This document shows positions 1 to 64,000 of a stretch of DNA of 64,000 bases, in pieces. The position numbers and the translations under genes were made by a program. The notes under the pieces were generated by a model. That model was given only the letters and a program-made list of their open reading frames with translations. It had not been told where the DNA came from and did not search any database. Positions within the stretch are counted from its first letter, which is position 1; each line of letters begins with the position of its first letter. The stretch lies in the sequence record SRR22947727_2831, one strand, 5' to 3'.

Positions 1-288
1 CGGCAATCCGGTCGTAATAGCCAGGTTTTCCACGATGCGATACAACCGGGGGTTGTCCGCCTTGGTCATCTGTTTGGCCCCCGCCATCGACAGGGCCTGC
101 TTGCCGGCTGAGTAGTACTGGATGGCCACATAGACGAGCGCGCCAATCAGCACACCAAAGAACACGACTCCAGTTCCCCCACCGGAGAGATAGAGGTCAA
201 AGACGTACCCAAGTCCCGCAACCAGCGCCACAAAGAACGCCATGATGAACCAGGTGTTGCGTTTATTGGCAGCTATCGCCCGATACAC
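1..288 (-). CDS. htpX: M48 family zinc metalloprotease HtpX, 5' part (runs off window)
   Basis: Manual translation from GTG at 288: MYRAIAANKRNTWFIMAFF...QYYSASRQALSMAGAKQMTKADNPRLYRIVENLAITTGLP; directly downstream of lemA, the usual pairing. Confidence 0.85.
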   Translation of the reverse strand, partial: MYRAIAANKRNTWFIMAFFVALVAGLGYVFDLYLSGGGTGVVFFGVLIGALVYVAIQYYSAGKQALSMAGAKQMTKADNPRLYRIVENLAITTGLP

Positions 289-306
289 GGCTAGAAAGCC
301 CCTCGA

Positions 307-873
307 CTAGAACTGAACGCGGGGTGCGTTAGCGATAGCCGAAGCGTCTTCGACCTCAAAGAAGTCGCGCTCGCCAAAGCCCAAGCTCTTCGCAAACAAA
401 GTGTTGGGGAAAAGCAGGACACGGGTGTTCATTTCGCGAACGCCACCGTTATAGAAGCGTCTCGAGGCTTGAATCTTGTCCTCGGTGTCGACAAGCTCTG
501 CTTGCAACTGGAGGAAGTTCTGGCTGGCTTGAAGCTGCGGATAGGCCTCTGCGACAGCAAAAATGCTCTTCAGAGCACTCTGCATCATGTTCTCGGCCTC
601 GGCAGCGGCACCAGGATCACCGGCACTCAGTGTTGCGGCGCGTGCTTTGGTGACGTCTTCAAAAACTTTGCTTTCGTGGGCGGCGTAACCCTTCACCGTC
701 TCAATGAGGTTCGGGATGAGGTCCGCACGACGCTTGAGCTGGACAGTGATGTCGCTCCACGCTTCGTCGACGCGCACATTCAGGGTGACCAAACCGTTGT
801 AGGTGACCCAGAGGTAGATTCCGACGATGGCGGCAAGGCCCAGCACAACGCCGATGATGATGAGTGATTCCAT
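307..873 (-). CDS. lemA: LemA family protein
   Basis: N-terminal TM; TYNGLV...QLKRRADLIPNL, AVAEAYPQL, RRFYN...FP motifs. Confidence 0.95.
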   Translation of the reverse strand: MESLIIIGVVLGLAAIVGIYLWVTYNGLVTLNVRVDEAWSDITVQLKRRADLIPNLIETVKGYAAHESKVFEDVTKARAATLSAGDPGAAAEAENMMQSALKSIFAVAEAYPQLQASQNFLQLQAELVDTEDKIQASRRFYNGGVREMNTRVLLFPNTLFAKSLGFGERDFFEVEDASAIANAPRVQF

Positions 874-914
874 AGCTCCGAGCGTAGAGGGCTTAACTGT
901 GGAATCGGTGAAGG

Positions 915-988
915 TGCCCCGGCAGGGACTCGAACCCTGACTGGGACGATTTTAAGTCGTCTGCCTCTGCCAATTGGGCTACCGGGGC
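915..988 (-). tRNA. tRNA-Leu(TAA)
   Basis: Reverse complement GCCCCGG TAGCCCAATTGGCAGAGGCA GACGA CTTAAAA TCGTC CCAGT CAGGG TTCGAGT CCCTG CCGGGGC A folds as a cloverleaf with TAA anticodon and a short variable loop. Confidence 0.93.
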
Positions 989-1001
989 GATGGCCCCAAT
1001 A

Positions 1002-2360
1002 CTAGCGAGCGCCGACTTTTTGCTTGGTGGCTTTCTTGGGTGCTACCGCGGGCCTGGAGGCGAACTCCTCAAAGAAGTCGCGCGGACGCTGAACCTTGCG
1101 GACACTGGAGAAGTCGCGTCCCCAGAAGAAGTGCACCAACCAGTTGGAGAAGACTCGAGCTTTCCGCTCCCACATCGGGATCGCGAAGCCGTGGTAGAAC
1201 CGGTGAGCGAACCAGGCGAGCAGACCGGTGAGGGCAAGGTCACCACTCTGGAACACTCCGTGACCAACACCTAGCCCTGCGACAGCGCCCAGGTTCTTGT
1301 GGACGTAATTCTTGGGTTCTTCGCCGCGGATGACAGCCACGATGTTCTTGGCCATGATTTTTCCTTGGCGGACTGCGTGCTGGGCGTTCGGGACACAGTA
1401 ACCGCCGACTCCACCACCGCTGAGGTCGGGAACACGGGCAACATCACCGGCGGTCCACATGCCCTCGAGGATGGTGTCACCATCCTCGACGCGAAGATCG
1501 GCGCGAGCACAGATGCGCTCGCGCTCATCGAGGGGAATACCCGTGCCACCGAGCATGGACTGGGCTTTCACGCCGGCAGTCCAGATCACGATGTCAGTCT
1601 CGAGTGTCATCCCGTTGGAGAGCGCCAACTTGCCATCCACAGCACTGGTGAGCTGGGTGTTCAGGTGAATGAAGGCTTGACGCTTCTCCAAGTTCTTGAT
1701 GACCCACTGGGCGCTCTTCGCCGAGACCTCAGGCATGATGCGATCCATCGCCTCGATGAGGTGGAAGTGTGTGTCGTCGATGCCAATTGTGGGGAATTCC
1801 TTGAGCATCGCGGACACCATGCTGCGCAACTCGGCGAATGCCTCAATACCGGCAAAACCACCACCGACCACCACGATCGTCAACAGTCGGTCACGAGCAG
1901 GTCCAGGAGGCATATCTGCCGCCAGGTGGAGGTTGTCGATAACGCGGTCTCGAACGGAGACCGCCTCTTCGATGGTCTTCATCCCAATGGCGAAGTCGGC
2001 AACTCCAGGAATCGGGAACGTTCTCGACACCGCACCAGCGGTGATCACGATGTGGTCATAGTCCAGACTAAAGGAGGGCTGCCCCTCCGGAGTGACGGTT
2101 ACAGACTTGCTGCCGTGGTCAATACCGGTCACACGCGCAGTGATGACGCGACACTTGTTCAGGTGACGACGCAGCGGAACAATCGCGTGACGAGCCTCAA
2201 TGGAGCCTGCTGCCACCTCCGGGAGGAAAGGCTGGTAGGTCATGTAGGGAAGTGGATCGATGACGACCACTTCCGCTTCTCCGCGACGGAGAAGCTTCTG
2301 GAGTTTGTAAGCAGTGTAGAAACCGGCGTAACCGCCGCCCACAATCACAATTCGAGTCAC
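1002..2360 (-). CDS. ndh: Type II NADH dehydrogenase family FAD-dependent oxidoreductase
   Basis: Two Rossmann motifs (IVIVGGGYAG, VVVGGGFAGIE), YQPFLPEVAAG, AGD, PNAQHAVRQG. Confidence 0.85.
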   Translation of the reverse strand: MTRIVIVGGGYAGFYTAYKLQKLLRRGEAEVVVIDPLPYMTYQPFLPEVAAGSIEARHAIVPLRRHLNKCRVITARVTGIDHGSKSVTVTPEGQPSFSLDYDHIVITAGAVSRTFPIPGVADFAIGMKTIEEAVSVRDRVIDNLHLAADMPPGPARDRLLTIVVVGGGFAGIEAFAELRSMVSAMLKEFPTIGIDDTHFHLIEAMDRIMPEVSAKSAQWVIKNLEKRQAFIHLNTQLTSAVDGKLALSNGMTLETDIVIWTAGVKAQSMLGGTGIPLDERERICARADLRVEDGDTILEGMWTAGDVARVPDLSGGGVGGYCVPNAQHAVRQGKIMAKNIVAVIRGEEPKNYVHKNLGAVAGLGVGHGVFQSGDLALTGLLAWFAHRFYHGFAIPMWERKARVFSNWLVHFFWGRDFSSVRKVQRPRDFFEEFASRPAVAPKKATKQKVGAR

Positions 2361-2401
2361 GAGGCACCTAAGACTGGGAGGACAAGAAGACTCTTCCTAA
2401 T

Positions 2402-3646
2402 CTATCGCTTTCGCAAGCGCCATAGGACCAGTACAACGCCGGTTAACACGACCACACTGAGTGCTGAGGCGAACCCCACGGTCACCACATAGGGCAGGAG
2501 CCCCCACTGGGGAGCATCGCGCGCTGGAATGCGAGGAGGCAGCGCTTGGTCCTCATCTGCCACAGTAGATTGCGGCCCGAGAGGCACCACAATCGGGTTC
2601 CCCTCCTGCTTGCGGTGCAACACCACCCAGTCATCGATAGACCCCAGCGGGTTGCTACTCACATAGGGAACATCAGCGGTGAGCGCCTCGTACGCGTCGA
2701 CCAGCCCATACCCATAGATTGGGTCAGGAATGGTCTCGGTGACCCGATCCGCACTCAGGAGCACTCGGTTGATGACGTTGGGGGCATCCATATTCGGATA
2801 GGCCGAGCGCACGAGTGCCACGATCCCCGCAACGATCGGGGTGGCGCCACTGGTTCCTGACCAGGACACATACCCGCCACCGGGGGTGGCCCCCACAAGA
2901 CCCTCGCTGGGTGCCATCACCCCAATGGTGATGCCCTGAGAGGAGGCAGAATCGCTGGCTTGTCCGTCTTGGTCCACTCCCCCCACAGTCAGCACACCGG
3001 GCATGGTCGCGGGCGCTCCCACCGACACTGTCCCACTCCCTCGGTTACCAGCCGCGGCCACGACTAAGACGTCGTTCGCTGCGGCATAACTGAAGGCTCG
3101 ATCCCAGGATTCTGGCCAGTCACGGGTGTTTCTCGTCAGGGACAGCGAAATGATGTCGGCACCGTTGTCCACGGCAAAGCGCACCGCGTTGGCGACTTGC
3201 TCATCCGGTGAGATCAGACTGCCGGAAAAGGCCATGGAGAGGCTCAAGAGTTCAGCTTCGGGTGCGCTCCCGATGACGCCGTCGACGCTGTTGTTGCCGC
3301 GTCCAGCGGCCAGGGACGCCACCATCGTGCCGTGGCGTCTATCGGGGCCTACCGGGGTGAGCCCGTCCACACTGCCCAGGCCCGAGAAGTCAGCCCCACC
3401 CGCTACCGCACCCACCAGGTCCTGGTGGGTGGCATCGATACCGGTGTCGATGATGGCAATTCGGACTCCAGCCCCGCGGGTAATCTGCCACGCCTCTTGG
3501 ATGCGGTAATCCTCGAGCCAGTATTGACGCTCACGAACCTGATCGGCGACCGCGGGTGTGCTCTGCAGTGCCACGCCTGGTACACCCACCAGTGCTCCCA
3601 GTAGTGCCAGTGCGAGGATTCGTCGAGTAACCGTGGTGCCTAACAT
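2402..3646 (-). CDS. Membrane-anchored S8 (subtilisin/mycosin-like) serine peptidase
   Basis: Triad motifs IIDTG, HGTMVAS, SGTSGATP; oxyanion AAAGN; signal peptide and C-terminal TM; start approximate. Confidence 0.9.
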   Translation of the reverse strand: MLGTTVTRRILALALLGALVGVPGVALQSTPAVADQVRERQYWLEDYRIQEAWQITRGAGVRIAIIDTGIDATHQDLVGAVAGGADFSGLGSVDGLTPVGPDRRHGTMVASLAAGRGNNSVDGVIGSAPEAELLSLSMAFSGSLISPDEQVANAVRFAVDNGADIISLSLTRNTRDWPESWDRAFSYAAANDVLVVAAAGNRGSGTVSVGAPATMPGVLTVGGVDQDGQASDSASSQGITIGVMAPSEGLVGATPGGGYVSWSGTSGATPIVAGIVALVRSAYPNMDAPNVINRVLLSADRVTETIPDPIYGYGLVDAYEALTADVPYVSSNPLGSIDDWVVLHRKQEGNPIVVPLGPQSTVADEDQALPPRIPARDAPQWGLLPYVVTVGFASALSVVVLTGVVLVLWRLRKR

Positions 3647-4131
3647 GAGCACACGTCTTTGCTCCACGGTGTGTCAGCAAGCGCCCAATCACCCACCGGG
3701 TTCACTCCAGACCCCACCGACAGAGAGTGTGCCATCAGGGAATGGAGGCACTTCACCCGGGCGGGCATTCCTCCGGCAGAAATCCCATCGATTTCCTCGA
3801 TGGCACCCAACTGCGCTCTGGTGGCAAGGAACGACTCGTGGGCGAGGCGATAGGCCTCCTGAGCCTCCTCATCCTCCGCCAGGCGCTCCTGGTAGTGCGC
3901 CATCTTGCCCTCGGCTTCGAGGCGGGAGGCCGCCTGCGTAGCGGCGGGCTGTGTCAAGTAATAGAGCGTGGGGAACGGGGTTCCATCCTCAAGCCTCGGG
4001 TTGGTGGCCACCACGAGAGGGTTTCCACAGACACAACGGGCTGGGATTCCGACAATGTCTCTCGCGGGCCTGCCCAACTGCTCGCTCACCACCTCGATGT
4101 CATGAGGTGTGGGCTTCTCCCCCAGGCTCAT
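3640..4131 (-). CDS. DUF501 family protein
   Basis: RCVCGNP, PFPTLYYLT, GGMPARVKCLH; conserved eno-ftsB-DUF501 order in Actinobacteria. Confidence 0.9.
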   Translation of the reverse strand: MSLGEKPTPHDIEVVSEQLGRPARDIVGIPARCVCGNPLVVATNPRLEDGTPFPTLYYLTQPAATQAASRLEAEGKMAHYQERLAEDEEAQEAYRLAHESFLATRAQLGAIEEIDGISAGGMPARVKCLHSLMAHSLSVGSGVNPVGDWALADTPWSKDVCSC

Positions 4132-4670
4132 GGGGTGCTCTCCTGCTCGGGAGAGAGAATCCCTTCTGGATCCGTGGACGAGTCACCACTCTGGGTGATT
4201 TCCACTTGGTACTCCGTGGACGTGGTCGCGGCCACAAGATAGGAGGCCAACAGTGACTCTCGCCAATCGGTCTGCGCCTCCACAATGCCGGTGGAGATCT
4301 CGAGATCTGCACCCTCGTCGAGGTTCGCTGCATCATCAATCACCAAATAGGTGATGTCTCCGGGATAGACAAACAGCAATCGCTCCCGAGCTTGCGTTTC
4401 CACAAAAGCGGGGTCTTTCCAACGCTCTCGCTGCTCCTCCAGAGCCACGACCTGCTGTTCACTCTCGGCAAGCGCCGCTTCCAAACTCGCAATTTCTTGT
4501 TGCTGCTCGGCCAGAACCCGCAGCGTCGGGGACAAAATCACCACGCCCGCAACAATCAGCACCAAAAAGGTGACGACAAAGCCTGAGGCTTGCAGGCTCA
4601 GGAGAACCTGCGCAGCAGAAGCGCGACTCCTCGGAGTCTGCTTCTGTGTTTTTTGCTTCGGCTTCGCCAC
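4128..4670 (-). CDS. ftsB: FtsB/DivIC septum formation initiator
   Basis: Single TM, coiled coil, WKDPAFVETQARERL..V.PG motif; follows eno. Confidence 0.85.
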   Translation of the reverse strand: MAKPKQKTQKQTPRSRASAAQVLLSLQASGFVVTFLVLIVAGVVILSPTLRVLAEQQQEIASLEAALAESEQQVVALEEQRERWKDPAFVETQARERLLFVYPGDITYLVIDDAANLDEGADLEISTGIVEAQTDWRESLLASYLVAATTSTEYQVEITQSGDSSTDPEGILSPEQESTP

Positions 4671-4720
4671 GGCATCAGTGTAGACAGGGCGCCTCGGTGT
4701 GACCCTAGGGCGCGCAGGTC

Positions 4721-6013
<1,293 letters not shown>

Positions 6014-6100
6014 TTATGGGGATGTGCGAGTGGGTGTCGTTGGGTGGCGGGGTAGCGCCAGGACAAGTCTAGTAATCCAGACGCCAGACCTGGGTGGCGT

Positions 6101-7366
6101 TTACGTGAGATCTTTCCAGGACAGCTCTTCTACGGTGTGGGCAGTCTCCACGGCAGTGGCCACGCGGGTGAAACCATCAGCCACCAGTTGCTCATAGACC
6201 ACTCGCATGTTCTTCTGCTCTGACACCACACGCACCGTGTGACCGGTGTCAACGAGGTGCTTCTTCAGCGCAATCACGTGGGACGTGTCAGCACCGGAGG
6301 GAATCACCAGCGCCACCCGGTCGTGGTGAACAACCGGTGAGGTCTCCAAAATATCGACCAGTCGCTCAAATCCGAGCGAGACACCAAAGGCTGGCACGTT
6401 CGTCCCGAGGAACCGCCCGATCATCCCGTCATAGCGGCCCCCACCACCGAGGGAAATACCGAGGTCCGGGTGCGCGATCTCCACAATGGAGCCCGTGTAG
6501 TAGCCCATTCCTCTCACCAGGGTGGGATCAAACACCAGTGCATCCTCACCAATCACTCCCGCCACCTGGGACACCCAGCTGACGAGCTCAGTGGCAGCTG
6601 TCGCTGCCTCTGGTGTGTTCCCCATGAGTGCCGCGATGGCGGTGGCATCGTGGGCGGGCGTTGTACTGGTGAGCACTGCCTGGATCATCGCTTCGTCAAA
6701 GCCCGCCGGCAGTCGTTCACGAAGCTCGGTGAGCACACCCTCGACCCCGACCTTGTCGAGCTTGTCGAGGGTGATCAGGGCTGAGGCTTGGTTCTCTGCG
6801 GCAATACCCGCTGCACCGAGTAACTCGGTCAGGAGTCTGCGGTCATTGACCCGGAAGGTGAAACCTTCCACGCCCACCCGAGTGAGCGCATCGGCAGTGG
6901 CCATCATGACCTCTACTTCGGCAAGAACACCTGGCTCGCCCAGAATGTCGATATCGCACTGGACGAACTGGCGGTAGCGACCTTTTTGAGGGCGCTCTGC
7001 CCGCCACACGGGTCCCGTGTGAAACGCTCGAAAAACCGGAGGCAACTCAGCGTGGTGGGATGCATAAAACCTCGCGAGCGGCACAGTCAGATCAAAGCGG
7101 AGCCCCAGGTCAGACAGCTCAGAAGTGTCCTTCGCGCTGGCAAGGTCAGAGGGTTCCAGACCGCGCTTTAGAACTTGAAAACTGAGCTTCTCGTTGTCAC
7201 CCCCCATTCCGGAGTGCAAGACGCTGGAGTCTTCGAGAGCCGGGGTCTCGATCGCCTCAAACCCGTGGCGGTGGTAGGTCTCACTGATGACGGCGAGAAT
7301 CGCGTCCCGTCGCTCCTTTTCGCGCGGCGAGAAATCGCGCATACCGCGAGCAGAGGTGACAGCCAT
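6101..7366 (-). CDS. hisS: Histidine--tRNA ligase
   Basis: RGMRDF, LRFDLTVP, WRAERPQKGRYRQFVQCDID, LVRGMGYYTG, GGGRYD; start moved to ATG at 7366. Confidence 0.95.
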   Translation of the reverse strand: MAVTSARGMRDFSPREKERRDAILAVISETYHRHGFEAIETPALEDSSVLHSGMGGDNEKLSFQVLKRGLEPSDLASAKDTSELSDLGLRFDLTVPLARFYASHHAELPPVFRAFHTGPVWRAERPQKGRYRQFVQCDIDILGEPGVLAEVEVMMATADALTRVGVEGFTFRVNDRRLLTELLGAAGIAAENQASALITLDKLDKVGVEGVLTELRERLPAGFDEAMIQAVLTSTTPAHDATAIAALMGNTPEAATAATELVSWVSQVAGVIGEDALVFDPTLVRGMGYYTGSIVEIAHPDLGISLGGGGRYDGMIGRFLGTNVPAFGVSLGFERLVDILETSPVVHHDRVALVIPSGADTSHVIALKKHLVDTGHTVRVVSEQKNMRVVYEQLVADGFTRVATAVETAHTVEELSWKDLT

Positions 7367-7380
7367 ATAGCGATTCTGCC

Positions 7381-8055
7381 CTAAGACTGCGAGCGGTCTT
7401 GGACCCCATTCCGGTCGGCCTGCTCTGCAGCCCGGACACTTTCTTCCCACTGCCGGGTTGCAACACGCAGTGCTCGCTCAACGTCAAGACCCTGTGCTCT
7501 GGCATCAGCGACCATGCCTAGAAGCTGGTGACCCAGCTCTTCCTCGGTGGTTGCACCCGAGAGTTCTGAGGTGGGAGGAGGAAGAACGTCCTTCGAGCGG
7601 TTGAGCACACTGGCGGCTCTGGCCAGAGCGGAGAGCTTCTCGGGAATTCCCTCCACCACGCTCTCGCGGTGCGCTTTTTGTTCCTTCTTGATTTCATCCC
7701 AGCGTTTCACGACCTCGTCAACGCTCTGAGCATCTCCATCAGCGAAGACGTGCGGGTGTCGAACCCGCATCTTCTCGTCCACAGCCGCCGCCACATCGTC
7801 AATCGTGAACGGGGAATCACTCGCGTGAGCGGCGATGTCGGCGTGGAAGAGCACTTGGTAGAGCACATCGCCGAGTTCCTCTTTCACATCCTCGGGGCTA
7901 CCAGCCTCGAGCGCTTCGACTAGCTCGTAGACCTCCTCGATGACATAGGGAACGAGAGATTCGTGGGTTTGCTCCGCATCCCACGGGCACCCACCAGGAG
8001 CCCGGAGCTGCGCCATGGTCTCGACCAAGCGGTTCAGGGCCTCGTTCTGGGACAT
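7381..8055 (-). CDS. mazG: MazG nucleoside triphosphate pyrophosphohydrolase
   Basis: LRAPGGCPWDAEQTHESL, EELGDVLYQV, RHPHVF; start at ATG 8055. Confidence 0.93.
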   Translation of the reverse strand: MSQNEALNRLVETMAQLRAPGGCPWDAEQTHESLVPYVIEEVYELVEALEAGSPEDVKEELGDVLYQVLFHADIAAHASDSPFTIDDVAAAVDEKMRVRHPHVFADGDAQSVDEVVKRWDEIKKEQKAHRESVVEGIPEKLSALARAASVLNRSKDVLPPPTSELSGATTEEELGHQLLGMVADARAQGLDVERALRVATRQWEESVRAAEQADRNGVQDRSQS

Positions 8056-8059
8056 GTCT

Positions 8060-11000
8060 TTAGTCTGCACTCTTCGGCGGTGGATAGAGGGCCTCAATGA
8101 TGCCCTCCACCCAGGTGATGAGCGCTTGGTCGGTGTAATCCTCGGGGAGTGGGACAAGAAGCACCCGGGCAGGCGCCATATAGGTGGCCTTGGGATAGAG
8201 CCTCTGAACCCTCACCTGCAAAGAATCGGGCAAGGGTGGTCCGACCACCCGAAGTTTGTTGCCCATCACCATGGTCTCCCCGATACCCCGGGTCATCGCA
8301 AGGTGTCGCAACTTGGTGACCCTCACCAGCGTGCTCACTGCCGTGGGCGGCTCGCCATAGCGATCCGTCATTTCGTCCACGAGCTCGTCAACAGCAGTAT
8401 CTGGCGCTGTGGGCGCAGCCGCACCCGAAAGTTTTTGATACATCTCCAGGCGCAAGCGCTCGGAATCGATGTAGTCGGTCGGGATCCTGGCATCCACCGG
8501 GAGCTCGAGGCGCAGCTCTGTTTGTCCAGGAGCCATGTCGTCTCGGAACATCGAGATGGCTTCACCCACCATCCGCAAATACAGGTCAAAGCCAACACCT
8601 TGGATGTGACCGGCCTGCTCTGCGCCCAACAGGTTTCCTGCTCCTCGCATCTCGAGGTCTTTCATCGCTATGCGGGTTCCGCCACCCAAATCCGTGGTGG
8701 AGGCCAGAGTTGCCAGGCGGTCGTGAGCGTTTTCACCCATGGGAAGGTCATCGTCATAGAGCAGGTAGGCATAACCACGCTCTCGACCACGTCCCACGCG
8801 ACCGCGCAACTGGTGGAGTTGGGAGAGGCCGTAACGCTCGGCTCGATCGACGATGAGCGTGTTCGCATTGGTGACATCAAGACCGGTTTCGATGATCGTG
8901 GTGGAGACCAACACATCGAAGCGTCGCTCCCAGAAGTCCACCATCACCCGCTCCAGGTCGGCTTCACCCATTTGCCCGTGGGCAATAGCCACCCGCGCTT
9001 CGGGAACGAGTTCCTGGACACGGGCCGCGACCTTGTTGATGCTGGAGACCCGGTTATGGACGAAAAACACTTGTCCTTCTCGCAATAACTCACGACGGAT
9101 TGCTGCCACGACTTGGGATTCGTTATAGGGGCCCACAAACGTCAAAATCGGGTGGCGAGCTTCGGGCGGTGTGGCCAGTGTCGACATTTCTCGGATACCG
9201 GTGACCGCCATCTCCAGTGTTCGAGGAATCGGTGTTGCCGACATCGCCAACACATCCACATTGGTCTTCAAGGCCTTCAGTGAGTCTTTGTGCTCCACCC
9301 CGAAGCGTTGCTCCTCATCGACAATCACCAGACCCAAGTCTTTGAACACCACGTTCTTGCTCAGCAACCGGTGGGTTCCAATCACGATGTCCACACTGCC
9401 ATTGGCAAGGCCTGCCAAGACTGCTTTCGCTTCAGCATCGGTTTGGAAGCGTGAGAGGGCGCGCAAGTTGATCGGGAAAGGGGCATAGCGCTCTTGGAAC
9501 GTCTCCAGGTGCTGCTTGACCAGAAGCGTGGTGGGCGCAATCAGCGCCACCTGCTTCTGGTCTTGAATGGCTTTGAACGCCGCCCGCACCGCAATCTCGG
9601 TCTTTCCAAACCCGACATCACCGGCAATCAGGCGATCCATCGGAATGGGTCGCTCCATGTCGGCCTTCACCTCATCGATGGTGGTGAGCTGGTCGGGCGT
9701 TTCCATAAAGGGAAACGCCTCTTCTAACTCTCGTTGCCAGGGGGTGTCAGGAGAGAACGCAAAACCTGGGGCTGCCATCCGAGCGGAGTAGAGCTTCACT
9801 AAATCGACCGCGAGCTCGCGGACAGCCTTTCGTGCTTTGCCTTTGGTGGCAGCCCAATCGGAGCCACCCATCTTTGACAGTGCTGGTGAATCACTGCCCA
9901 CATAGTGGCTCAGTTGGTCGAGCTGATCGGTGGGGACATAGAGACGATCAGGTGGACTGCCTCGTTTGCTGGGCGCGTATTCCAGGACCACGAACTCGCG
10001 CTGAGAGGCCATGGCATTTCTGCCACCGGTCGAGATTTCCCTGGAGACCAACTCCACAAATCGCCCCACACCGTGAGTTTCGTGGACGACATAGTCACCA
10101 GCGGAGAGCTGCAGAGGGTCCACCACACGAGTGCGCTTGGTGGCCAACGTTCGACCGGTCCGAGGAGACGCGCTGACAGCCTTGCCATAGAGCTCCTTCT
10201 CGGTAATAACCACCAACTTCGAGCCTGGAGCCAGGAACCCTTCTTGCAGAAAACCTCGCACGACGCTCACCACACCGGGGCTTGGGGCCTCGGCTAATTC
10301 CTCATCGATGCGATGAGGAATATCCCGATCGCCCAACACTTGGGCACTTCGCTCCACCAAACCGTGACCAGCTGCGACCACGATGACACTGTCGCGGTCA
10401 CGAATGCGGGTCGCAATGAACTCCCACACCTCTTCACCGCCGGTGGTCACCAGCGGCAAACTCTGAAGAGGTGGTCGCAAGTTGGTGACCTCACCGGTGT
10501 CAAGAGAATCCAGTGACACCCAGGGCCTCGGCGCCACAGAATCCTTCAGTTCCTGGTGGGTGAGGAAGGAACCAGCGTGAAGATCAACAGGTGCCTCGGA
10601 GCCATCAAGGGCTGCGACCTCCCAGGCGGCCTGCAAGAACTCTCGGTTGGTTTCTAAGAGGATTGACGCTCGGGCCTGCACCTTCTGGGCCCCCACCTCC
10701 ACAATCAGGGCGTCATCGGGCAGCACACTCAAAGGGGCCACAAGGCCTGGAACCAAGAGGGGTTGGAGGGACTCCATCCCTTCAGTGGGAATACCTTCTG
10801 ACACCTTGGTGAGTAACTGTCCCAGTCCTGGGTATTCGCTAGCCAGCTGTGAGGCGCGAGCCCTCACATCGGCGCTGAGGAGCATCTCTCGCACCGGCTC
10901 GAGGACCACCGGTGCCACCTCCTCGGGGAGTGAGCGCTGGTCGGCGACGGAGAAATAGTTCACCTGGTCGATTTCTGAGCCAAAGAAGTCCAAGCGGACA

Positions 11001-11587
11001 GGGTGCTCCGCTAGAGGGGGGAAAACATCGAGGATGCCGCCTCGAACAGCAAACTCCCCACGTCTGGTGACCAAGTCCACTCGCTGGTAGGCGGCCTCCA
11101 CCAGATATTCCACCCAGCTCTCGAGTGAACGTGACGCATCACCCTTGATCGCCACCCATGGCTCAAAGGAGGCAATGTGGGGGTTCACCGGTTGCACGAG
11201 TGCCCGTATGGAAGCGACCACGACAAGACCGCCAGTGGAGGTATGCGCCCGAGAAATCTGGCGCAGAGCGCTGCGGCGTCTCGCCACCGTTTCGGCGTGA
11301 GGGCTTAAGCGCTCGTGCGGAAGCGTTTCCCAGGCCGGGAAATCGAGGACGTGGGTGCCCTCAGGAACGACCGAGCGAAGTTCGTCGCGCAATTGGTCAG
11401 ACTCTCGCCCTGTTGCACAGACCACCACAGTGACGGAGGGCATCGGGGATAACCCGGACAGGGCTTGGACGACCGCCGTTGTGGCGCCCGTGGGAACAAC
11501 GAGAGAACCGCCATCGCGGGCCTGTTCGAGCGAGGTGAGGATGCCCGAATCTTCAACCAGCAAAGAGGGAAGCGTCGAGAGACTCAC
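8060..11587 (-). CDS. mfd: Transcription-repair coupling factor
   Basis: FPAWETLPHE, GEFAVRGGILD, GDVGFGKTE, VDEEQRFGV, QLHQLRGRVGR. Confidence 0.99.
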   Translation of the reverse strand: MSLSTLPSLLVEDSGILTSLEQARDGGSLVVPTGATTAVVQALSGLSPMPSVTVVVCATGRESDQLRDELRSVVPEGTHVLDFPAWETLPHERLSPHAETVARRRSALRQISRAHTSTGGLVVVASIRALVQPVNPHIASFEPWVAIKGDASRSLESWVEYLVEAAYQRVDLVTRRGEFAVRGGILDVFPPLAEHPVRLDFFGSEIDQVNYFSVADQRSLPEEVAPVVLEPVREMLLSADVRARASQLASEYPGLGQLLTKVSEGIPTEGMESLQPLLVPGLVAPLSVLPDDALIVEVGAQKVQARASILLETNREFLQAAWEVAALDGSEAPVDLHAGSFLTHQELKDSVAPRPWVSLDSLDTGEVTNLRPPLQSLPLVTTGGEEVWEFIATRIRDRDSVIVVAAGHGLVERSAQVLGDRDIPHRIDEELAEAPSPGVVSVVRGFLQEGFLAPGSKLVVITEKELYGKAVSASPRTGRTLATKRTRVVDPLQLSAGDYVVHETHGVGRFVELVSREISTGGRNAMASQREFVVLEYAPSKRGSPPDRLYVPTDQLDQLSHYVGSDSPALSKMGGSDWAATKGKARKAVRELAVDLVKLYSARMAAPGFAFSPDTPWQRELEEAFPFMETPDQLTTIDEVKADMERPIPMDRLIAGDVGFGKTEIAVRAAFKAIQDQKQVALIAPTTLLVKQHLETFQERYAPFPINLRALSRFQTDAEAKAVLAGLANGSVDIVIGTHRLLSKNVVFKDLGLVIVDEEQRFGVEHKDSLKALKTNVDVLAMSATPIPRTLEMAVTGIREMSTLATPPEARHPILTFVGPYNESQVVAAIRRELLREGQVFFVHNRVSSINKVAARVQELVPEARVAIAHGQMGEADLERVMVDFWERRFDVLVSTTIIETGLDVTNANTLIVDRAERYGLSQLHQLRGRVGRGRERGYAYLLYDDDLPMGENAHDRLATLASTTDLGGGTRIAMKDLEMRGAGNLLGAEQAGHIQGVGFDLYLRMVGEAISMFRDDMAPGQTELRLELPVDARIPTDYIDSERLRLEMYQKLSGAAAPTAPDTAVDELVDEMTDRYGEPPTAVSTLVRVTKLRHLAMTRGIGETMVMGNKLRVVGPPLPDSLQVRVQRLYPKATYMAPARVLLVPLPEDYTDQALITWVEGIIEALYPPPKSAD

Positions 11588-11630
11588 TCGGGGAAGTCTA
11601 TTAGTCCCAGACCGGCCCGAAACCAGAGCC

Positions 11631-12248
11631 CTAGGAGTTCTGCGGCGGGTGGATTTTTTGCTGGGCGGCGGCCAGGCCCTCGGTCACCAGAGCCTCCACC
11701 GCGTCACACGCGAGTCGCAACACGGCAGGTAGCTGCGCTTCCTGCTCAGCGCTAAAGCGCTGAAGAACATAATCCGCAACGGGTCTGGGGTCATCGGGTC
11801 GACCGATACCTACTCGCACCCGGTGGAAATCGAGTGTTCCGAGCGCTCGAGCGATGTCCTTGAGGCCATTGTGTCCCGCGTGACCACCACTGAACTTGAG
11901 GCGAATCGTCCCATCGGGCAGATCGAGGTCATCGTGGACGACAATCAGCTGAGCGGGAGGAATCTTGTGAAACGCGAGCATCGCCTGAACAGGCGCACCC
12001 GAGCGGTTCATGAAACTTGAGAGTGCCGCTAAGCGCAGGGTGAATCCTGCGGGGTGTGACACGCTCGCGAGCACGCCGTGGCTCTTGAACTTCTGGAAGC
12101 TCACGCCTGCAGAATCTGCGCAGGCAGCAACGACCATCTGCCCCACGTTGTGTCGGGTGCGCTCGTACTGGGAGCCCGGGTTACCGAGCCCCACAATCAG
12201 CCACTCCGTGCTGGAGGTGCTTTTCTTACGCGGGAAACCAAAGGGCAG
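11631..12248 (-). CDS. pth: Peptidyl-tRNA hydrolase (start uncertain: CTG at 12248 or GTG at 12194)
   Basis: WLIVGLGNPG, TRHNVG, FMNRSG, VVHDDLD, GGHAGHNGLK, RVRVGIGRP. Confidence 0.93.
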   Translation of the reverse strand: MPFGFPRKKSTSSTEWLIVGLGNPGSQYERTRHNVGQMVVAACADSAGVSFQKFKSHGVLASVSHPAGFTLRLAALSSFMNRSGAPVQAMLAFHKIPPAQLIVVHDDLDLPDGTIRLKFSGGHAGHNGLKDIARALGTLDFHRVRVGIGRPDDPRPVADYVLQRFSAEQEAQLPAVLRLACDAVEALVTEGLAAAQQKIHPPQNS

Positions 12249-12250
12249 GG

Positions 12251-12913
12251 TTATTCGCCGCCCGCGTCATTGCCGCCGGAATCTCCACCGGAGTCGCCGC
12301 CCTCAGCGGAAGCCTCGCCGGCGTCGCCACCACCAGCTTCACCCTCTGCTGCCGCACCAGGCTCAGGCTCGGCAACCTTCGGAGGCTGCTGGATGGAGAT
12401 AACGAGCATGTCGGGGTCGGAAATCAGGGTCGAGCCATCAGGGAGTGCAAGCTCACCGGCGCGAATCTGGCTGCCCTCTTCGAGGCCATCCACATTCACG
12501 GTCACATACTCGGGGATGTGAGTTGCTTCTGCTTCCACGCTTACGGTGCTGTGCTCCAGCTGAACCATGGTGCCGGAGTAAGGCTCGCCCTCGACGTGAA
12601 CGGAGATGTCCACGGTGACCTTCTCACCCTTGCGGACGATAACGAGGTCGAGGTGCTCAATGATCTGACGAACGGGGTCACGCTGGATGTCCTTGATGAG
12701 GACTAGCTGCTCACCATCGGTCATCTTGAGCTCGATTAGTGCGTTGGCACGACGAGCAATCAGAGTGGTTTCGTGGGCGGGAAGCGCCACGTGAAGGGGA
12801 TCAGCGCCGTGGCCATAGACCACTGCGGGAATCTTGCCGGCAGCGCGCAACTTGCGTGCTGCACCCTTACCGAATGATGTGCGGATATCAACCGCGACGT
12901 GGTTATCAACCAT
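12251..12913 (-). CDS. rplY: 50S ribosomal protein bL25 / Ctc
   Basis: RTSFGKGAARKLRAAGKIPAVVYG, KDIQRDPV...HLDL; acidic low-complexity tail. Confidence 0.97.
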   Translation of the reverse strand: MVDNHVAVDIRTSFGKGAARKLRAAGKIPAVVYGHGADPLHVALPAHETTLIARRANALIELKMTDGEQLVLIKDIQRDPVRQIIEHLDLVIVRKGEKVTVDISVHVEGEPYSGTMVQLEHSTVSVEAEATHIPEYVTVNVDGLEEGSQIRAGELALPDGSTLISDPDMLVISIQQPPKVAEPEPGAAAEGEAGGGDAGEASAEGGDSGGDSGGNDAGGE

Positions 12914-12991
12914 GAACTGCTCCTAAGTTTTCTGCTTTTTCTCGAACTCGTACGCTGTGCGTGAGGAGAGACATAGGAGCCTGCTCCACCG

Positions 12992-13035
12992 CGTCGATTA
13001 CGAAGGGTTGTGTGTACAACTCTTCCTCGCCGAAG
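12992..13035 (-). promoter_or_regulatory. Candidate structured 5' leader of rplY
   Basis: Minus strand CTTCGGCGAG GAAGAGTTGT ACAC ACAACCCTTC GTAATCGACG: 10-bp stem with one mismatch, about 80 nt upstream of the rplY start. Confidence 0.45.
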
Positions 13036-13070
13036 TACCACGTAATGCTAGCTGAGAATGAGGGCTTCGT

Positions 13071-14288
13071 CTAATGGTTGAGGGTTGGTTTTTTCTTGAG
13101 CGCCCAGACCAAAAGGCCGACGGCGAAAATCACGCCACCCGTCGCCACGGACTGCCAGGGCAGGGTCACGACCAGGCCCACGCAACCCACCAGACCCACC
13201 CACGGGGTGATGACCGGCAGGATTCGCTCGGATTCGGGCTGCTTGATCGCAGCTGCGTGTGCAATCGCGTAATAACTCAATACGGCACTCGAGGACGCAC
13301 CCACCAACCAGATGGGGTCCACCACGCTGACAGCAACAATGGCGCCGAGCGCCATCGCGGTTTCCGCAATAGCCGGTGAGGAGGTGCGCTCCCACACCAC
13401 ACCGAGCCGAGAAGGCAAGTCTCCTCGCTGCGCCATCGCCATCGACGTGCGCGAGAGACCGGCAAGGACCGCAGCCAAAGACCCCAGTGACGCGAGTGCT
13501 GCCACGGCGATCACCCAGGGAGCCATGGCCGGGGAGGCAATATCTGCGAGGGGAGCTTTGCTTGTTGCTAGGGCCTTTGCACCCAGGGTTCCGAGCAGTG
13601 TGAAGGCGATCGCTCCATAGAGGACCAGGACACCGAGCAATGTGAGGACAATCACACGGGGCAACACGGTGACGGGGTTCTTGACCTCTTCCCCCAAGGT
13701 GGCCATCCGGGCATAGCCGGCGAAAGCGAAAAAGATTAATCCAGCGGCGGGGAAAATCCCCCACGCTGATGCCTCTCCCCCGAGAGCGAATGCTGTGACA
13801 TCGCCCGTGGTGCCGAGCAATGTGGTGATGAGAAAGCCCACCACCATCACCGCAATCAGAATGCTGATGGCGGCCGTGGTGCGAAGGCCCGAAATATTGG
13901 CCAGGGCAAAGAGTGCGACCAGAGCCACTGCGACAACGGTGGGATTCTCGGGCCACAGGTATCGACCGGCAACGGCCGAGATGGCAGCCGCTGACGCGGT
14001 CTTTCCCACCAGAAAGAACCAGCCGGCCAGGAAACCTGCCTGAGGGCTGATGTATTTCTGCCCATACCGATAGGCACCGCCCGAGACCGGGTTGTTGATC
14101 GTCAACTGTGCCATCACCACAGCGTTCAACAGAGCGATGGTGCCCGCCAAGATCAGGGACACCCACAACAGGGAGCCGGCAAGCGCCGCGGCAGGAGCCC
14201 AGACATAGAACGCTCCAGCCCCCACCATGGAGGCAACCCCAATACCCGCAGCCCCGAAGGGGCCAAGAGTCCTTCTTAGTGCGCTCAC
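13071..14288 (-). CDS. APC family amino acid permease
   Basis: About 12 TM; SMVGAG, SGGAYRY, FFAFAGY...LGEEVKNP; GTG at 14288 lies 7 nt after TACAGT. Confidence 0.9.
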   Translation of the reverse strand: MSALRRTLGPFGAAGIGVASMVGAGAFYVWAPAAALAGSLLWVSLILAGTIALLNAVVMAQLTINNPVSGGAYRYGQKYISPQAGFLAGWFFLVGKTASAAAISAVAGRYLWPENPTVVAVALVALFALANISGLRTTAAISILIAVMVVGFLITTLLGTTGDVTAFALGGEASAWGIFPAAGLIFFAFAGYARMATLGEEVKNPVTVLPRVIVLTLLGVLVLYGAIAFTLLGTLGAKALATSKAPLADIASPAMAPWVIAVAALASLGSLAAVLAGLSRTSMAMAQRGDLPSRLGVVWERTSSPAIAETAMALGAIVAVSVVDPIWLVGASSSAVLSYYAIAHAAAIKQPESERILPVITPWVGLVGCVGLVVTLPWQSVATGGVIFAVGLLVWALKKKPTLNH

Positions 14289-14328
14289 GACCCACACTGT
14301 AGGGGGCGTGGGAGACTACAAGGTGAAC

Positions 14329-14664
14329 ATGAGCTTGGACGACGAGACCGACAGACCGCTGTATTCGAGGCGACGCCGAAATCTCATGCGTTTTGTGGTT
14401 CTGCTCGCCATTGGTGCGCTCGTTCTCCCGGGAGTCATCGTCACCTGGACCACCCAGCTGCGCACCGCAAACTATGCCTGCCAGATCGCTGTCGAGTATT
14501 ACGCCCCCGGTGCAACATCCTCGAGGGCCTCGTTTGATCTTCTCCCCACGGAGCTACTGGGTTGGAACTGTCACGCCGTCATGTTTGATGGCCAAGAGTT
14601 CTTCGTGGCCCACTTGGGAGTGGTGCCAGGCGCGCCGCGCCTGATTCCCCTAACAGGAACCTAG
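14329..14664 (+). CDS. Small membrane-anchored hypothetical protein
   Basis: MSLDDETDRPLYSRRRR, then a TM and an extracytoplasmic part with two Cys; fills the gap between APC and prs. Confidence 0.65.
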   Translation: MSLDDETDRPLYSRRRRNLMRFVVLLAIGALVLPGVIVTWTTQLRTANYACQIAVEYYAPGATSSRASFDLLPTELLGWNCHAVMFDGQEFFVAHLGVVPGAPRLIPLTGT

Positions 14665-15638
14665 GCGGCCCCATCAAACATCGAGGTCACCGAGCCATCC
14701 TCGAAGACCTCTCGAATCGCACGAGCGAGCAGGGGTGCAATCGGAAGAACCGTCAGTCGGTCCCAGTGTTTGTCCGCACTCACAGGGAGCGTGTCGGTCA
14801 CCACAACCTGGTCGATGAAGTCCGACTGTAGAACCTCAACAGCGGGGTCAGAGAACACGGCGTGGGTGGCAGCGACGACAACCCCGGTGGCGCCGTTGGC
14901 CTTGAGCGCTTCGGCAGCCTTGGCAATCGTCCGTCCCGTGTCGATCAGGTCATCCACCAGCAAACAGACGCGACCCTCTACTTCACCCACTATTTCGTGG
15001 ACAGAAACCTGGTTCGGAACCTTCGGGTCTCGGCGCTTGTGGATGATGGCCAGGGGAGCACCCAGCTTGTCGCTCCAAATGTCCGCCACCCGCACACGAC
15101 CCATGTCGGGGCTTACCACGGTCACGGTGTCGGGGTCGAGCTGCTTCTTGAAATGCTCGAGCAGGACTGGCATCGCAAACAGGTGGTCCACTGGTCCATC
15201 AAAGAAACCTTGGATCTGGGCGGCGTGCAGATCCACGCTCATGATGCGATCCGCACCGGCGGCCTTGAACAAGTCAGCAATCAAGCGAGCCGAGATGGGT
15301 TCGCGGCCGCGCCCCTTCTTGTCCTGCCGGGCATAGGGATAAAAGGGTGCCACCACGGTGATGCGCTTCGCGCTCGCACGTTTGAGTGCGTCCACCATGA
15401 TGAGTTGCTCCATGAGCCACTCATTAATGGGGGCGCAGTGGGACTGCATAACGAAGGCGTCGCAACCTCGAACGCTGTCGCCATAGCGGGCATAAATTTC
15501 CCCGTTGGCAAAGGTTCTTGTTTCTGCGGGAACGAGCTCCGTTCCCAACTCCTTCGCGACCGCCTCGGCAAGAGCGGGATGAGCACGACCGCTCACCAGG
15601 ACAAGGTTTTTCTTCGTGGTGGCGGTAATCGTGGTCAC
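14661..15638 (-). CDS. prs: Ribose-phosphate pyrophosphokinase
   Basis: FANGE, YPYARQDKK, VDLHAAQIQGFFD, VSPDMG, VDDLIDTG. Confidence 0.99.
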   Translation of the reverse strand: MTTITATTKKNLVLVSGRAHPALAEAVAKELGTELVPAETRTFANGEIYARYGDSVRGCDAFVMQSHCAPINEWLMEQLIMVDALKRASAKRITVVAPFYPYARQDKKGRGREPISARLIADLFKAAGADRIMSVDLHAAQIQGFFDGPVDHLFAMPVLLEHFKKQLDPDTVTVVSPDMGRVRVADIWSDKLGAPLAIIHKRRDPKVPNQVSVHEIVGEVEGRVCLLVDDLIDTGRTIAKAAEALKANGATGVVVAATHAVFSDPAVEVLQSDFIDQVVVTDTLPVSADKHWDRLTVLPIAPLLARAIREVFEDGSVTSMFDGAA

Positions 15639-15689
15639 GGGTATCTATCGCCTCTTCGCGCTTAGGGGTGGGAACGGGGACGTCATTGT

Positions 15690-17123
15690 TTATTTCTTAC
15701 CGTGTGATGCCTGGGACGCGGCGTCGGCTGACGGCGTGCCCTCGCGGTTCGCCTCAACCCAGCCTTCAACGTTGCGCTGTGTGGAGACACTCATGGCCAG
15801 TGCCCCGGGTGGGACACTCCGCCTAATCACGGCCCCCGCAGCACCGTAGGCACCATCGCCAATCTCTACGGGTGCGACAAAGACGGTGTGGGACCCGGTC
15901 TTCACGTGAGCACCAACGGTGGTGCGGTGCTTCTGGACTCCGTCGTAGTTGGCGGTGATTGCTCCCGCCCCGATGTTGGTGCCCTCGCCAATCTCAGCAT
16001 CACCGATGTAGGAGAGGTGGGGAACTTTGGCTCCGCGGTGCAGGGTGGAGTTCTTGATTTCGACGAACGCTCCGACTTTGCCGTCTTCGCCAATGCTGGC
16101 ACCTGGGCGCAGATACGAGAAGGGGCCCACGGTAGCGCCCGCCTTGATCTGTGCTCCCTCGGCGTGAGTGCGGACCACACTGGCGCCCTCACCGACGGAG
16201 GTGTCCAGCAAGGTGGTGTCGGGGCCAATCGTCGCACCCGACTCAATCACCGTCTGCCCCTGAAGTTGAACACCCGGAAGAATCGTGACATCTGGTGCGA
16301 GTTCCACGCCCACGTCGATAAAACAGCTCGCCGGGTCCACAATGGTGACGCCCGCCAGTTGCCAACCCCGCACGATCATGGAATTGAGGCGGGCCTGAAC
16401 ATCGCCCAGCTGAGCTTTGTCATTGATGCCCTCGAGTAGCCAGGAGTCCTCTACCCGAACGGCCTGAACAGCCGAGCCTGCCTGGGAGAGTGCCTCCACC
16501 ACATCGGTGAGGTATTTCTCGCCCTGCGCGTTGTGGGAGCCAACGCCATCGAGAGCGTCACTCACCGCTTGGCGCTGGAATACATAGGCTCCTGCGTTGA
16601 CTTCCTGGAGTGCCGCCTCAGCGGTGCTCGCGTCACGCTCTTCCACGACCTTCTGCACGAGCCCGTGGTCATCGCGGACGACGCGACCATAACCCGTCGG
16701 GTCCTCCAGCATGGTCGTGATCACTGTCGCCACGGCAGCCTGGTCGCGGTGGTGGGCAATCACAGCACGAAGAGTGTCTGAATCCAACAGGGGAACATCG
16801 CCACTGATGACCACGACGTCACCGGTGAACGCTGTCGGGAGTGCCTTCAGGGCAACCTCCAGAGCACGACCAGTTCCTGGAATCTCATCCTGATCGACAA
16901 TCAACGCTTCGGGTGCGAACTCCGTGAGTGCTTCTGCAACCTCATCTCGCTGGTGACGCACCACGACAGCAACGTGGTCGGGCTCGAGAGCCTGGGCCGT
17001 GGCCAACACGTGTCCGATGAGGGGAACGCCGGAAAGCTCGTGCAACACCTTCGCCACGGAAGATTTCATACGTGTTCCCTGGCCTGCGGCCAGGACCACA
17101 ACGGCCAGCGATGAATCGCTCAT
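15690..17123 (-). CDS. glmU: Bifunctional UDP-GlcNAc pyrophosphorylase / GlcN-1-P acetyltransferase
   Basis: VLAAGQGTRMKS, GDVPL, GYGRVVR, EKYLTD, hexapeptide repeats, HLSYIGDA, NYDG. Confidence 0.98.
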   Translation of the reverse strand: MSDSSLAVVVLAAGQGTRMKSSVAKVLHELSGVPLIGHVLATAQALEPDHVAVVVRHQRDEVAEALTEFAPEALIVDQDEIPGTGRALEVALKALPTAFTGDVVVISGDVPLLDSDTLRAVIAHHRDQAAVATVITTMLEDPTGYGRVVRDDHGLVQKVVEERDASTAEAALQEVNAGAYVFQRQAVSDALDGVGSHNAQGEKYLTDVVEALSQAGSAVQAVRVEDSWLLEGINDKAQLGDVQARLNSMIVRGWQLAGVTIVDPASCFIDVGVELAPDVTILPGVQLQGQTVIESGATIGPDTTLLDTSVGEGASVVRTHAEGAQIKAGATVGPFSYLRPGASIGEDGKVGAFVEIKNSTLHRGAKVPHLSYIGDAEIGEGTNIGAGAITANYDGVQKHRTTVGAHVKTGSHTVFVAPVEIGDGAYGAAGAVIRRSVPPGALAMSVSTQRNVEGWVEANREGTPSADAASQASHGKK

Positions 17124-17180
17124 ACGTTCATTTAAGCCCATCGGGAGGTTTCTTGGGCTGAGACTGGCGGACAATACTCG

Positions 17181-17252
17181 CTCCGCCCCCAGGATTCGAA
17201 CCTAGACCTAACAGCTCCAAAGGCTGTCGTGCTGCCGTTACACCAAGGCGGA
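17181..17252 (-). tRNA. tRNA-Gln(TTG)
   Basis: Reverse complement TCCGCCTTGGTGTAACGGCAGCACG ACAGC CTTTGGA GCTGT TAGGT CTAGG TTCGAAT CCTGG GGGCGGAG; typical position upstream of glmU. Confidence 0.95.
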
Positions 17253-17298
17253 AGAGGCCCTAAGGCCTCCCCTAGTCTGCCAGAGGACAGATAATGGT

Positions 17299-17802
17299 GT
17301 GATGACCACGCCCGCTGATGATGTTGACCGCATCGTCGAAGCCTGGTCCAGAGAACGACCAGACCTCGACATCACACCACTCGAGGTTCTCTCCCGCGTG
17401 ACACGCATCGCGAAGCGTGTGGACAAGTATCGCCGGGAAGCGTTCAAGGCCTCCCACTTGGAGTCGTGGGAATTCGATGTTCTCGCTGCTCTTCGACGAG
17501 CAGGCGCTCCCTACCAACTGAGCCCCAAAAGCTTGATGGCAGAAACTCTGGTCAGCTCGGGGGCGATGACGCACCGCCTGCGAAAGCTCGAAGCCCGTGG
17601 CTTCATCACCCGCTCGTCTGATCCCGATGATGGTCGGGGTGTGGTGGTGCGCTTGATGCCCTCGGGAAGGGATGCGGTTGATTTGGCTTTTTCGACCCTG
17701 ATCGAGGCCGAGCACTCCCTCATCACCGCTCTGGCACCTGCCGAACAAGCCACGGTTGCCAGGGCTCTTCGCTCCCTAAGCCTCAACGTGGAGAACCGAT
17801 AG
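17299..17802 (+). CDS. MarR family transcriptional regulator (TamR-like)
   Basis: DDVDRIVEAWSRERPDLD, EFDVLAALRRAG, SSGAMTHR, DPDDGRG. Confidence 0.9.
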   Translation: MMTTPADDVDRIVEAWSRERPDLDITPLEVLSRVTRIAKRVDKYRREAFKASHLESWEFDVLAALRRAGAPYQLSPKSLMAETLVSSGAMTHRLRKLEARGFITRSSDPDDGRGVVVRLMPSGRDAVDLAFSTLIEAEHSLITALAPAEQATVARALRSLSLNVENR

Positions 17803-17860
17803 AGCTCCCCCTCACCCCCGCATGGAATACTGCTGGGGTTGCCAAAAGCCAGGAGAGACT

Positions 17861-18382
17861 GTGAGCACTGCCACTGCATCAAGCCCCACCCTTCGTTGGT
17901 GGATCGGGATTTCCGCGATTCTGATTGTGGTGGTGGACCAGGCGACAAAGTGGTGGGCGGAGACCACACTCGAGTTTCGTGAATACACGCCTGTCATCGG
18001 CGATCTTCTGGGCTGGCGCCTCGTCTATAACCCGGGTGCCGCCTTTGGTCTTGCCGCGGATTACACCTGGATTCTGACGATTCTCGCGGGTGCTGCGGTC
18101 ATCGGTCTGACCATCTTTGCTTTTCGCGTTCCGAACGTCTGGTGGGGTGTCGGGGTCGCAGCGCTACTGGGTGGTGCCATCAGTCACTTGGGCGACCGAC
18201 TATTCCGTGACCCCGGATTTACCGTCGGTCATATCGTCGATTTCATCGACTATGCCGGGTTCTTCGTTGGCAATGTTGCCGACATCTTCTTAGTCGCTGG
18301 CACGATCTATTTGGTCCTAGTGAGCCTGGTCCAGAAGGACCCTAGTCCCGAAGGAGATGAGCTCCCCGCGCAGGAGAACTAG
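17861..18382 (+). CDS. lspA: Lipoprotein signal peptidase II
   Basis: DQATK, YNPGAAFG, GGAISHLGDRL, IVDFID, NVADI; AGGAG RBS before GTG 17861. Confidence 0.85.
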   Translation: MSTATASSPTLRWWIGISAILIVVVDQATKWWAETTLEFREYTPVIGDLLGWRLVYNPGAAFGLAADYTWILTILAGAAVIGLTIFAFRVPNVWWGVGVAALLGGAISHLGDRLFRDPGFTVGHIVDFIDYAGFFVGNVADIFLVAGTIYLVLVSLVQKDPSPEGDELPAQEN

Positions 18383-19241
18383 CGCGCAGTGCATAGAGAC
18401 CCGCGGTCTCGAAACCATCCACCAGCCGGGCTTGATGCTCCGCATCCTCGGCGAGGAACACGCAGGTAGGTCCTGACCCCGACACCATTCCGGCCAGCGC
18501 ACCAAGCTTTGCTCCGGTATCCAGAACGCCCTGAATCTGCGGGGCAAGACTAATCGCGGGTGCCGCCAAATCATTCACCAGTTCACCTGCTAGCGCCTTT
18601 GCATCTCCGGTAAAGAGAGCATCGATTAGTCCCTCTGAGGGAGCCGAGGGCACTGCGGGTGCTCTCTCTCCACGCATGCCATCCAAAGTCGAATACACCA
18701 GAGGTGTGGAGAGATGCAGGGTCTGGGGGACGATCACCCAGTAGAAGGGCAGAGAGTCAACCGGCTCCAAGAGGTGTCCTCGCCCTCGTCCGATCTGGGT
18801 GTAGCCCTCGAGGGAGAAAGGCACATCTGACCCAAGTTCCGCGGCAAGCTCGAGCAGCTGCACCTGTGACAGCTGTGTGCCCCAGAGGGCATCGACGGCG
18901 ACCAGCGCCGCGGCGGCATCCGCCGAACCACCCGCCATTCCTCCACCGACGGGGACTTTCTTGTCGATGTGGAACGCTGCAGCGCCCTCGAATCCACTGA
19001 CGCGCTGCACCGCCCTGGCCGCTTTGATGACCAGGTTGTTCTCATCGAGGGGAATCTCGTCCAAGACGACATCGCCGCTGACTGTGAGGGAGAACTCGGA
19101 GGCGTCTTCGGCGGTAAGTGTTTCCCACACGTCCACGGCCTGAAACACGCTCAACAGGTCGTGATACCCCGATGCTTCGAGGGGTCCCACATGCAAGGCC
19201 AGATTGATTTTTCCTGGAGCCTTGAAGGTGACGCGTGCCAT
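18342..19241 (-). CDS. ispE: 4-(CDP)-2-C-methyl-D-erythritol kinase
   Basis: APGKINL, GYH, KKVPVGGGMAGGSADAAA, LGSDVPF, VSGSGPT. Confidence 0.96.
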   Translation of the reverse strand: MARVTFKAPGKINLALHVGPLEASGYHDLLSVFQAVDVWETLTAEDASEFSLTVSGDVVLDEIPLDENNLVIKAARAVQRVSGFEGAAAFHIDKKVPVGGGMAGGSADAAAALVAVDALWGTQLSQVQLLELAAELGSDVPFSLEGYTQIGRGRGHLLEPVDSLPFYWVIVPQTLHLSTPLVYSTLDGMRGERAPAVPSAPSEGLIDALFTGDAKALAGELVNDLAAPAISLAPQIQGVLDTGAKLGALAGMVSGSGPTCVFLAEDAEHQARLVDGFETAGLYALRASSPARGAHLLRD

Positions 19242-19275
19242 TCGTCGAGCGTATCGCGCTGTGGTTGGTGCTGGC

Positions 19276-20232
19276 TTAGCGAGCGTCCGAGGGAACGAGT
19301 TCAGGGACGATGGTGCGATAGACCATCATGCCGATGACCTCGAGGGTCAATTGCGTAATGACGACCAGGGGAACCAGCCCCCACACGTCCTGGTCAAGAG
19401 CGAGACTGATCGGCAACATGATGACACCGCCACGGCCAGCTCCCACAATCATGATGGCGCGCTTCTCCGGGATGGTGAGGCTTGCCAAAATTCCTGCCAA
19501 AAGTCCGAGCGGTGCCAGGAGCACCAGGAACGAAAAGAACAGTGGCACCACCCGGTAGAGCTCTTCGAGCTCTTCCAGGTGGTTAGGAACCTGATTCCAC
19601 AGAACGAGCGTCACCGCCACGGCAATCACGGGGACCCGAGCCTGCGTGAGAGCGCTGCGTGATCCCGCAAGCGCAGCGGATCTCGTCATCCCCCACTGAA
19701 GGGCAAGCGCCAGAACGGTGGGCGCCACGATAATCCCAGCAATCACCGCAAAGGTCGGCGGAAGGTCAGAAAACCCGAGAGCTCCACCGGAGAGAAACAC
19801 CGTGTAGAGCGGAACAATGACGAGTTGCCCAGCGAACAGGAGAGGTTTTGCAGCAAGCACACTCTCCACATCGCCGCCGGCTTCGTGGGCTGTGGTTAAC
19901 GAGAGAGCCACACCGGGTGCGAGCAAGACCAGAAGCAACCCCACCTGTAGTTCAGGAACTTGGAACACCACACGGGAGAGCACAAAGGCCACCACGGGAA
20001 CGACCACGAGGTTCACCGCAAACAGTGCCACGAGCACCCTGGGTTTCGCGATCGCTCGACCGACTGAGAGCAAGGGCAGCGACACCACGACCAAAAACAC
20101 CATGAGGGCAAGAGCTGCCCACTGCAGTCCCCCCAGGATCTCGCTCTCAAAGGGCGCATAGATTCCCAGCAACCCACCACCGAGGACCCCCAGCAGAATC
20201 CAGGCGGTCGAGGGTCCTCCTACTTTCTTCAC
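19276..20232 (-). CDS. Bile acid:Na+ symporter / Acr3-like transporter
   Basis: About 10 TM; NLVVVPVVAF, GLLLVLLAPG, AGGD. Confidence 0.7.
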   Translation of the reverse strand: MKKVGGPSTAWILLGVLGGGLLGIYAPFESEILGGLQWAALALMVFLVVVSLPLLSVGRAIAKPRVLVALFAVNLVVVPVVAFVLSRVVFQVPELQVGLLLVLLAPGVALSLTTAHEAGGDVESVLAAKPLLFAGQLVIVPLYTVFLSGGALGFSDLPPTFAVIAGIIVAPTVLALALQWGMTRSAALAGSRSALTQARVPVIAVAVTLVLWNQVPNHLEELEELYRVVPLFFSFLVLLAPLGLLAGILASLTIPEKRAIMIVGAGRGGVIMLPISLALDQDVWGLVPLVVITQLTLEVIGMMVYRTIVPELVPSDAR

Positions 20233-21077
20233 GAGGACATCACCACTCGGGCGAGTGCGACAAAGTCATCCAGAGTCCACTGCTCGCCACGGGCTTCAGG
20301 GCTGAGCCCGGCTGCGGCGATCAGGTCACTAACTCGCTCAGCACCGATGTAGTGCGCCAGGGCACCTCGCACCATTTTCCGCCTGGTCGCAAAAGCATGA
20401 TCCACCAGGTCAAAGACCACCTGGCGTAACGCCTCATCACCGGGGGCGGGGGTGTGCTCCATTTTCACCAGCAGTGAGTCCACGTTGGGCACTGGCCAAA
20501 ACACCTGTCTCGGAACGGAGCCGGCAATACTCCACGCGCCATACCAGCGTGCTTTCACACTCGGCGATCCATACGCTTTGGAGCCTGGTGTCGCAGCAAT
20601 ACGCTCTGCGACTTCGGCTTGCACCATCACGAGGACAGTGCGGAGTGAGGGCAGTGCGGAGAGCAGGTGCAGGGTAATCGGCACCGAGGTGTTGTAGGGA
20701 AGGTTCGCGACTAACGCAGTGGGCTCGCCCGGCACCGCTGTCACAGCCAGCGCATCGGCGGTGATGATCGATACCTGCTGGTCAGGGAAATACTTCTGCA
20801 GAGTGTCGGGCAGTGCTGCGGCGAGGCGTGGATCGATTTCGACGACACTCACCTGCGCCCCAGACTCGACGAGCCCCAGAGTGAGCGACCCCAGCCCCGG
20901 ACCCACTTCGAGGACGTGATCGCCCTCTCCCACACCAGCTATCGAGACAATGCGTCGAATGGTGTTGGCGTCGTGGACAAAGTTCTGTCCAAGTTTCTTC
21001 GTCGGAGTGACACCGAGTTCCTCGGCGAGGCGACGAATCTCGGTGGCGCCCAGCAAACCGCCTGCTTTATCGGCCAC
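20229..21077 (-). CDS. rsmA: 16S rRNA m6,2A dimethyltransferase RsmA/KsgA
   Basis: KKLGQNF, LEVGPGLGSLT, ANLPYN, MVQAEVAER, FWPVPNVDS; start at GTG 21077. Confidence 0.96.
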   Translation of the reverse strand: MADKAGGLLGATEIRRLAEELGVTPTKKLGQNFVHDANTIRRIVSIAGVGEGDHVLEVGPGLGSLTLGLVESGAQVSVVEIDPRLAAALPDTLQKYFPDQQVSIITADALAVTAVPGEPTALVANLPYNTSVPITLHLLSALPSLRTVLVMVQAEVAERIAATPGSKAYGSPSVKARWYGAWSIAGSVPRQVFWPVPNVDSLLVKMEHTPAPGDEALRQVVFDLVDHAFATRRKMVRGALAHYIGAERVSDLIAAAGLSPEARGEQWTLDDFVALARVVMSS

Positions 21078-22008
21078 GGAGCACAGATCCCAATTCGCCC
21101 AGAGGTTGGTCATCAAAGCGCCCATACACATCGATGGTGTTGTCCGTGAGTTGGGCCGCCAGAAGGTTCTCGTCCATTCCCAAGGTCTCCGCCATCGATC
21201 TCACCGTGAAGGGGATCATGTAGGGAGAGTTGGGCTTGCCCCTCGAGGGAACTGGTGTCAAAAACGGGGTGTCCGTCTCGACCAAAATCTGAGACCTGGG
21301 CATCACCTTGAGGGCTTCCCGTAATCCTTCAGAATTCTTGAACGTGACTGTTCCCGCAAAGGAGGCATACCAACCCTCGGCCGAGAGAACCTCGGCGAGC
21401 TCGGCATCCCCGCTGAAACAGTGGAACACGGTCTTTTCGGGAGCTCCCACCTCGAGGAGGACTTCCACGACCTGGTCGTGGGCGTCACGGTCGTGAATCT
21501 GGAGGGCAATTCCGTGCTTCTTCGCGATTTCGATGTGGGCCCGAAAGGCGTCTTTTTGAGCACCCTGCAGGTCTTCCGGGGTGCGGAAGAAATCCAACCC
21601 CGTCTCCCCCACCGCCACTACGCGCGGCATGGCTGCGAGCTCATCAATGACCGCCAGGGCGTCCTCCAGCTCGCCGGCTTGGTGCAACAGGGGAGCTTCG
21701 TTCGGATGGATGGCGACGGCGGCAAGCACCCGGGGTTCCCGGTGCGCAAGCGCTGCGGACCATCGCGAGGTCTCCACATCAGTCCCCACCTGAATGACAC
21801 CCATCACCCCGACGGATCCGGCCCGGTCGAGGTGCTCGGTGTAGTCCATCGGGTTGTCCCCGTCAGCAAATTCCAGATGAGCGTGATTGTCATAGACCCC
21901 CACCTGAAGCGGGTGGGGAGCTGGTGGGTAGGAGACCTTGCGGTCACCGGCCTCGAGATCTCCGCGCGCTCTAATGTGCGCGGGGAGGTCGCCGGGTCCT
22001 GCGCTCAC
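21067..22008 (-). CDS. tatD: TatD family hydrolase
   Basis: DNHAH, AIHPN, VGETGLD, IHDRDAH, HCFSG, ETDTPFL. Confidence 0.93.
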   Translation of the reverse strand: MSAGPGDLPAHIRARGDLEAGDRKVSYPPAPHPLQVGVYDNHAHLEFADGDNPMDYTEHLDRAGSVGVMGVIQVGTDVETSRWSAALAHREPRVLAAVAIHPNEAPLLHQAGELEDALAVIDELAAMPRVVAVGETGLDFFRTPEDLQGAQKDAFRAHIEIAKKHGIALQIHDRDAHDQVVEVLLEVGAPEKTVFHCFSGDAELAEVLSAEGWYASFAGTVTFKNSEGLREALKVMPRSQILVETDTPFLTPVPSRGKPNSPYMIPFTVRSMAETLGMDENLLAAQLTDNTIDVYGRFDDQPLGELGSVLRGR

Positions 22009-22013
22009 GAAAT

Positions 22014-23588
22014 TTAGTCCTGTTCGATCCTGGGGAACAGTGGAGGCAATTCCAGCACCGTGGTGCCCGTCTTGAGGCCGCCCGCAACTGCAGCATCGAG
22101 GAGCACCTGGTCGCTGGGTTCACCGTCCTGACCCAGAGCCCCCCAGAGGGCGCTCATGGAGTTCGGCATGAAGGGGTGCAGCACCAGGGCTAGAACCCGC
22201 AGTGCATCAGCGGCTTGATAGAGCACGGCATCCAGTCGATCAGCGTTCGCGTCATCCTTCGCGAGAGCCCAGGGCTCCTGCTCGGTGAGATAGCCATTGG
22301 TGTCTTCGACGATTCGCCAGATCTGAGCTAACGCCTCGTGAATGGCAAAGCTGTGCATCGCCTCGTTGGCCTTCGACACCGCATCAGTCATGACCGAGCG
22401 AAGCGCCTCCTCCGCGGCTCCCGTGCCAGCACCGGGGTCGGGAATGACTCCACCGCGATAGCGGTGGAGCATCGCAATCACGCGTGAGGCGAGGTTTCCC
22501 AGACCGTTGGCAAGCTCGGCTTCATAGCGGGCAGAGAGGTCTTCCCAACTAAAGGACCCATCGGAGCCAAACGTGATGGCGCGCAAGAAGTAGTACCGGA
22601 ATGCATCCGCACCAAAAACATCGGTGATGTCAGAGGGTGCGATACCGGTCAGTTTGGACTTCGACATCTTCTCGCCACCGACCAGCAACCATCCGTGGGC
22701 AAAGACATTCTTCGGGGGCTCAAGACCTGCTGCCATCAACATGGCGGGCCAGATCACCGCGTGGAAGCGGGCAATGTCTTTACCGACCAACTGCACAGCA
22801 GGCCAGCGCCTGGCGAACTCATCGTCGTTGGAGCCCCAGCCGGTGGCGGTGATGTAGTTCAGGAGTGCTTCAAACCACACATACGTGACGTGCGTTGTGT
22901 CGAAGGGCAGCTCAATACCCCAGTCAATGTTGGAGCGAGAAATGGAGAGGTCTTCCAGACCTCTGTTCACAAACGCGACGATTTCGTTTTTGACGCTCGC
23001 GGGTTGAATGAAATCAGGACGCTCGCGATAAAGCTCGAGGAGCCGCTCCTGGAAGTCACTCATCTTGAAGAAGTAGTTCTCTTCCTTCAGAACCTCAATT
23101 GGGCGACCGTGGATTTGGCAAACCTTCTGGCCTTCAAATTCGTCAGTCCCCTCAGCCAAGTCCGCCGGGGTCTTGTATTCCTCGCAGCCCACGCAGTAGA
23201 AACCCTCGTACTCACCCTGATAAATGAAGCCTTTGTCGTACAGGAGGGTGAGAAACTTCTGGACTGCGCTCTCGTGGCGCTCTTCCGTGGTGCGAATGAA
23301 GTCGTCATTGGCGAGGTTCAAAGTGGTGAGCAGCGGCTTCCACGCCTGCTCCACCAAGCGATCAGCCCACTCTTTAGGCTCCACCCCGTTCGCCAACGCG
23401 GTCCGCATGATCTTCTGACCGTGCTCATCCGTTCCGGTCAAAAACCAGGTGTCGATGCCAGAGTTGCGCATCCACCGCGAGAGAGCATCAGCTGCGACCT
23501 CGGTGTAGGCATGCCCAATATGCGGCACGTCATTCACATAGAAAATCGGTGTCGCGATAAAGAAAGAATCGGACGTGGTCGTAGGCAT
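22014..23588 (-). CDS. metG: Methionine--tRNA ligase
   Basis: HIGH, GTDEHG, YVWFEAL, GKDI, KMSKS. Confidence 0.98.
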   Translation of the reverse strand: MPTTTSDSFFIATPIFYVNDVPHIGHAYTEVAADALSRWMRNSGIDTWFLTGTDEHGQKIMRTALANGVEPKEWADRLVEQAWKPLLTTLNLANDDFIRTTEERHESAVQKFLTLLYDKGFIYQGEYEGFYCVGCEEYKTPADLAEGTDEFEGQKVCQIHGRPIEVLKEENYFFKMSDFQERLLELYRERPDFIQPASVKNEIVAFVNRGLEDLSISRSNIDWGIELPFDTTHVTYVWFEALLNYITATGWGSNDDEFARRWPAVQLVGKDIARFHAVIWPAMLMAAGLEPPKNVFAHGWLLVGGEKMSKSKLTGIAPSDITDVFGADAFRYYFLRAITFGSDGSFSWEDLSARYEAELANGLGNLASRVIAMLHRYRGGVIPDPGAGTGAAEEALRSVMTDAVSKANEAMHSFAIHEALAQIWRIVEDTNGYLTEQEPWALAKDDANADRLDAVLYQAADALRVLALVLHPFMPNSMSALWGALGQDGEPSDQVLLDAAVAGGLKTGTTVLELPPLFPRIEQD

Positions 23589-23600
23589 CGAGGCTCAATC

Positions 23601-24413
23601 CTACGCGGAGTCCCCGACACTTTCCTTATACAGAGTGCTCTTCGGGATACCGGTCTCTTTCGCCACCACCTGGCAGGCCTCTGAGCGGCGCATACCGGAG
23701 TCCACTAACTCCTTCACGCTGGCCAGAGCCTCGGGCAAGCCCTTTGCTCCCGCGGGGGCGCCAGCGATAACGACCACTATCTCGCCCTTCGTGGTGCCAG
23801 AAAAATGCTCCACAAGTTCGGTGAGGGTTCCCCTGGCGATCTCTTCAAACATCTTCGTTATCTCCCGGGCGACACACGCTTCGCGCTCACCGCCAAAGAC
23901 GGAGGCCGCATCTGCGAGCATCTCCGTCAGTCGATGGGGTGACTCAAAGAAAATCATGGTGCGAGACTCGCTCTGCAGAGTCTCGAAATACCCCACACGG
24001 CCTTTCTTCGGCACAAAACCCTCGTGGATAAAGCGATCGGTGGGCAATCCGCTCACTGCGAGGGCTGAGAGTCCGGCACTGGGCCCTGGAATAACGCTGA
24101 TGGGGATTCCCCGCTGGCGTGCGCCCCGAGCGAGGACAAACCCTGGGTCGCTAATCGCTGGCATACCGGCATCGGACACCACCAGCACGTCCCCGGTCAT
24201 GGCCAGAGTCCAGATTTCTTTGGCAACTGCACCTTCGGTGTGTTCATTGGCGGATCGAACCGGAGCGTCATTGGTGACCCCGAGTGCGCCCATCAGTTTT
24301 CGCAACACCCTGGTGTCTTCAGCGACCAGAAGATCCGCGCTGGCCAGTGCTTCTCTCAAGCGAGGAGTGGCGTCGCCTAGGTTCCCAATCGGCGTTGCGG
24401 CAAGAATCAGCAC
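23601..24413 (-). CDS. rsmI: 16S rRNA (C1402-2'-O)-methyltransferase RsmI
   Basis: LAATPIGNLGD, AEDTR, VSDAGMPAISDPG, IPGPSA, FESPHR, REITKMFEE. Confidence 0.95.
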   Translation of the reverse strand: MLILAATPIGNLGDATPRLREALASADLLVAEDTRVLRKLMGALGVTNDAPVRSANEHTEGAVAKEIWTLAMTGDVLVVSDAGMPAISDPGFVLARGARQRGIPISVIPGPSAGLSALAVSGLPTDRFIHEGFVPKKGRVGYFETLQSESRTMIFFESPHRLTEMLADAASVFGGEREACVAREITKMFEEIARGTLTELVEHFSGTTKGEIVVVIAGAPAGAKGLPEALASVKELVDSGMRRSEACQVVAKETGIPKSTLYKESVGDSA

Positions 24414-24417
24414 AGAG

Positions 24418-26247
24418 TCATTGTTGCAGTTGCTCGAGAAGCGCCTCCGCGCTCTGCGCGGGAAGCTGACACACACCGCGGTGACAGACATACGCAGTGG
24501 CGATTGACCCGTCAGTTCTTCCCCGAAGAATCTCCACACCCGCCTCGAGCATCTGCTGAGCTTGCTCTCCGGTGACGGAGAGAACCAGGGTCCCGGGAGT
24601 CCGGTGACGCCGGGCGATCTCGATCATGTCGGTGGGGCCATCGGCGACGACAATGATCTCCCGCTCCTCGCGGGCGAGGGATGCCAGCACCTGAAGAATG
24701 CCACCCGCCCCTAGAGACGTCAGCATCGCCTGGGACACGTGGGGAGCGAGAAGGCCCCGCGCTCGCTCGATAAGGCCGTAGTCACCACGCAGAGTTGACG
24801 CCAGCACGAGGGCCTGCGAGAAAAGTGAAATACCAGAGGGTGAGGCGCCTTCTTGGATATCGGGGCGCGGAGTAAATCCCTTCTCACGCATCACCTCGTC
24901 CCGTCCCACGGTGAGCTCTTCCCCCGCAATGGACTCGACTAGACGGAAGGCCTCCGCTACGAAGCGAGCCTCCCCCAAAGCCATGCCTAGCTCGAGAAGT
25001 CCGAGGCTGAACGCTCCGTAATCTTCGAGAGTTGCTGGCGCGGCGCCGGGGATGCCCTTCCTCGAGAGTCGAATGAGTGTTCCGTCGTCCCGGACGTGAT
25101 GAGCCAGCAACCAGGTGGCGACCTGGGCACCCAGTTTTCCTGGGTCGCCTGGAACCCCCGCGAGGTGTGCCTCGGCGAGCCCCCGAAGGGCTAGACCATT
25201 CCACCCGGTGATGACTTTGTCATCCACCTTTGGTGGGGTGAGTCCCTCTCGGCCCACAGCATCGAGAAGGTAGTAACCACCCTCACTGGGGAGACTTTCG
25301 ATTATGCTCTCGCTGTCTTGGGCAGAGCCAAACCCGCCCTCAACGAGCAGAGTTGAGTGCAGGAACGACACAATGCCTGCGGCGGCGTCCAGGTCACCCT
25401 GCCTCGAATACAGAGACAACAAACCGGCATTGTCATACAGCATTCGCTCATAGTGAGGCTCGCTAAAGTCCCTCATCGTGGAGTAGCGAAAAAACCCGCC
25501 CTCGACCGCATCCCGCAGGTCGGAGCCTGCATAGGTTTCTAACGTCCGGGCCACCAGCTGCGTTGCAGGCTCACTCCCCGCTAACCCTTCTCCCTGCAGA
25601 AACGACAGCGCTGGTGATACCGGGAACTTGGGCGCGCCCCCAAAACCCCCGAATTCGATGTCCTCCTGGGCGATAAGAGCATCCACGATGACCGACAGTT
25701 GCTCTGTGGAAGGGAAAACCTGATCCCTCGAGTCCTTCCCGATGGCCTCGGCGGCGTCGGCGAGTGCGCCGACGAGTGCTCGGGAGCTCTCGAGAACGTC
25801 CTCTCGCTTTTCCGCCCACGCAGTGGTGACTGCCTCCACCACCTGGGTCAGGGAGGGCTGACCGCCCCGGGGCTCAGGCGGGAGATAGGTCTGGGCATAA
25901 AACGCAGCACCCTCGGGTGTGGTGAACACGGTGAGTGGCCAGCCCAAGTGGTCGGTGAACGCTTGCGCCTGAGCCATATACAGCGCATCCACCTCCGGAT
26001 GTTCTTCTCGATCCACTTTGATGGCGACCAGTTTCTGGTTCAGAAGCTCGGCCATCGCCGGGTCATCGAAGCTCTCCCTCGACATCACGTGACACCAGTG
26101 GCAGGTGGAATAGCCAATGGAAATCATCACGGGGCAGTCGCGCTTCGCGGCTTCCGCGAAAGCGTCAGGGCTCCAGGGAAACCAGTCCACGCTCTGATGA
26201 GCGTGAGAGAGGAGGTAGGGACTCAGGGCGCCATCAAGGCGACTCAC
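24418..26247 (-). CDS. YyaL/SPATA20-like thioredoxin-domain protein
   Basis: [62 protein letters not shown]. Confidence 0.9.
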
Positions 26248-26252
26248 ACCGA

Positions 26253-27095
26253 TTACCAGTTGCCATCCATGGGGTGTGTTCCCACCCGACGATCGGCATC
26301 CATGGCGGCGATCGCCGTCATCTCGTCCCCGCTCAGCTCAAAATCAAAGACCGAGAGGTTTTCGATCATGCGCTCCTTGCGCACCGTCTTCGGGAACACA
26401 ACGACTCCTTCTTGCAGGTGCCAGCGGAGCACAATCTGCTGAATGCTCTTGCCGTGTGCCTCCGCGATCTCCTGAAGACCAGGAAGCTCGGCGAGGTCAT
26501 ACTTTCCTTGCCCCAAGGGACCCCACGCTTCGGTGATGATCCCCAGTGGTTCCTGGAACGCCCGGAGCTTTCTCTGTTGGAACGCTGGGTGGAGCTCGAC
26601 CTGGTTGATGGCCGGAACAATGCTTCCCTCCTCCAGGACGCGCTCGAGGTGCTCGGGTTCAAAGTTAGAAACACCGATGGCTTTTGCGAGACCCTGGTGG
26701 TGAAGCTCCTCGAGAGCCAACCACGTCTCGACATACTCGTCGCGCAGCGGGGCTGGCCAGTGGATCAAATACAGGTCCACATACTCAAGGCCCAGAAGCT
26801 CAAGGCTGAGGTTGAGCGCCTGGGGCGTGGCCTGGGTCCCCTGGTCTGAGTTCCAGAGCTTGGTCGTGACGAACAGTTCGTCTCGGGCGATACCGCTTTT
26901 TGCGATCGCGCGACCCACCGCTGCCTCGTTGCGATAAATCATCGCTGTGTCGATGTGGCGGTAGCCGACCTCGAGAGCATCGAGGACGATCTGTTCACAC
27001 ACATCGTCGTCAACTTTGAACACACCGAGTCCCAATTGGGGAATCTGGTCGCCGTTGTTGAGAGTCAGGGAGAGCTGGCCATCGGGGGTCTTCAT
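26253..27095 (-). CDS. Aldo/keto reductase (2,5-DKG reductase-like)
   Basis: [39 protein letters not shown]. Confidence 0.93.
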
Positions 27096-27123
27096 AGCTC
27101 CATCCTCACACGCGAGGGGGGTG

Positions 27124-27172
27124 AAAGAAAAGGCAGGGGGAGGAGACTCCGTCGCTGTCTCCTCCCCCTGCC
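27124..27172 (-). terminator. Intrinsic terminator of the nrd operon
   Basis: GGCAGGGGGAGGAGAC-loop-GTCTCCTCCCCCTGCC 16-bp stem followed on the minus strand by TTTTCTTT. Confidence 0.85.
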
Positions 27173-27198
27173 CGTCTTAGCTTAGTAAGGGTTTGTCC

Positions 27199-28182
27199 CT
27201 ACCGTGACGTTGTTGCGTTGACCTCGTACGAGGTGTTGGTGGACTCGAAGAAGTTCACCAACTGCAGGGTGTCATTGGCGGTAGCCATCCACTTGGCGGG
27301 GTTCGAGACGTTGTATTCGGTCTCGAAGCCGAGCTCCTCAAGGCGACGGTCAGCCAGGTACTTCACGTACTGGTTGATGTAATTCGCGTTGAGTCCGAGG
27401 ATGCCGTTCGGGAGCAGGTCGTGGTTGTAGGCCTCTTCCATTTCCACTGCGTCGAGGATCATCTGACGAATCTCTGCTGCGAACTCGGGAGTCTGCAGGT
27501 CAGGGTTCTCCTCCAGCACGGTGAGGATCAGGTTGATACCGAACTTCAGGTGCAGGCTCTCGTCGCGCACAATCCAGTCCACCAACGAACCAAAGTTACG
27601 CAGCAGGTTGCGCTGACGGAAGCTCAGAGCAACCATGAAGCCGGAGTAGAACCAGATGCCCTCGAGGATGACGTTGTAGGCAACCAGGTTGCGCACGAAG
27701 TCTTGCTTACCCTCGGTGGTGCTGATGTCGATGGTGTCCTCGGTCATGCGACGGATGAACTTCACTTCGAAGTCTTCCTTGCGTGCCATCGAGGGAACAT
27801 CGACGTGAGAGGCGTAGGCCTGCTCGCGGTCGATCGGGAAGGTTTCGAGAACATACTCGAAGCTCATGCAGTGGTTGGCTTCTTCCCACATCTGCTTGGC
27901 GAGGTAGAGGTGTGCTTCTGGTGCGTTGATGTAGGGGTACACACCAAAGGCCAGAGCTTTGTTCACCAGCAGCTCGCTGGGGTTGAAGTAGCTCATCAAG
28001 AAGGTGATGGCGTGACGCTCTTCGTCCGTCATCTTCTTGAAGTCAGCGATGTCTTCACCCAACTGAATTTCGTTGGGGAACCAGGTGTTAGCAACAGCCT
28101 GGTCGTAGAGGTCCATTGCCCACTTGTATTTCACAGGCTTAAGCAGCAGACCTTCTTGTACTCCTTGTCCAAGGATTCCCAT
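27199..28182 (-). CDS. nrdB: Ribonucleotide reductase beta subunit, class Ic-like (Mn/Fe R2c)
   Basis: TWFPNEI; ligands E70, E101, H104, E174, E208, H211; Phe108 at the radical-Tyr position; C-terminal NFFE...SY. Confidence 0.95.
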   Translation of the reverse strand: MGILGQGVQEGLLLKPVKYKWAMDLYDQAVANTWFPNEIQLGEDIADFKKMTDEERHAITFLMSYFNPSELLVNKALAFGVYPYINAPEAHLYLAKQMWEEANHCMSFEYVLETFPIDREQAYASHVDVPSMARKEDFEVKFIRRMTEDTIDISTTEGKQDFVRNLVAYNVILEGIWFYSGFMVALSFRQRNLLRNFGSLVDWIVRDESLHLKFGINLILTVLEENPDLQTPEFAAEIRQMILDAVEMEEAYNHDLLPNGILGLNANYINQYVKYLADRRLEELGFETEYNVSNPAKWMATANDTLQLVNFFESTNTSYEVNATTSR

Positions 28183-28233
28183 TGTTCTTCCTATCTCTAG
28201 ATCGTTGTTTGTGTGTGTGTGTAAAAGTCGGAG

Positions 28234-28317
28234 CTACTGGCAGCTATCGCACTGCAGAAGGTCCATGGGGTCTGTAGGGACGGCGTAGCCGTCGATGGTC
28301 GTGGAATCAAAGGTCAT
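28234..28317 (-). CDS. 27-aa acidic CxxC peptide, candidate detached NrdA C-terminal redox tail
   Basis: ATG ACC TTT ... CAG TGC GAT AGC TGC CAG TAG = MTFDSTTIDGYAVPTDPMDLLQCDSCQ; SD-like AAGGCGGGTGAG 8 nt upstream; 5 nt after the nrdA stop. Confidence 0.8.
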   Translation of the reverse strand: MTFDSTTIDGYAVPTDPMDLLQCDSCQ

Positions 28318-28322
28318 GGTGA

Positions 28323-30797
28323 TTACTCACCCGCCTTCGGTGCTCCGCCAAAACCGAAGCCCTTTTTGGGGGCACCGGATGCAGCGGCTACAGGCTCAGC
28401 CGAGGCCGGTGCTGCTGCACCAAAGCCCTTCTTCGGCGCTCCTGAACCACCCGAGCTGTTGATTTGCTCAGACTTGTTGACCTTCACCGTCGACTGCTCG
28501 GCGGTGTGGCGAGGCTTCATGTGCAGGTAGTACGTGGTCTTCACGCCACGCTTCCATGCAGCGGAGTAGATCGACATCAAGTCGTCCATGTCTCTGGTCT
28601 CCAGGTACATGTTGCGGCTAATGGCCTGGTCGATCCACTTCTGTGCCCTGGCTGCCACCTCAAGGAAGGCAAACGGCGAGAGCTGGAAGCTGGTCTTGAA
28701 GGTGTCCTTCAAGCTCTGAGGAATCGAGGGGATGTCCTGGATGTCACCCTGGCTACGCAGGATGTCCTCACGAGTGGACTCCCACAGACCGTGCTCACGC
28801 AGTGCGTTCACGAGGTTGCGGTTGACCTCGAGGAACTTACCGGAGCTGGTCGAGCGGCTGAAGATCTGGGAGAACTGAGGGTCAAGACCCGGAGTTGTTC
28901 CCGCAACCAAACCGATCGATGCAGTCGGCGCGATGGCCATCAGGGTGGCGTTGCGCATTCCGCCCTTGACCTTCTCGCGCAGAGCGTCCCAGTCCAGACG
29001 TGTCGTGCGGTTCACCTCGACGGGAACCCCACGGTCTGCCTCGGTGAGATCGACGGTGTCCAGAGGCACGATGCCCTGCGACCAACGTGAGCCCTCGAAG
29101 TTGTTGTAGGAGCCACGCTCGCGAGCGAGGTTGGCGGATTCATCGATGGCGGCGTAGGAGACGTGCTCCATGATTTCGTCGATGAGGTCATAGGCCTCTT
29201 CGCTCTCGTAGCTGTATCCAAAGCGCTCGATGACATCGGTAAAGCCCATGACTCCGAGTCCTACGGCACGGTTCTGCTCGTTGGAGTAGTCGGCTTCCTT
29301 CACGCTGGAGCGCGTGATGTCGATCAGGTTATCCAGCTGACGAACTGCCACGCGGGCACTCTCGTCGATCTTCGCCCAGTCCATCTTTCCGTCCAGAACG
29401 TGCTGGGACAGGTTGATGGAGGCGAGGTTACACACGGAGACGTTGTCGACATCCTGTGGCAAGCAGATCTCGGTGCAGAGGTTCGAGAGGTGGATCGTGC
29501 CGGTGTTGTTGTTGATGGCACGGTTGTTGATGGTGTCCTTCCAGGTCAGCCACGGGTGGCTGGTGGCCTGGAGGGAGATCAGGATGGCCTTGAACTGCTC
29601 GCGGGCACCGATTTTCTTGAACATGTTCAGCTTGCCGGCTTCTGCCATCTCGGCGTACTCGGCGTAGCGCTTGGAGAAGGCAGCGCCGTAGAGCTCGTTC
29701 AGGTCAGCAACCTCGAGTGGATCAAAGAGGTACCAGGGCTCGTCGTTCTCGACGCGCTTCATGAACTCATCCGAGATCCACACAGCGGTGTTGGCGGTAC
29801 GAGTGCGGCGGTAGGGGTCACCGGAGTTCTGACGCAGGTCGAGGAACTCGGGGAAGTCAAGGTGCCAGTTCTCCATGTAGAAGCAGAGCGCACCGAACTT
29901 CTTGCCACCGCGAGACACCGCGCGCAGCACGGAGTCGATGGTGTGCATGAAGGGGATGGGGCCAGTCGACGTGGTGTTGTTGGAGCGAATCGGGGATCCC
30001 TGGGCGCGGAGCTTGGTCACGGCCAGGCCGATTCCACCGGTTCCCTTGGTGAGCCACATGACATCGCGGGTCGTCTTCGCGATGTGCTCAATGTCGTCCT
30101 GCATTTCCATCACAAAGCAGTTGGCGAGCTGGGGGTAGCTGGTTCCACCGTTGACAAGAGTGGAGCCGGCGGCGAGGTACTCGAGCTTCGACATCTTCTC
30201 GTAGAACTTGAGCGCGTGCTCGGTGGGGTTTTCCTCGTTGAGGGAGAGACCCATGGCGATACGCATCCAGAAGTACTGGGGAACCTCGAGGGGGTCACCG
30301 TTGCGGCCCTTGATGCCGTAGCGGTTGTTCAGGGTCACAACACCGATGTACTTCAGCAGTTCATCGCGGGTGGGCTCCAGGGCGGCTGCGAGAGCGTCAA
30401 AGTCGAACATCTGAGTGAGGCGCTCATCCAGCAGGCCCTCCTCGACGCCGCGACGGACGTTCTCTTCGAAGTGCTGGACGTGGAGCTGCTTGAGCTCTTC
30501 CGGGGATTCGTAGTCACCGAGAACACGCTTGTAAATGGTCTTCACGAGCAGGCGAGAGGCCAAGACGTCAAATGCAGGGTCATCCTTGACGTTCTGCAGT
30601 GCGACCTGGATAACAGCCTCGTCGAGCTGCTGGGTGGTGATGCCATCGAACAGCGTCAGTTCGAGCTCACTCGCGATCTGGGTCACCCAGGTAATCGAGT
30701 CGTCCAGCCCCTTTGCTGCGTCCTCGATGGCCAGGTTGATCTTGTTCGCGTCGTAGGCTTCCCGATCGCCATTGCGCTTCACCACGGTGATGTTCAC
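28323..30797 (-). CDS. nrdA: Ribonucleotide reductase alpha subunit with ATP cone, lacking the C-terminal Cys pair
   Basis: VVKRNG ATP cone; QLANCF, SNLCTEI, VSVCNLAS catalytic Cys; IAPTAS; KTTYYL; GAGGAG RBS before GTG 30797. Confidence 0.97.
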   Translation of the reverse strand: MNITVVKRNGDREAYDANKINLAIEDAAKGLDDSITWVTQIASELELTLFDGITTQQLDEAVIQVALQNVKDDPAFDVLASRLLVKTIYKRVLGDYESPEELKQLHVQHFEENVRRGVEEGLLDERLTQMFDFDALAAALEPTRDELLKYIGVVTLNNRYGIKGRNGDPLEVPQYFWMRIAMGLSLNEENPTEHALKFYEKMSKLEYLAAGSTLVNGGTSYPQLANCFVMEMQDDIEHIAKTTRDVMWLTKGTGGIGLAVTKLRAQGSPIRSNNTTSTGPIPFMHTIDSVLRAVSRGGKKFGALCFYMENWHLDFPEFLDLRQNSGDPYRRTRTANTAVWISDEFMKRVENDEPWYLFDPLEVADLNELYGAAFSKRYAEYAEMAEAGKLNMFKKIGAREQFKAILISLQATSHPWLTWKDTINNRAINNNTGTIHLSNLCTEICLPQDVDNVSVCNLASINLSQHVLDGKMDWAKIDESARVAVRQLDNLIDITRSSVKEADYSNEQNRAVGLGVMGFTDVIERFGYSYESEEAYDLIDEIMEHVSYAAIDESANLARERGSYNNFEGSRWSQGIVPLDTVDLTEADRGVPVEVNRTTRLDWDALREKVKGGMRNATLMAIAPTASIGLVAGTTPGLDPQFSQIFSRSTSSGKFLEVNRNLVNALREHGLWESTREDILRSQGDIQDIPSIPQSLKDTFKTSFQLSPFAFLEVAARAQKWIDQAISRNMYLETRDMDDLMSIYSAAWKRGVKTTYYLHMKPRHTAEQSTVKVNKSEQINSSGGSGAPKKGFGAAAPASAEPVAAASGAPKKGFGFGGAPKAGE

Positions 30798-30903
30798 TGT
30801 TTTCTCCTCATTCTTTGGCCCAGGGACCACAAATCGCGTTCTTTTCTGTTGGTTTTCTATCCCCGGTGGTGCTCAGAGGGCACTTTTTCCTTCGACAGCT
30901 TGA

Positions 30904-30951
30904 CCACTATATATGGCACTTCTGACAATTCACATACCCCACATGTTGTGG
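30904..30951. promoter_or_regulatory. Tandem NrdR boxes
   Basis: CCACTATATATGGCAC (30904-30919) and ACCCCACATGTTGTGG (30936-30951) match acaCwAtATaTwGtgt and start 32 bp apart, upstream of nrdA. Confidence 0.85.
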
Positions 30952-30956
30952 GCGTG

Positions 30957-31008
30957 TCCTCCACACCTGTGGACAACTTTGCGTAGTTTTCCACAGCTCT
31001 GGGGAAAC
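30957..31008. promoter_or_regulatory. DnaA-box cluster upstream of nrdA
   Basis: TTGTCCACA (minus, 30968-30976), TTTTCCACA (30987-30995) and weaker TCCTCCACA (30957-30965). Confidence 0.6.
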
Positions 31009-31080
31009 TTTTTTCGCCCTCAGAGGCCACTGTTTCAGGGACCACTGACACTCTGAGGGCGGGCGTAAGCTGAGCTAGTT

Positions 31081-32289
31081 GTGAACAAATACGCTGACCT
31101 GTTGAAAACTGCCGGAGTGGCCAGAATCATTTCTGCCCAGCTCACCGCGAGGCTCCCTTCGGGAATGATCTCCCTGGCGTACCTGCTCCACATCGAGCAG
31201 ATCTTCAACTCCTACGGCCTGGCCGGTTTAGTTCTCGCGGCGACCAGTTTTGGTCAAGCTCTGGCAGGACCACTCACATCACGGTGGATGGGTTACTGGG
31301 GGATGCGCCCCGTCATTATTCTCACGATCATCGTCTCGGCTTTCAGTATGGCCGGCATAGCGTTTGTCGCTATGCCCATTGGTGCCTACATTGCTGTCGG
31401 CTTCGTGGGAGGTCTTGCAACACCCCCGATTCAGCCCGCCGTTCGCACTATCTACCCCACCATGGTGACCTCCAAGCAACTGACTCCGCTGTTTTCTCTC
31501 GATGCCTCCGCTCAGGAGATCATTTGGATCGCGGGCCCCGTCGTTACCACTTTCATTGCCACCCAGATTTCCACCCAACTCGCCATCATTGTGGCGGGTG
31601 GATTCCTGATCCTCGGCGGGCTCTGGTTCCTCTCCTGCAAGGAACTCGGCGAGGTCAAAATCCCGCAGAGCAAGAACAAGATGGGTGTTGTCCTGCGCAA
31701 ACCCGCTGTCGTGCTCGCCACCGTCGTGGGGTTCCTCCTGATTGGCGCTGCCGCTGCGGTGGAGGTGGCAGTCGTGTCCGTGTTTGGTCACGGTGGCCCC
31801 GAAGCCGGAATTGTCCTCTCCATCTGGGCTATCGGATCCATCATTGGTGGGCTAGCACTCGGAGGTCTCGCGATTGGGCCCTGGGCACTCGCCGCCCGCA
31901 TGCTCGTCGTCTTTATCGGCATCGCGATGGCCGGAGCCATCCTCGACTTCTGGTGGATTGCCTTTGCCCTGCTGATTGCGGGAGCGGGGATTGCCCCCGC
32001 GCTGGCTGTCATGTTCGCCATCGTCTCCTCGAGCGTGAAATTCTCCGACACTGCAGAGGCTTACGGCTGGATGGGGTCGGGACAGTTGGTGGGCGCTGCC
32101 CTGGGATCAGCGGTGGCGGGATTTGCCATCGATGGTTTCGGGTCAGTCGGTGGGTTTGTCGCCGCGAGTATCTTCGCGCTCCTCGGATTCCTGGTGCCAG
32201 CGCTCTTCAAGAGCGCCCACCCGGACCTCCGAGGCAAAGACGCCATGCCTCTGCCCGACACAGAACCTGTCCAAATCATCAAGCGCTAG
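31081..32289 (+). CDS. MFS transporter
   Basis: About 12 TM; ARLPSGM, GPLTSRWMG..G.RPV, EIIWIAGP. Confidence 0.9.
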   Translation: MNKYADLLKTAGVARIISAQLTARLPSGMISLAYLLHIEQIFNSYGLAGLVLAATSFGQALAGPLTSRWMGYWGMRPVIILTIIVSAFSMAGIAFVAMPIGAYIAVGFVGGLATPPIQPAVRTIYPTMVTSKQLTPLFSLDASAQEIIWIAGPVVTTFIATQISTQLAIIVAGGFLILGGLWFLSCKELGEVKIPQSKNKMGVVLRKPAVVLATVVGFLLIGAAAAVEVAVVSVFGHGGPEAGIVLSIWAIGSIIGGLALGGLAIGPWALAARMLVVFIGIAMAGAILDFWWIAFALLIAGAGIAPALAVMFAIVSSSVKFSDTAEAYGWMGSGQLVGAALGSAVAGFAIDGFGSVGGFVAASIFALLGFLVPALFKSAHPDLRGKDAMPLPDTEPVQIIKR

Positions 32290-32298
32290 CACGACGAA

Positions 32299-32895
32299 CT
32301 ACAGAAACAGCACCGGAATCATCGAAGCCACCAGAGCCAGGGCCATCACGGTGGTAAACGCCTTTTGTGAACGTGGAGTCCGAAGCCACCGCGAGAGGAG
32401 TGTTCCCACCACGACCCAGAGGATGGCGCCTGGCATGGTGAATCCAATGAACATGGCCACAGCAACCAGAACACTCGGAGCACCCAGCTCCACGGGAACA
32501 TAGGCCGTCACAAACGTGGCAATCACAATCCAGGCTTTCGGGTTCACCCACTGAAATAGGGTGGCCCGCCCGATGGTGGTGGGTGGCCCGGCCTCCTCCC
32601 CCGGTTGGGGAAGTGCTGCGCGATAAATCCGCCACGCCATATAGAGGACGTAGGCGAATCCTGCGTACTTCATCACCTCATAGACGGCGGGGTAGGCGGT
32701 GAAGAACGCCCCTAGCCCCGCACTCATGGCGATGACCATCACCGAAAGCCCGATGACCATCCCCACGAGGTGAGGCAGTGCTCCTTTGTGTCCAAATCGT
32801 GCCGAGAGAGTCAGCAAAACCGTGTTGTTGGGACCGGGGCTGACCGCGGTGACAAACGAGTAGATCGCCATCAAACCCAGTACTTGCAGATCCAC
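32299..32895 (-). CDS. LysE family translocator
   Basis: SPGPNN, ARFG, GFAYVLYMAW, FQWVNPKAW. Confidence 0.9.
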   Translation of the reverse strand: MDLQVLGLMAIYSFVTAVSPGPNNTVLLTLSARFGHKGALPHLVGMVIGLSVMVIAMSAGLGAFFTAYPAVYEVMKYAGFAYVLYMAWRIYRAALPQPGEEAGPPTTIGRATLFQWVNPKAWIVIATFVTAYVPVELGAPSVLVAVAMFIGFTMPGAILWVVVGTLLSRWLRTPRSQKAFTTVMALALVASMIPVLFL

Positions 32896-32926
32896 TCCCA
32901 CAGGATAGGCCCCTACACTTCCGGGC

Positions 32927-33214
32927 ATGAGCGCTCCGTGCACCGTCTTCGTGCGACTGACACCACTACCCGGCAAGCGCGAGTTCGCTCGCGCTCTCAT
33001 CCTCGAGCTCATCCCCGAGATTCGGGCCCTGGAGGGGTGCGAGGAGTATCGACTCTTCGACGCCGTCGATGGTGACCTGATGCTCTACGAGCGCTTCACC
33101 ACCCGTGAGCACTGGCAAGCACACTTTGACGCTCCCGCCATCCTCCGGCTGAAAGCCGAACTCGCTGACGCCGTGGTGCTCCCGGTGGAGCGCCTGGAAA
33201 CTTACGAGGCTTAG
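32927..33214 (+). CDS. ABM-domain putative quinol monooxygenase
   Basis: PGKR, EGCEEYRL, YERFTTREHWQAH. Confidence 0.8.
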   Translation: MSAPCTVFVRLTPLPGKREFARALILELIPEIRALEGCEEYRLFDAVDGDLMLYERFTTREHWQAHFDAPAILRLKAELADAVVLPVERLETYEA

Positions 33215-34017
33215 GGAAGCGGGTCGCCTACAGCGCCCAGGAGATAGCGCTCCAAAGTTCCTTGGGCAGAGGAGGATCCCCCGTGCTGGCCTTGGAACTG
33301 GCTCGTGCCATCGGTTCCGCAGAGGCCCACAATGCGACTAGCTCCGCCCGGATGGGAGTCAATCCACTCGGTCAGGTCATACACGTTGTCGCCAATGATG
33401 GCCCAGCAGCTGGCAGGCGAGTTGTTGGAGGCCACGGTCTCGAGGCCGAGAACATCGCTGCCATAACTCGCCCCGGTGCCACCATCTGGCTCCACCGGAA
33501 TCATCTCGTCGTCTGTATCCATCTCGGTGACCGCAGAGTCAGTGTTCTCGATGCGCTCTGACCAGGTCTCTTCCGTACCGGAGTGACCCGCCAGAACAGT
33601 GACGACCACCGCGATGATTCCCACCACGACGATGACGCCTCCTATAACGGCGGCCAGAACTTTTCCACGAGACGATGCCATGCGCGCCACGATAAGCCAG
33701 ATAACTGAAAGAACTGCGAGAGCTGCGGCAACCGGGGGAAGCATCTCGCCCCATTCAGAGTGTTGACCAGCGGATCCCACCCGAGCTTCGAGGGCCTCGC
33801 CTGATTGCTCGGCGATGATCGCGGTGATCGCTCCAAGAATGGCCAGGCCCACTGCCGGGTAGCGATAGTGCGCGCGCAGCCTCGGAATCGCGACCACCAG
33901 AATCAAGCTCAGAACCGCGAGGGGGAGAACGATGACGACCGCGTGCGTGATGAATACATGGACCGGTAGCCCGGTAATCAGATCAAAAGGACCAGTCGAG
34001 GCAGGCGCTTGCGGCAT
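33211..34017 (-). CDS. DUF2231-like membrane domain fused to a cytochrome b5 heme-binding domain
   Basis: GLPVHVFITH, SGE, H...G, AGHSG in 4 TM; C-terminal CWAIIGDNVYDLTEWIDSHPGG...CGTDGT..F..QH. Confidence 0.8.
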   Translation of the reverse strand: MPQAPASTGPFDLITGLPVHVFITHAVVIVLPLAVLSLILVVAIPRLRAHYRYPAVGLAILGAITAIIAEQSGEALEARVGSAGQHSEWGEMLPPVAAALAVLSVIWLIVARMASSRGKVLAAVIGGVIVVVGIIAVVVTVLAGHSGTEETWSERIENTDSAVTEMDTDDEMIPVEPDGGTGASYGSDVLGLETVASNNSPASCWAIIGDNVYDLTEWIDSHPGGASRIVGLCGTDGTSQFQGQHGGSSSAQGTLERYLLGAVGDPLP

Positions 34018-34099
34018 GGCTCAAGTGTAGAAAGCGCAACTTTGTGGGCACTGTGCGACACCTCGGCATTTGCCAAGAACCCCGATAAGTTAGGGCATT

Positions 34100-34729
34100 G
34101 TGAAAAAGAGCGCAGTGATTCCCTCTTCCCGGAAAATAAGAGGCAGCCTCGACATCTCCATGGGGATTCTCATCATCGCCGCCTACATCGATCTCATCTC
34201 AGGTCAGCTGGTGGAGGGAACTTTCACACCCGCGACCCACTTTGCGTATCTCACGAACCAGACCAGCTACTCCAACATTGTGGTGTTGATTGCCGGGGGC
34301 CTTCTCGCGTGGAGCAAAGCCGTCGACACTGTGCTCTATGCCACAGTGCGCGCGAATTTCACTGTCTACGCCGTGGTGGTGGGGTTGGTCTACAACTGGC
34401 TCCTGCGAGAGCCCGATCACTTTGATTTCCACAACGAAGTCACCCACGTCGCTATCCCCATCTATCTCTTGACGGACTGGGTTATTCGCGCGATGCGACC
34501 CCGCATTGGCTGGAACACGGTCTGGATCGGAGCCTCCTACCCCCTCGCCTGGGCACTGATAACTCTTGTTCGGGGAGAGTTTGTGGACTGGTACCCCTAC
34601 TTCTTCCTCGACCCCACCGGGTCACTCGGCTGGGGCGGAGTCAGCGTATACATCGTCGGAATCACTGGGATTTTCTTGGCAGGTATAGCTGGCGCAGTAG
34701 CCATTAACCACTCTCACCAGCGCAACTAG
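34100..34729 (+). CDS. Pr6Pr/FAR-17a-like membrane protein
   Basis: FAYLTNQT, GLVYNWLL, H..P...DW, YPLAW, RG...WYPYFFLDP. Confidence 0.75.
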   Translation: MKKSAVIPSSRKIRGSLDISMGILIIAAYIDLISGQLVEGTFTPATHFAYLTNQTSYSNIVVLIAGGLLAWSKAVDTVLYATVRANFTVYAVVVGLVYNWLLREPDHFDFHNEVTHVAIPIYLLTDWVIRAMRPRIGWNTVWIGASYPLAWALITLVRGEFVDWYPYFFLDPTGSLGWGGVSVYIVGITGIFLAGIAGAVAINHSHQRN

Positions 34730-34733
34730 AGCG

Positions 34734-34895
34734 CTACTGGGGCCGCTTTCGCCACCAGGTAAACCCATAGATCACCGCAGCAATCACGAAAGCGCTGACG
34801 TAGAGCTCCCAGACATCCGACCAGATGGAGAGGATGGCCAGGGTTCCTAGCACCAGCCGCGCAGCCAACCAGACCAGGTGAGCGAGAAGCGACAT
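34734..34895 (-). CDS. 53-aa two-TM hypothetical protein (not in ORF track)
   Basis: Manual translation MSLLAHLVWLAARLVLGTLAILSIWSDVWELYVSAFVIAAVIYGFTWWRKRPQ; starts 2 nt after the upstream stop, AGGA upstream. Confidence 0.6.
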   Translation of the reverse strand: MSLLAHLVWLAARLVLGTLAILSIWSDVWELYVSAFVIAAVIYGFTWWRKRPQ

Positions 34896-34897
34896 CC

Positions 34898-35071
34898 CTA
34901 TTCCTGATCAGGCTTCTTGCGCAGCGACGAGAAGACCCCGAAAAGTCCGTACCCCAACAGAAGAACCGTGGCGATGGTGGCGAGGAAAGGGTCGGCCTCG
35001 AAAGCTTGCTCCCGAATCGTCACCCACAGGGCGATGGAGAGCACACCGGTGATCAGGAAGGGGTTCTTCAT
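34898..35071 (-). CDS. 57-aa two-TM hypothetical protein
   Basis: MKNPFLITG...two hydrophobic segments...LRKKPDQE; TACGCT 6 nt before the ATG. Confidence 0.6.
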   Translation of the reverse strand: MKNPFLITGVLSIALWVTIREQAFEADPFLATIATVLLLGYGLFGVFSSLRKKPDQE

Positions 35072-35120
35072 GGTGCCAGCGTAATTGGAGGGACGAATAT
35101 CCCGCTGCAACGCTCGGCAG

Positions 35121-36458
35121 TCACGAGGGAAAGATTGCTTTCCCCGGGTTCAAGATCCCTTGGGGGTCTAGAGCTGCTTTTATTCGAGCGAGCACATCGA
35201 GGTTCTCTGCTCCCAGTTCTGGAAGAAGCCAGTCCTTCTTGAGGGTTCCAATCCCGTGCTCACCGGACAGAGTCCCACCCAGAGCGTTGGCGGCCCAGAA
35301 GATCTGATTCATCGCCTCCTTGGGTGCGCCACGATCGATCAGCTCACCGGGGCGAAGCGCCAGAATCGGATGCAGGTTCCCATCACCGGCGTGCGCGACC
35401 GTGTACAGGTCAACTCCAGTCTCCTCACCAATGCGGTGGATTTCTGCTGCCATGGCTCCGAGGTGTTTTCGTGGGACACCCACATCCCCCACATAGGCAA
35501 CCCCGTGGCGACCAATCGCGTGGATAGCGTGACGCCGTGCTTCGACCAAAACTTCAGATTCCACAGGATTGGTCGTCACCGCCATGCTGGAGGAAAAGCC
35601 CTCGACCACCGAGGTGATGACATCCATTTCTAGAGCTGCGCCATAGCCATCTGTTTGGACCAGCAGCATGGCACCGCCGTGGTCGCGGTGCGTGGTGCCA
35701 GTGTCATCATCGATGGCCTGAAGGGTTTTGCCATCCATGAGCTCCAGAATCATCGGCTGCACTCCGGAGCTCACGATTGCTGATGCGCACTGCGCCGCCT
35801 GAACCACATCGTCGAAATATGCCGAGAGGGTCGACACGGCGACCGGTGCTGGACGCAATCGAAGCGTTGCCTCCACCACGACTCCCAGAGTGCCCTCTGA
35901 CCCAATCATCAGTGCAGTGAGGTCATAGCCACTGACTCGTTTAATGGTTGTGCCCCCGGTGCGAATAATCGAGCCATCGGCGAGGACAACGGTCAAACCC
36001 AACACTGATTCGCGGGTCACCCCGTATTTTGCGCAGCGCATGCCCCCGGCATTGGTGGCGATGTTTCCCCCGATCGAGCAGTACGTCATGCTGGCGGGGT
36101 CGGGGGCATAGAACAAACCGTGGGGTTCGGCGGCAGCGCTGACCTCAGAGTTCAAGACTCCCGCTTGGACCACCGCAATCTGCTCCACCGGATCGAGCTC
36201 AAGAATCGTGGTCATGGACCCTAGGTCCAGAACAATCTCCCCAGCGGATGCGGACGCACCCGCGGCAAGGCCAGAGCCTGACCCTCGGGTAACCACGGGA
36301 ATTCCTTCCCGCGAGGCGTAGCGAAGGGTGGCGACAACATCGTCGATGCTGGTCGCGATCACAAGACCATCGGGCAGTGTCTCTGGGACATACCCGGAGC
36401 TGTCCGTTCGGACACGCTCCAAAGATTCCAGATCTGTCAAGAGAACTGGATCGTCCAT
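35121..36458 (-). CDS. FAD-linked oxidase, GlcD / D-lactate dehydrogenase family
   Basis: RGSGSGLAAG, YAPDPAS, IGGNIATNAGG..C.KYG, GSEGTLG, HAGDGNLH, SGEHGIG, DPQGILNPGK. Confidence 0.9.
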   Translation of the reverse strand: MDDPVLLTDLESLERVRTDSSGYVPETLPDGLVIATSIDDVVATLRYASREGIPVVTRGSGSGLAAGASASAGEIVLDLGSMTTILELDPVEQIAVVQAGVLNSEVSAAAEPHGLFYAPDPASMTYCSIGGNIATNAGGMRCAKYGVTRESVLGLTVVLADGSIIRTGGTTIKRVSGYDLTALMIGSEGTLGVVVEATLRLRPAPVAVSTLSAYFDDVVQAAQCASAIVSSGVQPMILELMDGKTLQAIDDDTGTTHRDHGGAMLLVQTDGYGAALEMDVITSVVEGFSSSMAVTTNPVESEVLVEARRHAIHAIGRHGVAYVGDVGVPRKHLGAMAAEIHRIGEETGVDLYTVAHAGDGNLHPILALRPGELIDRGAPKEAMNQIFWAANALGGTLSGEHGIGTLKKDWLLPELGAENLDVLARIKAALDPQGILNPGKAIFPS

Positions 36459-36615
36459 AGTGACCCCCACAGTGCCGTGGGAAACCCCAAAGGCATCCCA
36501 GTGATATCCGCAACTGTAGCGATACCGAGTGCGCCAGGGCTGGGCAGAATGAGCGGCCTCACGAAAGTGATGGGTATTTCTGTAAAGATGGCGATAACAG
36601 ACCCACAAGGACTCC

Positions 36616-36930
36616 ATGAACACTGCCTGCGTCGTCATCGCCACCTTTACGCCCAAGCCTGATCACTACGACGAGGTGAAGCGCGTGCTTCTCGAGGTGT
36701 CACCTGAGGTTCACCAGGAGGAGGGCTGTGAGCTCTATGCACTCCACGAAGAAGTGGACGGCACTCTCGTCCTTATCGAGAAGTGGACCAGCCGGGAGCT
36801 GTGGCAAGCGCACTTACCGTTGGACACTGTTACCCGCATCCAGAAGGGCGTTGAGGGTCTCCTCGAGGGAGACGTGGAGGTCCGCGAGATGTATGGCGTC
36901 ACCGACACGTCCTACCCAGAATCGCTCTAG
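36616..36930 (+). CDS. ABM-domain putative quinol monooxygenase
   Basis: VHQEEGCELYALH, LIEKWTSRE..QAH. Confidence 0.85.
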   Translation: MNTACVVIATFTPKPDHYDEVKRVLLEVSPEVHQEEGCELYALHEEVDGTLVLIEKWTSRELWQAHLPLDTVTRIQKGVEGLLEGDVEVREMYGVTDTSYPESL

Positions 36931-36937
36931 GTCACCT

Positions 36938-37387
36938 ATGGCGCTGGTCATCAGGGAAGCGAAGTCCTCCGAGGTGAATCACCTCATGGAGGCCTCCACC
37001 ATCCTGTTGCAATCGCTGTACCCGGAGGAGAGTATCCACCTCGTCGACTCTGATGACCTGAGCGAACCGGGGAACCTACTCCTCGCCGCAGAAGAGCTGG
37101 ACACTTTGATGGCCTGTGTGGGATATGTGAACAAGGGCACCTATGCCGAAGTGAAGAGATTGTTCGTCAGTCAAGAGTTTCGGAGCCAAGGCGTCGCCCG
37201 AGTCTTGATGGCGGAGTTGGAGAGCCGCGCCTTTGGTGCCGGGTTTACGGTGTTGCGCTTGGAAACCGGAATTCACCAGCCAGAAGCGATGGCACTGTAT
37301 GAGTCCCTGGGGTATCACATCCGCACACCCTTCGGGGGCTACATCGATGATCCACTCAGTGTCTTTATGGAGAAGAAGCTGGCCTAA
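36938..37387 (+). CDS. GNAT acetyltransferase
   Basis: EVKRLFV..EFRSQGVA, LETGIHQPEA..LY...GY, FGGY. Confidence 0.88.
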   Translation: MALVIREAKSSEVNHLMEASTILLQSLYPEESIHLVDSDDLSEPGNLLLAAEELDTLMACVGYVNKGTYAEVKRLFVSQEFRSQGVARVLMAELESRAFGAGFTVLRLETGIHQPEAMALYESLGYHIRTPFGGYIDDPLSVFMEKKLA

Positions 37388-37496
37388 GAGGGCGAGCTTG
37401 TCGCGGTGGAGCAAATCTGCCTTGTCCCCTGTCAAGAATTTGCCCCCAAAACAAACCATCGGGAACTCTCCCCGGCGCCCCTTTAGACTGTGGGCC

Positions 37497-38252
37497 ATGG
37501 TCGCTCTCACCCTCCCCCGACTTCACTGGGGACAGGCCAGCGCCGCCCACAAAGCCCTCGTCGTGCATGGGCTCGGATCGTCCGCCGCCACAACCTGGCA
37601 GGTGTCAGAGGCTCTAGCGGAAGCAGGATGGTCTGCCACCGCGGTTGACCTTCGTGGTCACGGACTCGCCCCCCGGGCCACCCGCTATCGCATCGAAGAC
37701 TTCGCAGAGGACCTAGCCTCCGCCTCTCCTGATGGCGGTGGGAGCTGGGAAGTGGTGGTTGGTCACTCCATTGGGGCCGCAAGCGCTGTCATGGCCGCCC
37801 ACCGGGCTCCGACCTGGACCAAGAGGCTGGTCCTGTTGGACCCGGCTCTGGAACTAGGCGAAGCCACCAAGAATCAGGTGTTGGAGAACCAACGCCAGGG
37901 TCACCTGCATCAATCGGTTGACGACATTCGCCAGGCAAACCCGCACTGGCACCCGCTGGATGTCGAACTCAAAGTGCAGGCGCACAAGCAGGCCAGTTTG
38001 TTTGCTCTCGAGCACGCAGTGTTCGACAACGATCCTTGGAACGTCACCGAGGAGGCCACCTCGCTCGCCATTCCCACCCACGTCATTGGAGCAGACCCCT
38101 CACAGGGCTCCATGTTCTATAACGAGTATGCACAGCGGATGGTCGAGGCGAATCCGCACATGACCTATGTGGTGATCGAGGGTGCCGGACACAGCGTCCA
38201 TCGGGATAAGCCTCAGGACACCATCGAGGCCATCCTGAGCTTTGTGAGCTAA
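37497..38252 (+). CDS. Alpha/beta hydrolase
   Basis: VHGLG, DLRGHG, GHSIG nucleophile elbow, GAGH. Confidence 0.88.
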   Translation: MVALTLPRLHWGQASAAHKALVVHGLGSSAATTWQVSEALAEAGWSATAVDLRGHGLAPRATRYRIEDFAEDLASASPDGGGSWEVVVGHSIGAASAVMAAHRAPTWTKRLVLLDPALELGEATKNQVLENQRQGHLHQSVDDIRQANPHWHPLDVELKVQAHKQASLFALEHAVFDNDPWNVTEEATSLAIPTHVIGADPSQGSMFYNEYAQRMVEANPHMTYVVIEGAGHSVHRDKPQDTIEAILSFVS

Positions 38253-39082
38253 GCCCGGCCCTTCACCACACGAATAGGCGTGGTGGGCGGGCTCGGGTTA
38301 TCGACTAGTCGCGCAAGCTCCTCAGCAAATTTCTCCCGAATCACGTGATCCGCACCGTCAACTTTGGTGGAGGCAACACCGCGCATTCTCTCGAGGATGC
38401 GAAGCCCCGCTGGTGCCATGAACGGGTCTCTGGTGCCCCATATGGCATCGACCGGGATTTTTACCTGTGCCAAATCGGTCATCGCGGTTTGCTGTTCGAT
38501 GCAGTTCTCCAGCGACAAGCTGATCGCTCGCCAGTTCTTCTCCGTCACCTCGAGACCGCCCTTCATCGGCACCAGCAGCGAAGCGGCTCTGGCGGCAGCT
38601 TCGGTGAAAGTTCGATTGGTCCGCATATAGTTCTGGAGCTTCCGATAGGCCTCCATTTGGAAGCGCTCCAACGGGTCCAACACAGTATTGCCCGGCAGAT
38701 AAATCGGCGGCGAGACAAGAATCAGGTGGGAGAGGAGGGAGGGATTCTGGGCAGCAAAGCGCGCGGCAATTAATGAACCCAGGGAGTGCCCCACCAGGGT
38801 GGCCCTGCCACTGATTTTCAAGGCACGAATGGTTCTCGACACAGCGTCCACGTGCTCTTCCAACGTGTAGGTCGCCGTGGTGGGGGCTGGTGACTTACCA
38901 AAGCCCAAAAGGTCGATAGAAATCACCCGGTGGTTACCGCGAAGGAGCGGGACAACCATGTCATAGGTCACCGAGGAGGATGCGATGCCGTGCAGCAGGA
39001 TGACCGGATGACCCTCGCCCTCATCGAGTGCAACGTGGAGCCGTGGGGCCCCCGTACCAAAAAGGAACTCGCGAATTCCCAT
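38249..39082 (-). CDS. Alpha/beta hydrolase
   Basis: LHGIAS, DLLGFG, GHSLG, WGTRD, GADH. Confidence 0.88.
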   Translation of the reverse strand: MGIREFLFGTGAPRLHVALDEGEGHPVILLHGIASSSVTYDMVVPLLRGNHRVISIDLLGFGKSPAPTTATYTLEEHVDAVSRTIRALKISGRATLVGHSLGSLIAARFAAQNPSLLSHLILVSPPIYLPGNTVLDPLERFQMEAYRKLQNYMRTNRTFTEAAARAASLLVPMKGGLEVTEKNWRAISLSLENCIEQQTAMTDLAQVKIPVDAIWGTRDPFMAPAGLRILERMRGVASTKVDGADHVIREKFAEELARLVDNPSPPTTPIRVVKGRA

Positions 39083-39179
39083 ACTCCTAGTATCGCTCTT
39101 CCGGAATGGCTCACAGCACATAGCAATTCGTTATCGACTGTAACCATGCTGTAACCGGGTCCGGCTCTAGGGTGATGCC

Positions 39180-40052
39180 ATGACACTTGTGACCAAGCTC
39201 TCGGCTCTGACCCTCGCCTCAATCCTCACCCTGACGGGGTGTGCGGCAAGCATCGAGTCCTACGAGGAATCCAGCGTCAGCATGGGCTCCCCCGAGATCG
39301 CCTACACCGAGGACATGGCTGTTGAGATGGACATGCAGGTTCGTGCAGACGACAGCTCTGGGTCCTTTGAGCCGGACATCATCCGCACTGGATACCTCTC
39401 GCTCTCCGTCGATTCTCCCGCCGACACCGCCGATGAGATCACTGAGGTGGTTGAAGCGGCGGGTGGACGTATCGCGTCTCGCTCTGATTACACCCCGGTG
39501 GACTACGGGCAGCCAAGCTCCTATCTCGAGGCGCGGATTCCCTATGAGGTCCTCGATGCCACGGTAGCGAGCCTGCAAGAGCTCGGTGATGTTCAGGAGG
39601 TGTCCCTCAACACCATCGATGTGTCCCTGCAAAAGGTTGACCTTGACGCAAGGATTCAGGTCCTCGAAGCGGCCATCACTCGACTCAACGAGCTTCTCAC
39701 CGAGGCGGAAAGCACCTCCGACCTGATTGCCGTGGAGTCGGCACTGTCGGAGCGGCAAGCAGAACTGGATTCGCTGCAGTCACAGCGTGACTACCTGAGT
39801 GACCAGACCTTGTTCGCCACGCTCAGCATTTCGCTGATTACTCCGGAGAACGCGATGCCCGCTGACCCCGATGGGTTCCTGGATGGCATCGTGCGAGGCT
39901 GGGAGAGCATCTTGGCGTTCTTCGCCGGAACCATTGTCTGGGCAGGGATCCTGGTGCCGTGGCTGGGCCTCGTTGCGGTCGTTGTGTTGGTCACCCTCGT
40001 CGTGCGCCGCATCAGGCGAGGTAGGCTGAAAGGTGACAATACAGAAAGCTGA
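39180..40052 (+). CDS. DUF4349 lipoprotein
   Basis: Lipobox LTGC; IIRTG, RIP, DV...VDLDARI, coiled coil, C-terminal TM with PW. Confidence 0.85.
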   Translation: MTLVTKLSALTLASILTLTGCAASIESYEESSVSMGSPEIAYTEDMAVEMDMQVRADDSSGSFEPDIIRTGYLSLSVDSPADTADEITEVVEAAGGRIASRSDYTPVDYGQPSSYLEARIPYEVLDATVASLQELGDVQEVSLNTIDVSLQKVDLDARIQVLEAAITRLNELLTEAESTSDLIAVESALSERQAELDSLQSQRDYLSDQTLFATLSISLITPENAMPADPDGFLDGIVRGWESILAFFAGTIVWAGILVPWLGLVAVVVLVTLVVRRIRRGRLKGDNTES

Positions 40053-40763
40053 GTGATGATAGCGATTGCGTTTCGGGATTTGACAAAGACCTACGGAAAA
40101 GTTCCCGCAGTCGATAACTTCACCGCCGAGGTTCAGGCTGGCCGCGTCACCGGTTTCTTAGGCCCCAACGGTGCCGGAAAATCCACCGCCTTGCGGTGCC
40201 TCGTAGGTCTCTCACGACCCACCAAAGGTCGAACCAGAATTCTCGGGAAACGCTACCCCCAACTGAAAAACCCCCTGCACCACGTCGGTGCAGTCTTGGA
40301 CTCCCGTGGTTTTCACCCAGGTCTCACCGGTTATCAAAATCTTCGAGTGCTGGCCTCGGTCGGTGGCCTCCCTGGCTCCCGAGTGGATGAGGTGCTGGCT
40401 CAGGTCGAGTTAACCGAGGCGCGAAATAAGAGGGTCAAGGGCTACTCCTTGGGGATGAAGCAGCGGCTGTCGTTGGCGGCAGCGCTCCTGGGTGACCCCG
40501 ACGTCCTCATCCTGGACGAGCCCGCGAATGGTCTCGATCCCGCCGGTATTGCCTGGTTGCGCGGTTTCATTGCCACGCAGGCACAAGCAGGCAAAACCGT
40601 CCTCGTGTCTTCCCACCAACTGGCTGAACTGGAAAACGTTGTTGATGATGTGATCATCATCAACAAAGGCAAGTTGGTGGCCTCCGGTTCACTCCACGAC
40701 GTGACCGGCGATCAAACCCTCGAACAGGCTTTCCTTCGTCTTACCGGGGGTGCCCAGTCATGA
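40053..40763 (+). CDS. ABC exporter ATP-binding protein
   Basis: GPNGAGKST, YSLGMKQR, LILDEP, SSH. Confidence 0.93.
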   Translation: MMIAIAFRDLTKTYGKVPAVDNFTAEVQAGRVTGFLGPNGAGKSTALRCLVGLSRPTKGRTRILGKRYPQLKNPLHHVGAVLDSRGFHPGLTGYQNLRVLASVGGLPGSRVDEVLAQVELTEARNKRVKGYSLGMKQRLSLAAALLGDPDVLILDEPANGLDPAGIAWLRGFIATQAQAGKTVLVSSHQLAELENVVDDVIIINKGKLVASGSLHDVTGDQTLEQAFLRLTGGAQS

Positions 40764-41539
40764 GACTTCTCGCCGCAGAGTTCCGGAAACTGTCGTACCA
40801 GCGGGCCATGTGGGGTTTACTCACCGCCGCAGTCCTGTTTTCCGCCTTGGGGACAGCCGCCACCCCGGTCATCTTTGATCAGAGCTCGGACGGTTTGGGC
40901 TTTGGAACACTCGAAGACCAAGTGGTCGTTGACTCCGTGTATGCAAACGCCATCTCGGGATACATCTTCGCCGTGCTGGTGGGTGTGCTCATTGTGGCTG
41001 GCGAATTTCGACACGGAACTGCTGTGGCGACGTATGTCGCGGCGCCGCGTCGAGGACAGGTGTTCCTCGCCAAACTCATCGCCTCGCTCGTAGCGGGTGT
41101 GGTCTTGATGATTGTGTCCACCGCGGGCGGAATTGCCGGGGGCATGATTGCGCTCGAGTTTTATCCCGAGGCGGCTGATCCCAGCGTTGACATCTTTGTG
41201 AACACGTCCCTGGCTGCCATCGTTTCTGGTGCTGTCCTGGGGGTGCTGGGTGCCTCCATTGCGGCCCTCATTCGCTCCCAAATAATTTCCCTCATCGGGG
41301 TGTTGATCTGGTTGTTCGCCATCGAACCGATCCTGTTGCTGCTCTTCCCTGACCAGGGAAAGTTCTTCCTCCAAGGTCTCATCACCGCCATCATGGCGCT
41401 CGATGTCGAATCAGAACAGTTCAATCTCAACACCGCTGACTTTGCTGATCCCCTCACCGCGACACTTCTGCTCTTGGGCTATGCGGCGGTCTTCGCGATT
41501 CTCTCCATGACTGTGAGTATCCGACGCGACGTGGAATAA
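40760..41539 (+). CDS. ABC-2 type permease
   Basis: AEFRK, GEFRHGT....PRR...AK, C-terminal RRDV; 6 TM. Confidence 0.88.
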   Translation: MRLLAAEFRKLSYQRAMWGLLTAAVLFSALGTAATPVIFDQSSDGLGFGTLEDQVVVDSVYANAISGYIFAVLVGVLIVAGEFRHGTAVATYVAAPRRGQVFLAKLIASLVAGVVLMIVSTAGGIAGGMIALEFYPEAADPSVDIFVNTSLAAIVSGAVLGVLGASIAALIRSQIISLIGVLIWLFAIEPILLLLFPDQGKFFLQGLITAIMALDVESEQFNLNTADFADPLTATLLLLGYAAVFAILSMTVSIRRDVE

Positions 41540-41548
41540 CCTTGTTAT

Positions 41549-41830
41549 ATGAATTCCTCAGCTGACGACGAACTCCGTTCCCTTGCGGAAAGAAACCTGA
41601 AGAAGAAAGCTGACTTCAAGAGCTTCCTCGTTGTGTGGTTGTTCGTCAGCGCAGTGGTGACCGTGATTTGGTTCTTCGCCACACCGGGCATTCTGTTCTG
41701 GCCGGGATTCGTTATCGGCGGCATGGGTATCGGAGCCCTCGTGTCCTGGTGGGATGCCTACGGCCCGAACACCGGAATCACAGAGGCAGACATCGATGCC
41801 GAAGTCGAGCGGATGAAGAAAAAGCCCTAA
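41549..41830 (+). CDS. 2TM domain protein
   Basis: Two TM with FWP..G.GIG, ITEADIDAEVERM. Confidence 0.75.
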   Translation: MNSSADDELRSLAERNLKKKADFKSFLVVWLFVSAVVTVIWFFATPGILFWPGFVIGGMGIGALVSWWDAYGPNTGITEADIDAEVERMKKKP

Positions 41831-43044
41831 GGGGTTCCCAAGACAGTGCGCAGAGTCAATACTCTGCGCAGAGATTCTGCCACTTGCTCCTCAGACACAC
41901 GTCCGTCGACCACCGCTTGCTCCATGTCATCGAGCATCAGAGTGTAGGTCTCGTAGGTGGGGTCATTGGCGGGGTCCACGGCCAACATGATGAGGTCGTG
42001 GCCGGACACCAGTGCTGCCACTGCGAGAGTCGCGGGGTCCCGGTACTGCTCCTCCCCAGAGTTTCGGAGCATGCGCAAATCATCCGTGATGATGACGCCC
42101 TCAAACCCCAGGTCCTCACGCAGGATGCGCACCCAATCGTCGGAGAGGGTGGCGGGGTCCTGACTCACCGAGGGAACTCGAATGTGTCCGGTCATCACCA
42201 GTTCTGCTCCAGCAGCGATTCCCGCCTCGAAGGGCAGGGCATGAGTGGTTCTCCATTGCTCCCAGGAGATGTCGGAGCTTGGCACTACCCGGTGGGAGTC
42301 GGCAAACACAAGACCGTGTCCGGGGAAGTGCTTCAGTGTTTGGGCGACCTCGGGGACTTCAGCACTCGCCGCCACGGCTACGTGTTCAGAGGCCACCGCA
42401 GGGTCTGTCGAGAACGAGCGGGAGTGGATGTACGCACCAGAGCCCAGGCTCACATCGGCGACCACCCCGAAGTTCACGTTGGCTCCCGCACGATCGACGA
42501 GTTGCTGGCGAGCGAGGAACGCTTCTGCGGTGGCAGAGGTATCACCGGCACCGAGCACTCTGGCTCCCGGGAACTGATCTCCTGGAATCCGGGCGACCGG
42601 GTTCCCCTCCTGATCCACCGCGGTAATGAGTGGAAAGTCAGATCCCTCGTGCAGGGCGCTAATGAAATCTCTGATCGTGTAGACATCGCCTTGGAGATTT
42701 CCGGCTAGGAGGAGGAACCCTGCTGCCGGAACGTCCTCGAGAAACTCTTGATGAACTGCAGGGTCCATACCGGAAACGGTGACCACCATGAGCCCTGCAA
42801 GCTGGGTGCGAAGATCCATGCCCGCAATAGCTGCGTCAATACGCTCCTGAAGCGGATCTGCGGGCTCTGGCTCGGGTTCAGGAACGACCACGTCAGGTGA
42901 CGACTCTGGCTCGAGATCTAACACGACAACCTCGGGTTGCACCGGGGCAACAGGGGTGGGAAGCGTGCAGGCCGTGAGGGCGAGGGTGAACCCCAGTATC
43001 ACCGCGGAGAATCGTCGCAGCCGTGCCGAATTTAGCCTCACCAC
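41827..43044 (-). CDS. GH3 family glycoside hydrolase lipoprotein (NagZ-like)
   Basis: Lipobox LTAC; AVDQEG, RSF, LKHFPGHG...DSH, VMTGH, IITDDL.M. Confidence 0.88.
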   Translation of the reverse strand: MVRLNSARLRRFSAVILGFTLALTACTLPTPVAPVQPEVVVLDLEPESSPDVVVPEPEPEPADPLQERIDAAIAGMDLRTQLAGLMVVTVSGMDPAVHQEFLEDVPAAGFLLLAGNLQGDVYTIRDFISALHEGSDFPLITAVDQEGNPVARIPGDQFPGARVLGAGDTSATAEAFLARQQLVDRAGANVNFGVVADVSLGSGAYIHSRSFSTDPAVASEHVAVAASAEVPEVAQTLKHFPGHGLVFADSHRVVPSSDISWEQWRTTHALPFEAGIAAGAELVMTGHIRVPSVSQDPATLSDDWVRILREDLGFEGVIITDDLRMLRNSGEEQYRDPATLAVAALVSGHDLIMLAVDPANDPTYETYTLMLDDMEQAVVDGRVSEEQVAESLRRVLTLRTVLGTP

Positions 43045-43124
43045 AGAAGGCTACCGGCGCCCTCTGTGGCGGTGCTCCATGGTGCTTCAAAGTGGCAAGA
43101 AATCTGCCATGATGGTGCCACGAC

Positions 43125-43138
43125 TTTGTCAGAACAAA
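43125..43138. promoter_or_regulatory. Putative IolR (GntR) operator upstream of iolG
   Basis: TTTGT-CAGA-ACAAA palindrome, identical copy at 51767. Confidence 0.7.
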
Positions 43139-43155
43139 CATCCAGAGGAGACCTC

Positions 43156-44163
43156 ATGGCAGCGCCGCTTCGAGTGGGACTAATTGGCACCGGCCGTATC
43201 GGCCAGGTTCACGCCATGAGCGTGGTGAGCCATCCAGGAACAACGTTGCACCGCGTTGCTGACGTGTTCGCCGAGGGTGCGAAGAAGACCGCAGAGAGCT
43301 TCGGAGGAAGCGCCACCGACAACCCAGACGATCTCTTCTCCGCCGGCGATGTCGACATGCTCATCATCGCCTCGCCCACCTCCACCCACATCGACCTCAT
43401 CGAGAAAGCAATTGACGCAGGAATTCCAGCACTGTGTGAAAAGCCCATCGACCTCGACATTCAGCGCGTGGACACGCTGCGCGACAAGGCAAACTCCACC
43501 AGTGTCCCGATTGGCCTCGGCTTTAACCGTCGCTTCGACCCGCACTTCGCGGATCTCCGCGCCCGGGTGAAAGCCGGCCACATTGGAAACTTGGAGCAAC
43601 TGCTCATCACCAGTCGCGACCCCGCCCCTGCGCCGAACGACTACCTCGCTGTTTCCGGTGGAATCTTCCGGGATATGACCATCCACGACTTCGACATGGC
43701 TCGGTATTTTGTGCCGAACATTGTGTCCGTCAGCGCTCAAGGCTTCAACCAGTTCTCCGAGGACATCAAGGGCCTCGGAGACTACGACGCCACATCAGTA
43801 GCGCTCCGCGGTAGCAACGATGAATTGGTACTCATCAGTAACTCTCGCCACGCTGCCCACGGGTTTGATCAGCGTCTCGAAGCGTTTGGTTCTGAGGGAA
43901 TGCTGCGAGTGGAGAACCTCACCGATACCAACGTCACCCACTACACCTCGAGTCACGTGGAGGCGAAGGGCCCCTACCAAAACTTCTTCCTCGAGCGCTA
44001 CATGGATTCCTATCGCAACGAACTCGAGGAGTTCGTCAAGCGAATCCACGGCGAGGAGTCCGACACCCCCACTTTTGAGGATGGCCGTATGGCTCTGGTG
44101 TTGGCCAACGCCGCTGCCGAGTCTGCTGCCACCGGGGCAACAATCTCGGTCTCTGACAACTAG
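43156..44163 (+). CDS. iolG: Inositol 2-dehydrogenase
   Basis: GTGRIG, CEKPI, GFNRRFDP, SRDP, SGGIFRDMTIHDFD, FFLERY. Confidence 0.9.
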   Translation: MAAPLRVGLIGTGRIGQVHAMSVVSHPGTTLHRVADVFAEGAKKTAESFGGSATDNPDDLFSAGDVDMLIIASPTSTHIDLIEKAIDAGIPALCEKPIDLDIQRVDTLRDKANSTSVPIGLGFNRRFDPHFADLRARVKAGHIGNLEQLLITSRDPAPAPNDYLAVSGGIFRDMTIHDFDMARYFVPNIVSVSAQGFNQFSEDIKGLGDYDATSVALRGSNDELVLISNSRHAAHGFDQRLEAFGSEGMLRVENLTDTNVTHYTSSHVEAKGPYQNFFLERYMDSYRNELEEFVKRIHGEESDTPTFEDGRMALVLANAAAESAATGATISVSDN

Positions 44164-44168
44164 AAGAA

Positions 44169-44182
44169 TTTGTTAATACAAA
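44169..44182. promoter_or_regulatory. Putative IolR operator upstream of iolC
   Basis: TTTGT-TAAT-ACAAA in an AT-rich gap. Confidence 0.65.
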
Positions 44183-44214
44183 GTATGATGAGGACATCCC
44201 GATCAGCGAAGTGA

Positions 44215-45186
44215 ATGACGATGTCTAATCCCACGACTACCGAGTATCTCGACGTGCTCACGATGGGTCGTGTGGGCATCGATATTTACCCCCTGCAGAC
44301 GGGTGTGGGCCTCGAAGAGGTCACCAGTTTTGGAAAGTTCCTCGGCGGATCTCCCACCAATGTCGCTGTTGCGGCAGCCCGTTATGGTCGCTCCTCCGCG
44401 GTCATCACCCGAACCGGACCGGACCCTCTCGGGCGCTTTATTCGCACGGAACTTGAGCGACTCGGCGTCAGCGCCCGCTATGTCGAGGATGTTGAAGGGC
44501 TCAAGACTCCTCTGGTGCTGTGTGAGATTTTCCCGCCGGATAACTTCCCGTTGTATTTCTATCGCGACCCTGTCGCGCCCGATCTGATGATCGAGGCGAG
44601 CGAGCTCGACGAGCAGGCCATCCGGGATGCCTCTATTGTCTGGCTGACCGTCACCGGCCTCACGCGCGAGCCCAGCCGCGCTGCGCACCACCACGCCCTT
44701 CAGGTGCGCTCTCGTGCCGCTCACACCATTCTTGATCTGGACTACCGCGCTGAACTCTGGAGCTCCCCTGTGGAGGCGACCGCGGAAGTATCCAAGGCTC
44801 TCTCGGGTGTGACCGTGGCGATTGGCAACAAAGAAGAGTGTGAGATAGCGGTGGGAGAAACAGACCCAGACCGCGCCGCGGATGCTCTGTTGGAGCGCGG
44901 AGTAGAGATCGCGGTGGTGAAGCAGGGCCCCAAGGGTGTGATGGCAAAAACTGCCCGTGAGCGCGTCGAAGTGGCCCCCTTTGCTGTGGACGTCGTCAAT
45001 GGTTTGGGAGCGGGAGATGCTTTTGGTGGAGCGTTCTGCCACGGCCTCCTCGCTGGCTGGGACCTCGAGAAGATCCTTCAATTTGCCAACGCCGCCGGAG
45101 CCATCGTCGCCGGTCGCTTGGAATGCTCGACCGCTATGCCTTTTGAACAAGAAGTACACGACGCTGTGGAGGTAGGCCATGTCTGA
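44215..45186 (+). CDS. iolC: 5-dehydro-2-deoxygluconokinase (copy 1)
   Basis: GRVGIDIYP, FLGGSPTNVAVAAAR, FPPDNFPLYFYR, DLDYR, GLGAGDAFGG. Confidence 0.93.
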   Translation: MTMSNPTTTEYLDVLTMGRVGIDIYPLQTGVGLEEVTSFGKFLGGSPTNVAVAAARYGRSSAVITRTGPDPLGRFIRTELERLGVSARYVEDVEGLKTPLVLCEIFPPDNFPLYFYRDPVAPDLMIEASELDEQAIRDASIVWLTVTGLTREPSRAAHHHALQVRSRAAHTILDLDYRAELWSSPVEATAEVSKALSGVTVAIGNKEECEIAVGETDPDRAADALLERGVEIAVVKQGPKGVMAKTARERVEVAPFAVDVVNGLGAGDAFGGAFCHGLLAGWDLEKILQFANAAGAIVAGRLECSTAMPFEQEVHDAVEVGHV

Positions 45187-46060
45187 TCTTGATTTCCAGG
45201 CTCTGCGAGATGTGAGGGCTAGCAACCCCGGCGCGGTTGCGGCAGCGCTGAAGAACCGCCAGCGCCGAGAGCTCCTGGGCGCTGATGGGAAGCTCATGAT
45301 TGTGGCAGCTGACCACCCCGCTCGCGCAGCGCTGGGCATTGGCAGCGAAGCCATGGCGATGGCGAATCGCGAGGACTTGCTCGAGAGATTGGCCACAGCG
45401 CTCTCGAACCCCGGTGTTGACGGAGTGCTTGCCACCCCAGACATCATTGATGACCTCGCCCTGCTGGGCCTGCTCGATAACAAAATTGTGGTCGGCTCCA
45501 TGAACCGCGGGGGCCTGCGGGGTGCATCCTTCGAAATGGATGACCGGTTTGGGTCCTACTCGATCGAGTCGATAGGTGAAGCGGGACTTGATTTTGCCAA
45601 AACTCTGACCCGCATCAACTTCCAGGACGCCGGCACGGCAGAAACCTTGATGGCCACCGCCAACGCGGTCAACGACGCTGTTGCGGCGGGAATTCCGATC
45701 ATGCTCGAGCCCTTCATCAGTGAATGGGTCGACGGGTCCATCTCGAATGTGTTGACCCCTGAAGCCGTTATCCAGTCCATTGCGATTGTGAGCGCTCTTG
45801 GCGGCTCCAGTGCTTACACCTGGCTCAAGATCCCCTATGTGGCTGACATGGCCCGGGTCATGGAGTCCACCACACTTCCCACCCTGATTCTCGGGGGAGA
45901 TCGCGCAGGCGACATGGAAAGCCTCTACACAGAGTGGGCGAGTGCGCTCACCCTGCCCGGTGTTCGAGGTCTTGTCGTCGGTCGCAGCTTGCTCTACCCG
46001 GCATCCGGTAATACTGGGGATGCCATTGCACGCGCAGTAGAAATTGTTCACGGCGGATAA
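45179..46060 (+). CDS. Cgl0159-like TIM-barrel aldolase (copy 1)
   Basis: AADHPAR, GVDGVL, GSMNRGG, EMDDR, SAYTWLK.P, LILGG, GLVVGRSLLYP. Confidence 0.85.
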   Translation: MSDLDFQALRDVRASNPGAVAAALKNRQRRELLGADGKLMIVAADHPARAALGIGSEAMAMANREDLLERLATALSNPGVDGVLATPDIIDDLALLGLLDNKIVVGSMNRGGLRGASFEMDDRFGSYSIESIGEAGLDFAKTLTRINFQDAGTAETLMATANAVNDAVAAGIPIMLEPFISEWVDGSISNVLTPEAVIQSIAIVSALGGSSAYTWLKIPYVADMARVMESTTLPTLILGGDRAGDMESLYTEWASALTLPGVRGLVVGRSLLYPASGNTGDAIARAVEIVHGG

Positions 46061-46086
46061 CCGCACCAACTAGAGAGGACAGCTCA

Positions 46087-47580
46087 GTGAGCCAGCCCAT
46101 CATCAACCACTACGTCGGCGGAGCAGAGTTCGTCGGCGAATCCGATCGACTCGGCGAGGTTTTCGACCCCGCCCTCGGTGTTGCCACCAAGTCGGTGCGC
46201 CTGGCCACCACCGGTGACCTCGATGCCGCAGTGCAGGTTGCAAAGACCGCCTTTGCTAGCTGGTCAACCATGTCGATGACCAAGCGAGTCCAAATTGTCT
46301 TCAAGTTCCGCGAACTGCTGGAAGCCAAAAAGGGCGAACTAGCCGCCATCATCACTGAAGAGCACGGAAAGGTACTCTCCGATGCTCTCGGTGAGATCAC
46401 CCGTGGTCAAGAAGTGGTCGAGTTCGCCTGCGGACTCCCCCACCTCCTGAAAGGCGAGTTCTCCCTCAACGCCTCCACCGACGTAGACGTCTACTCCTTG
46501 AAGCAGCCCCTCGGTGTTGTGGGAATCATCAGCCCCTTCAACTTCCCTGCCATGGTGCCCATGTGGTTCTTCCCCGTCGCGATCGCTGCCGGGAACACCG
46601 TGATCCTGAAGCCCAGTGAGAAAGACCCCTCCGCATCTATGTGGATCGCAAACCTCTGGAAAGAGGCAGGTCTTCCCGATGGCGTCTTCAACGTCGTCCA
46701 CGGCGACAAGGTTTCCGTGGATGCACTGCTAGAGCACCCCGATGTCGAGTCCATTTCGTTCGTGGGCTCCACCCCGATTGCCCAGTACGTCTATGAGACC
46801 GGTGCTCGCAATGGCAAGCGCGTCCAGGCTCTCGGTGGCGCGAAGAACCACATGTTGGTTCTCCCCGACGCCGACCTCGACTTGGTGGCAGACTCCGCCG
46901 TCAACGCGGGCTTTGGTTCCGCAGGAGAGCGTTGCATGGCGATCTCCGTGGTCGTGGCTGTTGACCCGATTGGTGACGAACTGGTCGTCGCGGTCAAGGA
47001 GAAGATGTCCGCGATCAAGGTCGGCGATGGCCGTCGCTCGTGTGACATGGGACCGCTCGTGACCGAGGTTCACCGCGACAAGGTCGCCTCCTATATCGAG
47101 ATCGCCGAGAAGGATGGCGCCACCATCGTCGCTGATGGTCGCACCGTCCAGCCCGATGGCGAGGCCGCTGGTTTCTGGCTGGGGCCCACCCTGATCGATC
47201 ACGTCCCCACCACCTCCAAGGTGTATCAAGAGGAAATCTTCGGACCAGTCCTGTCGGTGGTACGCGTGAAGTCTTATGAAGAGGGCGTTGAGCTCATCAA
47301 CTCGGGAGCCTTCGGTAACGGAACGGCGATCTTCACCAACGATGGCGGTGCTGCCCGGAAGTTCGTCACGGACATCCAGGTGGGCATGGTCGGCGTGAAC
47401 GTCCCGATTCCTGTTCCGATGGCCTACTTTTCGTTTGGTGGATGGAAGCACTCACTCTTTGGAGACTCGAGGGCTCACGGTGAGGAAGGTTTCCGCTTCT
47501 TCACTCGCCAAAAGGTTGTCACCTCACGCTGGCTTGACCCCAGCCACGGCGGACTCAACCTCGGCTTCCCCCAGAACTAG
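46087..47580 (+). CDS. iolA: CoA-acylating (methyl)malonate-semialdehyde dehydrogenase
   Basis: PFNFPAMVP, KPSEKDP, FVGST, GGAKNH, GSAGERCMA, EEIFGPV. Confidence 0.95.
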   Translation: MSQPIINHYVGGAEFVGESDRLGEVFDPALGVATKSVRLATTGDLDAAVQVAKTAFASWSTMSMTKRVQIVFKFRELLEAKKGELAAIITEEHGKVLSDALGEITRGQEVVEFACGLPHLLKGEFSLNASTDVDVYSLKQPLGVVGIISPFNFPAMVPMWFFPVAIAAGNTVILKPSEKDPSASMWIANLWKEAGLPDGVFNVVHGDKVSVDALLEHPDVESISFVGSTPIAQYVYETGARNGKRVQALGGAKNHMLVLPDADLDLVADSAVNAGFGSAGERCMAISVVVAVDPIGDELVVAVKEKMSAIKVGDGRRSCDMGPLVTEVHRDKVASYIEIAEKDGATIVADGRTVQPDGEAAGFWLGPTLIDHVPTTSKVYQEEIFGPVLSVVRVKSYEEGVELINSGAFGNGTAIFTNDGGAARKFVTDIQVGMVGVNVPIPVPMAYFSFGGWKHSLFGDSRAHGEEGFRFFTRQKVVTSRWLDPSHGGLNLGFPQN

Positions 47581-47582
47581 GC

Positions 47583-48536
47583 ATGGCACGTGTCGCCCTC
47601 ACGGGCGGAACGGGCTTCCTCGGAAGCAACGTGGCAGAAGTCCTGACGGATGCTGGCCACGACGTGCTGGTGTTGACCAGGGCAACTCCATCCATGGAGG
47701 TGCCCTGGTCTTATGCCGTCGTCGACACCTCTGATAGAGCAGCTCTGGAACAGTTGCTGGCAGGCTGCGATGCCGTTATTCACGCGGCCATCGCCAACGC
47801 GTTTCATCTCTTAGATTCTCAGGCTGCCTATAGCGCGTATCCGGGGCTCACCCAGGCTGTTACCCACGCAGCCTTGACCGTAGGGGCGCAACCTATCTAC
47901 ATCTCGTCAGACTGGGTGATGGATGGGGCTACCCCGAAGGCTCCCGAGACTCACTGCGGTCGCCCCATCAACACCTATGGCTTCCTCAAAGCCCTCGGCG
48001 AGCAAGTCATCCGCGATCTTGCTCCGGAGAATGGAGTGATTGTCCGCATCGGTGGGGTGATGGGCAGCCATAGGTTCCTGGAAGATTTGCCACGAAACCA
48101 GGATGTCGGTTTTGGGTATTTCGTTTCAGCACTCGTCAAGACCCTGCGCGCCGGTCAGGAATTCATGGTGTTTGGCGGCGAGGGCGTCAACAAGGTGGCA
48201 ACACCGTCCCTGGCCTCTGAGATTGGCGCCACGATCCACCGCATCATCGACCGTGGTGCATCGGGGGTCTTCCACGCGGTGGCTGACGATGCCATTACCC
48301 GCGAAGGGTTGGCGTCACTGACGTGTGACGTATTTGACCTCGACTCCTCGCTTGTCACCTCGGGAGAACCTCCCGAGGCTGATCGCATGACGGAGCCAGT
48401 GCCCATCGACACCTCGTTGGATAACGCTCGAGTGAAATCAGAGCTCGGCGTAGGACCCATCAGCGTGCGCGACCTCGTGGAAGCCCTCGCGGCAGAAGCC
48501 GACGGAAAGCTACACCCGGTAACCCCCCTGCGCTAG
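47583..48536 (+). CDS. Extended SDR, RmlD-like NAD(P)-dependent oxidoreductase/epimerase
   Basis: TGGTGFLG, VIHAA, YISSDWV.DG, PINTYGFLK (YxxxK). Confidence 0.8.
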   Translation: MARVALTGGTGFLGSNVAEVLTDAGHDVLVLTRATPSMEVPWSYAVVDTSDRAALEQLLAGCDAVIHAAIANAFHLLDSQAAYSAYPGLTQAVTHAALTVGAQPIYISSDWVMDGATPKAPETHCGRPINTYGFLKALGEQVIRDLAPENGVIVRIGGVMGSHRFLEDLPRNQDVGFGYFVSALVKTLRAGQEFMVFGGEGVNKVATPSLASEIGATIHRIIDRGASGVFHAVADDAITREGLASLTCDVFDLDSSLVTSGEPPEADRMTEPVPIDTSLDNARVKSELGVGPISVRDLVEALAAEADGKLHPVTPLR

Positions 48537-48544
48537 CGGGGGGA
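48523..48544. terminator. GC hairpin between convergent genes
   Basis: CCCCCCTGCGCTAGCGGGGGG stem-loop overlapping the SDR stop; no U tract. Confidence 0.4.
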
Positions 48545-48559
48545 CAACCGGGTGTGTGC

Positions 48560-49348
48560 TTAGGAGTCTGCGCGAACCTGCTGGATTTCGCGGGTCAGAG
48601 CATCGAGCTCTGCACCACCAGCCATAGCCTTGGTCAACTCGTCGAGCTCCACCTTGGAGCGCTCGTACTCGTTGGCCAGTTGGCCACGGTTCAAGAGGTA
48701 GAAATAGTCACCGACCAGGTAGGCGTGGTGGGGGTTGTGGGTAATGAAGACCACCGAGACTCCACGATCCTTCGCAGCGAGGACATACTTCAGTACGATT
48801 CCGGACTGGCGAACACCCAGAGCCGAGGTGGGCTCATCGAGGATGAGCACCTTGGCCCCGAAGTAGACGGCACGGGCGATGGCGACCGCCTGGCGCTCCC
48901 CACCAGAGAGGGTTCCAATTTGCTGACCGGTGTCGCGAAGATCGATGCCCATCTCCAGCAGGTTCTGCTTGGTCAGGTCCTTCATCTTCTTGACGTCGAG
49001 GCGGCGGAAGGGACCCCATCCCTTGGTGATTTCGTTTCCGAGGAAAAAGTTCCTCCAGACCGACATCAGCGGAATAGTCGCAAGGTCCTGGTAGACCGTG
49101 GCGATACCGTTTGCCAGTGCGTCACGGGGTGAGTCAAAGGAGACTGGTTCTCCCTGCACCTCATAGACACCAGAGCTGGGCTTGTGCACTCCAGAGAGCG
49201 TCTTGATCAGCGTGGACTTTCCGGCACCGTTGTCACCCAGGATGCAGGTGACAGCGCCTTCTCGAACCTTGACCGAGACATTGGAGAGCGCGATAACGCT
49301 TCCAAAGGACTTACCTACGTCTTTTAGCTCCATAGCGATGGTGGTCAT
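48560..49348 (-). CDS. Sugar (probably inositol) ABC transporter ATP-binding protein
   Basis: GDNGAGKST, VYQDLA, LSGGERQ, ILDEPT, ITHN; ATGA overlap with the permease. Confidence 0.92.
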   Translation of the reverse strand: MTTIAMELKDVGKSFGSVIALSNVSVKVREGAVTCILGDNGAGKSTLIKTLSGVHKPSSGVYEVQGEPVSFDSPRDALANGIATVYQDLATIPLMSVWRNFFLGNEITKGWGPFRRLDVKKMKDLTKQNLLEMGIDLRDTGQQIGTLSGGERQAVAIARAVYFGAKVLILDEPTSALGVRQSGIVLKYVLAAKDRGVSVVFITHNPHHAYLVGDYFYLLNRGQLANEYERSKVELDELTKAMAGGAELDALTREIQQVRADS

Positions 49349-50385
49349 CGTTTGGCTCCCTTCGCTTTGTTGCCGATATAGGTGTTGACGAGCACTGCAG
49401 CGAGGAGGATGACACCGATGAACGTCCAGCGCCAGTCCTGATCCCACAGAGCATAAGGAATACCAATGTCAGCGATACCCATGATGGCGGCACCGATCGA
49501 GGCGCCAATGGCCGATCCTGCACCACCCATCAGGAGGGTTCCACCGACCGCGGCGGCGATGATGTAGAAGAACTCCATACCCACACCCTGACCAGCCTGC
49601 ATACCCTGCAGGCGAAGCACGAACATGACTCCCACAAACGCTGAGGCGAGCGAAGACATCATGAACAGGGTGATTTTGGTGCGGTTCACAGGCACACCCG
49701 CGTTGCGAGCTGCGTTCTTGTCACCACCGGAAGCGAAAATCCAGTTACCGAACTGAGTGCGACTGAGCAACCAGGTGGCAAAGATTGTGGCCAGGACCCA
49801 CCAGAGGATGGACACCTGGAAGTTCGAGGTTCCGATCATCGTCTTCGAGGCGAAGATCGCGTGGGCAGTGTCAAAGCCGGCGGTATCTTCCACGTTGGCC
49901 ACACGGACGGTTCCGGTGAGCTCTTTGGTGACCGCGAGGTTTGCACCGCGGAGAACAAAGAAGGTCGCAAGCGTGACGATGAAGGAGGGAAGACCCGTCT
50001 TCACCACGATGACGCCGTTGATGAATCCCACGAGTAACGCAAAGACGAACACAATGGCAATGGCCGCCCAGATGTTGAGTCCATACTCTGTGGCGAGCAG
50101 ACCGGCCATCAGACCCGACGTTCCCACCATGACACCGGTCGAGAGGTCGAACTCGCCTCCGATCATGAGGAGGGCCACAAAAACGGCGATGATGCCAATC
50201 GGTGCTGCAATATCGGTCCAGCCGGCGGTTCCGCCGACTCCCGCAAAGTTTCCTGTGGTGTCAACGCTCCAGAAGAGGAAGAAGATGACAGCCGCTCCGA
50301 TGAGAGCCCCGAGTTCGGGTCTTTGGAGCATTTTGGTCGCGAGCGATGTCTGCGCTACGCGTTCGTCTTTAGTTTGAGTCGCCAT
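49345..50385 (-). CDS. Sugar (probably inositol) ABC transporter permease
   Basis: GGEFDLS, GLPSFIVTL, FGNWIFASGG...AAR..GVPV, GGTLL.GG.GS. Confidence 0.92.
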   Translation of the reverse strand: MATQTKDERVAQTSLATKMLQRPELGALIGAAVIFFLFWSVDTTGNFAGVGGTAGWTDIAAPIGIIAVFVALLMIGGEFDLSTGVMVGTSGLMAGLLATEYGLNIWAAIAIVFVFALLVGFINGVIVVKTGLPSFIVTLATFFVLRGANLAVTKELTGTVRVANVEDTAGFDTAHAIFASKTMIGTSNFQVSILWWVLATIFATWLLSRTQFGNWIFASGGDKNAARNAGVPVNRTKITLFMMSSLASAFVGVMFVLRLQGMQAGQGVGMEFFYIIAAAVGGTLLMGGAGSAIGASIGAAIMGIADIGIPYALWDQDWRWTFIGVILLAAVLVNTYIGNKAKGAKR

Positions 50386-50427
50386 TGTCTCTGTTTCTCT
50401 AGGGGTAATTCGGGGGTGTAGTGCACT

Positions 50428-50468
50428 TGAGGGGGTTGTCTAAGGAAATACCTTAGTCAACCCCCTCA
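50428..50468 (-). terminator. Intercistronic stem-loop after the binding-protein gene
   Basis: TGAGGGGGTTG-T-CTAAGG AAATA CCTTAG-T-CAACCCCCTCA, about 17 bp stem. Confidence 0.7.
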
Positions 50469-50486
50469 GCGCATAGACGGTGTTAC

Positions 50487-51494
50487 TTAGCGGGTACCCG
50501 CTGCCACCAGTCCGATAACCGCTTCTACGTTGCTTGCGTCAACGAAGCCGGGGCCGGTGTACATCGGCAGTCCACCACCAAGGCTGTGAGCGTTGGTGAC
50601 GTTCAAGTACAGCAACACGACAGAGAGGTAACCCTGCGCGTACTGCTGCTGGTCGATAGCAAACTGCATGTCGCCAGCGGCAATAGCGTTGAGTGCGTCC
50701 TCAGACATGTCAACAGTTCCGATGAACAAGTCGCGTCCGAGCTCCTGAGCAGCAGGCAGTGCGGCCTTGGCAGCAATGTCAGCGTTCAGTGCGAAGATCG
50801 CGTCGATGGTGGGGTCAGCCTCGAGAGCAGCCTTGATCTTTGCAGATGCGGCGGTCAGGTCCTGCAGACCACCATCAAGGTTGAAGTCGGTAACGGTTCC
50901 CGTGGAGGTCTCGCGAGCACCTTGGCAGCGCTCGGTCAGACCGACGTTAGCAGCCTCCTGAATGGGGCAGAGGATGTTGGTTGCGCCGAGCTCGTTGAAA
51001 CGGTATCCCGCTTCACGACCAGCAACAATCTCGTCCTGACCAACGTGAGTGAAAGCACCCAGGTCCTTGAACACGGCAGAGCCGGAGTTCATGGTCACGG
51101 TGGGGACGCCGGCGTCAGCAAGACCCAGCATGGCCTGCTCGATTGCACCGGGGTCCGGAGCAGAAGCAGCTACACCATCACACTCGGCCGAAACAGCACC
51201 TTCGATGATGGCTGCCTGACGAGCGGAGTCGTTGGTCGAGCCCTGGTAGTCAACCGTGATGCCGAGGTCTTCCCCAGCCTTCTCGGCGCCAGCCTGTGCG
51301 ACTGACCAGAAGGTTCCACCGTCACCGTGCGTGTAGACACAGATCTTGATGTCACTGTTGGCAGGTGCTGCGCTTTCAGTTGCAGCAGTCTCAGTAGATG
51401 CAGCTTCACCAGCATCGCTATCAGTTCCCGCTGCACAACCAGCGAGAGTGAGAGCAACAACACCGGTGAGAACGGCGAATTTCTTGATATCCAA
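50487..51494 (-). CDS. Sugar (probably inositol) ABC transporter substrate-binding lipoprotein
   Basis: Lipobox LAGC; TH...FW, NSG, HVGQDE, ERC.G, IDQQQYAQGY, TGP, C-terminal GTR; TTG start after GAGAGG. Confidence 0.9.
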   Translation of the reverse strand: MDIKKFAVLTGVVALTLAGCAAGTDSDAGEAASTETAATESAAPANSDIKICVYTHGDGGTFWSVAQAGAEKAGEDLGITVDYQGSTNDSARQAAIIEGAVSAECDGVAASAPDPGAIEQAMLGLADAGVPTVTMNSGSAVFKDLGAFTHVGQDEIVAGREAGYRFNELGATNILCPIQEAANVGLTERCQGARETSTGTVTDFNLDGGLQDLTAASAKIKAALEADPTIDAIFALNADIAAKAALPAAQELGRDLFIGTVDMSEDALNAIAAGDMQFAIDQQQYAQGYLSVVLLYLNVTNAHSLGGGLPMYTGPGFVDASNVEAVIGLVAAGTR

Positions 51495-51574
51495 ATTCGG
51501 ACCTCTCATCCTTGAGTTACTTATTTTGAGTACGGTGCTCTCCCGATGGAGTGCACCTAACAAAGATTATCGAC

Positions 51575-51588
51575 TTTGTATTGACAAA
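51575..51588. promoter_or_regulatory. Putative IolR operator upstream of the ABC operon
   Basis: (CGAC)TTTGT-ATTG-ACAAA, same left flank as the 43125 site. Confidence 0.65.
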
Positions 51589-51766
51589 AACAGTACCAAA
51601 CCACCATGTTGTTACCGAACCGCAACCTTTTGACCTGACAGACACTTCAGGCAAGAATTCAGCAAATTGGCGGGATTTTCTGCCGTGGGAGGCCAAAGGA
51701 GGGTCTTACCAAAGGTCGATTTTTGTCACCACGAGAATGTGACAATGTCCTCCCAACGGCCTAGAG

Positions 51767-51780
51767 TTTGTCAGAACAAA
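51767..51780. promoter_or_regulatory. Putative IolR operator upstream of the iolE remnant and iolB
   Basis: TTTGT-CAGA-ACAAA, identical to 43125-43138. Confidence 0.7.
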
Positions 51781-51795
51781 GTTGTTTACTCGGCC

Positions 51796-51978
51796 GGAGG
51801 AGACGTCGATGTGAAAGGCATCACCTCGACCCTCATCTCCCAGGGGTACACGGGGTGGTTCGTGCTGGAGCAGGACAACGTCATGCGTCAAGAGCCAGAC
51901 TCAGGTGGTGGTCCTATGGTGGATGCTAAAGCCAGTGTTGAATTTTTGAGAGCAGTAGCAGCGGAGGCAACAGTATGA
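51796..51978 (+). pseudogene. 3' remnant of an IolE-like TIM-barrel gene
   Basis: GGDVDVKGITSTLISQGYTGWFVLEQD...GGGPMVDAKASVEFL aligns by eye with GQGDVDIMGVVQTLERAGYDGWYVIEQD...GEGPLHEVTTSLQYL at the end of 56855-57760; about 240 N-terminal codons are missing. Confidence 0.8.
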
Positions 51979-52865
51979 GCCAGTGGTACTACCCGAAAGG
52001 ATCGCTTCGCCAGGGACCCTGGGCAGCGGTTGTCGACGAGAGCTTGCCGGGGTGGAAGTTCACCGGTATGCGTCTTGCCGAATCAGGAGACGCCGAGCGC
52101 TTTGAGATTGCCCCCGACAGCAAAGAGCGTGTGATCTACATGCTCGATGGTGACAGCACCGAGGTGACCTACACGACTGAGGGCGCCACTGAGACGGTGA
52201 CCCTCCAGGGTCGCCAGTCGGTGTTCCACGGCGCAGTGGATTACCTGTATCTGCCGATCCACACCGACATTGCGTTCACCACCAACGGCCGAGTGATGGT
52301 GGTCGAGGCCGTGGCTTCGACTCCGAAGCCGGTCAACTTTCGACCAGCATCTGACGTTCCCCTGTTGTTGCGAGGTGCTGGCAAATCCACCCGCCAGATT
52401 CACGACTTTGGGGGCGTGGAACATCTCGACGCTGACCGGATGGTGGCGGTGGAAGTAATCGCCCCCTCGGGTAACTGGTCGGGGGTCCCTCCTCACAAGC
52501 ACGACACCTATATTCCCGGTGTCGAGTCCAACCTCGAAGAGGTCTACTACTTCGAGCTTGCTCCTGACCGCGCCTATAACCCGGGTGGTGAATCCGACCC
52601 GATCGCGTACTTCCGCACCTACAGCGGGGATGACCGTGAGATGGACGAGCTCTTCGAGATTCGAAGCGGAGACATCGTCTTGGTGCCCTATGGGTACCAC
52701 GGACCCGCTGCTGCGATGCCGGGCTATGACCTGTACTTCATGAACGTGATGGCGGGTCCTGACCCAGAGCGCGCCTGGAACGCCACCGATGACCCCAAGC
52801 ACGCCTGGATTCGAGGAACCTGGGACTCTGAAGAGAAGGACCCCCGCCTGCCCTACCAGGCCTAG
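51975..52865 (+). CDS. iolB: 5-deoxy-glucuronate isomerase
   Basis: GRQSVF, RGAG..TRQI, GNWSGVPPHKHD, LEEVYYF, VPYGYHGP, YFMNVMAGP. Confidence 0.93.
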   Translation: MSQWYYPKGSLRQGPWAAVVDESLPGWKFTGMRLAESGDAERFEIAPDSKERVIYMLDGDSTEVTYTTEGATETVTLQGRQSVFHGAVDYLYLPIHTDIAFTTNGRVMVVEAVASTPKPVNFRPASDVPLLLRGAGKSTRQIHDFGGVEHLDADRMVAVEVIAPSGNWSGVPPHKHDTYIPGVESNLEEVYYFELAPDRAYNPGGESDPIAYFRTYSGDDREMDELFEIRSGDIVLVPYGYHGPAAAMPGYDLYFMNVMAGPDPERAWNATDDPKHAWIRGTWDSEEKDPRLPYQA

Positions 52866-52926
52866 CCTTAGAGGCGGAGAGCCAGCGTGAGCTGGTGAGT
52901 ACTGACGAGTCAGAGAGGATTCGATA

Positions 52927-54786
52927 ATGCTGTTGCAGCGTCTGAGCGACCGGCACCATCACGCATCCTTCCGTGAGACTCACCAGTGGTCGATTGAGAA
53001 CCCCGGGGATTTCTGGCGGGAAGCCTGGAGCGACTTAGGCATCCTGGGAGACCCGGGCTCCACCGCCATGACGGGGCAGGGATTTAGCGACACCCAGTGG
53101 TTTCCGAAGGCCACACTCAATGTGGTCAATACTCTGCTCGCCGGGAACCCCGATGATGAGGTGTTGGTCGCCCTCACAGAGGATGGACCACGGCGCTCCT
53201 TCACACGCGAACAACTTCGTAGTGAAGTCGCTGCGTGTGCAGCGGCACTGGAGGCATCAGGAGTGAGGGCGGGTGACAGAGTCGCTGCCTGGATGCCCCA
53301 CGTTCCAGAAACGGTGATCTATGCACTCGGTGCGCTCTCGATGGGGGCAGTGGTCAGCACCGCGTCCACCGATTTTGGCCCCAGTGCTTTGATCGACCGG
53401 TTTGGCCAGATCGAGCCCACAGTGTTGTTAGTTCCAGCCCGCTCCACTTACGCGGGCAAGGTGACAGACCACGAGAGTGTTCTCGACGAGATTCTCAGCC
53501 AACTACCGAGCGTCACAACCCTCCTGGTCGCCGGCTCTAGCTCGGGAAGACTGAGCTTTGACGATTGGCTTGCTCCCCATCGGGGAGCTCCACTGACGCC
53601 GGTCGATCTGCCCTTTGATCACCCCGGCTTCATCTTGTTCTCCAGTGGAACGACGGGAAAACCCAAATGCATCGTTCACCGGGCTGCCGGGGTATTGCTC
53701 AAGGTCCTCAGTGAGCAGGGTTACCACCTCGATGTTCGCCCGGGTGATCACATGCTCTATGCCACTACCTGCGGCTGGATGATGTGGAACTGGCTCGTGA
53801 TGGGTCTGGGCCGTGGTGCGACCATTGTCCTGGTCGATGGCAGTCCCGGATTTCCCGACCTGGGTCGCCTCTGGTCGATCACCGCTGAAGAGCGGCTGAG
53901 CTTCCTCGGGGTATCCGCAGCGTTGATCGACACGTGGCGGAAAGCTGAACTGCAACCGAAGGACCTCGGCTCACTCGAGTCTTTGCGCACGATTGCCTCG
54001 ACCGGGTCACCGCTCGGTCCTGAGGGGTATGACTGGGTGGCAGAGAGCATCTCCCCCGACATCGTCGTGGCCTCAATTGCCGGGGGAACCGACCTCTGCG
54101 GGTGTCTGGTGTTGGGGGTCGCCACCGAAGCTGTCCGCCGAGGAGAAATTGGTGGACCGGCGCTCGGGTTGGATGTGACCGTGGTGGACTCCGAGGGTCA
54201 CCAGGTGTCAGCCGGTGTGGAAGGTGAGCTGGTCTGTCGAACCCCCTTCCCCTCCACCCCCGTGGAGTTCTGGGGAGACACCGATGGCACTCGCATGAGG
54301 AGTGCCTACTTTGATCGGTTCGAGGGAATCTGGGCACACGGGGATTTCGCGAAGAGCACCCCCGAGGGCGGGTTTGTGATCCTGGGTCGCCTCGATGCGA
54401 CGCTGAACTCCAAAGGGGTGCGGATTGGAACGGCCGAGATTTACCGAGTCGTTCAGTCAATACCGGGAATTCAGGACTCTCTCGCGGTCGCGCAGCCCCA
54501 CGACGGCGATAGCCGGATTGTGTTGTTTGTCGTGACCACCGATGAGCTCGATGAGGCTCTCGAGACCCGAATTCGCCAGGAGCTTCGCTCCCAGGCGAGC
54601 CCCCGTCACGTCCCCTCGCTGATTGTCAGAGCACCAGCAGTTCCTAGAACCCGCAGCGGGAAGATGACGGAGCTTGCCGTGGCAGACATCGTCGCTACTC
54701 GAGCAGAGCGCGACACCTCGTCGCTTTCGAACCCCGAAAGCCTGGAGTGGTTTAGGCAGTGGGCGAAGGGTTCCAAGGACCTGTAG
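52927..54786 (+). CDS. Acetoacetate--CoA ligase
   Basis: DRFGQIEP, ILFSSGTTGKPKCIVH, TTCGWMMWNWL, SIAGGTD, WAHGDF, GRLDATLN..GVRIGTAEIY, PRTRSGK. Confidence 0.9.
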   Translation: MLLQRLSDRHHHASFRETHQWSIENPGDFWREAWSDLGILGDPGSTAMTGQGFSDTQWFPKATLNVVNTLLAGNPDDEVLVALTEDGPRRSFTREQLRSEVAACAAALEASGVRAGDRVAAWMPHVPETVIYALGALSMGAVVSTASTDFGPSALIDRFGQIEPTVLLVPARSTYAGKVTDHESVLDEILSQLPSVTTLLVAGSSSGRLSFDDWLAPHRGAPLTPVDLPFDHPGFILFSSGTTGKPKCIVHRAAGVLLKVLSEQGYHLDVRPGDHMLYATTCGWMMWNWLVMGLGRGATIVLVDGSPGFPDLGRLWSITAEERLSFLGVSAALIDTWRKAELQPKDLGSLESLRTIASTGSPLGPEGYDWVAESISPDIVVASIAGGTDLCGCLVLGVATEAVRRGEIGGPALGLDVTVVDSEGHQVSAGVEGELVCRTPFPSTPVEFWGDTDGTRMRSAYFDRFEGIWAHGDFAKSTPEGGFVILGRLDATLNSKGVRIGTAEIYRVVQSIPGIQDSLAVAQPHDGDSRIVLFVVTTDELDEALETRIRQELRSQASPRHVPSLIVRAPAVPRTRSGKMTELAVADIVATRAERDTSSLSNPESLEWFRQWAKGSKDL

Positions 54787-55768
54787 TTCCTCGCACCACC
54801 AGCTGCGAGGACACCTGATCGTGGTGAGCGGGACGGGAGGGCTTGTCGAGTCGTTCCAGGAGGCGCGTGGCGGCCAAGCGCCCGAGCTCCGCCAGTGGCT
54901 GGGCAACAGTCGTCAAGTTCACACTGCGAAGTCCTGCCAGGCGGATACCGTCATAGCCGATGACGGAGATGTCACCGGGGACATCGAAGCCTGCTTCTTC
55001 CACAGCAGCAATAGCTCCCATCGCCCCAATGTCGTTAGCCACAAAGAATGCGGTGGGGGAGAGCTCGAGTGCTTCCTTGGCTGCCCGATACCCGGCGGTG
55101 TCGGTCAAACCACCGGAGACTATCTGGGCGTAATCAGACAGGCCATGGGAAGCCATCGCCTCGAGATAACCCTGGGCCCTGGAGTGGGAGACCGGGTTGT
55201 CTCCACCGCTGAGACACACAATGCGTCGGTGGCCGAGGCTCACCAAATGATCGACCGCGATGCGACCACCCTCCACATCGTCGTTGCAGACCATATCCAT
55301 CCGGGGAATAGCAATGTCGTCCCTCGTGACTGTCACGGTGGGGATTTCGCCGGCAACCTCCCGGAGCATCGCCTCCGTGAGGCGATGGGAGATGAGAATC
55401 AATCCTTCGATCTGGAACTGTTGGAGGGTGTCGATCTCCGCTCTTTCCAGAGCGGGGTCATCTCCCCCGCTGACCAACATGGTGGTGAACCCGTGCTGTC
55501 GGACCTCTGTTTGAACACCATCGAGGATCTCCGCGAAAACAGGGTTGTGGAGATCGAGCACAAGGACACCGAGGGTGCGACTTTTTTTGGCCGCCAAACT
55601 TCTGGCGGCGGCATTGGGTCGATACCCCAACTCCTGAGCGGCGCGTTCGATACGCTGCCGGCTGGCATCACTGACTTTGGGTGAGCCGGAGAGGGCAAGA
55701 GAGACCAACGATTTGGACACCCCTGCCCGGGATGCCACATCAAGAATCGTGGGTCTGGAGGCAGACAT
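54752..55768 (-). CDS. LacI family transcriptional regulator
   Basis: TILDVASRAGVSKSLVS, LGYRPN..ARSL, LGHRRI, NDIGA.G, VIGYD, LTTVAQP. Confidence 0.95.
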   Translation of the reverse strand: MSASRPTILDVASRAGVSKSLVSLALSGSPKVSDASRQRIERAAQELGYRPNAAARSLAAKKSRTLGVLVLDLHNPVFAEILDGVQTEVRQHGFTTMLVSGGDDPALERAEIDTLQQFQIEGLILISHRLTEAMLREVAGEIPTVTVTRDDIAIPRMDMVCNDDVEGGRIAVDHLVSLGHRRIVCLSGGDNPVSHSRAQGYLEAMASHGLSDYAQIVSGGLTDTAGYRAAKEALELSPTAFFVANDIGAMGAIAAVEEAGFDVPGDISVIGYDGIRLAGLRSVNLTTVAQPLAELGRLAATRLLERLDKPSRPAHHDQVSSQLVVRGTTGPWNPSPTA

Positions 55769-56764
55769 CTATTCGGTGATGTCGGCAACCATGATGGCTC
55801 GAGACTCTTCGATGGACTTCTCACACGCGATTGCTGCGCGGAGACTCTCCAGCGCAGAATCAGGCGGTGTGGGGTTCTCCGTTTCCCCCGCAGCCAAGGA
55901 CACAAAGGAAGCAGTCTCGTTGCGGAATGCCTCGCGGAAGCGATCAACAAAACCTGTGTAGGGGTTCTCGTTCAATGCGAGGTCTCCCTCCATCGCGTGG
56001 AGTGGTGTCCTGGAATTCAAGCCCGCGGACAGCGAGTCCTTCGACCCAAAGGCTTCCATCCGCACATCGTGACCGACCGGGTTATGCCTGGCTCCGGTGA
56101 TGACAACCTGAACCCCGCTCACCGTGGTCAGAGAGATGGTCGCCACATCAGCGTCGTCAAACTCGGCATAATCCTGATGCTCACGGACACGTTTCGTGGC
56201 AAAAACGCTTTCGATTTCACTGCCGGTCATCCACCGCACCAGGTCAAAGTCGTGGACATGGAGGTCCCGAAATATCCCCCCGCTCCCGGGAATGAAGTCT
56301 TTATGGCTGACGGTGTGATCCCTGGACTCCATCGTCATGGAGTAAAACGTTCCGATGCCTCCCGAGTGAATGATGTCGTGCATCGCCCTAATGGAGGTGT
56401 CGAAGCGACGCTGGAATCCGATTTGCAGGGCAGAACCGCTGCTCTCTGCCAACGCAATCGCGGAGGCGGTGTCCTGCAGGGTGAGAGCCACCGGTTTTTC
56501 ACACAACACGGGGATGCCCTGAGGAAGCACACCATTCAGAATGTGGTGGTGCCCGCTCGTCCCTACGGCCACGACGACAGCGTCAGCGACAGCGTCCGTT
56601 GCTTGCTCCCACCGCAGCGCTGTTGCGCCCCACTTGGATGCCAGCTCTTGGGCTCGGGATTCATTTCGATTGGCAATAAGGACCTCGCTCACGCGAGGGT
56701 CTGCCACCAGGTCTTCCACCCGGATAGCGCCCATGCGACCAGCTCCGACGACGAGTACTCTCAT
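55769..56764 (-). CDS. Gfo/Idh/MocA inositol dehydrogenase-like oxidoreductase
   Basis: GAGRMG, CEKPV, GFQRRFD, SGGIFRDLHVHDFD. Confidence 0.88.
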   Translation of the reverse strand: MRVLVVGAGRMGAIRVEDLVADPRVSEVLIANRNESRAQELASKWGATALRWEQATDAVADAVVVAVGTSGHHHILNGVLPQGIPVLCEKPVALTLQDTASAIALAESSGSALQIGFQRRFDTSIRAMHDIIHSGGIGTFYSMTMESRDHTVSHKDFIPGSGGIFRDLHVHDFDLVRWMTGSEIESVFATKRVREHQDYAEFDDADVATISLTTVSGVQVVITGARHNPVGHDVRMEAFGSKDSLSAGLNSRTPLHAMEGDLALNENPYTGFVDRFREAFRNETASFVSLAAGETENPTPPDSALESLRAAIACEKSIEESRAIMVADITE

Positions 56765-56827
56765 TGCTTTTTCCTTTCCCCCAGCACGGCAATGTGTTGC
56801 GGTGGTTCCCCCAGTCTGCCATAATAA

Positions 56828-56841
56828 TTGGAACGTTCCAA
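56828..56841. promoter_or_regulatory. LacI-type operator in a divergent promoter
   Basis: Perfect palindrome TTGGAACGTTCCAA with central CG, just after CATAAT. Confidence 0.8.
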
Positions 56842-56854
56842 CGAAGGGGTGCCC

Positions 56855-57760
56855 ATGTCGGATTTTCTGTCTCGAGTTGCGTCAGCACCCATTTCCTGGG
56901 GAATTTGTGAGGTGCCCGGCTGGGGCGCCATGCTCCCCACACCTCGAGTGCTGGGCGAGATGGCGGGACTGGGTTTCACTGCGACCGAGCTTGGCGCACC
57001 AGGCTTCCTCCCCACATCCCCGGAAGGAGTGAAGAGCGAACTCGCGGCTTTTGAGATGACCTTGCTCGGAGGATTCACCCCTGTCGTTCTCCACGACAAA
57101 GCTCAGCGAGACGAGACTATTGCGAGCGCCAGGACCACCGCGAAGCTCTTCCAAGACGCTGGTGCCACCAAGTTCATTTCCTCTGTTGTTCAAGATATGG
57201 ACTGGTCGAATCCTCGGGCGTTGAGCAGCGATGAGCAGGCTCACATGGCAGAAATGTTTGGCATCATCGACGACATTTGTGCTGAGCACGGACTCGAACA
57301 GGTGCTGCACCCCCACGTCCAAACCTTGGTGGAAACCAAGGACGACATCTCACGAGTCCTCGACTCGTGTGATGTGCACTTCTGCCTCGACACCGGCCAC
57401 ATGGCTTTTGGTGGTCAAGATCCCGTGCAATTCGCCAAAGACGCGATGGATCGCGTCGGACACGTGCACCTGAAGGACATCAGGCTCGACATGGTCGAGC
57501 CTGTGCTGCGACGCGAGGTGTCCTTGATGGCGGCCACTCAGGCAGGCATCTTTACCCCTCTGGGGCAAGGCGACGTCGACATCATGGGCGTCGTTCAAAC
57601 ACTCGAGCGCGCCGGGTATGACGGCTGGTATGTCATCGAGCAGGACACCGCCATCACCGATGGTCTCCCCGGCGAAGGCGAAGGCCCCCTCCACGAGGTG
57701 ACCACGTCCCTGCAGTACTTGGTCGAGAAGGTTGCTCCCACCCTGGACTCCCCAAGCTAA
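56855..57760 (+). CDS. iolE: Inosose dehydratase (IolE-like)
   Basis: APISWG.CE.PGWG, ELG, HPH, CLDTGH, HVHLKD, PLGQGDVD, EQD. Confidence 0.85.
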   Translation: MSDFLSRVASAPISWGICEVPGWGAMLPTPRVLGEMAGLGFTATELGAPGFLPTSPEGVKSELAAFEMTLLGGFTPVVLHDKAQRDETIASARTTAKLFQDAGATKFISSVVQDMDWSNPRALSSDEQAHMAEMFGIIDDICAEHGLEQVLHPHVQTLVETKDDISRVLDSCDVHFCLDTGHMAFGGQDPVQFAKDAMDRVGHVHLKDIRLDMVEPVLRREVSLMAATQAGIFTPLGQGDVDIMGVVQTLERAGYDGWYVIEQDTAITDGLPGEGEGPLHEVTTSLQYLVEKVAPTLDSPS

Positions 57761-58701
57761 TGTCACCCGATGTCGTCAGTGTTGGTCGCATCAGCGTCGA
57801 CCTCTATGCCAACGAGCCTCACGCGGGTTTTGAGGACCAGCAAAGTTTTCGGAAGTCGGTAGGCGGCAGCCCCACCAATGTTGCGGTGGCGGCAGCGAGG
57901 CTTGGCCACGACGTCACGCTTGTCACCAAAGTCGGCGATGACGACTTTGGTGACTACATCCGGGGGCGCCTCGAGGGGTGGGGAGTGGACACCAGCTACG
58001 TCGGAAGTGTGCCTGGCGCCCAAACTCCTTTGGCGTTTGCCGCTCTCACTCCCCCCGAAACCCCGACCGTGATCTTCTACCGCGGAGCAGCAGCGCCCGA
58101 TACCCAGCTCGTGGCTTCCGATGTTCCAGAAGAGCTCATAACGGGGACAAAGATTCTGTGGATCAGCCAAGGCTCCCTAGCCCAAGGCAGCACGGCAGAG
58201 ACCTGCCTCGCCTGGATGGCGCTGCGCTCGAAGGATCACCACACGATTCTTGATCTGGACTACCGCCCCTCCCTCTGGGGAAGCGTCGACGACGCTCGTG
58301 CGATGGCGCAACGTGCCATCGCACGAGCCACCGTCGTGGTCAGCAACTCTGAAGAGTGCGAGGTGGCACTGGGGGTGAGCGATCCAGACGCTGCCGCAGA
58401 TGCACTGCTGAGCGCTGGGGTGAAGCTTGCAATTATCAAGCTCGGCGCCGGTGGAGCGCTTCTGGCGAGCGAGACCGAGCGAGTTCGGGTGGCACCCACC
58501 CCCATTGAGGTTGTCTGCGGTTTGGGAGCGGGGGACGCCTTTGGGGGTGCACTCTGCCACGGTTTACTGGAAGGCTTGAGCCTGGAAGAGATCGGAGCAC
58601 TCGCGAACGCCGCCGGTGCACATGTGGCAACTCAACTCACGTGTGCAGATGCGATGCCGAGTGTGGAGGAGCTCCAGCGGGTTATGGAGGATGCAGCATG
58701 A
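57760..58701 (+). CDS. iolC: 5-dehydro-2-deoxygluconokinase (copy 2)
   Basis: GRISVDLY, GGSPTNVAVAAAR, FYR, DLDYR, GLGAGDAFGG. Confidence 0.88.
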   Translation: MSPDVVSVGRISVDLYANEPHAGFEDQQSFRKSVGGSPTNVAVAAARLGHDVTLVTKVGDDDFGDYIRGRLEGWGVDTSYVGSVPGAQTPLAFAALTPPETPTVIFYRGAAAPDTQLVASDVPEELITGTKILWISQGSLAQGSTAETCLAWMALRSKDHHTILDLDYRPSLWGSVDDARAMAQRAIARATVVVSNSEECEVALGVSDPDAAADALLSAGVKLAIIKLGAGGALLASETERVRVAPTPIEVVCGLGAGDAFGGALCHGLLEGLSLEEIGALANAAGAHVATQLTCADAMPSVEELQRVMEDAA

Positions 58702-59591
58702 GTGTGACCATCGAGCAGTATCACGAGCTACTTCGGGCCAGGGTTTTTGAACCAGAAGCGTTCACCAGAGCGCTGCTGAACAGAAAGCGTCGAACCCCGC
58801 AGGGCGCAGATGGCAACCTCCTGTTGGTCGCTTCCGACCACACCGCTCGAGGCAAAATCAGTTTGGGCAATGACCCCGTTGCGATGGCTGATCGTCACAC
58901 CCTTTTGGACCACTTGGTTCGCGTTCTCTCCTCCCCAGGCGTCGACGGAGTCTTGGGAAGTGCCGATGTCCTCGAGGAACTCGCCTGGTTGGGGGCACTA
59001 GAGAACAAGCTGGCAATTGGAACGATGAACCGCGGTGGCATCATCGGCGCCACCTGGGAACTCGATGATCGCCTCACCTCCTATGACGTTGACCACGTGG
59101 AGTCGATGGGCCTCGATGGCGGAAAAACCCTGCTCCGCATCGACTACACCGACCCGGCTGTGGCGAGGACGTTGGAGACCGTGGCATCCATCACCACCCA
59201 ACTGGCAGATCGCAAACTGCTCTCCATGATTGAGCCCCTGCCCTACGTCAAAGACTCTGCCGGTCACGCAAAGCTGAACCCATCCGATGATGCCCTAGTG
59301 ACCGTGGTGGCCATCGCATCAGGCTTGGGAGCATCCTCTGCCTACACCTGGCTGAAAGTCCCCGCGAGTGAGCGGATGGGCGAGGTGGCGGGAGCCACCA
59401 CCCTGCCGATTTTGATGCTCGGTGGTGACCCCAGCGGTGGCGTCGATCCGATTTTTGCGAAATGGGAGACCGGCATGAAGGAGCCCAACGTTCGAGGCCT
59501 CCTTGCCGGTCGCACCCTCCTCTACCCGCCTGATGGAGACATTGAGGCGGCCACGAAGCGCGCAGCGCAGATCGTTAGACCCCACCACTAA
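58698..59591 (+). CDS. Cgl0159-like aldolase (copy 2)
   Basis: ASDHTARG, GTMNRGG, ELDDR, SAYTWLK.P, GRTLLYP; ATGA overlap with iolC. Confidence 0.85.
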   Translation: MSVTIEQYHELLRARVFEPEAFTRALLNRKRRTPQGADGNLLLVASDHTARGKISLGNDPVAMADRHTLLDHLVRVLSSPGVDGVLGSADVLEELAWLGALENKLAIGTMNRGGIIGATWELDDRLTSYDVDHVESMGLDGGKTLLRIDYTDPAVARTLETVASITTQLADRKLLSMIEPLPYVKDSAGHAKLNPSDDALVTVVAIASGLGASSAYTWLKVPASERMGEVAGATTLPILMLGGDPSGGVDPIFAKWETGMKEPNVRGLLAGRTLLYPPDGDIEAATKRAAQIVRPHH

Positions 59592-59613
59592 CCTTCAGAA
59601 AGGTGTCACCCCC

Positions 59614-60786
59614 ATGAACAAACCCCTCGGTGTTGCCGTGCTTGGACTTGGCTGGATGGGACAGGTGCACTCTCGCGCCATGCTTCGGATGCCCTCGCTA
59701 TTCCCCAACCGCTCCTTCGACCCGAAACTCGTGGTCTGTGCAGACACCGAAGAGGAACGTCGCACCCGCGCGGTTAACGACTTTGGTTTTGAGCGTGCCG
59801 TTGCAGACTGGCGCGAGGCTGTCGAAGCCGATGACGTCGATGTGGTGTGGGTGACAGCACCCAACATGCTCCACGTCCCGATGATTGAAGCAGCAGCTGC
59901 AGCCGGCAAAGCAGTCTTTAGTGAGAAACCCATTGGTGGCAAGCCCGAGCAGACCGTTGCCGCCTACAACGCGGCTCAAGCTGCTGGTGTTCGCACCGCG
60001 GTGGGATACAACTACCTGTGGGCACCCCTGGTGCTCCACGCGAAGGAACTGATTTCCTCGGGTGCTCTCGGTGAAATCACCCACTACCGTGGCCGATTCC
60101 TCTCCATGTATGGAAGCGACGAGATGGGCCTTTTAACCTGGCGCTTCATTCTGGATCAGGCCGGCTATGGCGCGACCAGTGACATCCTCAGCCACTCCAT
60201 CTCCTTGGCGCAGTTCTTGGTAGGGGACATCACCGAGGTCGTGGGTATGAAGAACACCACCATCCCCCAGCGCCCACTTCCCACTGGTGCCGCCAGCCAC
60301 TATGGGCGCGGAAAGCCTGAGGACCCCAAGGGTGATGTGGAGAACGAGGACTTTGCCTCGATGCTCTGCTGGTTCAAGAACGGTGCAACCGGAACGTTCG
60401 AGTCCAGTCGCACCATGGTGGGACCCGAGAGCCAGAACGCGTTCGAGGTCTATGGCACCAAGGGTGCTCTTGCCTGGAACCTTGAGAAGATGAACGAACT
60501 CCAGTACTACCGACTGACCGAGGACCCCAGCTCCGGGTACACCACCATCTATGGTGGGGACCGTTTCCCCTTCCACGGAGCGTTCGCACCGGGTCAGGCC
60601 AACTCCATTGGGTTGGAAGACTTGATGGCCATTGAGGACTACTCCTTCCTGGAGGCCATCGCCACCGGTGGGGACTTCTCACCGAGCTTCCGCGAGGCCG
60701 TCAACGTGGTGAGCGTCCAGCAAGCATTGATTAACTCGTGGGAGTCCCGCTCCTTCGAGCCCGTCGTTGACCTGTCAGGAGAGTAA
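59614..60786 (+). CDS. Gfo/Idh/MocA family dehydrogenase
   Basis: GLGWMG..H, APNMLH, SEKP, GYNY, WRF, D..SH; GAAAGG RBS. Confidence 0.88.
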   Translation: MNKPLGVAVLGLGWMGQVHSRAMLRMPSLFPNRSFDPKLVVCADTEEERRTRAVNDFGFERAVADWREAVEADDVDVVWVTAPNMLHVPMIEAAAAAGKAVFSEKPIGGKPEQTVAAYNAAQAAGVRTAVGYNYLWAPLVLHAKELISSGALGEITHYRGRFLSMYGSDEMGLLTWRFILDQAGYGATSDILSHSISLAQFLVGDITEVVGMKNTTIPQRPLPTGAASHYGRGKPEDPKGDVENEDFASMLCWFKNGATGTFESSRTMVGPESQNAFEVYGTKGALAWNLEKMNELQYYRLTEDPSSGYTTIYGGDRFPFHGAFAPGQANSIGLEDLMAIEDYSFLEAIATGGDFSPSFREAVNVVSVQQALINSWESRSFEPVVDLSGE

Positions 60787-60791
60787 AAGCC

Positions 60792-62639
60792 ATGACGAAG
60801 ACCATCCGCCTCACCGTCGCTGAAGCGATTGTTCGTTACTTGATTGCCCAGCGCACCGTCATTGACGGACAGAATGTGCCCTTGTTTCCCGGGGTGTACG
60901 GGATTTTTGGCCACGGCAACGTCACCAGCCTGGGTCACTCACTGGAGATGCACCGCGAGGAGCTTCCGGTCTGGCGCGGACAAAACGAACAGGGCATGGC
61001 CTTGGCCGCTGCCGCGTTTGCGAAGGCAACGAGGCGTCAACAGATCATGGTCGCCACCTCCTCCATTGGGCCCGGAGCAACGAACATGGTGACCGCCGCG
61101 GGCGTGGCCATGTCCAACCGCCTTCCCGTGCTCTTTATTTCGGGCGACACCTTCGTCTCACGCCTGCCAGACCCAGTACTGCAGCAGGTTGAGCACTTCG
61201 GTATGCCCTCCATCACCGTCAATGACGCGTTCCAGCCCGTCACCCGTTACTGGGACCGCATCACCCACCCTGCTCAGATTCTGAGCTCACTGCCGCAGGC
61301 AGTGGCGGTGATGTTGGATGCCGGTGACTGTGGTCCAGCATTTATTGGATTGCCGCAGGACGTCGCGGCGGAAGCGTATGACTACCCTGAGTCGTTCTTT
61401 GAGACAAGCCTCCGACAGATGCCTCGCCCTCGTCCTGATAACCACCAGTTGGCAGAGGCTGTTGCCCTTCTCAAGAGCGCCTCGAAGCCGGTCATCATTG
61501 CCGGTGGTGGAGTCCACTACTCCCAGGCCGAGGAGGAGCTTGCCGCTTTTGCCGCTCGTCACCAGATTCCTGTGGTGGAGACGGTCGCCGGTAAGTCCTC
61601 TCTCCTGGCTGGTCACCCCAGCTACGCAGGACCGCTGGGTGTCACCGGCGCTGCGGCCGCCAACGCTGTGGTGAGTCAGGCAGATGTTGTGGTGGCAGTG
61701 GGAACTCGACTCGAGGACTTCACCACAGGATCCTGGACACTCTTCGGGGAGGCTACCCAGTTCATTGGTATCAATGCCGCACGCTTTGATGCGATGAAGC
61801 ACCGTGCACTTCCGGTGGTGGCCGATGCGAGAGAGACCTTGACAGAGCTCACCACTGCCCTCGGGGAGTGGTCCTCACCGGCATCGTGGATGACCGAAGT
61901 TGCGACCCACAGAGCGGACCTCGACACTTTTGTCAGCTCACGCACTGCTGATGATGGCGTGTGGCCACCGAGTTATGCGCAGTTGGTGGGGCTTGTCAAC
62001 GACCAAGCTACCCCCGAGGACTATGTCCTCACGGCCGCGGGCGGTCTTCCTGGTGAGCTCAACATCAACTGGATGAGCAAGGGTGTTGCCACCTTTGACT
62101 GCGAGTACGGCTTTAGCTGTATGGGTTATGAGATCTCCGGCGCCTGGGGAGCAGCTATGGCGAGGCCCAGTGGTGAAGTCTTCTCCCTGGTAGGTGATGG
62201 CTCGTATCTGATGATGAACTCGGACATTTACGCGTCGGTGCTCTCGGGCCACAAGATGATCTTGGTTGTCTGTGACAACGAGGGTTACGCCGTCATTGAG
62301 CGACTTCAAACCAGCAAGGGTGGAGCCTCCTACAACAACATGCTCTCGGACTCCAACGGCACCGGAACGGATGCCCGTGTTGATTTCCGTGCGCACGCTG
62401 CCTCCATGGGTGCGCTCACCTTTGAAGTGGAGAGCCTCGCCGAGTTTGCCGATGCTCTCCAGAGTGCTCGCGAGGCTGAGCGCACAGTCGTCATTGTGAC
62501 GAAGGTGCGGGCGAAGGACTTTACCGAAGGTGGTGCTTTCTGGCAGGTCGGTATCCCTGAGGTGTCAGAGCGTCCCAGTGTTCTGGAGGCGCGAGCCGCC
62601 ATGGATGAGGGGCTTACCGCGCAGCGACCAGGTATCTAG
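60792..62639 (+). CDS. iolD: ThDP-dependent trihydroxycyclohexanedione acylhydrolase
   Basis: GIFGHGNV, NEQGM, SIGPGATNM, PDPVLQQ, EYGFSCMGYEI, GDGSY. Confidence 0.96.
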   Translation: MTKTIRLTVAEAIVRYLIAQRTVIDGQNVPLFPGVYGIFGHGNVTSLGHSLEMHREELPVWRGQNEQGMALAAAAFAKATRRQQIMVATSSIGPGATNMVTAAGVAMSNRLPVLFISGDTFVSRLPDPVLQQVEHFGMPSITVNDAFQPVTRYWDRITHPAQILSSLPQAVAVMLDAGDCGPAFIGLPQDVAAEAYDYPESFFETSLRQMPRPRPDNHQLAEAVALLKSASKPVIIAGGGVHYSQAEEELAAFAARHQIPVVETVAGKSSLLAGHPSYAGPLGVTGAAAANAVVSQADVVVAVGTRLEDFTTGSWTLFGEATQFIGINAARFDAMKHRALPVVADARETLTELTTALGEWSSPASWMTEVATHRADLDTFVSSRTADDGVWPPSYAQLVGLVNDQATPEDYVLTAAGGLPGELNINWMSKGVATFDCEYGFSCMGYEISGAWGAAMARPSGEVFSLVGDGSYLMMNSDIYASVLSGHKMILVVCDNEGYAVIERLQTSKGGASYNNMLSDSNGTGTDARVDFRAHAASMGALTFEVESLAEFADALQSAREAERTVVIVTKVRAKDFTEGGAFWQVGIPEVSERPSVLEARAAMDEGLTAQRPGI

Positions 62640-62641
62640 CG

Positions 62642-63406
62642 CTACTTGTTGACGACGGTGAACTCGAGAGAGTACAAATCCGTCCGATAAATGTGCTCAC
62701 CGTGCTCAATCGCTCGACCCATGGAGTCATAGGCGGTTCTCTCCATGGTGAGAACCGCGGCACCTGACTCAATATCGAGCTCACTGGCTTCCGCCTGGGT
62801 GACTTTGCGGGCACTGATGCGCTGCTTGCCCACCTGGGGAACAAAGCCTCGCTCTCGGAGGATTTGATACAAACCTTTGGCGTCGAGCTCATCTTTGGTG
62901 AGGGTGCCAATCGAGTGGGGAATCCAGTTGTGCATTACGGCCATGGGAACTTTGTCGGCGTAGCGAATACGAATTGCCTCGGTGACCAGTGTGCCGGTGG
63001 GAACACCGAGGCTCTGTGCCACATGTGCATTGGCGGGGTTGTTTCCAAAGGACACCACAGTGGTTTCCGCCTTCGAGCCACCTCGTTGGATGTCGTCATA
63101 GAGCGAGGTGAGCTCCATTCCCCTGGTCACCTGGCCATGGACCACCTGGGAGCCAATTCCGCGACGACGGACAATGAGTCCGTCGTCGACCAGGGTTTGG
63201 ATGGCGCGACGAATAGTCGGCCGGGAAAGAGCTAAACGCTCCGCAAGAGAGACCTCATTTTCAATCCGCGAGCCGGGAGGCAAAGTTCCCTGACGAATAG
63301 CGAGCTCGAACTTCTTCGCGACCTGGTGATAGAGCGGTGTCGTTCCGGAGCGATCCAAATCGGCAAAGAGGGACTGAGGAAGGAGAACTTCTGTCTTGCG
63401 CACCAT
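62642..63406 (-). CDS. GntR (HutC/UTRA) regulator, probable IolR
   Basis: PLYHQV, ENE..LA..L.LSRPTIRRA, RRRGIGS, UTRA-like C-terminus; a copy of the operator lies directly upstream. Confidence 0.9.
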   Translation of the reverse strand: MVRKTEVLLPQSLFADLDRSGTTPLYHQVAKKFELAIRQGTLPPGSRIENEVSLAERLALSRPTIRRAIQTLVDDGLIVRRRGIGSQVVHGQVTRGMELTSLYDDIQRGGSKAETTVVSFGNNPANAHVAQSLGVPTGTLVTEAIRIRYADKVPMAVMHNWIPHSIGTLTKDELDAKGLYQILRERGFVPQVGKQRISARKVTQAEASELDIESGAAVLTMERTAYDSMGRAIEHGEHIYRTDLYSLEFTVVNK

Positions 63407-63435
63407 CACACCTAACAAATCACGACGTTTGACAA

Positions 63436-63449
63436 TATGTTATGACAAA
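63436..63449. promoter_or_regulatory. Putative IolR autoregulatory operator
   Basis: TATGT-TATG-ACAAA(GTC); reverse complement GACTTTGTCATAACATA. Confidence 0.6.
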
Positions 63450-63543
63450 GTCAGAGCCAGATAGTCGAACGAGGCGGCGTGGGGCTCGCCTGGACAGTCA
63501 AGCCTCAATGTTCTACACCGTAGAACTTTGGTGACGACTTCTG

Positions 63544-64000
63544 TTAAAGGCCTTCGGCCACACCTTCAGTGAGCCCGACTACTCCACCGCCAGCAGTTCC
63601 ATCATGCTCACTGGAGTCAACTCCCAGGGCTCCCAGCACAGCGCGTCGGATGTGGGTGGAGCTGAGGCCATAGAAATCTTCGAGATAACTGGCGGTCCCT
63701 CCGTGGGTAAAGGTGTCTCCGACTCCCACTCTGGTCAGCTGAGCTGAGGAGCGACGATCGACGAGGACCTCCGCGACGAGGCGGCCAAGACCGCTGGCAA
63801 CCCAATGGTTCTCCACGGTAATAACATGCTTCGCTGCGGTCAGTTTCTGGATCAAGTCCTCGTCATCGAAAGGCTTCAATGTCGCAACATTGAGCAAGCC
63901 CACGTCCGGGTAGTCATGGCGAAGATCATCAACGACCTCCAGTGCTGACTGCGTGAGATGCCCCGACACCAGGACCACCACGTCAGAGCCCTCTCGAATG
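63544..64000 (-). CDS. Transketolase C-terminal subunit, 3' part (runs off window)
   Basis: EGSDV, TLKPFD, ITVENH..SGLG, VGVGDTF..GG...YL...YGL. Confidence 0.85.
   Translation of the reverse strand, partial: IREGSDVVVLVSGHLTQSALEVVDDLRHDYPDVGLLNVATLKPFDDEDLIQKLTAAKHVITVENHWVASGLGRLVAEVLVDRRSSAQLTRVGVGDTFTHGGTASYLEDFYGLSSTHIRRAVLGALGVDSSEHDGTAGGGVVGLTEGVAEGL

Follow-up and report, generated by a model that had tools for sequence, protein, structure and literature searches.

In class I ribonucleotide reductases (RNRs), the active-site cysteine pair is oxidised in each turnover and is reduced by a cysteine pair on alpha's flexible C-terminal tail, and the oxidised tail is then reduced by thioredoxin-type reductants, as outlined in passages of PMC11903788 and PMC9669993. 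The tail and the substrate compete for the same pocket, and the tail must leave to admit the substrate, according to the part of PMC11903788 that deals with this step. The nearest arrangement in print to the one reported here is the split class II enzyme of the Pseudomonas aeruginosa type, for which the relevant sections of PMC5704485 and PMC9669993 describe a Cys-bearing C-terminal part, serving terminal reduction, that is encoded by a separate adjoining gene; in this B12-dependent enzyme, NrdJb supplies NrdJa with a folded, cysteine-rich zinc-finger domain of 150-220 residues. In Aeromonas phage Aeh1, a class I alpha subunit is likewise made from more than one gene product (nrdA-a/mobE/nrdA-b), and the account in part of PMC3045599 attributes this to the interruption of nrdA itself by a mobile genetic element. 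The electron-delivery chain of a class I RNR is also rearranged in the glutaredoxin-NrdB fusion of Facklamia ignava, as given in a section of PMC6187632, where the reductant is fused onto the enzyme.

We analysed a 64,000-nucleotide stretch of DNA from a marine actinobacterium (sequence record SRR22947727_2831; hereafter, the window) in which the redox tail of a class I RNR appears as a gene of its own, and we found the same split across the Microbacteriaceae. The locus resembled the described systems in part. Unlike NrdJb, the window peptide is an unstructured-looking 27-mer with only two cysteines, and it accompanies a class I (Ic-like) enzyme with an NrdB partner and an alpha subunit that scores as class I in NCBIfam, which sets it apart from the split class II enzymes. 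In contrast to Aeh1, the locus showed no mobile element, its catalytic barrel was intact and only the terminal tail was detached; relative to Facklamia ignava the rearrangement is opposite in direction, since the shuttle is cut off rather than a reductant added. A literature search revealed no separately encoded class I tail, although the supplements of RNR phylogenies may list tail-less class I sequences; a preliminary reading of the window from its letters and open frames (hereafter, the sequence-only reading) had known of no such description either. We regard the detached class I tail as an undescribed split in a known RNR system, with a well-supported mechanism that would act in trans.

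The catalytic subunit encoded in the window displayed the features of a class I alpha subunit, namely three Pfam domains (ATP-cone PF03477, all-alpha PF00317 and barrel PF02867), the active-site Cys triad and the tyrosine pair. NCBIfam NF005101 matched NrdA with 1629.7 bits (cut-off 988) over profile positions 2-801 of 822; because the match stopped at 801, the end of the profile is missing in NrdA. The closest solved structure was 5im3 (E 1.1e-190). The full set of cysteines comprises residues 238 (QLANCF), 316, 452 (SNLCTEI), 456 and 467 (VSVCNL), and C238, C452, C467, N450, E454 and Y767/Y768 were invariant or nearly so among 50 homologues. The KTTYY motif lies at residues 764-768 and is followed by 67 residues, none of which is Cys, so that the C-terminal Cys pair is absent; the chain ends ...GGAPKAGE, then TAA. 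The longest ORF opens at a GTG at 30830, but a GTG at 30797, 11 codons downstream, is probably the true start because 120 close database homologues are mostly 818-824 aa rather than 835 aa long.

The peptide ORF follows nrdA on the same strand and precedes nrdB (Table 1). Five nucleotides (tcacc) separate the nrdA TAA from the peptide ATG at 28317, the ORF lies in frame -1 relative to nrdA, and an in-frame TGA is present 4 codons upstream of its ATG. Relatives carry GGGGGGTGAG or GGAGGTGA at the position of the SD-like sequence. The peptide has a net charge of -5 and ends in QCDSCQ; it thus bears the Cys pair (CxxC or Cx4C in the last few residues) that characterises class I alpha tails, although it is not a covalent part of alpha, as a stop and a new start intervene. 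Across 48 peptide sequences, P14, D16, P17, M18, D19, C23, C26 and Q27 were invariant, and a Y-x-VP-x-DPMD segment upstream of the Cys pair was conserved. Searches of Pfam and NCBIfam returned no family for the 27-aa peptide. The sequence-only reading had described an NrdA that keeps its catalytic cysteines and TTYY and has no Cys after VSVCNL, and a third, out-of-frame gene 5 nt past the TAA with an SD-like sequence 8 nt upstream and a TGA 4 codons before its start; QLANCF, SNLCTEI, VSVCNL and KTTYY were all located, C467 was the last Cys, and this layout was confirmed in every detail.

Table 1. Features of the split RNR locus, with positions in the window.
Feature	Position	Strand	Basis or remark
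nrdB, putative class Ic-like radical-generating subunit	27199-28182	minus	PF00268
Spacer between peptide gene and nrdB, 51 nt, with (AC)n run and nrdB SD	28183-28233	minus	
27-codon gene, probable detached redox tail (MTFDSTTIDGYAVPTDPMDLLQCDSCQ, then TAG)	28234-28317	minus	profile, conservation
nrdA, class I RNR catalytic subunit	28323-30830	minus	835 codons as longest ORF
SD-like AAGGCGGGTGAG	28326-28337	minus	within last nrdA codons; ends 8 nt before peptide ATG
Candidate operator box 2 (GCCATATATAGTGG; read ...CATATATAGTGG)	30904-30919 (limits approximate)	minus	about 32 bp from box 1
Candidate operator box 1, palindrome CCACAACATGTGGGGT, NrdR-box-like	30936-30951	minus	upstream of nrdA

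The NrdA tail has a net charge of +5 and contains two PKKGFG motifs. Two [KR][KR]GFG motifs are kept in the linker around residues 797-826 (window 28341-28430), and 1-4 GFG motifs were found in fused relatives (L017, L091-L117, P0140, P0141, P0223). A [KR][KR]GFG-type motif was present in only 5 of 116 diverse NrdA representatives, and it therefore marks this clade of NrdA.

The partner subunit is best described as class Ic-like; beta subunits of class Ic (Mn/Fe, no tyrosyl radical) have a Phe where class Ia has its radical Tyr and a Glu as the first metal ligand. The best solved relative of NrdB was 1syy (E 1.4e-74), which we take to be the Chlamydia class Ic protein; in the alignment, HCMSF fell on HTHTF, with Phe at what is presumably the radical-Tyr position, and NPSE fell on STAE, with Glu at the presumed first ligand. 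In the spacer upstream of nrdB, the (AC)n microsatellite (approximately 28210-28222), placed after the stop codon of the peptide gene and ahead of the nrdB SD, varies in length between species; a 2-nt insertion or deletion at 28209/28210 was seen in two runs of the assembly comparison. Between 26900 and 31300, Rfam gave no match at E ≤ 0.1, and promoter and terminator scans gave nothing above shuffled sequences, with no terminator between nrdA, the peptide gene and nrdB. Further downstream, an aldo/keto reductase gene (26253-27095) lies between nrdB and a gene for a 609-aa DUF255/Thioredox_DsbH thioredoxin-domain protein (24418-26247, minus strand), which is thus two genes downstream of nrdB.

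To describe the distribution of the split, we compared loci at the level of the genus and the family. Among 41 related genomes searched, 18 Pontimonas-genus loci hold the nrdA 3' end (L001-L016, L019 and L020; L018 and L021, with the nrdA 5' part only, were left out of the count), and all 18 were split, with an NrdA without a Cys pair followed by an ORF of 25-30 codons ending VP[TV]DPMD[LM]L[QR]C[DE]SCQ. A profile (A1) built from 15 peptides matched 147 of 301 family genomes and 53 of 101 genera at the threshold of E ≤ 0.1, nearly always in open frames of 27-120 aa; with a best E per genome of 1e-18 to 1e-11, the ORF occurs far above chance. When the C-terminal 149 residues of NrdA were used as the query, 70 of 151 genomes gave a match, and these represented 49 of 101 genera. 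All 70 genomes with a tail-less-type NrdA were also peptide-positive, and the presence or absence of NrdA and peptide agreed in 29 of the 30 genera itemised in both searches. We examined 30 family loci, comprising 3 from Pontimonas and 27 from other genera, and found a small ORF between nrdA and nrdB in 28 (25 by pattern and 3 by eye), nrdB directly after nrdA in two (L086, L090), and a fused tail in none. Apparent fusions in open frames of 831-1475 aa occurred at several profile hits; four were inspected, and all were split, the long frames around these hits having arisen by chance in GC-rich DNA. In one of the four (G102), the peptide ORF overlaps both neighbours, opening within GTGA and closing within TAATG.

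Outside the family, the peptide profile told a different part of the story. Over 401 genomes of the order, it matched 27 genomes beyond the Microbacteriaceae (E 2.7e-14 to 3.1e-4), most of them in one sister family, where 21 of 25 genomes were positive. Each of the 27 matches was an in-frame NrdA end (L091-L117), lying 72-243 aa after TTYY, which makes the peptide the counterpart of the final ~25 residues in a fused tail. The fused ends read ...DG[VT]ACP.DP......C[DE][SA]CQ, for example ...DGVACPVDPME[AR]LQCESCQ. As DGVACP of the fused tails aligns with DGYAVP of the peptides, the first of three cysteines is a Val in the peptides. The shortest fused tails were 72-77 aa, and the 67-aa NrdA tail plus the 27-aa peptide is about as long. 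These alignments show that the peptide is homologous to tails within NrdA. The sequence-only reading had named two patterns as support, a conserved small ORF wherever NrdA lacks its terminal cysteines and the same P-x-DP...QC-x-SCQ end fused to NrdA elsewhere; both were borne out, the former at 18/18 genus and 28/30 family loci and the latter at 27/27 loci in sister families.

The fused class I NrdA tail is thus the closest counterpart of the peptide. The nearest examples (L091-L117, P0140, P0141) share the terminal P-x-DP-x-[DE]-x-x-Q-C-[DE]-S-C-Q module with it, and the fused and split forms have the same NrdA core (74% identity for L017), a GFG-containing low-complexity linker and the presumed role of the tail in shuttling electrons from thioredoxin to the active-site disulfide. 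In contrast, the split form has a separate product of 25-36 aa, a Val in place of the first Cys and a second, independently transcribed copy. Additionally, we inspected an NrdA diversity set of 150 representatives of 50%-identity clusters, in 116 of which TTYY was recognisable; the tail ended with a Cys pair in 109, with one Cys in 1 and with no Cys in 6. Two of these six were fragments from Microbacteriaceae, and the other four (P0168, P0196, P0217 and P0232) lie elsewhere and end 19-39 residues after TTYY without a Cys. These four NrdA representatives may be further detached-tail systems, and further splits may thus be hidden outside the Microbacteriaceae.

At 26 loci (L033, L035, L037-L060), the peptide gene was free-standing, and neither an nrdA nor an nrdB motif lay within 1.5 kb of it. 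Its product, M..(D/E)....[VI]GGYAVPVDPMD[LM]LQC[DE]SCQ, was more conserved than that of the nrdA-adjacent copy, and at the loci inspected the translated flanking ORFs resembled MaoC-type dehydratase and murB genes. In 24 of 24 loci read by eye, a palindrome of the type CACTACATGTAGTG was located approximately 60-90 nt upstream of the ATG, followed about three helical turns on by TATATAGTG; all 24 also had a GGAGG-type SD and, downstream, a GC-rich hairpin with a T-containing tail. The nrdA gene of the window is preceded by a similar pair of boxes. A search of five whole genomes with the two-box pattern gave 8 hits, compared with 0 in the reversed control, and of these 8, five preceded nrdA and three preceded the free-standing peptide gene, with none elsewhere in those genomes. 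With an NrdR-box consensus and up to 3 mismatches, the window gave 13 hits against 14.7 expected, so that the scan as such was uninformative; among the 13, only the 2-mismatch hit at box 1 lies upstream of nrdA. NrdR (TIGR00244) was over the cut-off in all five genomes. Two palindromic boxes about three turns apart are the NrdR operator geometry presented in part of PMC9110341; the box pair, the spacing and the presence of NrdR all fit a candidate NrdR regulon.

An inverted repeat, GGAATGACA-N4-TGTCATTCC, lies between the operator boxes of the free-standing gene (L035, L040-L060), whereas the nrdA operator in the window does not have it; the repeat could serve as a site for a second regulator or form a hairpin in RNA. 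The second copy was also present in three Pontimonas genomes (G015, G016 and G018). The window holds only the nrdA-linked copy, and the nearest genome (G001) has one peptide copy only, at 91% completeness.

The peptide is encoded by a real gene, and the data also establish that it is homologous to fused tails, that it is conserved, that it co-occurs with a sole tail-less NrdA and that it has an operator in common with nrdA. We consider it likely that this gene specifies a detached CxxC tail that was split off NrdA and would re-reduce NrdA in trans, and we infer that the peptide is translated and takes part in thiol-disulfide exchange. This supports the sequence-only reading, which had proposed that the NrdA tail is detached and acts in trans as a diffusible or docked dithiol shuttle, encoded by a third gene between nrdA and nrdB. 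In such a scheme, gene fission would have split the tail off nrdA in the Microbacteriaceae lineage of a class Ic-like enzyme. An mRNA spanning nrdA, the peptide gene and nrdB would yield the peptide through translational coupling or re-initiation where nrdA stops, and in many genomes a monocistronic copy, controlled by a two-box (NrdR-type) operator like that of nrdA, would be a further source of it. Turnover would leave the NrdA active-site pair C238/C467 as a disulfide; the reduced peptide (C23/C26) would enter the active site in trans, reduce the disulfide and leave in the oxidised state, to be re-reduced by thioredoxin or a similar reductant. In yeast Rnr1, the tail of one monomer reportedly serves the neighbouring monomer (Zhang et al. 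2007). Among the points against a tail in trans, a free 27-mer loses the high local concentration given by a tether, and an additional Cys of the fused tails (...ACP...) is replaced by Val in the peptides.

The acidic peptide could be docked on NrdA, for instance on the basic KKGFG tail, or diffuse freely. A stably bound third subunit would perform the same redox function without being a diffusible shuttle, and the -5 and +5 charges of the peptide and the NrdA tail make docking by charge possible; however, since the fused relatives share this charge pattern, charge complementarity proves nothing about docking. The conserved Y-x-VP-x-DPMD segment ahead of the Cys pair would also suit a bound subunit. 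The sequence-only reading had suggested modelling alpha with the peptide, and a complex of NrdA 150-835 with the peptide was predicted alongside 3 controls. The complex scored 0.57, compared with 0.00 for the best of the 3 controls; at least 65% of contacts were common to the runs, and the pLDDT of the partner was at least 66. The score reached a mark that 51 of 78 solved complexes attained, as did 2 of 108 mismatched pairs; at scores of ≤ 0.60, those attaining it were only 5 of the 78 solved complexes and every one of the 4 passing mismatches (of 180), in a calibration set that contained no protein of fewer than 30 residues. The score thus lends weak support to complex formation, and no interface was returned by the prediction for NrdA 150-835 and the peptide. 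A stably bound peptide must moreover be reconciled with the need for the tail to vacate the active site for the substrate, as stated in the corresponding part of PMC11903788. On balance we find a bound third subunit possible but rather doubtful. We are evenly divided on the full form of the freely diffusing alternative, in which a 27-residue dithiol micro-protein, co-regulated via an NrdR-type operator, would be the obligatory carrier from thioredoxin to the sole aerobic RNR. If so, the tether long assumed to be necessary for class I turnover would be dispensable, and the re-reduction of RNR, which is often the slower half of its cycle, could be tunable by the dosage of the peptide from its second, independently transcribed gene. 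The tail micro-protein of the Microbacteriaceae is a natural experiment on whether the tether matters, how the tail finds the active site and whether re-reduction is regulated apart from catalysis.

The peptide might instead have a role other than the re-reduction of NrdA, as a Mn/Fe chaperone for NrdB, a regulator or inhibitor occupying the NrdA active site or a general small redox carrier. In favour of this, metals too are bound by CxxC motifs, the NrdB partner is class Ic-like, and the more conserved free-standing copy is unlinked to nrd genes. We nevertheless judge such a role improbable, as the peptide is homologous over ~25 residues to NrdA-fused tails, co-occurs strictly with a tail-less NrdA and has an operator that is otherwise found only at nrdA; in addition, the fused relatives pair with an nrdB-like gene too (L017).

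Over the 17 tail codons, 16 of 17 third positions were variable, compared with 7 of 17 first and 7 of 17 second positions. The pN/pS ratio over these codons was 0.07 for the free-standing copies (22 distinct sequences) and 0.36 for the copies with nrdA just upstream (62 distinct sequences, a set not confined to the family that may include some in-frame fused tails of sister families). This substitution pattern argues for purifying selection on the peptide. Each of five genomes (G001, G015, G018, G114 and G115) contained a single PF02867 catalytic subunit; with one match per genome, the tail-less NrdA is the only class I/II enzyme found in those five. The two genomes without an adjacent ORF (G114 and G115, both 100% complete) each possessed exactly one free-standing copy. 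The nrdA-adjacent copy is less constrained and is missing in 2 of 30 loci, and for this reason the window copy may be partly redundant with a free-standing one.

These data bear on the notion that the ORF merely couples translation to nrdB or acts as its leader, or that it is a relic in decay, with a functionless product. It would be favoured by the tight placement of the ORF between nrdA and nrdB, which extends to overlap with both neighbours in some genomes, and by the faster evolution of the copies with nrdA upstream and their absence from 2 of 30 loci, both of which also count against a trans-acting tail. However, eight residues, including both cysteines, are invariant in 48 sequences, pN/pS is below 1, the monocistronic paralogues have no downstream gene to couple, and the sole NrdA is without the Cys pair that class I enzymes need. 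A functionless product is therefore very improbable, and we retain the detached, trans-acting tail as the preferred reading.

Finally, we compared the junctions themselves. Of 49 distinct split junctions, 20 showed a 1-nt overlap between the peptide start and the nrdA stop and 8 showed a 4-nt overlap; the start lay 5 nt past the stop in another 8 and elsewhere in the remaining 13, with a spacer range of -4 to +40 nt. Relative to nrdA, the peptide was read in the -1 frame at 40 junctions, in the same frame at 6 and in the +1 frame at 3. Given three frames and varied spacers, no single frameshift or readthrough rule gives a fusion in all. In the window, DNA contigs from two studies span the junction without an indel, and the only indels were in the (AC)n spacer run. 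In two RNA libraries, nrdA and the peptide gene are joined on assembled contigs, which in one of the libraries reach nrdB as well; this attests to presence in RNA libraries only and tells nothing of translation, strand or a single transcript. A coverage gap in X14 at 28138-28239 carries no evidential weight. An ordinary NrdA with a fused tail, disguised by an assembly indel, a programmed frameshift or readthrough, is hardly credible: junctions that overlap by 1 or 4 nt, and the predominance of the -1 frame (40 of 49), superficially resemble frameshift sites, and the peptide lies in frame behind a stop codon in 6, but junctions in three frames with such spacers, the in-frame TGA upstream of the window ATG, two independent indel-free DNA assemblies, the free-standing copies with their own operator and terminator and the two genomes with no adjacent copy at all speak against it. 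The gene fission is real and family-wide. The sequence-only reading had already excluded readthrough, had left almost no room for a frameshift and had asked whether the reads would reveal an assembly error; its view of the junction held on each point.

The family-wide extent of the split, the operator-sharing second copy and the NCBI calls under a wrong name go beyond that reading. Most peptide copies have 25-30 codons, a length at which common gene callers tend to skip genes, so that a tail-less NrdA can look defective. Where copies are called, their naming is a matter for annotation. An exact-sequence look-up of 9 peptides found 8 in the database collection, and the exact sequence of the window peptide was absent. 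For five free-standing 27-mers (P0008, P0012, P0017, P0018 and P0019), NCBI and UniRef give the name "ribonucleotide-diphosphate reductase subunit beta", a propagated misannotation for tail peptides, and three other peptide clusters were entered as "hypothetical protein" or had no name. We also observed that a record titled Streptomyces sp. L7 (L175) and Leifsonia sp. P73 (L179) have identical free-standing peptides; the former record may be mislabelled.
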